This document shows positions 1 through 29,451 of a stretch of DNA of 29,451 bases, piece after piece; positions within the stretch are counted from its first letter, which is position 1, and the number at the start of each line of letters is the position of its first letter. The DNA lies in contig CALVPO010000001.1 in NCBI GenBank assembly GCA_944351345.1, positions 1 to 29,451 of the forward strand. Reading direction: 5' to 3'. Below the pieces are notes generated by a model. That model searched no databases. It had not been told where the DNA came from and was given only the letters and a program-made list of their open reading frames with translations. The DNA is from an uncultured Bacilli bacterium. GTDB taxonomy: Bacteria > Bacillota_I > Bacilli_A > RF39 > UBA660. The translations under genes and the position numbers were made by a program.

Positions 1-438
1 TATTATTATCATTATAGCTGTATTTATTAAATAATAAATATACTTAATAATATTTAATTTAGGGTTACATTTTTTTGCATATTTATATACTTTTTTTAAT
101 GATACATGGTTATTTTCTATGAAATTTATAAATTCATATTTATATCCTAAATCTTTTAAAATTTGTTCTTGTAATTCAGCATAATAACCATATCTACATC
201 CTCCTCCTGCTTGAAAGATTACATTAGCACCTAAATTTAGGGATTCTATAAAATTTCCTAAATTATATTTAAAAGGAACACATACATAGTCTGGAGAGTA
301 TTTTGATCCTAGTTCTATTGTTTTCTTTGTTATTTTTGGAGGTACTATTACTTGTTTTTTAGTTATTTTTTTTATTAGATAACTAATTGGAATATAATAA
401 TTACCCATATGAGGAAAAGTTATCTTTTTATCAGACAT
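1..438 (-). CDS. 2-hydroxyacyl-CoA dehydratase-related protein (COG3581-like), partial; runs off the window start
   Basis: Not in the ORF track. Hand-translated from ATG at 438, open to position 1: MSDKKITFPHMGNYYIP...PPKITKKTIELGSKYSPDYVCVPFKYNLGNFIESLNLGA...QAGGGCRYGYYAELQ. Overlaps the upstream TGA (ATGTCTGA) and has an AAGGAG SD. Confidence 0.7.
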   Translation of the reverse strand, partial: MSDKKITFPHMGNYYIPISYLIKKITKKQVIVPPKITKKTIELGSKYSPDYVCVPFKYNLGNFIESLNLGANVIFQAGGGCRYGYYAELQEQILKDLGYKYEFINFIENNHVSLKKVYKYAKKCNPKLNIIKYIYYLINTAIMIII

Positions 439-1345
439 TATTACACTCTCCTTTAATTATATCAATAAAGCTTTCAATTCTTGTTTCTATACCTGTTTCA
501 TTAGTTAATTCATCTATTATAAGATTTAGGGTAGGGATAGTTACTTTTCTTATTAATAACTCATTTACTAAAGAATCAGGTCCACATGGAAAAGAGGTTA
601 TAAAAATAATTCCATCTATATATTTTTTGTAATATTCTATGGATCCTATTATTTCTTTCGAATATGTCCAATATAAGGTAGGGGATAAACTTTTGGCATA
701 TTTTTTTGATAGTTTTTTATCTATATTATCCGAATATAATATTTCTATATTAAATTTTTTTAGTAAGTTTATAATTGGTGTACCTATATAATTATCATAT
801 GTATTATATGGATGGGATACTAATAATATTTTTTTCTTTTTGCTTTTTAACTTTAATTTTTGCTCTTTTATTTTATATTTTTCATATTGTTTTTCTTTTA
901 TTTTAGCTTTTATGTAACTTATTACTACTTTTATGGGATTATTTTTTAATTTTATCCCAAGTTTAATTAAAGATATAAATTCTGGTGAATGTTTAGTTGT
1001 TTCTAAGTTATATTCTAATATATTTATATCTTTAAATAAATTTTTTACAGTATCATATGTTGCATTAAATCTAACGCAAACTTTTTCTCCTTTTCCATAA
1101 TCACATACTCTAGGTATAAGAATATAATCACATTTATTTTTTAAGTTATAGACATGACCTAAAAATATTTTTGATGATAAACATGATTCATCTATTGAAA
1201 AAATTTTACCATTTTCTATTGTTTCTTTGGTGGTTATATCACTAACTATTATCTTATATCCTAGTGTATTAAAAAAATTCTCCCATAATATTTTATAACG
1301 ATAGTAGAGAAATGCTCTGGGTATTCCTATTGTTTTATTTTTCAT
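431..1345 (-). CDS. Acyl-CoA dehydratase activase-related protein (DUF2229/COG3580-like)
   Basis: Motifs IGIPRAFLYY, DESCLSSKIFLGHV, LVSHPYN and FPCGPDS...IDELTNETGIETRIESFID are typical of this family. Confidence 0.75.
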   Translation of the reverse strand: MKNKTIGIPRAFLYYRYKILWENFFNTLGYKIIVSDITTKETIENGKIFSIDESCLSSKIFLGHVYNLKNKCDYILIPRVCDYGKGEKVCVRFNATYDTVKNLFKDINILEYNLETTKHSPEFISLIKLGIKLKNNPIKVVISYIKAKIKEKQYEKYKIKEQKLKLKSKKKKILLVSHPYNTYDNYIGTPIINLLKKFNIEILYSDNIDKKLSKKYAKSLSPTLYWTYSKEIIGSIEYYKKYIDGIIFITSFPCGPDSLVNELLIRKVTIPTLNLIIDELTNETGIETRIESFIDIIKGECNNV

Positions 1346-1388
1346 ATGCTCTCCTTTTCAAATTAAATATATGAAAAAAAGAAGAACT

Positions 1389-1841
1389 TTATTCTTCTAA
1401 TTCATCATCATCAATAATTGTTAAATCAGCTAACTCATCATCACTATCATCGTCTATAAATGAATCTGTATCTTCTATACTATCTAGATCGTCTTCTTCT
1501 TCAATATTATCACTTATTAAGTCGTTATCTTTATCATTTTCTATATCATCTATGTTATTTTCATCATCTATATCATCTATTACTACTTTTACCTTATGAT
1601 TTTCTCTTAAGTCCCAAGTTCCATCTTCTAATAAGATAAATTCTTTTGATGTTGTTAATGATTGAAAAAAGTCAGCGATTAGATTTACATAATCATTTTC
1701 ATCTAATTCTAATAATGAACATACTTCTTTGAATAAATCAGCCGTATTCATAGTTTTTTTTGTCTCTTCTAAGTACATTTTGGCTATTTCTGTATAAGGT
1801 AATAGCTCTAATTCACTTTTTGGTATTTTATTTAATTTCAT
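1389..1841 (-). CDS. rpoE: RNA polymerase delta subunit
   Basis: N-terminal domain ending F..LEDGTWDLRENH, followed by a long D/E-rich tail; AGGAGG SD; sits downstream of an argS-like gene as in Bacilli. Confidence 0.9.
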   Translation of the reverse strand: MKLNKIPKSELELLPYTEIAKMYLEETKKTMNTADLFKEVCSLLELDENDYVNLIADFFQSLTTSKEFILLEDGTWDLRENHKVKVVIDDIDDENNIDDIENDKDNDLISDNIEEEDDLDSIEDTDSFIDDDSDDELADLTIIDDDELEE

Positions 1842-1850
1842 GATATCCTC

Positions 1851-3326
1851 CTACATTTCCTCTCTTGGTATTATACCAATTAAATCTAAAGAATTATTAA
1901 TTACTATCTTAATTGCTAATATTAAGTTTAATCTTTCATTGCTATATATTTCATTTTTTATTGTTATAAATTCCTTCTCATAGAAAGAATTAAATAATTT
2001 GCTTAATTCATATGCATAAGTTGTAATTAAATAAGGTTCTTCTTTTTCGCTTGCTGTTATTACAATATCTTCAAATTGATATAATTTCTTTAAAATAGTA
2101 TATGTTATTTCACTTTTTATGGTAGTAAATTTGTCTATTCTTTTTATATTTTTTTTATATTTTTCTAAGATATTACAAATTTTTGCGTTTGTTGATTCGA
2201 TATAATATATAGAATTTTTATTAGATTTTTCTAAGTGCTTATTTATATCTATTTCTAATGTTTCAGTAATTTTTTTTGAAGCAAATAGATATCTTGTAGC
2301 ATTTATTCCTATGATATTCATTATTTCAATATGAGATATATCTTTATTGTCGTTGTTAATTAATTTGGCCATTTCTAAGTTTTTTATGTCTAAAATACTG
2401 GATTTTTTTTCTAGAATGGCTAAGGCTGCTTTTAGACTATTATTTGATGATTTTTTTTGTTGTGGTAATACGTCTATTACTTTGATATAGCCTTTATTTA
2501 TTTTTGTTACATTATATGTAATATCAGATATTAGATCAGTATACTCTCCATTATTTGTTATTAATAATCTATCTTTAGAATCACCAAATATTGAGGTTTT
2601 AAGCCATAATGAGTTTTCATCTATATAACAATAATTAGTATACCTTAGCTTTGTTAATACTTCATCTACTAAGCAATTATCATATAAAGATTGTCTAGTA
2701 GTAAATATATTAAAATTTATTCTAAAAATATCTAAATCATTTTTTATATTTGAAATATTGTCTGGTATTAGTTTATTTATTTTATAAAGCTCATATATAT
2801 TATTTTTATCTTGGTAATTATCTTTACTTTTTTCACTATCACAGATATAATATTCTCTTGTTATATCATAACCACAAAAATTCATTATTCTACAAAGATT
2901 ATCCCCATATATGACTTCTCTTAACTTATTTACATCTAATGTATTATCTTGATCAGTTGTTGTAAAATCAATATTAATTTTTTGATTATGACCTGTATTA
3001 TTTCTGCCATAATTATTTTTTTTCTCTAATATATTATTAATATTTGATAGTAAATATTCTTTTTTTAGAGAAAAAGTTATAAAACCTTGATCTATTATTT
3101 CTATTTTTTCTATTAATTTTTCATTTTTTATATTTTTTATAATTAATTTAGCTGTTTCCAATGGGGATTTTTTTAGTTTTTCTGTTAATACTATTGGTAT
3201 ATTAATATAGTAATCTCCGTATTCATTATTGTTTGTTAATTCTATATTTATTTCTTTTATATCTATTTCACATATATCTTTTAAGCTATTTTTTATAGTT
3301 TCTTTTAGAGTATTTTTTATACTCAT
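1851..3326 (-). CDS. Arginyl-tRNA synthetase-like protein with degenerate catalytic motifs
   Basis: Aligns by eye along ArgRS (YGDY, GFITF, YGDNLCRIMNFCGYDITREYY, NATRYLF, EPYLITTYAYELSKLFNSFY, C-terminal IPREEM), but the HIGH, GADHHGY and MSKR motifs are replaced. Confidence 0.85.
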   Translation of the reverse strand: MSIKNTLKETIKNSLKDICEIDIKEINIELTNNNEYGDYYINIPIVLTEKLKKSPLETAKLIIKNIKNEKLIEKIEIIDQGFITFSLKKEYLLSNINNILEKKNNYGRNNTGHNQKINIDFTTTDQDNTLDVNKLREVIYGDNLCRIMNFCGYDITREYYICDSEKSKDNYQDKNNIYELYKINKLIPDNISNIKNDLDIFRINFNIFTTRQSLYDNCLVDEVLTKLRYTNYCYIDENSLWLKTSIFGDSKDRLLITNNGEYTDLISDITYNVTKINKGYIKVIDVLPQQKKSSNNSLKAALAILEKKSSILDIKNLEMAKLINNDNKDISHIEIMNIIGINATRYLFASKKITETLEIDINKHLEKSNKNSIYYIESTNAKICNILEKYKKNIKRIDKFTTIKSEITYTILKKLYQFEDIVITASEKEEPYLITTYAYELSKLFNSFYEKEFITIKNEIYSNERLNLILAIKIVINNSLDLIGIIPREEM

Positions 3327-3328
3327 TA

Positions 3329-3694
3329 TTATTCACTCCTAACTATACAGTACTCATATTTGTTGTTAGAGTCATTTACTAAATAAATTATTCTAATTTC
3401 TTTATCAGTTACTTTTATATATAGTGTAGTTATATCTAGCTCTATAGTGTAATTAAACTCTTTTATATTATAAGTTGAAGAAATAGTTTTATTCTTCTCA
3501 AAATATATGGTATTAATTATTTCTTTATTTTCTCTTATTAAAACTAATTTAGTTGGAGAAATTATTTTTAGTATATATTTTTCGTTATTTTGTATATAAG
3601 TTATTTTATTATTGTTTTTTATAGCTTTTGTAAGGATACTATTAATATTATTTTCAGTAATATTTTTTAGGTAGCCTTTTAATTTTAATTTCGT
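3329..3694 (-). CDS. YwiB/DUF1934-like beta-rich protein with apparent ACG start
   Basis: 121 open codons (xKLKLKGYLKNITE...YEYCIVRSE*), AGGAGG 7 nt before ACG, in-frame TAG just upstream, stop 2 nt before the argS-like ATG. Family assignment rests on position (ywiB-argS in B. subtilis), size and composition. Confidence 0.65.
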   Translation of the reverse strand, partial: TKLKLKGYLKNITENNINSILTKAIKNNNKITYIQNNEKYILKIISPTKLVLIRENKEIINTIYFEKNKTISSTYNIKEFNYTIELDITTLYIKVTDKEIRIIYLVNDSNNKYEYCIVRSE

Positions 3695-3830
3695 AAAAAT
3701 TCCTCCTAACTAATTAATTCAGTAGACATTATATCATAAGTTTTTAAAAAATAAAACTTATATTTATACTTTTTTTACTAATAATATAAATAAGAGTTAA
3801 AAATGCTTATTTTTCTTAGGAGGAGAAATT

Positions 3831-5798
3831 ATGAAATGGGTTAAAACTTTTTTAAAAATATTGAGTGGAGTTTTTTTGTTATTTTTAATATTTAATATAG
3901 TTTTTTATGCTTATTGTTTTATTACTCCTAAAATTTCTATTAATGAAAATCAGGCTTATTATTTGTATGATAGTGAAAATAAACTTATTTTTGATGAAAA
4001 TGAGGATTGGATAAAGTTAGAAAATATTAGTCCACATTTAGTTAATGCTACTATTTATACTGAAGATAAGCTTTTTTATAAACATTTAGGATTTGATTAT
4101 TTTAGAATATTAAAAGCTATTTTAAATAATATAAAAAGTATGTCATTATCTGAGGGAGCTTCTACTATTACGCAGCAGTATGCTAGAAATTTATTTTTAA
4201 GTTATGACAAAAATTGGGGAAGAAAGATTGATGAGGCTATACTAGCTGCAGAGTTAGAAACACATTATAGTAAAGATGAAATTTTGGAAGGTTACTTAAA
4301 CACTATTAATTATGGTGGAGTTTATGGGATAGAAAATGCTAGTTGGTATTATTTTGGTCATGGTGCTGATAGTTTAGACTTAGCTGAGGCTTCTATGCTT
4401 GCTGGTATTCCTCAATCTCCTTCTAATTATTCTCCGTTAGTAAATGAAGAACTTGCTAAAAAAAGACAAAAAACTGTTTTAAACTCTATGTATAAGAATG
4501 GAATTATTAATCATGAAGAGCTTATGTGGGCATATAATAAAAAGCTAAATTATTTAGGAAAGATGAAGCAAAGTAAATTGGAGAATGTTTTATATTTTAG
4601 AGATGCTGTTTTAGAAGAGCTAAATTATATTGATACAATTCCTAAATCATTAATTGAAACTGGTGGTCTTAAAATATATACTACATTAGATTCTAAAGCA
4701 CAAGAAGATTTAGAGAGTGCCATTAAAAATAATATGAATAAAGATAGTAAAATGCAAGTTGCTGGCATGATGATGAATCCTAAGACTGGAGGAGTTATGG
4801 CAATGATTGGTGGTACTGATTATTCAAATAGTCAGTTTAATAGGGCAATGAAATCAAAAAGACAAGTTGGCTCTATTATGAAACCTATACTTTATTATGC
4901 AGCTTTAAAAAATGGTTTTACTTCTGCTTCTACTTTTACTAGTGAAAAAACTACTTTTAATTTTTCTAATAATCAGACTTATATGCCCAGTAATTATAAT
5001 GATGTTTATGCTAATGGGCCTATTACAATGGGAGCGGCTATATCTTATTCTGATAATATATATGCTGTTAAGACTAATCTTTTTATGGGTGAAAATAATT
5101 TAGTTAATATGAGTGAGAGGCTTGGAATTAGAAGTAAATTAGATGCTGTTCCTTCTCTTGCACTTGGTACTAGTGAGATTAGTATGATGGAGATGGTTTC
5201 TGCGTATGGAATAATTGCAAATGGTGGTAATAGTATTAGAAGTCATTTTATTGAAAAAGTTGAAGATAAGGATGGTAATGTTTTGTATCAATATAGGTAT
5301 GATAGTGAGAATATTTTAGATTCAAGTTTGACTTATATTATTAGTGAAATGCTAACTTATACTTATGATAAGAGTTTTATTGATTATAATTATCCAACTT
5401 TAATTAGTTTACTTCCTAAAATTACAAATAAATATGCTATTAAAAGTGGTACTACTGATACTGATATGTGGATTATTGGATATAATAAAAATGCTGTCCT
5501 TTCTCTATGGAATGGATATGATGATAATAAAGCTATTGAAAATGGAGAAGGGGGATATCATAAAGATATTTGGATTGATACTATGGAGTCATACTTAAAA
5601 GATAATGATAATAGTTGGTATGATATGCCTGATGACGTTGTTGGAGTAATGGTAAATCCTATTAACGGTAAACTTGCTAAAGAAGGTGATAAATTATCTA
5701 AAATATTTTATTTTTTGAAAGGAACTGAACCTACGTTTAATAATAATGATTTAGAGAGTGTTTTTAAGGAAAATAATGAAAAAAAATATACAACTTAA
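3831..5798 (+). CDS. Class A bifunctional penicillin-binding protein (transglycosylase + transpeptidase), PbpG/PBP1A-like
   Basis: N-terminal TM segment; TG motifs EDKLFYKHLGFD, GASTITQQ, RKIDE; TP motifs SIMK, SDN, KSG. Confidence 0.92.
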   Translation: MKWVKTFLKILSGVFLLFLIFNIVFYAYCFITPKISINENQAYYLYDSENKLIFDENEDWIKLENISPHLVNATIYTEDKLFYKHLGFDYFRILKAILNNIKSMSLSEGASTITQQYARNLFLSYDKNWGRKIDEAILAAELETHYSKDEILEGYLNTINYGGVYGIENASWYYFGHGADSLDLAEASMLAGIPQSPSNYSPLVNEELAKKRQKTVLNSMYKNGIINHEELMWAYNKKLNYLGKMKQSKLENVLYFRDAVLEELNYIDTIPKSLIETGGLKIYTTLDSKAQEDLESAIKNNMNKDSKMQVAGMMMNPKTGGVMAMIGGTDYSNSQFNRAMKSKRQVGSIMKPILYYAALKNGFTSASTFTSEKTTFNFSNNQTYMPSNYNDVYANGPITMGAAISYSDNIYAVKTNLFMGENNLVNMSERLGIRSKLDAVPSLALGTSEISMMEMVSAYGIIANGGNSIRSHFIEKVEDKDGNVLYQYRYDSENILDSSLTYIISEMLTYTYDKSFIDYNYPTLISLLPKITNKYAIKSGTTDTDMWIIGYNKNAVLSLWNGYDDNKAIENGEGGYHKDIWIDTMESYLKDNDNSWYDMPDDVVGVMVNPINGKLAKEGDKLSKIFYFLKGTEPTFNNNDLESVFKENNEKKYTT

Positions 5799-5799
5799 A

Positions 5800-5824
5800 A
5801 GAAGTAGATTATTTTTCTACTTCT
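5800..5824. terminator. Likely bidirectional terminator between the convergent PBP and Noc-like genes
   Basis: AGAAGTAGA-TTATTTT-TCTACTTCT, a 9-bp stem overlapping the minus-strand stop codon. Confidence 0.6.
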
Positions 5825-7299
5825 ATTGTGATTTTATAATTTTCTTGATTGTCATCTTCTGTTATTTCTATGTTATACCCTAGAGCTTCTATATTTATTG
5901 CTAAATCTTTGATCATATTTACTATAGGGATAACATTTTTATGTTCTGTTTCTTGAGATAATGTTGAATCATCTGGTATATTTTCTGAATCTAAATCATC
6001 AGTTGTTTGATCAGTATCTTGTGAATTTTCGATGTTATTTGTATTTAATTCATTTACTTGAGGCTGGTTATTTATATTTTGAGGTTCTATTGGTGGAATG
6101 CTATAATCTGATATTGTGTTGTTGATTTCGTTATAAGTTGGAGTTAGATTATTTGTATTCATTGATTGTACTGATTCTTGTGGTTGTTGATTAATTAGAT
6201 TTGGTTGAATGTTTTGTGGAGATTGAATGTCTAAACTTTGATTTATAAATTGTCCTTGGGGTGTTTGCTGATTTTGTGATGTGTCTAAATTATTAGGGAT
6301 AGGAGACATTTGGTTTAACTTATAATTTATATCTTGCCCCTGATTAATAGATTGACTTGGCATTTCATTTATTGGAGACTGATTATTAAATGATGTTTGT
6401 ACATTGGGCATATTTATTGAAGAGGTTTGTGAATTAATTGGAGTTTGAATATTTTGGGTTAAATTTATTGGCTCTTCGTGTGAAGTATCGGTTAAATCTA
6501 TAAATGATGCTGGGGTAGGGGCTATATTATTATTAGATGGTTGGCTTGTTATATTGTTTGGAATATTTATATTTCCAATCCCTGTATTTAAATTCATATT
6601 TGTTGGTTCATCTTCTAATGATGGGAAAAATCTTCTTCCAAAGGCTGGTTCTGATTGAGACATATTCTGCTCTAGTGTTGATTGTTGTTGATTATTTGTA
6701 TTTATTTGATTATTGTTTACGAATTGATTATTATTCATATTAAATTCATTCCTTTCTTTTTTATCTAGTTCAGATAAATTAATAATATCATTATTGATAA
6801 AATTTGGCATAGAACTAGTTGAAACATCATTTTGGTTATCGAATAGTTTGGGAGGCTCTTTTTTTCGTTCTTCTTTTACTAAATTTAATTTTGCTTCAAT
6901 TCTATCTAAAGGAATTCCTAGATTTATATTTAATTTTTCTTTAGTTATATTTTGATATTCTATTGCTTTTTCGTATAAATAGCCTTCTTCTTTTCCAGTT
7001 AATTCTTTTCTTTGAACATTATCAGATATTATTAGATTTATTGCTTTTGCATCATCTATATCCAGTATTATAACTGGTATTTTTTCTATTCTTAATATTC
7101 TAGCAGCATTATATCTTCTATTTCCCAGAATTATTTCATATTGAATTCCTTTAGGTCTTACTATTAATGGTATAATTATACCATTATTTTTAATGGAATT
7201 AGTAAGATTTTCTAAACTAGTTTTTGTTTCTTCTATGTGTGGTTGAAACTCTCCTGGGATAAGTTCATTTAAGTTGATATACTTAATAGAATTATCCAT
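5809..7299 (-). CDS. ParB/Noc-family protein with long N/Q/P-rich low-complexity insert
   Basis: ParB N-terminal domain (GIIIPLIVRP, LGNRRYNAA, DNVQRKEL), HTH-like segment, ~300 aa low complexity, and C-terminal VNMIKDLAINIEALGY...YKITIEVEK resembling the Noc C-terminal domain; lies at the noc position downstream of rsmG. Confidence 0.8.
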   Translation of the reverse strand: MDNSIKYINLNELIPGEFQPHIEETKTSLENLTNSIKNNGIIIPLIVRPKGIQYEIILGNRRYNAARILRIEKIPVIILDIDDAKAINLIISDNVQRKELTGKEEGYLYEKAIEYQNITKEKLNINLGIPLDRIEAKLNLVKEERKKEPPKLFDNQNDVSTSSMPNFINNDIINLSELDKKERNEFNMNNNQFVNNNQINTNNQQQSTLEQNMSQSEPAFGRRFFPSLEDEPTNMNLNTGIGNINIPNNITSQPSNNNIAPTPASFIDLTDTSHEEPINLTQNIQTPINSQTSSINMPNVQTSFNNQSPINEMPSQSINQGQDINYKLNQMSPIPNNLDTSQNQQTPQGQFINQSLDIQSPQNIQPNLINQQPQESVQSMNTNNLTPTYNEINNTISDYSIPPIEPQNINNQPQVNELNTNNIENSQDTDQTTDDLDSENIPDDSTLSQETEHKNVIPIVNMIKDLAINIEALGYNIEITEDDNQENYKITIEVEK

Positions 7300-7369
7300 A
7301 ACATCCCTCTATTCTTTTTATTATATATATAGAATACACTAAAATTTTGTTTTTTTCAATATAAAAATA

Positions 7370-7395
7370 AAAATTTGTAAACAATTACAAATTTT
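7370..7395 (-). terminator. Hairpin (original rsmG terminator) that was the IS target
   Basis: AAAATTTGTAA-ACAA-TTACAAATTTT, 11-bp stem, followed on the minus strand by T-rich sequence. Removing the IS places it about 12 nt after the rsmG stop. Confidence 0.65.
7382..7395 (+). repeat. IS target-site duplication, left copy
   Basis: CAATTACAAATTTT, identical to 9068-9081. Confidence 0.85.
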
Positions 7396-7541
7396 CTTAA
7401 CTTGCAAAAGTAAATTCCACTCTCTTTTTTATTAACATAGAATTTATTTATACAAATAAAAAAGTGGAATTTAATTCTACAATAGTTTATAATATATAAA
7501 TTGATGATGCTTATTCTTATTTTGAAAAGGAGTTGAGTATT

Positions 7542-8765
7542 ATGAAGAATAAACATTTATCATTTGGCGGAAGATTAGAAATAGAAAGAGGTTTAAAGGA
7601 AAATTTATCCTTTAAACAAATTGCGAAAAATATCGAAAAAGATTGCACTACAGTTTCAAAAGAAATCAGAAACCATATAACTTTTAAAAATTCTGGGGCT
7701 ATTGGTAGACCTTTCTTAGACTGTATTAACAGACATAATTGTGAATTTAAAACTAAGGGTACTAAATGTAATCCTAAAATATGTGAACATTATCAAAAAG
7801 AAATTTGTAAGAATTTATCTAAACCACCATACGTTTGTAATGGTTGTCCAAAAAAAAGCACTTGTACATTAAGTAAACAGATTTATGATTCTACTTATGC
7901 ATTTAAAGAATATAAAGATAATTTAACAGAAGCTAGAACTGGTATTGCATATTCTGAAAAAGAAATTGAAAATTTAAATAACATTTTAATACCTCTTGTA
8001 AAAGAACAAAAACAATCAATACATCACGCAGTTATTAACAAAAAAAATAAAATCATGTGTTCTGAAAAAGAAATTTATAATTTAATTGATTTAGGAGTTC
8101 TAAAAGTCAGAAATATTGATTTAACAAGAAAAGTCAGATATAAAATTACTCCTAAAAATAAAAGTAGTTATAAAATTGATAAAGATTGCTTAAATGGTAG
8201 AAAATATGAGGACTATATTAATTTTATAAAGGAAAATCCAGATATAAATGTAGTAGAAATGGATACTGTAGAAGGTATCAAAGGTGGTAAAGTTTTACTA
8301 ACAATTCATTTTGTAAATTGTTCATTTATGTTTGCTTTTTTAAGAGAACATAATGATGCACAATCTGTAATTGATATTTTTAATTCAATTGAAAATAAAG
8401 TAAAAATAAATACATTTAAAAGATTGTTTCCAGTAATTTTAACTGATAATGGACCTGAATTTTCTAACCCAAAAGAAATAGAATTTAGAAGGAAAAGTGA
8501 TAAACAAAGAACGAAAATCTTTTATTGTGAGCCTGGAAGGCCAGATCAAAAAGGTTCTTGTGAAGTTAATCATGAAATGATTAGAAGAATATTACCTAAA
8601 GGAACATCTTTTGATAATTTAACTCAAGATGATATTAATAAAATGATGTCACATATAAATTCATACAAAAGAAAAAAACTAAATAATTGTTCACCACTAC
8701 AATTATTTAGTGTTATGTATGGCCAAAATATAGCCAAACAATTTGGAATTATTGAAATTAATTAA
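7542..8765 (+). CDS. IS30-family transposase
   Basis: N-terminal HTH (SFKQIAKNIEKDCTTVSKEIRN), DDE triad EMDTVEG / TDNGPEF / QKGSCEVNHEMIRR. ATG 7542 is preferred over the track's TTG 7533 on AGGAG spacing. Confidence 0.92.
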   Translation: MKNKHLSFGGRLEIERGLKENLSFKQIAKNIEKDCTTVSKEIRNHITFKNSGAIGRPFLDCINRHNCEFKTKGTKCNPKICEHYQKEICKNLSKPPYVCNGCPKKSTCTLSKQIYDSTYAFKEYKDNLTEARTGIAYSEKEIENLNNILIPLVKEQKQSIHHAVINKKNKIMCSEKEIYNLIDLGVLKVRNIDLTRKVRYKITPKNKSSYKIDKDCLNGRKYEDYINFIKENPDINVVEMDTVEGIKGGKVLLTIHFVNCSFMFAFLREHNDAQSVIDIFNSIENKVKINTFKRLFPVILTDNGPEFSNPKEIEFRRKSDKQRTKIFYCEPGRPDQKGSCEVNHEMIRRILPKGTSFDNLTQDDINKMMSHINSYKRKKLNNCSPLQLFSVMYGQNIAKQFGIIEIN

Positions 8766-8784
8766 ACATTTCCCGGTTTCTTTA

Positions 8785-8812
8785 CTTCTTTCTTTTTCGT
8801 AAAAGAAAGAAG
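8785..8812. terminator. Hairpin inside the IS downstream of the transposase
   Basis: CTTCTTTCTTTT-TCGT-AAAAGAAAGAAG, perfect 12-bp stem. Confidence 0.5.
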
Positions 8813-9067
8813 GATCGTCCGGCGAGGACATAATAAGCATCATCAATCTATATATGAACTATAAGGGTGAAACTTTCAAATTCAAAAAAAAATTTTCATA
8901 GGCTTGATCCCTTTTCAGTATGCAATAAAATAGATAAAAATCAGCTTATGATTAGTATTTTACACCAAAAATTAGAAAAAAGATACTATTTTTGTAGACA
9001 AAATTATAAAAACAGTGTTCCTTATGGAATTTACTTATTCAAAGTGGAATTTACTTTTGCAACTGAG

Positions 9068-9081
9068 CAATTACAAATTTT
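9068..9081 (+). repeat. IS target-site duplication, right copy
   Basis: CAATTACAAATTTT, identical to 7382-7395. Confidence 0.85.
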
Positions 9082-9093
9082 TTGGATACATTA

Positions 9094-9798
9094 TTAAATA
9101 ATTTTATTCTTTTTTATTTCTGTATATTTTCTTGGGTATTTAGTGCTAGTTTTGGTCATTTTTTTATATTTTATTAGTGTTCTTAAACTATTTTCTTTAG
9201 GTAATTTAAATGATAGTCTTGACTCTTCTTTTATTCCTAGTTTTGTTTCATAGGTATCTATTCCTATTATATCTTTTGAAATATCGCCTTTCATTGCTAT
9301 ATAATAACCGTTTACTTTAACTAATGATATGGAGTATTCTAACAAGTGTTTTAATGGTGCTACAGCACGTGATGTTACTATATCATATTTTTCTCTGGTT
9401 GTTTTGCTATATATTTCTGCTCTTTCGTTTATTATATCTATATTATTTAGATTAAGTTCTGATATTACTAGTTTTAAAAATTTACATTTCTTTTCTGTTG
9501 AATCTAACAATGTTATTTTTAAATTAGGGAATATTATTTTTAAAACTATACCTGGAAATCCTGCTCCAGTTCCTATATCACATAGGTATTGGTTAGATAA
9601 GTTTATTATTTTATTAAGTGTTAGAGAATCATAAAAATGTTTTAGATAGACATCTTCTTTTTTTGTTATAGCGGTAAGATTATATTTTTTATTTTCCTCT
9701 ATTAATAGATTATAATATGTTTCTAATTTTTCTAGTTGAAGTGGTGTTATTTTTATATTTAATTCCTTTAAGGCATTTATAAATTCATTTTTATTCAT
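9094..9798 (-). CDS. rsmG: 16S rRNA m7G methyltransferase (GidB)
   Basis: YNLTAI, KHFYDSL, DIGTGAGFPG and TSRAVA motifs; overlaps the mnmG stop. Confidence 0.96.
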   Translation of the reverse strand: MNKNEFINALKELNIKITPLQLEKLETYYNLLIEENKKYNLTAITKKEDVYLKHFYDSLTLNKIINLSNQYLCDIGTGAGFPGIVLKIIFPNLKITLLDSTEKKCKFLKLVISELNLNNIDIINERAEIYSKTTREKYDIVTSRAVAPLKHLLEYSISLVKVNGYYIAMKGDISKDIIGIDTYETKLGIKEESRLSFKLPKENSLRTLIKYKKMTKTSTKYPRKYTEIKKNKII

Positions 9799-11629
9799 TA
9801 TAGTTTTTCCTTAAATATATCATTAGTATAGAGATATCTGAAGGATTTACACCACTTATTCTCATAGCTTGCCCTATTGAATTTGGACGAATTTCTTCTA
9901 ATTTTTGTTTAGCTTCGCTTGCTAGGTTAGTTACTTTATTATAATCTATATCCTCTGGCATTTGTTTTGATTCTTGAGATAACATTTTCTGTGCTTCTCT
10001 TTCTACTTTTTTAATATAACCTTCATACTTTATTTGAATTTCTACTTGATTTAATACTTCTTTACTATATGGTAGTTCTAGGTTATATTTTTCTTTTATA
10101 TCCTCTAATTTAATTGTTGGGTCTTTTAAATAGTCATAGACATTAGTTCCGTATGGTCCTTTTACGTTTTTTACAGTAATTTTTGTTTCTTTTAGTTTTT
10201 CTTTTAAATCTTTTATAGTTTTTTCTTTTTCTAATAATTTATTATGTCTTTCTTCATCTATTAATCCAACTTTATAGCCATATTCTCTTAATCTTAAATC
10301 GGCATTATCATGTCTTAATAATAATCTATATTCAGCACGTGATGTTAGCATTCTATATGGTTCTTTAGTTCCTTTTGTTACCAAATCATCTATTAATACA
10401 CCTATGTATGCTTCATTTCTTTTTAAAATTAATGGCTCCTTATTTTCTAGTTTTAAAGATGCATTTATACCTGCTATTAAACCTTGGCATGCTGCTTCTT
10501 CATAACCACTTGTACCATTTATTTGTCCGGCTGTAAATAAGTTCTTTATTATTTTTGTTTCTAGACTTGCTTTTATTTGAGTTGGATAGATAGCATCATA
10601 TTCTATAGCATAGGCGTACTTTAATATTTTGGCATTAGATAAACCAGGTAAGGAGTGAACCATTTTTTCTTGAATATTTTCTGGCATACTTGTTGAAAAC
10701 CCTTGTAAATATATATCATCGTAGTATAAGCTTTCTGGTTCTAAGAATAATTGATGTCTTTCTTTATCTTTAAATCTAGTTACTTTATCTTCTATTGATG
10801 GGCAGTAACGTGGACCAACTCCTTTTATGTCATCTAAGCCACCGTACATACTTGATTTAGATAAATTGGCATTTATTATTTTGTGAGTAGTGCTATTTGT
10901 ATATATTAAGTAACATGGTACTTGATTTTCAACATTATAAATTGGCTCTATGTCATGTGAGAATGTATATGGTGTTTTATCACCTTCTTCTTTTTTTGCT
11001 TTTGAGAAGTCTATAGAACTTTTTTCAATGCGTGGGGGAGTTCCTGTTTTTAGTCTAAGTATTTTAAATCCATACTTTTTGAGATTATCACTTAAGTGTT
11101 GTGAAGGTTTTTCATTATTAGGACCACTTCTTGTTCTTGTTGAACCTCTTAAAATATCTGACTTTAAGTAAGTACCTGTTGTTAATATTACTATTTTTGA
11201 ATGAATAATCTTACCATCTTTTAAATATACGCCTTTTACTTCATTTGAATCTACAATTAAATCTTCAACCATTCCTTCTAATAATTCTAATTTTTTTTGT
11301 TTTTTTAATGTTTTCAACATTTCTTGTGGATAAGTTATTTTATCGGCTTGTGCTCTTAGAGAATGGACAGATGGTCCTTTTGATGAATTTAGCATTTTCA
11401 TTTGAATTAATGTTTTATCAGCATTTATGCCCATTTCGCCACCTAGAGCATCTATTTCTCTTACTATTATTCCCTTAGCGGAACCACCTATTGATGGATT
11501 ACATGGCATAGTAGCAACATTTTTTAAATTTCCAGTTATTAATAGAGTTTGGTGTCCTTTTCTGGCTGAGGCTAGAGCGGCTTCGCAACCAGCATGACCT
11601 GCTCCTACTACAATTACTTCATACTCCAT
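9791..11629 (-). CDS. mnmG: tRNA uridine-5-carboxymethylaminomethyl modification enzyme GidA
   Basis: VIVVGAGHAGCEAA, MPCNPSIGG, GPRYCPSIEDK, AGQINGTSGYEEAA. Start moved to MEYEVIVV (11629), behind a GGTGA SD. Confidence 0.97.
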   Translation of the reverse strand: MEYEVIVVGAGHAGCEAALASARKGHQTLLITGNLKNVATMPCNPSIGGSAKGIIVREIDALGGEMGINADKTLIQMKMLNSSKGPSVHSLRAQADKITYPQEMLKTLKKQKKLELLEGMVEDLIVDSNEVKGVYLKDGKIIHSKIVILTTGTYLKSDILRGSTRTRSGPNNEKPSQHLSDNLKKYGFKILRLKTGTPPRIEKSSIDFSKAKKEEGDKTPYTFSHDIEPIYNVENQVPCYLIYTNSTTHKIINANLSKSSMYGGLDDIKGVGPRYCPSIEDKVTRFKDKERHQLFLEPESLYYDDIYLQGFSTSMPENIQEKMVHSLPGLSNAKILKYAYAIEYDAIYPTQIKASLETKIIKNLFTAGQINGTSGYEEAACQGLIAGINASLKLENKEPLILKRNEAYIGVLIDDLVTKGTKEPYRMLTSRAEYRLLLRHDNADLRLREYGYKVGLIDEERHNKLLEKEKTIKDLKEKLKETKITVKNVKGPYGTNVYDYLKDPTIKLEDIKEKYNLELPYSKEVLNQVEIQIKYEGYIKKVEREAQKMLSQESKQMPEDIDYNKVTNLASEAKQKLEEIRPNSIGQAMRISGVNPSDISILMIYLRKNYNE

Positions 11630-11713
11630 TTTATCACCACTTTCTTCAACGTAATATTTTAACATATAACATAAAAAAAAGAAATAGTACTAGTTAACTA
11701 GTATAAATTAAAT

Positions 11714-13066
11714 TTATTTTCCTAAACAAAATCTTGAAAATAATTCATCTATTAATTCATCAGTGTAAGTTTCACCAATAATTTCTCCTAATATATTCCA
11801 AGATTCTTTTAGACTTAATTCTACCATATCTATTGGCTCGTTGTTGTTAATGGAAGCTATGCTATCATTTATTTTTATTAAGGATTTTTCAAGTAAAGAA
11901 ATACTTCTTGCGTCACTTAAATAGGTTAGATCATCTGTTTCAAAACTACCTAAATTAAATAATTCTATTATTCTAGATTTTAATTTATCTATTCCTATAT
12001 CATTATTTACGCTTATTTTTATTATGTTATTAGGTAGAAGAGAGTAATCTATTTTTGTATCAAGATCATTTTTATTAACTAAAATTATATTTGTTTTATT
12101 TTTTATCATTTTTAATAATTTTTTGTCTTCTTTAGTTAATGGTTCGTTATTGTTTAGCATTAGGATAATTAAATCTGATTTATTTATAATATCTAAACTT
12201 TTTTCTACTCCTATTTTTTCTACTAAGTTATCTGTTTTTCTTATTCCGGCTGTATCAATTATATTTAATATTATACCATTTAGTGTAATTTTTCCTTCAA
12301 CTATATCCCTAGTAGTTCCTTCTATATCTGTTACAATAGCTTTATCTTCTTCCAATAAAGTATTTAAGAGACTACTTTTTCCTACATTTGGTCTTCCTAT
12401 TATACATACATTTATTCCTTGATTAATAATTTTACTATCTTTTGATTTGTTTATGATATTTATGAGTTTTTTTCTGAACTTTAATAATTCAGGATATATA
12501 GTTTCATTAGTTACTATTTCTATATCTTCATATTCTGGATAATCTATGTTAACTTCTATGTTTGATATTATACTAACTAAATTATCTCTTAGTTCTTTTA
12601 TTAATTTAGATACTTTGCCACTTAATTGATTTATTGATAATTGTCTGGATTTTTCATTCTTTGCTTCTATTAGATTCATTATGCCGTCTGCTTCTATTAG
12701 ATCAATTCTACCATTTAAAAATGCTCTTTTAGTAAACTCACCTGGTTCTGCTAATCTTGCACCATTTGTTAATAATAATTGTAATATTTTATTAGTAGTA
12801 GCAATTCCTCCATGAGAATTTATTTCTACTATATTTTCTTTTGTAAAAGTTTTTGGTGCTAACATTACAGATACTAAGACTTCATCTATTATTTCTTCAT
12901 TTGATACAATATGTCCATAATGGATAGTATGTGATGTTACTTTGGTTAAATCTTTTCCTTTAAATATTTTATTTACTATGTTGAGGCTGTCGTTGCCACT
13001 TACTCTTATTATTGATATTGCTCCTACTCCTAAAGCAGTAGATATAGCTGCTATTGTATCATTCAT
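11714..13066 (-). CDS. mnmE: tRNA modification GTPase TrmE
   Basis: DTIAAIST, PGEFTKRAFLNGRIDL, GRPNVGKSS, GTTRD, DTAG, NKND, FSRFCLGK. Confidence 0.97.
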   Translation of the reverse strand: MNDTIAAISTALGVGAISIIRVSGNDSLNIVNKIFKGKDLTKVTSHTIHYGHIVSNEEIIDEVLVSVMLAPKTFTKENIVEINSHGGIATTNKILQLLLTNGARLAEPGEFTKRAFLNGRIDLIEADGIMNLIEAKNEKSRQLSINQLSGKVSKLIKELRDNLVSIISNIEVNIDYPEYEDIEIVTNETIYPELLKFRKKLINIINKSKDSKIINQGINVCIIGRPNVGKSSLLNTLLEEDKAIVTDIEGTTRDIVEGKITLNGIILNIIDTAGIRKTDNLVEKIGVEKSLDIINKSDLIILMLNNNEPLTKEDKKLLKMIKNKTNIILVNKNDLDTKIDYSLLPNNIIKISVNNDIGIDKLKSRIIELFNLGSFETDDLTYLSDARSISLLEKSLIKINDSIASINNNEPIDMVELSLKESWNILGEIIGETYTDELIDELFSRFCLGK

Positions 13067-13152
13067 ATAATCACTTCCCTATATAATATATTTTTTTGTT
13101 AGTTATATTTTATCATATTGATAAAAAAAAAGAAATAGAGCATTAATTATAA

Positions 13153-14013
13153 TTAGTCTTTATATAAGTCTATTTCGCTATTTTGATATTCTGTTAAAAT
13201 ATTGCTCCAAATTGTTGAATTTACATATCTAGCTTTTTTAGGATGAACTAAATATCTTACTGTTAATTCTATATGACTATCTACTACTTGGGTATATATA
13301 ATTGGGTCATATTGGTTATAATAGATGCGATATTCACTAGAAATGTTTTTTATTTGATTCTTCATTTTAGCTGGTATGCTTTTAATTATTTCATTTGAAT
13401 TTACTATTTTATAGATTATTCCTTTTGTTTTAGCAATATCAGAGTCAAGAGGAATTTTTACAGTTAATTCATTCCAAATATATTTAAAGGCTTTATTATA
13501 ATTTCTTAATGGATATTTGAAAATTGCTGAATTAGGAATATGAGTTATTACTCCTGTACTTTGTCCTATAAAATTTTCGTTATTAACTTCTAACACTTCA
13601 AAATTTAGAGCATTTATATTTATTACGTCTCCTTTATAATCATTAATTTCTATTCTATCCTCTATACAAAATGGTTTTTTTATTTTTATGTAGATTCCTG
13701 AAAAAAAATTAAATACAAGATCCCTTAAGGCTATTGTAAATCCTGCAGATATTAAACTGATTACTGTAAGTAAGTTTCCAAGATATCTTCCCCAAAGAAA
13801 GAAAAATATAATTAAAAATAAAATATTAAGCATTAGCTTGTATTTTTGGGTATATAAATATTCAGCTTTAGAATCTTTTACATGATTTATTATTTTTATA
13901 CCAATTTTTTTAATTATATATAGTATGGTGAAAAATATAATGGTTTTTATTATTAACATTATATATTTTTGGTCAATACTTGTAATATTACTTATATAGT
14001 TTATGGCTTTCAT
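13153..14013 (-). CDS. Small-conductance mechanosensitive channel family protein
   Basis: N-terminal TM helices, then ALRDLVFNFFSGIYI..KPFCIEDRIEI..GDV; IPNS motif. Confidence 0.8.
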   Translation of the reverse strand: MKAINYISNITSIDQKYIMLIIKTIIFFTILYIIKKIGIKIINHVKDSKAEYLYTQKYKLMLNILFLIIFFFLWGRYLGNLLTVISLISAGFTIALRDLVFNFFSGIYIKIKKPFCIEDRIEINDYKGDVININALNFEVLEVNNENFIGQSTGVITHIPNSAIFKYPLRNYNKAFKYIWNELTVKIPLDSDIAKTKGIIYKIVNSNEIIKSIPAKMKNQIKNISSEYRIYYNQYDPIIYTQVVDSHIELTVRYLVHPKKARYVNSTIWSNILTEYQNSEIDLYKD

Positions 14014-14123
14014 TTTTCACCTTCTTTCTTTTTATAGAGATATAATTATATCATATAGTATGATTTTATCAATAAAAGAAGAAGGTATTTTTATTAGATT
14101 TACATAAAAAAAGAAGAAAATGT

Positions 14124-14735
14124 CTAATCTTCTTTTGGTTTTATTATTACGTATCTATTTGGCTCAACTCCAAAACTTTCTGTATAAACATACTTATTAT
14201 TAGCTAAAACGTTATGAACTGCTCTTCTTTCATAGGAATTCATGCTTTCTAATTTTGCTTCTATTTTAGAATCAGCAACTTCTTTAGCAACTTTTTTTGC
14301 TATTTTTTCTATTGTATGTAACTTTTTTTCTTTATAATTTTCTACGTCAAGTATTATTTTATATTTTTCATTTATTTCATTTGGAATAATTTGTCTTATA
14401 ATATTTTGAAGTGCTTGAATTGTTTTTCCACTTTTTCCTATTAATACTGGATTTTGATTGGAAAATATAGTTATATTTATGTTATCTTCTCTTCTTCTTA
14501 CTTCTAAATTTACCTTTGTAATATTCATTAATTTTGTAATTTCTTTTATTGTTTCTTTTAAATAATTAATTATATCGTTTATTTCTATAACTTCTATTTT
14601 CACTATTTTTTTTAATATTCCTTGTTTTTCTTCTATAACTTTGACAATAATATTATTTTTTGTGGTATTTAATTCTTCAAGAGCCTTATTAGTAGCATCT
14701 TCTAAATTTTTTCCTTCAAAAATATATTTATTCAT
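14124..14735 (-). CDS. jag: RNA-binding protein Jag/KhpB (Jag_N, KH, R3H)
   Basis: FEGKNLEDA, LIGKSGKTIQALQ, MNSYERRAVH; canonical position after yidC. Confidence 0.92.
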   Translation of the reverse strand: MNKYIFEGKNLEDATNKALEELNTTKNNIIVKVIEEKQGILKKIVKIEVIEINDIINYLKETIKEITKLMNITKVNLEVRRREDNINITIFSNQNPVLIGKSGKTIQALQNIIRQIIPNEINEKYKIILDVENYKEKKLHTIEKIAKKVAKEVADSKIEAKLESMNSYERRAVHNVLANNKYVYTESFGVEPNRYVIIKPKED

Positions 14736-15649
14736 TATTTTGCCTTCTTTCTTTCAACGTAGATATTTTGAAAAATAGTAAATAGACTTGAAGTTATCCA
14801 ATAAATTCCTAATGCTGCTGGTAATGATAGAGATGCTATTGCTATCATTGCCATCATAAAGTATATTGTATATTGCATTTGTTTAGCATTTGGTCCTGAT
14901 TGATCTTTTAGTGTTTTTCTGAATGAGAAGAATGATGTTGTTATAATTATAATTAATAATAATATGTACCAATAGTTATGTTCGGTAAATATTCCAACCC
15001 ATGGAGTTGTGCCCATTTGGAAAACTAAGAAATCATTTTCAAATAAGGCTGGTGTTCTATTTATAGCTTCTAAGAAAGCAAATAATAGTGGTAATTGGAT
15101 AAAAGCAAGAAGACATCCTGACATTGGATTTATTTTATATTTTTGGTATATCATCATCATTTCTTGAGCTTTTCTTGTTTGATCTTCTTGACTATCTTTA
15201 CCTTTATATTTTTTCTCTAACTTCTCTAACTCAGGACTTGCTTTTTTTATTAATTCTGATTGCATTGCAGTTTTTTTAGTTACTGGCATTAGTATTAATC
15301 TGATTAACAGACATGTAATTATAATAGAGGAACCATAACTGTTTAATAAATTTCCTATTTTTAATATTACCCAAGCAAGGGGTTTTACAAAAATACTAGT
15401 CCATAGTCCTTCATAGTTTTTAAGAGGATTAAAATTTTCACAATCTGGTAATTTAGATAATTTTACTCCGTTTTTTTCATAAATTTTTATAACATCTTTA
15501 TTAGTAGGCTTACAAATTATATTTTCTGTTATGGATTGTCCAGTTTCAGTATTTGTAACAACATTATTATCTTTATCTTTCAATGTTTTTGTACATCCTG
15601 ATAATAGGAATAAACACATTAGTATTAAAATTATTTTTTTGGTTTTCAT
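14735..15649 (-). CDS. yidC: Membrane protein insertase YidC/SpoIIIJ
   Basis: Lipobox LLSGC, LIRLILMP, GCLLAFIQLP, LPAALGIYW. Confidence 0.95.
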   Translation of the reverse strand: MKTKKIILILMCLFLLSGCTKTLKDKDNNVVTNTETGQSITENIICKPTNKDVIKIYEKNGVKLSKLPDCENFNPLKNYEGLWTSIFVKPLAWVILKIGNLLNSYGSSIIITCLLIRLILMPVTKKTAMQSELIKKASPELEKLEKKYKGKDSQEDQTRKAQEMMMIYQKYKINPMSGCLLAFIQLPLLFAFLEAINRTPALFENDFLVFQMGTTPWVGIFTEHNYWYILLLIIIITTSFFSFRKTLKDQSGPNAKQMQYTIYFMMAMIAIASLSLPAALGIYWITSSLFTIFQNIYVERKKAK

Positions 15650-15697
15650 AATAGTAACATTCCTTTCGATAAACTAAATTTATTTTTTATTAGTTCT

Positions 15698-16018
15698 TTA
15701 TCTTTTGTTAATTATGGATATAAAACTTTTTTCCATTTCTTGGTAATTTAATTCTATTAATCTCTTTCTAATTATTATAACATAATCATACGGCTTTTGT
15801 ATATTAAATTCATTATGGTCTATAATATTTTTTAATCTTCTTTTAATTTTATTTCTTAAATATGCTTTACCTATTTTTTTAGGAACTGAAATACCATATC
15901 TATTATTTTTATCAGTTTTACTATAATAAATTATAAAGTAATTGTTTTTTTTATATTTACAATTTTTTATTATTTTAGTATATTCAAATTGACTTCTTAT
16001 AATATTTTTTTTCTTCAT
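15698..16018 (-). CDS. rnpA: RNase P protein component
   Basis: RYGISVPKKIGKAYLRNKIKRRLK (RNR motif). Confidence 0.95.
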   Translation of the reverse strand: MKKKNIIRSQFEYTKIIKNCKYKKNNYFIIYYSKTDKNNRYGISVPKKIGKAYLRNKIKRRLKNIIDHNEFNIQKPYDYVIIIRKRLIELNYQEMEKSFISIINKR

Positions 16019-16072
16019 TATATTCCTCCAAATCTCTATATATAATATATGAAAGAAAAATATTTTTTTAGT

Positions 16073-16095
16073 AAAAAAAAAGCTACAATGGTAGC
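16073..16095 (-). terminator. Putative terminator after rpmH
   Basis: GCTAC-N4-GTAGC stem followed by nine T on the minus strand. Confidence 0.55.
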
Positions 16096-16107
16096 ATTAG
16101 TATTTTA

Positions 16108-16230
16108 TTATGCACATAATTTTTTTCTTTTTTTAGCTCTTCTTAACTTTAAAATATTTGTTAATCTTCTTTTTCTAAAGCCATGCTTTTTGGCTCTTTT
16201 AGCTTTATTTGGTTGATAAGTTCTTTTCAT
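16108..16230 (-). CDS. rpmH: 50S ribosomal protein L34 (40 aa)
   Basis: Below the ORF-track cutoff; translates MKRTYQPNKAKRAKKHGFRKRRLTNILKLRRAKKRKKLCA; GGAGGTG SD. Confidence 0.95.
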   Translation of the reverse strand: MKRTYQPNKAKRAKKHGFRKRRLTNILKLRRAKKRKKLCA

Positions 16231-16260
16231 AAATTACACCTCCAAGTTAAATGCTACTTT

Positions 16261-16289
16261 ATTATATATGGTAATTTAATTAATGTCAA
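16261..16289 (-). promoter_or_regulatory. Consensus sigma-A promoter of rpmH
   Basis: TTGACA-17-TATAAT on the minus strand. Confidence 0.8.
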
Positions 16290-16395
16290 CTATTATGTTT
16301 ACAAAATTAAAGGTTTTTTTTGTTTTTTTTGATATTTTTATTTTATTATTAACCTTTTTATGATAAAATTAGTTTGAGAATAAGGAGGTCTTTAT

Positions 16396-18150
16396 ATGTT
16401 TAAAGAGATAACTGCTATTAGTAAAAATTTTGCTATGGTTAGATTAGAAGGGAGTGCTAATGATGATTTATTGAACATGAATGTTATTTTTGAAGATGGT
16501 AGTAAAAAAATTTTAGGTGAAGTTGATGAAATAGATAATAATCAACTTAAAATTAGTTTTTTAGGAGAATTTGTTAATGATAAGTTTTTGGGAGGTATAA
16601 TTAGAAAACCTAGTTTAACATCTAAGATAAGAATGATTAACCAACAAGAATTAGGAGAACTAGTTGGTGAAAATAATGATAAAAGTATGGTTTTAGGCCT
16701 TTCTCCTTTGTATAATGATTATCCTATTAAAATTGATATCGATGATATGTGGAGTAATCACAGTGCTATTTTTGGAAATACTGGTAGTGGTAAAACATAT
16801 GGAGTAGCTAGATATGTTCAAAATTTATTTAATATGCCAGATAAAATTCCTTTTAATAGTAATATTTTTATATTTAACAATACTGATGAATATGATAATG
16901 CATTTAAAACCATTAATACCTATAATGTTAATTTTAATTATAAAATGTTTTCTATTAATGGTAACGAAAACAATTGTATAAAGTTACCTTTATGGCTGTT
17001 ATCTGTTGATGATTATGCTAATATTTTAGATGTTACTGAATATTCACAGTTATCGGTTATTGAAAAAATGCTTAGTTTAGTTTCTGCTTTTGCTAGGAAT
17101 GATGCTGAATCTAAAAGATATAAAAATCATTTGATAGCAAGTGCCATTACTTCTGTTTTATACACTAATCAAACACCTGGTAGAATTAGAGATCAGATAT
17201 TTTCTATATTAGAAAACTGTTATACTGATGAATTGAATTTAGATGTTGAAGTACCTGGAATTGGTTATACTAGACAGTTTAGAAAATGTTTTGAGATAGA
17301 TAGTAAAGGTGAATTTGCAGAAAGGGTATTAATTGCTGAATATATTCAAAAATTCGTTGATAATAGTACCAAATGGAATGAAGATTTTGTTCCTATATAT
17401 TTTACTCTAGATGATTTAGAAGTAGCTCTTAATTTTGCTCTAATTTCTGAAGGATTACTTTTAAATGAAAAATCATATAGCGAGGCTATGGCATTAAAAG
17501 TAAAACTTCACACTATCAATAATAGCAGTTATAAAAAGTTATTTAATTATGGTAAATTTGTTAATATTTCAGAGTTTATAACTGATTTGATTATGATTGG
17601 TCAAACAAAAAGAGCACAAATTATAAATTTTGTTTTAGAGGACATAGATGATAGATTTGCTAAGGCATTAGTTAAAGTTTATTGTAGAATTATTTTTAAA
17701 TTTAGTAAAGGACTTAAAGATAGAGGAGCTATGCCTATTCATTTAATGTTAGAAGAAGCTCATAGATATGTACAAAGAGATAATGATATTAATATATTAG
17801 GATATAATATGTTTGAAAGAATTGCTAAAGAAGGCAGAAAATTTGGCGTTGTTTTAGATTTGATTACTCAAAGACCAACTGAATTATCAGAAGCTGTTAT
17901 CTCACAATGTAGTAATTTCTTAATTTTTAAAATTACACATCCTACTGATTTAGAATATATTAGAAAAATGGTTCCTAATATTAGTGCAGATGTAATTGAA
18001 AAACAAAAATCTTTGCAAGCTGGAACATGCGTTGCTTTTGGAAAAATGATGAAAATTCCTATGATTGTAAAAATGCAACTACCTAATCCTGAACCAAGGA
18101 GTTCAAATGCATCAATTTACAACAAGTGGATGATTGAGTGGAAAAGTTAG
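16396..18150 (+). CDS. HerA/FtsK-superfamily ATPase (HAS barrel + DUF87-type domain)
   Basis: Walker A GNTGSGKT, Walker B LMLEEAH, ERIAKEGRKFG and TQRP motifs; AAGGAGG SD; extended -10 TGATAAAAT at 16361-16369. Confidence 0.88.
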   Translation: MFKEITAISKNFAMVRLEGSANDDLLNMNVIFEDGSKKILGEVDEIDNNQLKISFLGEFVNDKFLGGIIRKPSLTSKIRMINQQELGELVGENNDKSMVLGLSPLYNDYPIKIDIDDMWSNHSAIFGNTGSGKTYGVARYVQNLFNMPDKIPFNSNIFIFNNTDEYDNAFKTINTYNVNFNYKMFSINGNENNCIKLPLWLLSVDDYANILDVTEYSQLSVIEKMLSLVSAFARNDAESKRYKNHLIASAITSVLYTNQTPGRIRDQIFSILENCYTDELNLDVEVPGIGYTRQFRKCFEIDSKGEFAERVLIAEYIQKFVDNSTKWNEDFVPIYFTLDDLEVALNFALISEGLLLNEKSYSEAMALKVKLHTINNSSYKKLFNYGKFVNISEFITDLIMIGQTKRAQIINFVLEDIDDRFAKALVKVYCRIIFKFSKGLKDRGAMPIHLMLEEAHRYVQRDNDINILGYNMFERIAKEGRKFGVVLDLITQRPTELSEAVISQCSNFLIFKITHPTDLEYIRKMVPNISADVIEKQKSLQAGTCVAFGKMMKIPMIVKMQLPNPEPRSSNASIYNKWMIEWKS

Positions 18151-18158
18151 ATTATCAT

Positions 18159-18188
18159 ACTATGCAATATAAAGCATAGTTTTTTTTT
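18159..18188 (+). terminator. Intrinsic terminator after the HerA-like gene
   Basis: ACTATGC-N8-GCATAGT followed by a T8 tract. Confidence 0.75.
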
Positions 18189-18194
18189 GCACTA

Positions 18195-18368
18195 ATTTCC
18201 ACATAATACTACACGTTGAAAAAAAGTTTTCCACAGTATGTATTTTTTTACTGTTGTGGAAAATTGTGGAAAAGTTCGTTAAATGCTTAAAAATAAAGAT
18301 ATATTGCTGTTGATAGTGTTGTGGAAAAGTATGTGTTTTATTAATTTTATTTTTTGTACTTTTCCACA
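18195..18368. promoter_or_regulatory. oriC DnaA-box cluster upstream of dnaA
   Basis: ATTTCCACA 18195; TTTTCCACA 18227 and 18360; TGTGGAAAA 18255, 18265, 18320. Confidence 0.88.
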
Positions 18369-18455
18369 GACTATTTTTTTGTTACTTTATAATGAAATTT
18401 TTACACTTTTATTTTTTTTATGATAAAATTATTTTATGTGTTGGGAGGTAATGAC

Positions 18456-19850
18456 ATGAATGTTGATATTTTATGGGAAAATTTTCTGGATAAAATAAAA
18501 GAAAATATTTCATCTTTATCTTATGAAACTTGGTTTAAAGATACTAAATTGGTTTCTTTAAGAGATAATGTTGCTATTATTATTGTCCCGATGCCTTTTC
18601 ATAAAAAGCATTTAGTTGAAAATTATAGTAGTATTATTGAAAATACATTTACATCTTTAACTGATACTAAATTTTCATTTAGATTTCTCTTAGAAGAAGA
18701 GTGGTTAGAAGAGAAGGATAATTTTAATGATAAAAAAATAACTCTACCACAAAATATTCCTAATAATAACATTGAGCAAAGGGTTTCTACTCAATCTGCT
18801 ATTGATGCTAATCTAAATAAAGATTATGTATTTAGTACTTTTATTGTAGGAAATTCTAATAGATTTGCTTATACTGCATCAATGGCAGTAGCTGAAAAGC
18901 CTGGAAAAGCATATAATCCACTTTTTCTTTATGGTAAAAGTGGATTAGGTAAAACTCATCTAATGCATTCTATTGGTAATTATATTATTAAGAATTCCAA
19001 CTTAAAAGTTTTGTATATTTCTAGCGATAAATTTGTTAATGATTTTATTAATGCAGTTAGAAGTAATGATAAAAATAATTTTGACAAAATTGATGTATTT
19101 AAAAATAAGTATAGAAATATAGATGTTTTAATGATTGATGATATACAATTTCTAGGAAATGCTACTAAGGGACAAGAAGAGTTTTTTCATACATTTAATG
19201 AACTTTACAATGAAAATAAACAAATTGTTATAGCCTCTGATAGATCTGTTGATGATTTAAAAATGTTAGAAAACAGATTATTAACTAGATTTAATTGGGG
19301 ACTTACAGCAAATATTACTCCACCTGATTTTGATTTAAGGATGGATATTATAAAGAAAAAAATTTCTCATCAAGAATCTGCTAAAGATATCCCTATTGAG
19401 GTTATTGAGTATATAGCAAATAATTTTGCATCTGATGTTAGGCAATTAGAAGGAGCAATTACTCGAGTATTTGCTTATGCTTTAATGATGAATAAGGGTG
19501 TTGTTGATTTGGATACTGCTGTTGATGCTTTAAAAGATCAATTGACAGATAGAAGTGTTTATAAAAACGACATTCATAGAATTCAAACTGTTGTATGTGA
19601 TTATTTTAAAATTACAATTGATGATATAAAAGGTAAAAAAAGAAGTCAAAATATAAATTATCCTAGGCAGGTGGCTATATATTTATGTAGAACTATGGCT
19701 AATGAATCATTTCCTAAAATAGGAACTCATTTTGGAGGTAGAGATCATTCTACTATAATGAGTTCTTATAGAAAAATTGAGAAAGATTTAAAAACAAATG
19801 AACAATTAAAAATTGTTATAAAAGAATTAAAACAAATGTTATCCACATAG
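18456..19850 (+). CDS. dnaA: Chromosomal replication initiator DnaA
   Basis: YNPLFLYGKSGLGKTHL, DVLMIDDIQF, RQLEGA, FGGRDHST. Start moved to ATG 18456 behind GGGAGG. Confidence 0.98.
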   Translation: MNVDILWENFLDKIKENISSLSYETWFKDTKLVSLRDNVAIIIVPMPFHKKHLVENYSSIIENTFTSLTDTKFSFRFLLEEEWLEEKDNFNDKKITLPQNIPNNNIEQRVSTQSAIDANLNKDYVFSTFIVGNSNRFAYTASMAVAEKPGKAYNPLFLYGKSGLGKTHLMHSIGNYIIKNSNLKVLYISSDKFVNDFINAVRSNDKNNFDKIDVFKNKYRNIDVLMIDDIQFLGNATKGQEEFFHTFNELYNENKQIVIASDRSVDDLKMLENRLLTRFNWGLTANITPPDFDLRMDIIKKKISHQESAKDIPIEVIEYIANNFASDVRQLEGAITRVFAYALMMNKGVVDLDTAVDALKDQLTDRSVYKNDIHRIQTVVCDYFKITIDDIKGKKRSQNINYPRQVAIYLCRTMANESFPKIGTHFGGRDHSTIMSSYRKIEKDLKTNEQLKIVIKELKQMLST

Positions 19851-19970
19851 AGTTGTGGAAAAATTAATTTTTTTCCACAGTAGTTGTGGAAAAAATATCG
19901 TTGAAAAACAAAAAGAAAATAAAGTTTTCCACAATATCCACAGCATAATAATAAATAAAATAAATAATAA
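19839..19970. promoter_or_regulatory. oriC dnaA-dnaN region: DnaA boxes plus AT-rich unwinding element
   Basis: TTATCCACA 19839, TGTGGAAAA 19854 and 19885, TTTTCCACA 19871 and 19925, ATATCCACA 19934, then GC and ATAATAATAAATAAAATAAATAATAA. Confidence 0.88.
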
Positions 19971-19987
19971 GAAAGAGGGAATAGAAA

Positions 19988-21103
19988 ATGAAATTTGTAA
20001 TTAAACAAGATATATTATTAGAAAATTTAAATCATACAGCAAGAGCTATTTCACCTAGAAATTTAATTCCTATATTAACAGGTATTAAATTTGATTTAAG
20101 GGAAGAGGGATTATATTTGTCTGCTAGTGATACAGATATTTCTATAAGATGTTTAATACCTAAGGATAAAATTATTGAGGTTAAACAATTAGGAAGTATA
20201 GTTATTGGCGGAAAATATATAGTAGAAATAATAAAAAAATTACCTAATATGGATATTACGATTGAGGTTATGGATGGTTATAAAATGATTGTTAGTACTA
20301 TTAATACTGAATTTAATTTAAATGGTATTAATCCTAATGAATTTCCTAATTTAGATTTAGAAGAAACTAAGGAGCCTATTATATTAAATACTAGTGTTTT
20401 TAAAAAGATTATATCTCAAACTTTTTTTGCAACTTCTCAGAATGAGTCACGTCCATTATTGACAGGTATTAATTTTAGAATAGAAAATAATTTAATGGAA
20501 GTTATTGCTACTGATTCTTATAGATTAGCAAAGAAAAGTATATTTATAGATAAAAATTTAGATAATAATATTAATATAGTTATTCCAGGAAAAAATTTAT
20601 TAGAATTATCGAAAATTTTAGATGATGATGATGAAAGTTTGGAATTACATATATTTGAAAATAAAATTTTATTTAAATATAAAGAAATTGTATTTTTATC
20701 TAGATTACTTAGTGGTACTTATCCTGCTACTTCATCTATTATTCCTACTGATTTTAGTGTTAGCGTAGAATGTAGTTGCAATGGACTTTATGAAATGATA
20801 GATAGAGCTTCATTATTAACTTCTGATAGAGATAAAAATACTATAAAATTAGTTTTAAAATCTAAGGAGCTTATAATTTCTTCTAATTCACCAGAAATAG
20901 GTAAAGTTGAGGAAAAAATGGCTGTAAATAGTGAAGATGAAATTTCAATTTCATTTAGTTCTAAATATATGTTAGATTGTGTTAAAAGTTTTGAAACTAA
21001 TACTATTACTTTGTATATGATAGATTATAATAAGCCAATAATTATTAAATCAAATGAAGATGATTCTTTAATTCAATTAGTTTTACCTATTAAAACTTAT
21101 TAA
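19988..21103 (+). CDS. dnaN: DNA polymerase III beta clamp
   Basis: IPILTGI, ESRPLLTG, ATDSYRLA, LVLPIKTY; follows dnaA. Confidence 0.97.
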   Translation: MKFVIKQDILLENLNHTARAISPRNLIPILTGIKFDLREEGLYLSASDTDISIRCLIPKDKIIEVKQLGSIVIGGKYIVEIIKKLPNMDITIEVMDGYKMIVSTINTEFNLNGINPNEFPNLDLEETKEPIILNTSVFKKIISQTFFATSQNESRPLLTGINFRIENNLMEVIATDSYRLAKKSIFIDKNLDNNINIVIPGKNLLELSKILDDDDESLELHIFENKILFKYKEIVFLSRLLSGTYPATSSIIPTDFSVSVECSCNGLYEMIDRASLLTSDRDKNTIKLVLKSKELIISSNSPEIGKVEEKMAVNSEDEISISFSSKYMLDCVKSFETNTITLYMIDYNKPIIIKSNEDDSLIQLVLPIKTY

Positions 21104-21116
21104 TAATTTTGTTGTT

Positions 21117-21143
21117 TACGACAAAATTCGACATAAAACGACA
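21117..21143 (+). promoter_or_regulatory. Three phased CGACA direct repeats (0A-box-like)
   Basis: TACGACA / TTCGACA / AACGACA at exact 10-bp period; TTCGACA is the reverse complement of TGTCGAA. Confidence 0.5.
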
Positions 21144-21201
21144 AACTTTTATGTTTTAATATTCCCTCGATGCAGAGAAAATCTGCTAGAAAGGGGGAAA
21201 T

Positions 21202-21687
21202 ATGAAAGAATTATCTAATTATGTTATTAATTATGAGACATTGTTAATTATTCCTTATATTGAAGATGAGAATAAGAAGATAATCAAATCAAAAGTTTTT
21301 GAACTTGATGAGGAATTTATTGTTAATAAAAGTCCTTTTGAGATAGTTAGTGATAGTTGTTTATTTTTTGGAAGTTCATTTGAAGGAAGAAGGCAAGGTA
21401 CAATAAATTTAATTAGTTGTGGAATAAAAGTTCCAATAATTATAGAAGATAGTAAAAATTTTATTTTTTTTCCTACTCATTCATATAAAAATAATAAAAA
21501 TATTTGGGTTTCTTATAAAAATTTAATTAATTATAAGAAATATGATGTTGATTCTACTTTATTTAAATTTATTGGGAATAATGATATAAAAGTTAATGTT
21601 AGGTATAACATTGTTGATAATCAAATTATTAGATGTATTAAATTAAATGATGTTATAAATAAAAGAAAAATGATTAGAAATAGATAA
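21202..21687 (+). CDS. ComK-family protein
   Basis: YVINYETLLIIP, SCLFFGSSFEGRR, KVPIII...FFPT.S....W pattern recognised as ComK-like; orthology to true comK not established. Confidence 0.75.
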   Translation: MKELSNYVINYETLLIIPYIEDENKKIIKSKVFELDEEFIVNKSPFEIVSDSCLFFGSSFEGRRQGTINLISCGIKVPIIIEDSKNFIFFPTHSYKNNKNIWVSYKNLINYKKYDVDSTLFKFIGNNDIKVNVRYNIVDNQIIRCIKLNDVINKRKMIRNR

Positions 21688-21808
21688 TTATTTTTCTTTT
21701 TTTGGTTATAATTATTTAAAAATATAGGAAGTTATGCTATAATGTATATATGTTTAAAACATTATTATAGGTTTGGTGATTTAATTTGAGTATTATAGAT
21801 AGTTTTAT

Positions 21809-22930
21809 ATGAAGATAAAGAATTTAAAACTTAAAAATTTTCGTAATTATGAAAATTTAGATATTAAGTTTGATAAAAGTCTTAATATTTTTATAGGGGA
21901 TAATGCTCAAGGAAAATCTAATATATTAGAATCTATTGTTGTATTAGCTCTTACTAAATCTTATTTGAATGTAAAAGATAAAAATTTGATAAGGAATGGG
22001 GCTTTGTTTTCTAATATATCTGCTAAAGTTGTTTTTGATAATAGTGTTGATGATTTATTTATTAGTTTTAATGAAAAAGAAAAAAAAGTTAAGATTAATA
22101 ATAATTTAATAAAAAAATATAGTGACTATATATCTAAAGTGCGTTTTATTTTATTTAGTCCGTTAGATATTAATTTGATTAGAGAATCACCTTCAAGTAG
22201 AAGGAAGGTTTTTAATGTTGAGATTAGTCAACTTTCTAATAGATATGTTAAATTAATGCAAAATTATAACGCTGTTTTAAAAAAGAGAAATCAATTTTTA
22301 AAAAAAGTTATTTCTGTTGGAAAGTGTGATAGTTTTTATTTAGGTATTATTAATGAAAAGTTTTCTATATTAGCTGTTGATATCACTATGGAAAGATATA
22401 ATTTTGTTAATAGTATTAATAATAGATTGAGTGATATCTATAGAGAGATAACTGGAGATTGTGGTTTAACTTTTAAATATAATAGTAGTATTGATATATG
22501 CGATAATCAAGTTTCTATGAGAAATTTGTTTTTAAATAGATTGAAAGATAATTTTGAAAAAGATAAACTTTATGGAATGACTTTAATCGGTCCACATAGG
22601 GATGATTATTCTTTATTTTTAGGTGATAGTGATTTATCTATTTATGGTTCTCAAGGTCAAAATAGAGTAGCTATTTTATCTTTGAAATTATCAGAAATTT
22701 TTATGTTTAAGGAAAAAACTGGAGATTATCCTATATTACTTTTAGATGATATATTTAGTGAATTAGATATAACTAAAAGAAATAGGTTAGTTAAATATAT
22801 TTTAAGTGATGTTCAAACTATTATTACTACTACTGATTTGAATATGCTTGATAAATCATTAATAGAGAGAGCTAAAATTTTTAAAATTAGTAATGGTAAT
22901 GTAGTTATAGATGATGGGAAAGAAGGTTAG
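21809..22930 (+). CDS. recF: DNA replication/repair protein RecF
   Basis: NFRNY, GDNAQGKSN, GPHRDD, GSQGQNR, LLLDDIFSELD. Confidence 0.97.
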   Translation: MKIKNLKLKNFRNYENLDIKFDKSLNIFIGDNAQGKSNILESIVVLALTKSYLNVKDKNLIRNGALFSNISAKVVFDNSVDDLFISFNEKEKKVKINNNLIKKYSDYISKVRFILFSPLDINLIRESPSSRRKVFNVEISQLSNRYVKLMQNYNAVLKKRNQFLKKVISVGKCDSFYLGIINEKFSILAVDITMERYNFVNSINNRLSDIYREITGDCGLTFKYNSSIDICDNQVSMRNLFLNRLKDNFEKDKLYGMTLIGPHRDDYSLFLGDSDLSIYGSQGQNRVAILSLKLSEIFMFKEKTGDYPILLLDDIFSELDITKRNRLVKYILSDVQTIITTTDLNMLDKSLIERAKIFKISNGNVVIDDGKEG

Positions 22931-22933
22931 AAG

Positions 22934-24847
22934 ATGAACAATGAACATTATGATGCTTCAGATATTCAAGTTTTAGAAGGATTAGAAGCAGTTAGAAAAA
23001 GGCCTGGTATGTATATAGGTTCTACTAGTGTTAGAGGTTTACATCATTTGGTATGGGAAATTGTTGATAATGCTATAGATGAAGCTTTAGCTGGTTATTG
23101 TGATGATATTGAAATTATAGTTAATAAGGATGGTTCTGTGACTGTTAAAGATGATGGTAGAGGAATTCCTGTAGAGATACATCCAAAAACAGGTTTATCA
23201 ACTGTTGAGACTGTTTATACTGTTTTGCATGCAGGTGGTAAATTTGGTGGTGGTGGTTATAAAGTAAGTGGTGGTCTACATGGTGTAGGTGCATCTGTTG
23301 TTAATGCTTTAAGTAAATGGGTTGAAGTTACTGTTTATAAGAATGCTAAAGTTTATAATATAAAATTTGCAGATGGTGGTAAGACTACACAACCTTTGAC
23401 TGTTATTGGTGAGTGTAGTGAAGATAGAACTGGAACTACTGTTACTTTTATGCCTGATGATACAATATTTACTGATACTATTGTTTTTGATTATGATACT
23501 TTAAAGACAAGAGCGAGAGAGTTAGATTTTATAAATAAAGGTTTAAGAATAATTTTAATGGATGATACAGATCGTAATAGAGATACTTTCGATTATGAAG
23601 GTGGAATAAAAGAATTTGTAAAATATGTTAATAATAATAAAAATCCTATTCATGATGATATAGTTTATGTAGAAGGTGTGGAAAATGATATTTCTATGGA
23701 AGTAGCTTTGCAATATAACGATGGTTATAATTCTGTTATTTATTCTTTTGTTAATAATATAATTACACCTGAAGGTGGAACACATGAAGATGGTGTTAAA
23801 CAAGCTTTAACTAGAATTATTAATAGTTATGCCAGGAATAATAAGCTATTAAAGGACAATGATGATCCTTTGTCTGGTGAAGATGTTAGAGAAGGTATTA
23901 CTATGATTGTTTCAGCAAAAGTTCCTGAACCACAATTTGAGGGTCAAACAAAGACTAAACTTGGTAATAGTGAAGTAAGGAAAGTCGCTGCTAGTATTTT
24001 TAGTAAAGAATTTGAGAGATTTTTATTAGAACATCCTAATGATGCTAAAATTATTATTGAGAAGGCTATGACGGCTGCTAGAGCTAGAGTTGCTGCAAAA
24101 AGAGCTAGGGAGCTTACTAGAAGAAAAGGTGGATTAGAAGTTAGTAATTTTTGGGGAAAACTTACTGATTGTTCTTCTAAGGATGCTACTGTGTCTGAGA
24201 TGTTTATTGTGGAAGGTGATTCGGCAGCTGGTTCTGCTAAGATGGGAAGGGATCCTATAACTCAGGCTATTTTGCCTATTAGAGGAAAGATTCTTAATGT
24301 TGAGAAAGCTAGATTGGATAGAGTTTTGGCTAATGAAGAGATAAGGACTATGATTACTGCTTTAGGAACCGGTATTGGAGAGGAATTTGATATATCTAAA
24401 TTAAGATATCATAAGATTATTATTATGACAGATGCTGATGTAGATGGGGAACATATTAGAACATTGCTTCTGACGCTTTTTTATAGGTATTTTAGACCAC
24501 TTATTGATGGTGGATATATATATGCTGCTCAACCTCCTCTTTATTCTGTTAAGAGAGGAAAATCCATTAAATATGTATTAGATGATAATGAATTAGATTC
24601 GTATGTTAATTCTTTGCCAGAAAATACAAAATATGAAGTAGGTAGAATGAAGGGGTTAGGAGAAATGGATCCTGAAGAGTTAAGGGAGACTACTATGGGG
24701 ATTTCTAATAGAGTATTAAAGCAAATTACAATGGATGATGTATTAGCAGCTGATGAGGTATTTCAATTGTTGATGGGTGAAAATGTTGAACCTAGAAGAA
24801 AATTTATAGAAAATAATGCATTATCTGTTGAAAATTTGGATATATAG
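22934..24847 (+). CDS. gyrB: DNA gyrase subunit B
   Basis: [34 protein letters not shown]. Confidence 0.97.
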
Positions 24848-24859
24848 GAGGTAAGGTTT

Positions 24860-27313
24860 ATGCAAGATGAGTTAAAAGATAGAAAAGTCTCTGTTGATAT
24901 AGTTAGTGAAATGAAAAAATCTTTTCTTGATTATTCAATGAGTGTTATAGTTGCTAGGGCTATTCCCGATGTAAAAGATGGTTTGAAGCCTGTTCATAGA
25001 AGAATACTTTATACTTTGTATGAGGAAGGGATGACACCAGATAAGAAATATCAGAAGAGTGCAAATGCAGTTGGTGCTGTTATGGGTCATTATCATCCAC
25101 ATGGTGATTCTGCTATTTATGATACGATGGTTCGTATGGCGCAAGATTTTACTTATAGACATTGTTTAGTTGATGGACATGGAAATTTTGGTTCTATTGA
25201 TGGAGATGGAGCTGCTGCTAGTAGATATACTGAGGCACGACTTGCTAAAATTTCTATGGAAATGCTTAGAGATTTGAACAAGGATACGGTAGATTTTACT
25301 AAAAATTATGATGAGCAAAGAGAAGAACCTGTTGTTTTACCTAGTAGATTTCCGAATATTTTGGTAAATGGTAATATGGGAATTGCTGTTGGTATGGCTA
25401 CTAATATACCTCCTCATAATTTAGGTGAAGTTATTGATGCTTGTATTGCTTATATTGATAATAGGGATATAACTGTTATGGAACTTATGGAATATATAAA
25501 AGGTCCTGACTTTCCTACTGCAGGTGTTATTTTAGGAAACAGTGGTATAAAAAGGGCTTTTGAGACTGGTAGAGGCACTATTACTATTAGAGGGATGGCT
25601 CAGATTGAGGAGCATCATGGTAAGGAGAGAATAATTATTACTGAATTACCATATCAAGTTAATAAGAAATCATTGATTACTAGAATAGGAGAATTAGTTA
25701 GAGATAAGGTAATAGATGGAATTTCTAATCTTAGTGATGAATCCGCTTTAGAAGGAATTAAGATTGTTATTGATGTAAAAAAGGAAGCTAATGCTAATAT
25801 TGTTTTGAATAATTTATATAAACATACTCAGTTGCAGACTTCATATGGTATTAATTTTTTAATGCTTGTAGATGGTAGTCCGAGAACTATTGGTTTAAGG
25901 GAAATATTAGAGAAATATATTGATCATCAGAGAAATGTTATTTATAGAAGATGTCAATTTGAATTGAAAAAATATAGGGCTAGGTTACATATATTAGAAG
26001 GTTTGAAGATTGCTCTTGATAATATTGATAGAGTTATTAAAATTATTAGAGAATCAGAAACTGATGAAATTGCTCAATCTGGTTTAATGTCTGAATTTGG
26101 ATTGACTGAAGCTCAGTCACAAGCTATTTTAGAGATGAGGCTTAAGAGACTTACAGGTTTAGAAAAAGCTAAAATTGAGGATGAAATAGATGAATTATTG
26201 AAGCTTATTAAGGAGTTAGAAGAAATTGTTGCTAGTGAGGCTAAAATATTGGAAGTTATTAAAAAGGAAATGCTTGAAATAAAGGAAAAATATGCTGATG
26301 AGCGTAGAACACATATTGATATGACAGCTATTGATTATATTGAGGATGAATCTTTAATACCTGTTGAAAACATTGTTTTGACATTAACTCATAAGGGTTA
26401 TATAAAGAGGCTACCTGTGGATACTTATAAAATTCAAAATCGTGGTGGAGTTGGTGTTAAAGGTATGGCAACTAATGAAGAGGATTTTGTTGAACATGTT
26501 ATTAATGCTACTTCACATGATTATATTTTGTTTTTCACTAGTAAAGGTCGTGTATTTAGAGTAAAAGGTTATGAAGTACCAGAATTTTCTAGACAATCGA
26601 AAGGTTTACCTTTAGTTAATTTATTGAATTTTGATAAGAATGAATTTGTCACTTCATTGTTGAAAACTTCAAATTCAGATGATTCTAAGTACTTAGTATT
26701 TGCTACTAAAATGGGATTGATAAAGAGGACTGATATTAGAGAATTTGATAGTATTAGGAATAATGGGAAAAAGGCTATTACTTTAAAAGATGATGATGAA
26801 TTGATTTCTGTTAAGAAAACTACTGGTGATAATGAAATTTTAATGGCTTCTTCTAATGGTAGAATGGTTAGATTTTCTGAGAATGTTGTTAGAATAATGG
26901 GGCGTAATGCTTCAGGTGTTAAAGGAATTGATTTAAATGGTAGTACTTTAGTTGGTATGGAAGTTGTTGAAAATGGACAAGATGTATTTGTTATTACTAA
27001 GAATGGTTATGGAAAGAAAACTCCTGTTGGTGAGTATAGGGTAACTAATAGAGGTGGAAAAGGTGTTAAAACTTTAAATATTACTGAAAAAAATGGTGAT
27101 ATTGTGGCTTTTAAAACTATGTCTGGTGATAATAAAGATTTAATGATTGTTACTAATGAGGGTATTATTATTAGAATTAATATTAATCAAATTTCTACTA
27201 TGAGTAGAGTTACTCAAGGAGTAAGATTAATTCATTTGAGAGAAGGTCAATTTGTTAGTACTGTTGCTATTATTGATGAAGTAATTGAGGATGTTAAGTC
27301 TAGTGATAATTAA
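24860..27313 (+). CDS. gyrA: DNA gyrase subunit A
   Basis: DGLKPVHRR, YHPHGDSA, catalytic RYTE, GyrA-box QNRGGVG, beta-pinwheel repeats. Confidence 0.97.
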   Translation: MQDELKDRKVSVDIVSEMKKSFLDYSMSVIVARAIPDVKDGLKPVHRRILYTLYEEGMTPDKKYQKSANAVGAVMGHYHPHGDSAIYDTMVRMAQDFTYRHCLVDGHGNFGSIDGDGAAASRYTEARLAKISMEMLRDLNKDTVDFTKNYDEQREEPVVLPSRFPNILVNGNMGIAVGMATNIPPHNLGEVIDACIAYIDNRDITVMELMEYIKGPDFPTAGVILGNSGIKRAFETGRGTITIRGMAQIEEHHGKERIIITELPYQVNKKSLITRIGELVRDKVIDGISNLSDESALEGIKIVIDVKKEANANIVLNNLYKHTQLQTSYGINFLMLVDGSPRTIGLREILEKYIDHQRNVIYRRCQFELKKYRARLHILEGLKIALDNIDRVIKIIRESETDEIAQSGLMSEFGLTEAQSQAILEMRLKRLTGLEKAKIEDEIDELLKLIKELEEIVASEAKILEVIKKEMLEIKEKYADERRTHIDMTAIDYIEDESLIPVENIVLTLTHKGYIKRLPVDTYKIQNRGGVGVKGMATNEEDFVEHVINATSHDYILFFTSKGRVFRVKGYEVPEFSRQSKGLPLVNLLNFDKNEFVTSLLKTSNSDDSKYLVFATKMGLIKRTDIREFDSIRNNGKKAITLKDDDELISVKKTTGDNEILMASSNGRMVRFSENVVRIMGRNASGVKGIDLNGSTLVGMEVVENGQDVFVITKNGYGKKTPVGEYRVTNRGGKGVKTLNITEKNGDIVAFKTMSGDNKDLMIVTNEGIIIRININQISTMSRVTQGVRLIHLREGQFVSTVAIIDEVIEDVKSSDN

Positions 27314-27339
27314 AGTCTTAATTTGTAAAGTTGTTTTAT

Positions 27340-27374
27340 GTACACATATATAAATATGTGTACTTTTATTTTTT
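27340..27374 (+). terminator. Intrinsic terminator after gyrA
   Basis: GTACACATAT-ATAA-ATATGTGTAC, 10-bp stem followed by TTTTATTTTTT. Confidence 0.8.
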
Positions 27375-27428
27375 CTATTTTTCTGTGGAAAACTATTTTT
27401 ACATTCAGATATTTATAAAATATTTTTA

Positions 27429-27444
27429 TGTTCCACGTGAAACA
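27429..27444. promoter_or_regulatory. parS site 1
   Basis: TGTTCCACGTGAAACA matches the Bacillus parS consensus; ATTTCCACA follows at 27448. Confidence 0.9.
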
Positions 27445-27565
27445 TAGATTTCCACAATTTCTTTTTTTATTTAACAAAAGGGTGGTTAGTATTTGTTTAT
27501 AAAATATTATGCAATTGATGCTTGTTAATGTAATTTTGTTAAATTATTTTTATGTATTCTTTATA

Positions 27566-27581
27566 TGTTTCACGTGGAACA
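27566..27581. promoter_or_regulatory. parS site 2
   Basis: TGTTTCACGTGGAACA; TTTTCCACA follows at 27584. Confidence 0.9.
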
Positions 27582-27892
27582 TGTTTTCCACATCTATTAA
27601 TTTATAACTATATTATTTATAAAGGTTATTTTGAAATTTTTATTATTTCGTTAATTAAGAATGAAAGATATTTATAATCTGTTGAAATTAAAATTTGTAG
27701 TTTAATAAAGAAAAATTTAACTATTCTTATAATTCTATTAAATTTATATTGTTTTATTAATAATCAGTTTAATAGAATTTCTAATACTATAATTTTATTT
27801 TTTATTGTTAATAAAAGTTATTTATTAATATATTTGTTTGATAATGTTTGATGTGAAAATTATAATATATTTATTTTATAAGATTATTTTTA

Positions 27893-27908
27893 TGTTTCAC
27901 GTGAAACA
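27893..27908. promoter_or_regulatory. parS site 3
   Basis: Perfect palindrome TGTTTCACGTGAAACA; ATTTCCACA follows at 27912. Confidence 0.92.
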
Positions 27909-27924
27909 TAGATTTCCACAGGTT

Positions 27925-28270
27925 GTTTAAATTACAAAATAATGCTAATAAAATATTTAATGGAAAAATTGCATATAGATTTAGATAATTAATTGGACAT
28001 GGTTGTTAAGCAAGAAATATTCAAATAATAAAAGAAAGCATTTCAAGAGAGTATGTTCATATGTGGTCTTATGCCCTCTAAATATTTCTGTAGCACAAAT
28101 GAATGATGCAATATTTGAAAGGAAGAAGTTCTAAAAAATTAGAAGGAGAGTTTCTACTATTAAAGAAAAAAGTTTGTGGACAATATATATGGGCTGTTGA
28201 ATTTTTTTGTAGAACTGTTGGACAATTACTGATGAAATTATAAAATTATATATAGAAAAACAAACTGATA
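27925..28270 (+). pseudogene. Decayed IS200/IS605-family TnpA (Y1 HUH transposase)
   Basis: Pieces in shifting frames: GKIAYRFR*LIGHGC*ARNIQIIKESISREYVHM, then MQYLKGRSSKKLEGEF...GQYIWAVEFFCRTVG, then TDEIIKLYIEKQ. These match the HUH, LKGRSS, W..GYF..TVG and YIxxQ motifs of TnpA. Confidence 0.8.
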
Positions 28271-28430
28271 ATAAAAAAGAAGTTTTAGATATGGATTTTT
28301 GGATTTTAAACAACTCTTGTGTTTTTAGTGCATGGTGATTGATAATAATTAATTATTTATCTATAGTTGAAATAATTTATAGTTATATATGATATGTAGC
28401 TATCACGGTTAATTTATAAAAAAAATTTTA

Positions 28431-28446
28431 TGTTCCACGTGAAACA
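28431..28446. promoter_or_regulatory. parS site 4
   Basis: TGTTCCACGTGAAACA; TTTTCCACA follows at 28451. Confidence 0.9.
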
Positions 28447-28881
28447 TAAGTTTTCCACAGTTAAATATTTTTGCTTTTTTTGGAAAAAATATGTATGTAT
28501 ATTTATTTATATATTTATAATATTAATAATGTTTTAAAATAGGTGATATGTATAAAAAATATAAACTAGTAGAATATAGTTAGAATACTATACTTTTTTA
28601 CAAGTTTTATTATTTAAAATGTTCTTAAAATTTGTTAATATTTTTATATTTTACTTTGATAATAATGTTGAAGAAAAAATTTAATTATTATTTCATTAAA
28701 AGATTAATAGAAGAATAGAAGATGTTTATAAATTTTTTTGATAATGGGTTTGTAGAGTGTAGTGTTAGTATGAATTTTTTTTATTGAATAGTTAAAAGTT
28801 ATGTTATTAATTAATATTTTGAGAACTATTTTATTGTAGATAATTTATTTTTGTATAACTATTTATTTATAATAAAATTTA

Positions 28882-28897
28882 TGTTTCACGTGAAACA
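28882..28897. promoter_or_regulatory. parS site 5
   Basis: Perfect palindrome TGTTTCACGTGAAACA; TTTTCCACA follows at 28901. Confidence 0.92.
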
Positions 28898-28998
28898 TTG
28901 TTTTCCACATATAGTAAAATAGTTATTTTTTTTATTACTATGTGTAATTTATTTTTATAAATTTAATAATAATTTGGTTTTGGTTTTTAATATTTATA

Positions 28999-29014
28999 TG
29001 TTTCACGTGGAACA
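28999..29014. promoter_or_regulatory. parS site 6
   Basis: TGTTTCACGTGGAACA; no abutting box, but a reverse box TGTGGAAAA lies at 29040. Confidence 0.9.
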
Positions 29015-29058
29015 AGGATTTAGTATCTATTATTTTTCTTGTGGAAAACTATTTTTCC

Positions 29059-29087
29059 TTGATTTTTTTTTTAGTTTATTGTATAAT
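29059..29087 (+). promoter_or_regulatory. Sigma-A promoter of the SRP RNA
   Basis: TTGATT-17-TATAAT; predicted +1 near 29094 coincides with the base of the RNA stem. Confidence 0.7.
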
Positions 29088-29093
29088 CTTATT

Positions 29094-29167
29094 GATGCAA
29101 CAGTATTATTTTGGAACCAAGTCAGAATCGGAAGATAGCAGCTTTAACAATTTATACTGTGTGCATC
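29094..29167 (+). ncRNA. ffs: Signal recognition particle RNA, small (4.5S-type)
   Basis: Core GAACC-AAG-TCAGA-ATC-GGAA-GAT-AGCAGC; ends pair (GATGCA/TGCATC, ACAGTAT/ATACTGT); followed by a T tract; directly upstream of dnaX, like scr in Bacillus. Confidence 0.88.
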
Positions 29168-29233
29168 TTTTTTTATTTTTGTTTATTATTTTTTTACAAA
29201 CAAACGTTCTTTCTTGATTTTTTTTGATTTATG

Positions 29234-29262
29234 TTGTTAATTTTTTTGATTTATGATATAAT
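29234..29262 (+). promoter_or_regulatory. Putative dnaX promoter
   Basis: TTGTTA-17-TATAAT with an extended -10 TG. Confidence 0.55.
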
Positions 29263-29293
29263 ATTATTGATACTTGTTTAAGTAGGTGATTTT

Positions 29294-29437
29294 GTGGGAG
29301 GATATTTAGCTTTATATAGAAAATATAGGCCTAATAATTTTAATGATTTAGTTGGGCAGAGTGGTGTTTCTACTATAATTAAAAATGAAATTTTAAATAA
29401 TAAAATTGCACATGAATCTTTCTCTTCTCTAGCCTGA
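29294..29437 (+). CDS. dnaX: DNA polymerase III gamma/tau, N-terminal 40 codons only, then unrelated sequence and TGA
   Basis: GTG start; YLALYRKYRPNNFNDLVGQ...KIAH is the DnaX N-terminus, but the expected AYLFSGPRGTGKT is replaced by ESFSSLA*. Confidence 0.8.
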   Translation: MGGYLALYRKYRPNNFNDLVGQSGVSTIIKNEILNNKIAHESFSSLA

Positions 29438-29451
29438 CGTACTGCTAATAC

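Follow-up and report, generated by a model that had tools for sequence, protein, structure and literature searches.

Inactive homologs of aminoacyl-tRNA synthetases are already known, and some synthetase-derived proteins have been kept for roles outside normal tRNA charging. HisZ and YadB/GluQ-RS are of this kind; both originated as distinct paralogs whose roles are known, YadB being a catalytic one (PMC7373986). DALRD3 of vertebrates binds specific tRNA-Arg for METTL2 (PMC7237682), and NrtL (NF045898) is an ArgS-related, anticodon-binding bacterial protein of ~330 aa. For the active enzyme, studies of E. coli ArgRS have established that D118 and D317 are essential for binding arginine, with R324 also described (PMC3956977), and that N84 is the central residue recognising A20 (PMC8975779).

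The locus analysed here lies in a 29,451-nucleotide stretch of DNA (the window) from a 1.4-Mb Bacilli assembly with 26% GC and 89.6% completeness (G000). It encodes a protein that resembles ArgRS of the Bacilli/Campylobacter type (TIGR00456) in descent, domain order, fold (TM ~0.8) and locus, and that is 52–58% identical to its nearest intact orthologs. However, this ‘dead’ ArgRS lacks the HIGH, GADH and KMSKS-type motifs, the equivalents of Y313 and Q341 and most of insertion 1, and unlike ordinary ArgRS it is always accompanied by a second, intact argS. It shares with DALRD3 an origin from ArgRS and a DALR domain kept without catalytic motifs, but DALRD3 has an unrelated N-terminal part, whereas the dead ArgRS keeps the Rossmann scaffold and has lost residues for tRNA-Arg identity; membership of the DALRD3 family was rejected because the N-terminal part is a Rossmann fold. 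NrtL membership also failed, with a weak match over residues 25–156 that scored 45.3 bits against a cut-off of 340, and short dead forms, unlike NrtL, lack the N-terminal region responsible for this match. In contrast to HisZ and YadB, the dead ArgRS is a native ortholog that has died in place, repeatedly, beside an enzyme of a different subfamily. No paper was found that describes this family or a bacterial ArgRS that is dead yet nearly full-length, and these proteins form a real, recurrent and apparently undescribed pseudo-synthetase family. By analogy with HisZ or DALRD3, the dead ArgRS putatively functions as a synthetase homolog without activity.

Coordinates of the gene and of other features of the window are collected in Table 1. 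The sequence-only reading of this DNA had reported an uninterrupted ORF of 491 aa in the order ywiB-argS-rpoE, and both points are borne out, the latter by a family match for rpoE and by a ywiB-like ORF. Gaps of 2 and 9 nt separate the dead argS from the ywiB-like ORF and rpoE, respectively, and the Shine-Dalgarno (SD) site of rpoE itself (1847–1852) overlaps the argS stop codon. DUF1934, at 17% of the nearest Atlas cluster, is a lead only for the ywiB-like ORF. Promoter and terminator scans at the locus gave chance-level results only, no Rfam leader was found upstream, and the junction RNAs fold no better than shuffles. A complex prediction for the dead ArgRS and YwiB (score 0.00) returned no answer and counts neither way. 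The protein is present on 20 contigs, and chicken-gut contigs from independent studies match with 0–1 differences, so that an assembly artefact is rejected. The one named member of the family bears the usual arginine-tRNA ligase annotation in NCBI.

Table 1. Positions of the dead argS, its altered segments and other features of the window.
Feature	Positions	Strand	Basis or remark
Dead ArgRS of 491 aa, the native argS of type A	1851..3326	-	Pfam/family models, alignment, structure model
N-terminal Add1 domain with its fold retained in this copy; 12/40 relatives lack it	3066..3311	-	Pfam, alignment
Degenerate A20-recognition strand (PGFIN altered)	3075..3092	-	residues 79-84; N84 equivalent is T, F82 kept
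Degenerate HIGH segment without its two histidines and its glycine	2925..2963	-	alignment, residues 122-134
Insertion 1 remnant	2757..2834	-	~40 aa deleted; disordered in model, pLDDT < 50
Degenerate GADH motif, E. coli Q341 position	2445..2465	-	residues 288-294
Strand preceding the deleted KMSKS-equivalent loop	2361..2372	-	residues 319-322
DALR/Add2 helical bundle, among best-retained regions across dead relatives	1854..2192	-	Pfam, retention analysis
rpoE (RNA polymerase delta)	1389..1841	-	TIGR04567, weak match yet over cut-off
ywiB-like ORF, 121 aa, upstream gene of operon, conserved ACG start	3329..3694	-	locus comparison
Shine-Dalgarno-like site of dead argS, within the end of ywiB	3334..3340	-	sequence
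ParB-like gene: ParB N-terminal domain, then long Asn/Gln/Pro-rich low-complexity region	5809-7299	-	
410-aa ORF with HTH_38 domain, between gidB and ParB-like gene	7533-8765	+	
HerA-like ATPase between rnpA and dnaA, near origin region	16396-18150	+	
Bacterial small SRP RNA	29089-29175	+	Rfam RF00169

Alignment with the intact orthologs shows ~50 residues to be absent in total, and every lesion noticed from the letters was seen again in this comparison: HIGH, GADH and PGFIN are altered, the KMSKS-type loop is gone and insertion 1 is shortened. The DAGNQ motif is likewise replaced or deleted. Mapping on E. coli ArgRS indicates that, of the arginine-binding set (D118, N123, Y313, D317, Q341), only D118 and D317 still have equivalents (D120 and D268), those of N123, Y313 and Q341 being gone; HIGH with its preceding SxNP residues is missing, the KMSKS-equivalent loop is deleted and the A20-recognising Asn is T84. 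The earlier statement that every catalytic motif has been lost is a slight overstatement, because the equivalents of D118, D317 and R324 survive as D120, D268 and K275. Similarly, the tRNA-binding scaffolds remain, as had been claimed, in the form of folds, but key identity residues in them are changed (N84 to T and Y378 to S). These comparisons, combined with the selection analysis below, show that the native argS no longer has the residues that serve ATP binding, arginyl-adenylate formation and tRNA-Arg identity, while the protein is still under purifying selection.

Pfam models place Arg_tRNA_synt_N at residues 6–87 and DALR_1 at residues 379–491, and the catalytic model is matched only over a short piece. 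The predicted structure (pLDDT 84, pTM 0.85) is confident except in the insertion 1 remnant and matches solved ArgRS structures (PDB 3fnr, 2zue) at a TM of ~0.8; as intact homologs were included in the model's alignment, it shows fold compatibility and not independent proof. Pfam and the model agree on the ArgRS architecture of Add1, Rossmann and DALR parts, so that a synthetase fold is combined with the loss of catalytic residues, as in a pseudoenzyme.

A second argS was found on contig C102, between hisS, which lies directly upstream, and a sigG-like gene. It carries intact HIGH-type and KFKTR-type motifs and belongs to another subfamily (type B), 20% identical to type A. The expectation of the sequence-only reading that a working argS resides elsewhere in the genome is therefore supported, and its refuting case, that the dead gene is the only argS, does not apply. 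Its word ‘paralog’ does not fit: since the second argS is of another subfamily and the dead gene occupies the ywiB-argS-rpoE position, the dead gene did not arise by duplication of the working argS but is the native ortholog, made redundant by type B. The hisS-argS adjacency is common to five other species and the same place is without argS in type-A-only species, which makes mis-binning unlikely. An intact second argS is present in 11 of 11 genomes having a dead copy, although these genomes are related and not independent; each thus holds a predicted active counterpart, as is typical of pseudoenzymes. A redundant second hisS, which could have served as a co-acquired internal control, is absent, hisS being single-copy in 18 of 18 genomes. 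The type-B argS was either acquired by transfer or is ancestral and was lost elsewhere. In many genera of the bacterial family, type B lies directly upstream of rpoE at the argS position (loci L221, L222, L224, L227, L229, L232 and L233, in G018, G019, G023, G027, G030, G035 and G036, respectively), which shows mutual replacement of the two subfamilies in place. One genome (G007) has a third ArgRS-like gene of another type (L046:3115-4800) besides its dead copy and type B.

Among the 18 species of the genus, 9 have an intact type A only, 2 have intact A and B, and 7 have dead A and B, a combination also present in four more genomes from three other genera. Genome searches and a profile search gave 40 dead sequences in all, of about 300–536 aa, which span dozens of 50%-identity clusters, and 10 of 10 metagenomic members with contigs examined sit directly upstream of an rpoE-sized gene. 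Dead ArgRSs fall beside different intact relatives in trees, where grouping in a single clade is rejected (AU p=9e-11), and a neighbour-gene tree spreads the dead copies over about five genus-level lineages. Within the window's genus, the dead copies, which may or may not share a single origin, group in argS trees with long branches, and the species tree is unresolved there. As judged from these trees, ArgRS death in place arose several times independently.

Most of the bacterial family is without type A altogether. Among 30 type-A-less genomes, the locus is taken by another type of argS in 15, ywiB is immediately followed by rpoE in at least 8, and a short dead copy is present in 2. The gene has been cleanly deleted from G274 and G392, two species that are sisters of dead-copy carriers, which implies that its job is non-essential, and rpoE follows ywiB after gaps of 75–237 nt in other genomes without argS there. 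The relatives form a graded series from intact through dead full-length and Add1-less forms to deletion. The G008 copy (L040:3952-4849), also without Add1, is the sole dead copy with an in-frame TAA, which reflects either end-stage decay or an assembly error. Two ArgRS-like proteins of unrelated lineages (P0227 and P0243) are also without HIGH, GADH and KMSKS-type motifs and are possibly independent pseudo-ArgRSs. ESM Atlas clusters of ArgRS-catalytic-like proteins of 392–430 aa are 96–97% viral, mostly Uroviricota.

Selection on the dead gene was estimated with codon models of our own implementation, and pairwise GY estimates against intact genes, which are saturated, were left out. Two orthologs (P0003 and P0004) carry the lesions of the window protein, so their divergence postdates the loss; against these, dN/dS is 0.10–0.29, with a pairwise estimate of 0.10–0.25. 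The three-way tree of G000, P0003 and P0004 gives 0.20–0.24 (branches 0.29, 0.16 and 0.15), with a likelihood ratio test (LRT) against dN/dS = 1 of 119–150, and the neighbouring genes rpoE, pbp and DUF2229 give 0.05–0.08. Constraint is significant separately in Add1, the Rossmann halves and DALR. The SC region, at 0.46, shows weak constraint, as does what is left of the insertion. Three further dead pairs yield dN/dS values of 0.14, 0.17 and 0.20 at dS 1.3–1.5, where dS above 1 is imprecise; the first two pairs are more degraded and the third is an Add1-less pair of the second clade. These values resemble those of ywiB (0.11–0.28) and the ParB-like gene (0.18) and exceed those of intact argS (0.04–0.05). 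Neutral simulation predicts ~21 stops on a branch of 0.22, and 10 of the 11 genomic dead copies have no in-frame stop, G008 being the exception; protein searches find open frames only, and genome searches read through stops. The check proposed with the sequence-only reading thus gives purifying selection on the protein without frameshifts, and the decaying pseudogene named as its refutation is not what was found.

Intact type A has 174 invariant columns, and the degree to which these are retained is correlated between the independent clades 1 and 2 of the dead relatives (rho 0.86). Neither clade retains insertion 1 or the ATP, arginine and KMSKS residues, and in both most contacts for tRNA identity have gone too; both keep the pre-Rossmann linker (Y106, G107, G112, K116), Y140/D142, K195/D199/R202, G260/Y262, N342/R345, E377, K414 and the C-terminal G484/I486. 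Only the Rossmann-back and DALR core is kept across the dead relatives. The invariant set of G107, D142, R202, G260, N342, R345 and G484 is also invariant in active enzymes and is presumably structural, as in class Ia folds. We take D142, R146, N342 and R345 to form the structural junction from the post-HIGH helix to the SC-fold helix seen in class Ia structures, and much of the kept set may therefore reflect the fold only. No clear new conserved surface patch or motif was found across the dead relatives, which show minor gains only (e.g. Y280). Among 36 sequences of clades 1 and 2, the N84 equivalent is kept in only 11 and Y378 in none; the terminal Met is kept in 8, D268 in only 14 and an acid at position 120 in 20. 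Because the tRNA-Arg identity contacts (A20, anticodon) are not conserved and Add1 is dispensable, specific tRNA-Arg binding is unlikely.

That this ArgRS is conserved yet dead, repeatedly in related bacteria, suggests a second role beyond charging. We lean towards the reading that the dead ArgRS serves a putative non-essential, non-catalytic remnant role. The type-B enzyme would do all tRNA-Arg charging, and the dead protein would be made from the ywiB-argS-rpoE operon, fold like ArgRS and be inactive. Formerly, the Rossmann-fold back, the SC-fold helix and the DALR bundle of type-A ArgRS in this Bacilli group would have done a second job that was not catalytic, this core most likely being a surface that binds either a protein partner or RNA irrespective of its sequence. 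After the second enzyme took over charging, parts needed only for charging would have decayed and the core would have been kept for a job that is useful but, given the deletions in sister species, not essential. Retention for a non-catalytic role had also been proposed in the sequence-only reading; the second argS and purifying selection agree with it, but tRNA binding, one of the roles it named, is argued against by the relatives where specific for tRNA-Arg. Scaffolding or another non-catalytic role stays putative, a partner not having been found.

Bacterial genes that have no function are usually lost fast (PMC2916853), and we prefer the remnant role for this reason and because the core is never deleted though Add1 is, rpoE has its own SD, and Rho was not found in the 5 genomes searched. 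The last two points also weaken an explanation by polarity only. Set against the remnant role are lengths that form an erosion series (536 to about 300 aa), clean deletion in G274, G392 and at least 8 other genomes, the in-frame stop in G008 and the gene's drift to 20% GC against 26% for the genome. The invariant residues, moreover, are the same structural-looking ones as in active enzymes, without a new surface patch. The erosion series and the look of these residues fit the main rival, which we consider rather unlikely: a jobless protein in slow erosion, where selection only removes stops and misfolding substitutions until clean deletion, the constraint coming from translation within the operon (mRNA stability, rpoE expression). 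Retained residues that look like fold determinants, lengths that grade down to complete loss of the gene in sister species and an argS stop overlapped by the rpoE SD are all as this passenger would have them, and disrupted genes can give costly or toxic products (PMC2916853). However, the gene has repeatedly outlasted divergence with dS above 1 and persists in dozens of 50%-identity clusters, Rho was not found in the genomes searched, rpoE sits 75–237 nt after ywiB elsewhere, the junction RNA has ordinary structure, and losing the core in frame should cost no more than losing Add1, but the core is never missing.

Other readings fare less well. A tRNA-Arg-specific adaptor that binds through Add1 and DALR, and presents the tRNA to a modifying enzyme or regulates its use, has a precedent in DALRD3 (PMC7237682); the DALR bundle ranks with the regions retained best, the window copy still has F82, Y449 and the terminal Met, and 3 of the 3 tRNA-Arg genes found carry A20. 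We nevertheless judge it improbable from the losses at N84, Y378 and the terminal Met among relatives, the absence of Add1 in 12 of 40 and a net charge that is neutral to strongly negative. An arginine sensor, whose pocket still binds free arginine without activating it, could draw on D120, D268 and K275 here, but with the Y313, Q341 and N123 equivalents lost, and D268 and the acid at 120 inconstant among relatives, it is very improbable. That the dead copy is a still active, divergent ArgRS seems extremely unlikely from its residues: it just reaches the TIGR00456 cut-off (262 vs 261.65), and canonical HIGH is missing from some natural ArgRSs and KMSK from others (PMC3956977 for KMSK), but these natural variants retain SxNPTG, GADH and KMSKS-type motifs, which here are all gone together, with replacements that differ between dead clades. 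The least credible reading by far is a recent pseudogene in neutral decay, which the selection tests refute for the window's clade; a dN/dS three- to four-fold above that of neighbouring genes and intact argS and the stop in G008 point that way, but dN/dS is far below 1 (LRT 54–150) and the open frame outlasts a divergence that should give dozens of stops.

Returning to the remnant role, it is conceivable, although we hold this only tentatively, that the type-A ArgRS of these gut Bacilli has a moonlighting role so far undescribed, perhaps by scaffolding a factor of transcription or translation, and that the conserved core of the repeated pseudo-synthetases maps the surface involved. The same moonlighting surface could be present in ArgRS of Bacillus-type bacteria. 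Here the same outcome has been reached several times, and the graded series amounts to a natural deletion experiment. It yields either a map of a second function hidden in a housekeeping enzyme or a case of constraint without function. In the second outcome, folding and operon constraints alone would hold a functionless protein at dN/dS near 0.2 in the long term, which would bear on the reading of dN/dS as evidence of function.

The ywiB-like ORF has no ATG, GTG or TTG start. An ACG (3692–3694 in the window) lies 6–7 nt past a strong SD in 17 ywiB loci of the genus and close relatives, with ATG in at least 2 loci and ATA or ATT in other genera. A conserved start of non-canonical type, which may serve translational control, is the likely reading of this ACG. 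Purifying selection acts on the ORF (dN/dS 0.11–0.28), and gene callers miss or truncate it. Dependence of ywiB on argS was rejected, as ywiB remains next to rpoE where argS is deleted.

A link to AGG-to-Met reassignment of an arginine codon (PMC8629427) was considered and no sign of it was seen, since all three tRNA-Arg genes carry A20 and AGG is minor (51 per 10,000 vs 213 for ATG). CGG is very rare in G000 (1.1 per 10,000 codons), and tRNA-Arg(CCG) was not found among the 25 tRNAs of this incomplete assembly; CGG reassignments occur in related Bacilli (PMC8629427).

Elsewhere in the window, the ParB-like gene keeps its position across the genus (dN/dS 0.18), and the best matches of the HerA-like ATPase are anti-phage HerA models, below cut-off. 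The 410-aa HTH_38 ORF, which we take to be an IS30-like transposase, is missing at the corresponding place in L077 and L080. Six perfect parS-type palindromes at 27429–29014 are the sole ones in the assembly; five of the six are followed 4–6 nt on by TTCCACA, a DnaA-box-like heptamer, and shuffles gave none.

Follow-up and report, generated by a model that had tools for sequence, protein, structure and literature searches.

A partner-less HerA-type ATPase beside oriC in a family of small-genome gut Bacilli, probably a domesticated descendant of SIR2-HerA anti-phage motors

The gene that lies between rpmH and the replication origin of an uncultured Bacilli bacterium encodes an intact HerA-type ATPase, here called HerA-A, which stands alone, without known HerA partner genes. 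HerA motors are known to work with NurA in end resection or, in anti-phage systems, to activate toxic effectors, and within the incomplete literature coverage available to us we found no published description of a stand-alone HerA in Firmicutes or of a core HerA lacking a partner. The explanation that we consider best, and that taken as a whole is probably correct, is that HerA-A is a domesticated ATP-driven DNA motor from the SIR2-HerA lineage, the product of a housekeeping gene that has been relocated to oriC. Its ancestor would have branched within the SIR2-HerA motors, losing the SIR2 NADase partner together with the barrel elements on which that partner docks, and would have acquired a new conserved hairpin in its helical bundle. 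Duplication into two paralogues, A and B, would have followed, and the gene would then have been inherited vertically, under strong constraint, as part of the core of one family of uncultured gut Bacilli with small genomes. Copy A would ancestrally have sat inside an ftsY-ylxM-ffh operon; in the subclade of the present genome this operon was presumably split, and herA-A, with a promoter and terminator of its own, would have ended up between rpmH and oriC.

The window, by which we mean the whole stretch of 29,451 nucleotides that was analysed, has a G+C content of about 25% and comes from an assembly of 1.41 Mb in 164 contigs, estimated to be 89.6% complete. The features considered here are as follows.

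16108..16230, minus strand: rpmH (L34), the divergent upstream neighbour of herA
16289-16261: rpmH promoter, a perfect TTGACA-17-TATAAT
16361-16369, plus strand: extended -10 of herA, TGATAAAAT, read in the sequence
16382-16388, plus strand: SD of herA, AAGGAGG, 7 nt 5' of the ATG
16396..18150, plus strand: herA-A, the ORF of a 584-aa stand-alone HerA/DUF87 ring ATPase
HerA-A, aa ~1-104: beta-barrel
HerA-A, aa 105-203 and 405-560: RecA-like core
HerA-A, aa 204-404: helical bundle
HerA-A, aa 290-299: clade-specific hairpin GYTRQFRKCF, within the helical bundle
HerA-A, aa 561-584: C-terminal brace
18159..18188, plus strand: intrinsic terminator of herA (hairpin 18159-18180 with a 7-bp stem, then T8)
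18195..18368: first DnaA-box cluster, six boxes, the dnaA-upstream part of a bipartite oriC
18456..19850, plus strand: dnaA, with its likely true start at ATG 18456 behind the SD GGGAGG
19839..19933: second DnaA-box cluster, between dnaA and dnaN

Upstream of herA and divergent from it, rpmH, rnpA, yidC and jag occupy the minus strand; dnaA, dnaN, a ComK-family gene (comK), recF and gyrB follow downstream on the plus strand. The description of the locus in the original prediction held up well: herA has its own promoter, SD and terminator, shares the GC content of the surrounding DNA, as expected from a host-like composition, adjoins no partner gene on either strand, and is placed between rpmH and oriC, its stop codon lying 45 bp before the first DnaA box. 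That box, ATTTCCACA at 18195, is followed by five perfect TTTTCCACA boxes reaching 18368. Matches to the DnaA box number 39 in the window, against 11 expected, and the same scan found none upstream of herA; for terminator-like sites, 4 were found against 0.3 expected. The longest ORF for dnaA begins at 18420. Of 27 related loci, 25 have an extended -10 of the herA type (TGnTAnAAT), roughly 35 nt upstream of the ATG. An identical 17-mer stands at an equal distance from the herA and dnaA start codons and is not shared in relatives; the idea that the herA promoter is a duplicate of the dnaA promoter was rejected, both being simply near-consensus extended -10 promoters.

The product of herA-A is a real, intact HerA-type ATPase, as had been proposed from its 584-aa reading frame. 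It matches the DUF87/HerA central domain of Pfam (PF01935) with 67.5 bits against a gathering cut-off of 23.2, and the PADLOC HerA model PDLC04102 with 334 bits over nearly its whole length. The Walker A motif (GNTGSGKT, aa 127-134), the Walker B motif (LMLEEAH, aa 450-456) and the arginine finger (QRP, aa 492-494, within TQRP) are all intact and are conserved in the orthologues of both paralogues. An AlphaFold2 model built from a 65-sequence alignment (pLDDT 90.6, pTM 0.88) folds into a beta-barrel at the N-terminus and a RecA-like core with a large helical bundle inserted, the strands of the HAS-type barrel being placed at aa 2-80 with a pLDDT of about 90. Sequence matches in the PDB are HerA chains, from DUF4297-HerA (9c1m, E 1e-45), SIR2-HerA and Sulfolobus HerA. 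Foldseek returned HerA chains throughout its top 50 PDB matches, led by the HerA of S. aureus Sir2-HerA (8yhx, TM 0.76/0.78) with defence HerAs alone in the next ranks, and matches in the ESM Atlas were to DUF87 clusters only. By homology, HerA-A should assemble into a ring that uses ATP to move along or remodel DNA; that DNA would be its substrate we infer from its relatives.

Comparison with characterised systems helps to define what kind of HerA this is. With the HerA proteins of SIR2-HerA (Nezha-type) systems, exemplified by SaHerA of S. aureus (8yho/8yhx) and its counterparts from Paenibacillus (8wiv/8wld) and E. coli (8j4u/8sub), HerA-A shares the beta-barrel, the RecA-like ATPase with Walker A, Walker B and QRP, the inserted helical bundle and a C-terminal brace ending in a conserved Trp, and it nests with the SIR2-linked proteins at 32-37% identity. 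Unlike them, it has no SIR2 gene adjoining it or found in the genome, lacks their N-terminal extension and two barrel insertions, and carries a hairpin specific to its clade in a more conserved bundle; its gene is core, vertical and duplicated, whereas theirs is a patchy gene of defence islands. Its matches to the NCBIfam models HerA_antiphage and HerA_antiphage_2 are partial, at 151 and 156 bits against cut-offs of 800 and 850. The HerAs of DUF4297-HerA anti-phage systems (9c1m, 8xau, 8ziq) include the best PDB sequence match (9c1m) and resemble HerA-A in their C-terminal NPEPRS...W tail and length of ~585 aa, but in the tree they belong to its other main branch. Sulfolobus HerA (4d2i), of the HerA-NurA system, likewise couples a HAS-barrel to a RecA-like hexameric motor and matches over the C-terminal ATPase half (E 1.8e-28); its bundle, however, has four helices where that of HerA-A is large and of a nine-helix type, no NurA was found in the present genome, and HerA-A scores 93 and 118 bits with the repair equivalogs helicase_HerA and HerA_Thermprot against cut-offs of 970 and 800. 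The CedD equivalog gave a partial match, far under its cut-off. FtsK/SpoIIIE belongs to the same ASCE superfamily and offers a working analogy as a ring-shaped dsDNA translocase, but the weak PF01580 match over the Walker A region reaches 19.8 bits against a cut-off of 24, and HerA-A has neither a membrane anchor nor a gamma domain. HerA-A is neither a NurA-type repair HerA nor an FtsK.

An exhaustive profile-free search of 1.8 billion representatives returned 4409 relatives. The full-length, single-stretch matches are proteins of 576-602 aa that are partner-less wherever their context is available, with P0130, P0133 and P0140 among the stand-alone members. The next-nearest relatives, at 32-37% identity, are longer (635-685 aa), and each is encoded behind an overlapping SIR2_2 gene in a defence island; P0134 and P0137 are two that sit beside SIR2_2 genes in this way. 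In a tree of 81 sequences (IQ-TREE, LG+C20, quick search, midpoint-rooted), the 27 stand-alone rows form a clade (SH-aLRT 100) on a long stem of 0.64. This clade falls within a larger group, itself with 100% support, that contains the SIR2-linked P0134 and P0137; DUF4297-type HerAs lie on the opposite side of the midpoint root. The lineage of herA-A therefore probably arose among the motors of SIR2-HerA anti-phage systems and lost its SIR2 partner, although with a midpoint root and a quick search 'nested in' could be 'sister to' the SIR2-linked proteins. The original prediction had said that it would be refuted by a grouping with defence HerAs together with a cognate partner elsewhere: the protein does group with them, but no such partner was found in the 89.6% complete genome. 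Within the stand-alone clade the A and B sub-clades broadly track the genera, and single copies from two related families are basal, which points to an old duplication in the ancestor of the family.

The alignment suggests what may have accompanied the loss of SIR2. All stand-alone members lack the 30-60-aa N-terminal extension of their SIR2-linked relatives, as well as two barrel insertions of ~10 aa and 20-25 aa. In published structures, Sir2 docks on the barrel of HerA, on its protruding hairpins and on its N-terminus (PMC11472057, PMC11514289), and binding was abolished when HerA residues 1-35 were deleted together with the Sir2 N-terminus (PMC11472057; PMC11514289). With the published Sir2 contact residues mapped onto the stand-alone proteins by alignment only, the trimmed barrel fits the loss of the SIR2 partner. 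The helical bundle appears to have followed a different course, with a mean identity of 0.50-0.52 in the stand-alone clade against 0.31 among SIR2-linked HerAs. Within it, GYTRQFRKCF (aa 290-299) is nearly invariant in the stand-alone clade and absent or variable in the defence proteins, and so this conserved hairpin appears to be a gain of the clade.

We looked for a partner throughout the genome as well as beside herA. There was no match to NurA (PF09376), a co-occurrence that the original prediction had singled out for checking and whose positive control matched in 7 of 14 genomes; nor was there any match to SIR2_2 (PF13289). Three cognate SIR2 proteins, taken from beside the closest defence relatives, gave no tblastn match in the genome, and an HMM of these proteins found nothing among all of its stop-to-stop ORFs. 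For Cap4/DUF4297 (PF14130) the genome again gave no match, the family having matched none of the control genomes either, and no DUF4297 gene lies beside herA. These searches concern an 89.6% complete genome of an uncultured organism, in which an unlinked partner is possible. Several candidates for a hidden partner were also considered and rejected. Neither the small ORFs that other genera carry between ylxM, herA and ffh nor a 484-aa protein encoded downstream in one genus (g5) have a homologue in this genome, and the neighbours of copy B differ between genera. Some orthologues have C-terminal extensions that might have been fused effectors, but these contain no Pfam domains and are low-complexity, disordered tails. 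HerA-A is a stand-alone HerA without known partner genes, in keeping with the earlier view of it as stand-alone and apparently domesticated.

The same genome encodes a second paralogue, copy B, which had escaped the original prediction. It is 41% identical to copy A and lies on another contig, after infC-rpmI-rplT and before a Fic-domain gene; elsewhere it follows yqeH in two genera and precedes sepF in another. Copy A is present in all 17 genomes of the genus. Across the family, whose members are uncultured gut Bacilli with genomes of 0.7-1.5 Mb, the stand-alone clade was found in 23 of 24 genomes in one sample and in 34 of 36, from at least 29 genera, in another, usually together with copy B. 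Carriers are labelled as uncultured Bacilli or 'Erysipelotrichaceae' MAGs, for example Candidatus Onthocola, and derive from human, ruminant and chicken guts. Outside the family the clade occurs in two related small-genome families, and 261 genomes of the remaining families yielded only 3 weak matches. Three family genomes, 88-96% complete, are without the gene, and several near-complete genomes or genera have A only or B only; the gene is therefore not strictly indispensable. Since some genera keep a single paralogue and both paralogues keep all catalytic residues, homo-oligomers would be sufficient, and an obligate A/B hetero-ring is unlikely.

Where it is present, herA-A is strongly constrained. 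Identity within the genus is 82-91% for HerA-A, compared with 72-83% for DnaA and 59-73% for RnpA. Median pairwise dN/dS among 11 genomes is 0.079 for herA, 0.097 for yidC, 0.137 for dnaA (its N-terminal 219 codons) and 0.233 for rnpA, values that are rough given that dS is ~1 and near saturation. Chicken and bovine gut RNA libraries yielded contigs from close relatives, 85-92% identical, whose word depths over the herA ORF resemble those over dnaA and whose coverage is lost across the oriC spacer, which is weakly suggestive of, and compatible with, transcription of the gene without proving it. These observations are consistent with herA-A being a vertically inherited core gene of this one family, as the preferred explanation would have it.

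The position of the gene next to oriC needs to be read against this wider distribution. All 11 genomes of the genus that were checked have the order rpmH-herA-oriC-dnaA, and so do three more genera (71-75% identity) and, among additional public loci with 76% identity or more, 20 of 20. It is confined, however, to a subclade of at least 71% identity comprising about four genera (g1, g4, g30 and g46), and orthologues at 47-55% identity sit away from oriC. In at least 19 genomes, from many genera, copy A instead lies in the order ftsY-(x)-ylxM-herA-(0-2 genes)-ffh, a long-standing placement in the SRP operon that could hint at a role other than on DNA. In the present genome ftsY-ylxM is on one contig and ffh on another, so the operon was broken at the former place of herA. 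As a transcription unit of one gene, herA-A reached its oriC-adjacent site by a relocation that is derived and specific to this lineage, and the site is no hallmark of the family. The synteny with dnaA that the original prediction had put up for testing across the clade thus holds within the subclade and fails in other genera and, as the relocation is limited to that subclade, the position lends no support to a function at the origin; the suggestion of a part in origin firing loses its footing with it.

A motor whose target is oriC, DnaA, replication forks or the segregation of origins, and which was placed beside the origin for that reason, would nevertheless account for some of what is seen: herA directly adjoins the DnaA-box cluster and points the same way as dnaA, no examined genome of the subclade departs from the arrangement, and the extended -10 of each of the two genes stands equally far from its start codon. 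We consider this very unlikely, given that most genera have their orthologues in the SRP operon and paralogue B at other sites again, that the region upstream of herA is free of DnaA boxes and that a terminator stands between herA and oriC; the 17-mer, unconserved in relatives, indicates a consensus-like promoter rather than co-regulation. The SRP linkage itself could be taken to mean that the ATPase cooperates with the proteins of the SRP pathway (FtsY, YlxM, Ffh) or moves polypeptides. Some ATPases of the FtsK/HerA superfamily, such as EssC and VirB4, do act in secretion, and copy A has kept its place between ylxM and ffh across many genera of a family in which other gene orders differ. Yet the linkage was broken in the present subclade without gene loss or faster change, paralogue B is never linked to SRP genes, and membership of an operon in one family can be inherited synteny. 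The characterised close relatives all act on DNA, and HerA-A has no membrane segment and no secretion-system neighbour, so that we give a role outside DNA transactions the least credence.

HerA-A might, alternatively, still be an immune component, the sensor or motor of a defence system, paired with an effector that is unlinked or of a kind not yet recognised. Whether judged by sequence, profile or fold, all of its nearest relatives are anti-phage HerAs, and in such systems HerA is the scaffold and activator of the effector (PMC11514289). This too is unlikely, however, for a gene that is near-universal and vertical in its family, is under purifying selection stronger than that on dnaA and has housekeeping neighbours with no defence island. 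The Sir2-docking elements of the barrel are missing, the scores with the anti-phage models fall far short of their cut-offs, and no SIR2, NurA or DUF4297 gene was found in the genome, the DUF4297 search having had no positive control. A domesticated motor remains our preferred reading of HerA-A.

As the task of such a motor we infer housekeeping rather than defence, in DNA repair, recombination or segregation; that HerA-A is itself the motor for one of these processes is a tentative proposal, which we regard as plausible rather than probable. The present genome encodes RuvB and an AddA-like helicase-nuclease, whereas RecJ and RadA/Sms were not found in it at 89.6% completeness. RadA/Sms was found in none of the 24 family genomes searched, and RecJ gave one weak, below-cut-off match, in a bin with 9% contamination. 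Both are equally missing from many families of the class that lack HerA, and the idea that HerA substitutes for a lost ring helicase or nuclease was rejected in the absence of a clean complementarity. Replacement of FtsK was rejected as well, as a 738-aa FtsK is encoded on another contig (C81); an EssC-like multi-FtsK protein is also encoded in the genome. More speculatively, and with greater doubt, a phage-defence motor may have become a housekeeping DNA machine by losing SIR2, gaining a substrate- or partner-binding hairpin (GYxRxFRxC) and duplicating, and may now carry out a genome-maintenance or segregation task that would otherwise be impossible in reduced genomes lacking RecJ and RadA/Sms; in some genera it might be recruited via short peptide motifs on the long disordered tails.

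For annotation, these findings mean that such herA genes should be left out when incomplete SIR2-HerA defence systems are counted, and that their oriC neighbourhood should not be taken as functional evidence. HerA-A points to a part of DNA (or other) housekeeping in minimal-genome Firmicutes that is uncharacterised and, if the explanation favoured here is true, it would clearly exemplify how a component of immunity can be recruited to work for the cell, in abundant, uncultured gut Bacilli.

A 17-mer, TTTTTATGATAAAATTA, occurs in identical copies at 16355-16371 and 18415-18431 of the window (two matches against 0.06 expected), and its end lies 24 nt upstream of the start codon for herA and dnaA alike. 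Since this identity between the two genes is not kept in relatives, the copies probably represent a pair of near-consensus extended -10 promoters. The longest dnaA open reading frame starts at 18420, with an ATG that falls within the extended -10 promoter, and the ATG at 18456 lies 7 nt downstream of GGGAGG. The alignment of relatives begins at residue 13, and the true start is likely to be the ATG at 18456. The dnaA-dnaN-recF-gyrB block is canonical apart from one gene, which is found at the same place in genus g4 (locus L015):

21202-21687, ComK-family gene between dnaN and recF (Pfam 6.5e-37)

Elsewhere in the genome (G000) lie several further features, among them the paralogue herA-B:

ftsY-ylxM and ffh, contigs C4 (9663-10930) and C6 (20750-22057)
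2210-3979 of locus L014 (contig C16), herA-B, 589 aa, downstream of infC-rpmI-rplT
4032-4706 of L014, Fic-domain protein, 224 aa, 53 nt after herA-B
about 10279-11679 and 18811-19413 of contig C13, FtsK/SpoIIIE-domain genes

In most genera ftsY-ylxM and ffh are contiguous around herA; their location on separate contigs in G000 therefore shows that the ancestral herA site has been rearranged here. Contig C13 encodes a 1532-aa EssC-like protein with several FtsK/SpoIIIE domains and, near it, a 480-aa FtsK-domain protein, and this proximity suggests a type VII-like secretion locus. RadA/Sms was not detected in any of the 24 family genomes searched (58-96% complete; set G000-G025), and RecJ gave a single weak match, below the cut-off, in a 9%-contaminated bin only.

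The herA-A protein of the window has no C-terminal tail. Many copy-A orthologues carry disordered, S/T/N/P/Q-rich C-terminal tails of 80-360 aa; the tail-bearing set comprises L052, L053, L057, L019, L054, L056 and L062 (copy-A loci of other genera) together with the relatives P0123, P0124 and P0129. Short motifs recur in the copy-A tails (AIPDF, IPEMDI, LV[STN]F, EHNPALDFG and a terminal PLINLIG) and look like docking peptides. In three divergent stand-alone clade members from other metagenomes (P0129, P0133 and P0140) the Walker B motif, the arginine finger or both are degenerate, as in IDNAH, EKAD or a missing QRP; these proteins may be inactive or regulatory derivatives.

Follow-up and report, generated by a model that had tools for sequence, protein, structure and literature searches.

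The non-coding gap between gyrA and ffs in the genome of an uncultured Bacilli bacterium carries the only array of ParB-loading (parS) sites on this chromosome, and at the level of sequence its assignment as the centromere is secure. Beside most of these parS sites lies a 9-mer for which the comparative evidence gives good support as a predicted DnaA site that selection has held next to parS. We consider the odds to be about even (a probability near 0.5) that the resulting dual-site array would tether DnaA in the ParB/Soj complex as a sink, and in this manner couple replication initiation to chromosome segregation. From the identity of the sites we infer that ParB and DnaA occupy the units, whereas the sink and coupling role is speculative.

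The window, by which we mean the entire 29,451-nucleotide stretch of DNA that was analyzed, carries the genes on the rnpA side on its minus strand and dnaA (18420-19850), dnaN, a ComK homologue, recF, gyrB and gyrA on its plus strand. The encoded GyrA is 60-86% identical to the GyrA proteins of relatives, all of which possess the same gap 3' of the gene. Here the gap is a 1.6-kb non-coding stretch that extends from the gyrA terminator to the ffs promoter (Table 1). Between the gyrA stop codon (27313) and ffs there is no open reading frame of at least 80 aa, and the short frames present are AT-rich noise except for those of a decayed IS200-type transposase. One frame of this remnant (28103-28240) matches the Pfam family Y1_Tnp (E=2.6e-6, 28 bits versus a cut-off of 23), and the adjoining frames, judged by eye, extend the transposase similarity. 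No Rfam RNA other than ffs was found in the gap region, and promoter-like sites in the gap occur at chance level (25 versus 22.9 expected). In the terminator scan of the gap, none of the units composed of parS and a box scored as a terminator.

Table 1. Features of the gyrA-ffs gap, its borders and the origin region, in window coordinates.
Feature	Position	Strand	Description
oriC part 1	18195..18368		cluster of six DnaA boxes 5' of dnaA, used as a reference set for the 9-mer
oriC part 2	19839..19942		six DnaA boxes in the dnaA-dnaN interval; ends in two tandem plus-strand boxes, then a TAA-rich tract
gyrA	24860..27313	+	817-aa ORF; upstream border of the gap
gyrA intrinsic terminator	27340..27363	+	hairpin and T run; sole terminator-like site in 27200-29300
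Reverse consensus DnaA box (putative)	27384..27392	-	TTTTCCACA; gyrA end of the gap, just past the gyrA terminator
Unit 1	27429..27456	+	parS 27429-27444, 3-nt spacer, putative DnaA box ATTTCCACA 27448-27456
Unit 2	27566..27592	+	parS 27566-27581, 2-nt spacer, putative DnaA box TTTTCCACA 27584-27592
Unit 3	27893..27920	+	parS 27893-27908, 3-nt spacer, putative DnaA box ATTTCCACA 27912-27920; near copy of unit 1
IS200-type transposase remnant, decayed	27985..28290	+	between units 3 and 4; outer bounds approximate
Unit 4	28431..28459	+	parS 28431-28446, 4-nt spacer, putative DnaA box TTTTCCACA 28451-28459
Unit 5	28882..28909	+	parS 28882-28897, 3-nt spacer, putative DnaA box TTTTCCACA 28901-28909
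Unit 6	28999..29026	+	parS 28999-29014, box decayed to ATTTAGTAT, in register with the other units
Reverse consensus DnaA box (putative)	29040..29048	-	11 nt upstream of the ffs -35 element
ffs promoter	29059-29087	+	TTGATT, 17 nt, TATAAT; promoter scan
ffs SRP RNA gene	29089-29175	+	Rfam RF00169, 49.4 bits; downstream border of the gap

Within this gap are six exact matches to TGTTNCACGTGNAACA, where 0.02 would be expected per shuffled sequence, and each conforms to the 16-bp parS palindrome TGTTNCACGTGAAACA. The rest of the 1.41-Mb assembly (164 contigs) has no perfect parS. The sites begin 137, 327, 538, 451 and 117 nt apart, and the longest of these intervals, between units 3 and 4, is explained by the IS200-type remnant that sits there. 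A first-pass annotation of this DNA, which had proposed six parS palindromes at irregular spacings of 117-538 bp in a dedicated centromere locus, is therefore borne out by the exact matches and by their restriction to this one place in the assembly.

On the plus strand, every parS site but the sixth is followed after 2-4 nt by ATTTCCACA or TTTTCCACA, which corresponds to the (T/A)TTTCCACA element that had been described in the first-pass annotation as lying always in the same orientation. These neighbors, three copies of TTTTCCACA and two of ATTTCCACA, match both the DnaA-box pattern TTWTNCACA and the boxes of the genome's own oriC. The four box variants known from this genome occur only 89 times on both strands of the 1.41 Mb, with 12 of the 89 residing in the two clusters that flank dnaA, and this rarity excludes five chance adjacencies within 4 nt. 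Units 1 and 3 (27421-27456 versus 27885-27920), reported earlier as near-identical, differ over 36 nt by a single base at the free N position of parS, and unit 6, which retains 68% identity to unit 1 in register, derives from this unit by divergence. Furthermore, the two reverse consensus boxes bracket the array and are embedded in a 23-nt direct repeat, the second copy of which spans 29034-29056. A bottom-strand box located 70-120 nt past the gyrA stop codon is likewise present in G003, G005, G007, G015 and G016, including species that have no composite units. We found no Noc-type site ATTTCCCGGGAAAT with one mismatch or fewer in the window or in the genome, and matches with two to three mismatches occur at the level of shuffled sequences.

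The genome provides its own reference for the identity of the 9-mer. The two clusters at oriC contain nine copies of TTTTCCACA and one each of ATTTCCACA, TTATCCACA and ATATCCACA, and these counts confirm that the 9-mer adjoining parS is the one that dominates both clusters. Tandem boxes followed by a TAA-rich tract are the usual Firmicute unwinding module, and this oriC-type architecture is located at 19925-19975 beside dnaN rather than in the array. We dismissed the array as a second origin, given that its boxes are isolated and that it lies beyond gyrA. GC skew turns positive near 16 kb, and this shift, together with the position of oriC, places the array 7.5-9.1 kb into the right replichore as measured from the dnaA-dnaN box cluster, in line with the distance of about 8 kb that had been estimated originally.

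The expected protein partners of such an array are encoded. The DnaA of this genome has a standard domain IV, and canonical Soj and Spo0J are encoded together on another contig (C30). The ParB protein of this cognate pair matches TIGR00180 (198 bits) and the Pfam families ParB_N and HTH_ParB, with its C-terminus lost at the contig end, and the Soj protein matches Pfam AAA_31. The window itself encodes a ParB/Noc-like paralogue (5809-7299), which is a ParB_N protein of 496 aa.

The array extends well beyond this one genome. Perfect parS sites are present in 16 of the 17 other genomes of the genus, the exception being G001 (58% complete), and in each of the 16 they all fall in one array. The order gyrA-[parS array]-ffs-dnaX is kept wherever contigs allow it to be seen, and it recurs in other genera of the family. 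When one genome per genus is considered, 88 of 100 genera in the family carry perfect parS, usually as 2-10 clustered copies and often as regular tandem repeats. Examples of tandem duplication include repeats of ~460 bp in G013, 42 bp in G018 and ~157 bp in G321, and the distances between units range from 42 to more than 1000 bp across species. The predicted centromere is an old, family-wide feature of these uncultured small-genome gut Bacilli.

To quantify the association of boxes with parS, the gaps of 21 genomes were oriented from gyrA to ffs, and a box with at most one mismatch was counted if it resided at +2 to +9 nt of parS. Such boxes accompany 45 of 79 parS sites in 13 of the 21 genomes. 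Every one of the 45 lies on the ffs side and on the top strand, with none in the mirror position and none inverted. Among the genomes with this geometry, the 25 kb of gap contain 52 parS sites and 66 strict boxes, 43 of which touch a parS versus ~0.9 expected, a comparison that overstates independence since the units share ancestry. An enrichment in relatives, for which the first-pass annotation had proposed a scan at +2 to +4 nt, is present at +2 to +9 nt.

Three characteristics of these boxes suggest that they are maintained as DnaA sites. First, when four close species are compared, their gaps resist alignment everywhere but at the parS-box units and the ffs promoter, and this survival argues for selection on the box. 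Eight of the nine box columns are invariant in the last unit, whereas both the spacer and the 9 nt beyond the box are close to random. In this clade, therefore, the 9-mer does not decay like the surrounding spacer, as had been considered in the first-pass annotation for a mere passenger of duplication. The CCACA portion of the box is as conserved as its TTTT portion. Second, the variants adjacent to parS (TTTTCCACA, ATTTCCACA, ATATCCACA and TTATCCACA) are the same four that make up the oriC repertoire across the family. In 15 genomes compared for covariation between the parS-side variant and the variant preferred at oriC, all share the same mixed repertoire. Third, box position 9, at which the parS half-site has G, is A without exception, both in the 43 strict boxes and in the 45 at +2 to +9, and position 2 is T and never the G of parS. 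The variants drift toward the universal DnaA consensus TTATCCACA and not toward the parS half-site; this drift and the invariant final A favor a DnaA site over a ParB half-site.

The pairing is not the fixed module that was first envisioned. Seven of the 20 genomes on a GyrA tree have a parS array that lacks boxes, and plain arrays prevail in the family. Boxes are missing from G016, from the pairs G005/G010 and G007/G015, from G009, which retains a decayed AATTCCACA, and from the outgroup G018. On this tree the box-bearing state falls in two deep clades, its distribution requires a minimum of five changes (at least three if only well-supported branches are counted), and its clustering is no greater than that of shuffled labels. 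Box loss is not tied to the loss of Soj, because Soj is kept in all 18 of 18 genus genomes, including the box-less species, with 88-94% identity. Given that sister lineages without boxes keep both the array and a conserved Soj, the module is dispensable. The concern that relatives might retain parS without the 9-mer is consequently realized in some sister species, which have lost their boxes, while in others the pairing appears to be under selection.

A broader survey revealed that boxes and parS are joined in more than one way; taken together, the comparisons drew on about 500 genomes of the family. In a sample of 401 genomes from the order, parS followed by TTCCACA is present in nine genomes from three genera. 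The inverted pattern, which was intended as a control, matched 10 other genomes from six genera, all in the same gyrA-ffs gap. In the genera g51, g99 and g140, TTTTCCACA or TTATCCACA is located 0-8 nt from parS on its gyrA side, and in G331, G396 and L133 an inverted box is located 0-7 nt from parS on its ffs side. In one further genus, parS directly abuts TTATCCACA. Some units are 42-bp triple modules composed of a Noc site, a DnaA box and parS, and in g51 the arrangement is a Noc-type site ATTTCCCGGGAAAT, 2 nt, a DnaA box, 0-1 nt, and parS. Across the family, then, there are three geometries with spacings of 0-9 nt and no helical phasing, so that, of the two properties that the first-pass annotation had proposed to check, conserved orientation holds for the 45 boxes of the one-geometry set and conserved spacing does not hold for the family. 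Among 266 genomes of the same class but from other families, the composite pattern had one isolated, chance-like match. Adjacency of box and parS thus recurs in particular lineages as an elaboration of an array common to the whole family, and it has no single geometry.

We propose that each unit would serve as a dual site, at which a ParB dimer binds the palindrome and one DnaA binds beside it via domain IV, using the single, putatively high-affinity box that lies 2-4 bp from parS on its origin-distal side in five of the six units. The array has grown by duplication of whole units, after which purifying selection has kept the box next to parS as spacers and inter-unit DNA turned over. A handful of DnaA molecules could be tethered in this way inside the ParB/Soj partition complex, forming an origin-proximal DnaA sink that would double seconds after initiation and would place DnaA where ParB switches Soj to the form that inhibits DnaA. 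The DNA itself would then couple the control of initiation to segregation. Side-by-side binding, competition, and the coupling of segregation to initiation had all been suggested on first reading, and they keep the standing of proposals here. We favor tethering and a sink, a reading that fits the finding in B. subtilis that DnaA-box clusters and Spo0J jointly restrain initiation via Soj (PMC3245932).

Several aspects of the architecture bear on how DnaA might act at these sites. The occurrence of one box per parS, with units 117-538 bp apart, counts against the sink reading, and the absence of tightly grouped boxes makes a titration role uncertain. The variable spacing (0-9 nt) and geometry argue against a stereospecific contact between ParB and DnaA. 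Where the spacing is 0-2 nt, steric hindrance may prevent the two proteins from occupying a unit together. The dispensability of the module in sister lineages weighs against the proposed role as well.

ParB and Noc are CTP-dependent clamp loaders, and across the family the gap could be viewed as a modular docking hub in which a DnaA box is kept within 0-9 bp of sites for ParB or, in some genera, Noc. DnaA might gate the loading of clamps, or clamp loading might evict or trap DnaA, and either event would constitute crosstalk at the DNA level that bypasses Soj. We regard this version as tentative and less likely than not.

A related proposal, to which we assign somewhat less credence and which we judge to be unlikely, is that DnaA acts on ParB and not the reverse, such that a DnaA molecule positioned 0-9 bp from parS would license, block, or render one-sided the loading and sliding of the ParB-CTP clamp. 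The adjacency is very tight and yet tolerant of geometry, as would be expected of a steric effect, and a role for centromere-bound DnaA in enabling segregation has a precedent in Caulobacter (PMC6399470). DNA-bound proteins are known to hinder ParB sliding (PMC8299390, PMC9242446), but ParB can bypass roadblocks by dimer-dimer recruitment (PMC9242446). Moreover, the box is origin-distal in this genus and origin-proximal in g51, g99 and g140, which implies no consistent direction of spreading, and the last parS before ffs in the window has no intact box.

It is more doubtful still that the adjacency is a historical by-product, wherein the box arose from a decayed parS half-site or was carried along when units duplicated, and the adjacency itself is idle even if boxes in the gap are useful. 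This explanation draws strength from the clear growth of arrays by tandem duplication (units 1 and 3, and the repeats of G013, G018 and G321), from the similarity of the elements (TTTTCCAC and TGTTCCAC are one base apart, and box and parS half-site are separated by one to two substitutions), and from the loss of boxes in at least three to five lineages that keep the array within a family of mostly plain arrays. However, the box stays within 9 nt of parS among gaps that are otherwise unalignable and despite inter-unit distances that vary as widely as noted above. Its variants move toward the DnaA consensus (TTATCCACA, ATATCCACA) and not toward parS, and boxes in the mirror position number zero. 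The recurrence of three geometries and the fixed spacing to the Noc site in g51 are similarly difficult to reconcile with passive inheritance.

Two additional explanations are very improbable. Instead of being a DnaA site, the 9-mer could supply ParB, or the ParB/Noc-like paralogue encoded nearby, with a third half-site, given the likeness of TTTTCCAC to the parS half TGTTCCAC and the identity of ATTTCC to the first bases of the Noc-site half ATTTCCC; but the 9-mers are identical to oriC boxes, lack a palindromic partner half, have an invariant trailing A in CACA, and carry T rather than G or A at position 2, reportedly a specificity position of ParB/Noc sites, all in a genome that has no Noc-type site. 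Alternatively, the parS palindrome and TTTT could form a weak RNA-level terminator that shields the array from transcription running on out of gyrA and leaves CCACA incidental, as might be imagined from the first units of G002, G011 and G017, which lie 17-27 nt past the gyrA stop codon and have a palindrome extended by 9-11 nt that is followed directly by the TTTT of the box, and from the extension of at least 4 nt in one third of array parS sites (versus 1.7% expected); this scheme is at odds with the extensions of only 0-3 nt in the window, the separate terminator possessed by gyrA, the failure of any unit to score as one, the equal conservation of CCACA, and the lack of a T-tract after the hairpin in the other two geometries.

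Coordination between initiation and segregation has been known mainly through protein-protein links (Soj-DnaA) and through one case of DnaA acting at a centromere, in Caulobacter. Here the link seems to be written repeatedly into DNA, with parS and a DnaA box no more than a helical turn apart, arranged in several geometries, amid surroundings that have fully diverged. The persistence of this pairing hints at a hard-wired connection between the start of replication and chromosome segregation. Although the source organisms are uncultured, parS, the DnaA box and the Noc site all match the B. subtilis consensus, and so B. subtilis proteins and strains lend themselves to direct tests of these ideas. 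Should the pairing change how ParB loads or how much DnaA is available, a compact natural cis-element would be at hand for studying or engineering the coupling of initiation to segregation. In the full-text literature searched, we found no description of a repeated one-box-per-parS unit or of a triple module with a Noc site. The earlier suggestion that such a module was undescribed holds to this extent, but the presence of DnaA at a centromere has precedent.

Four known systems invite comparison. On V. cholerae chromosome II, the initiator RctB binds at the rctA/parS2 locus (PMC6399470; PMC3688505), where, as predicted here, a centromere adjoins initiator sites and the two proteins affect each other's function. 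Unlike the present array, that locus employs RctB rather than DnaA, belongs to a plasmid-derived replicon, and is a single site without a repeated array. The cisII/cisMP repeats near parAB in Deinococcus radiodurans bind DnaA and ParB and have both origin-like and centromere-like functions (PMC7671480). They resemble our predicted arrangement in being a repeat array that combines DnaA and ParB sites, but they reside on secondary replicons, have other repeat sequences, and act as origins, whereas the array described here is separate from oriC.

In B. subtilis, the loss of DnaA-box clusters and the loss of spo0J are synergistic through Soj (PMC3245932), and one such cluster (ywcI-vpr) adjoins a parS (PMC2533591). 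The parS and DnaA-box consensus sequences are identical to those examined here, and in both organisms the two classes of site are concentrated near oriC. However, the parS sites of B. subtilis are scattered across tens of kb and lie mostly within genes, with no tandem array, and its DnaA-box clusters are tight groups of at least four rather than single boxes fused to parS. Stable DnaA binding in that species needs approximately four closely spaced boxes, at average distances of a few to ~20 bp (PMC2533591). The gap does not hold a cluster of the B. subtilis or datA type, in that its seven perfect or near-perfect boxes are distributed over 1.66 kb, 28-540 bp apart and one per parS.

A further parallel is Caulobacter, in which DnaA binds at the centromere via domain IV and thereby links initiation and segregation (Mera, Kalogeraki and Shapiro 2014, as reviewed in PMC6399470). 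The parS cluster of Caulobacter crescentus is located ~8 kb from ori (PMC5815017), and the array described here likewise consists of clustered parS sites ~8 kb from the origin, with candidate DnaA boxes inside the parS region. The two differ in that they belong to different phyla, that the Caulobacter parS sites lie within genes, that the present system is known from sequence alone, and that a repeated unit with one box per parS at 0-9 bp is not described for Caulobacter. DnaA at a centromere is already known; what appears to be new, judging from the literature searched, is the repeated parS-DnaA-box unit.

Perfect palindromic extensions of 4-11 nt are found at one third of the parS sites in the arrays of relatives' loci L034-L071, compared with an expected 1.7%, and the sequence of the extension differs from unit to unit. 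This combination suggests that hairpin or cruciform potential at parS is under selection. Extended sites include unit 1 of G002 and of G011, two genomes from the sample of the window's genus and its outgroup, and the units of the relative G325; the window's own parS sites carry extensions of 0-3 nt only.

In another genus of the family (loci L061, L062, L065, L071 and L132), each repeat is built as a triple module of 42 bp, wherein a Noc-type site (ATTTCCCGGGAAAT) is followed after 2 nt by a DnaA box and then, after 0-1 nt, by parS. Plain parS sites alternate with these triple modules inside one gyrA-ffs gap. At two further loci, L153 and L139, tandem repeats of ~127 bp occur in the 1.7 kb after gyrA, and each repeat carries one parS and one Noc-type site ~42 nt apart (9 parS and 13 Noc sites in L153; 8 and 9 in L139). 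No DnaA boxes adjoin parS in the repeats of this 1.7-kb region at either locus.

The array of the window is bracketed by two copies of a direct repeat: the first sits directly past the terminator of gyrA, and the second is located 11 nt upstream of the -35 element of ffs. Both copies contain a reverse-oriented TTTTCCACA, and expression of ffs/dnaX may be a further DnaA target. At the window's origin, two abutting boxes, TTTTCCACA and ATATCCACA, are followed by GC and then by a TAA-rich run immediately ahead of dnaN, a segment that is likely to represent the DnaA-trio and unwinding element of oriC. Five more boxes of the ATATCCACA type cluster within ~150 bp outside the origin region in genome G000.

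Positions of parS sites and other elements in the window and related loci
Feature	Location	Strand	Remarks
ParB_N protein, 496 aa	window 5809-7299		ParB_N its only domain
Tandem DnaA boxes and TAA-rich run	window 19925-19975	+ (boxes)	
23-nt direct repeat, two copies	window 27378-27400, 29034-29056		91% identical; flank whole array
IS200-family (Y1) transposase remnant	window 27985-28290	+	frameshifted; within centromere array, units 3-4 interval
DnaA-box cluster	G000 contig C55, ~5781-5936		
parS	L061: 4915, 5537, 5873, 6148		
parS	L062: 4877, 5474, 6103		
parS	L065: 5240, 5495		
parS	L071: 272		

Rather than adjoining rsmG, the soj-spo0J genes lie downstream of the array at a distance of ~25-35 kb (G003:C5, G017:C5, G011:C6, G015:C6 and G006:C4; genome:contig). 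Downstream of rsmG in the window, an IS30-like gene and the ParB_N protein are present instead of soj-spo0J.

Among more distant, class-level relatives, L001, L002, L005 and L027 carry their one or two parS sites directly upstream of GGGTGG(C/T)ACCACG, a motif that resembles the T-box sequence conserved in tRNA-sensing leaders.
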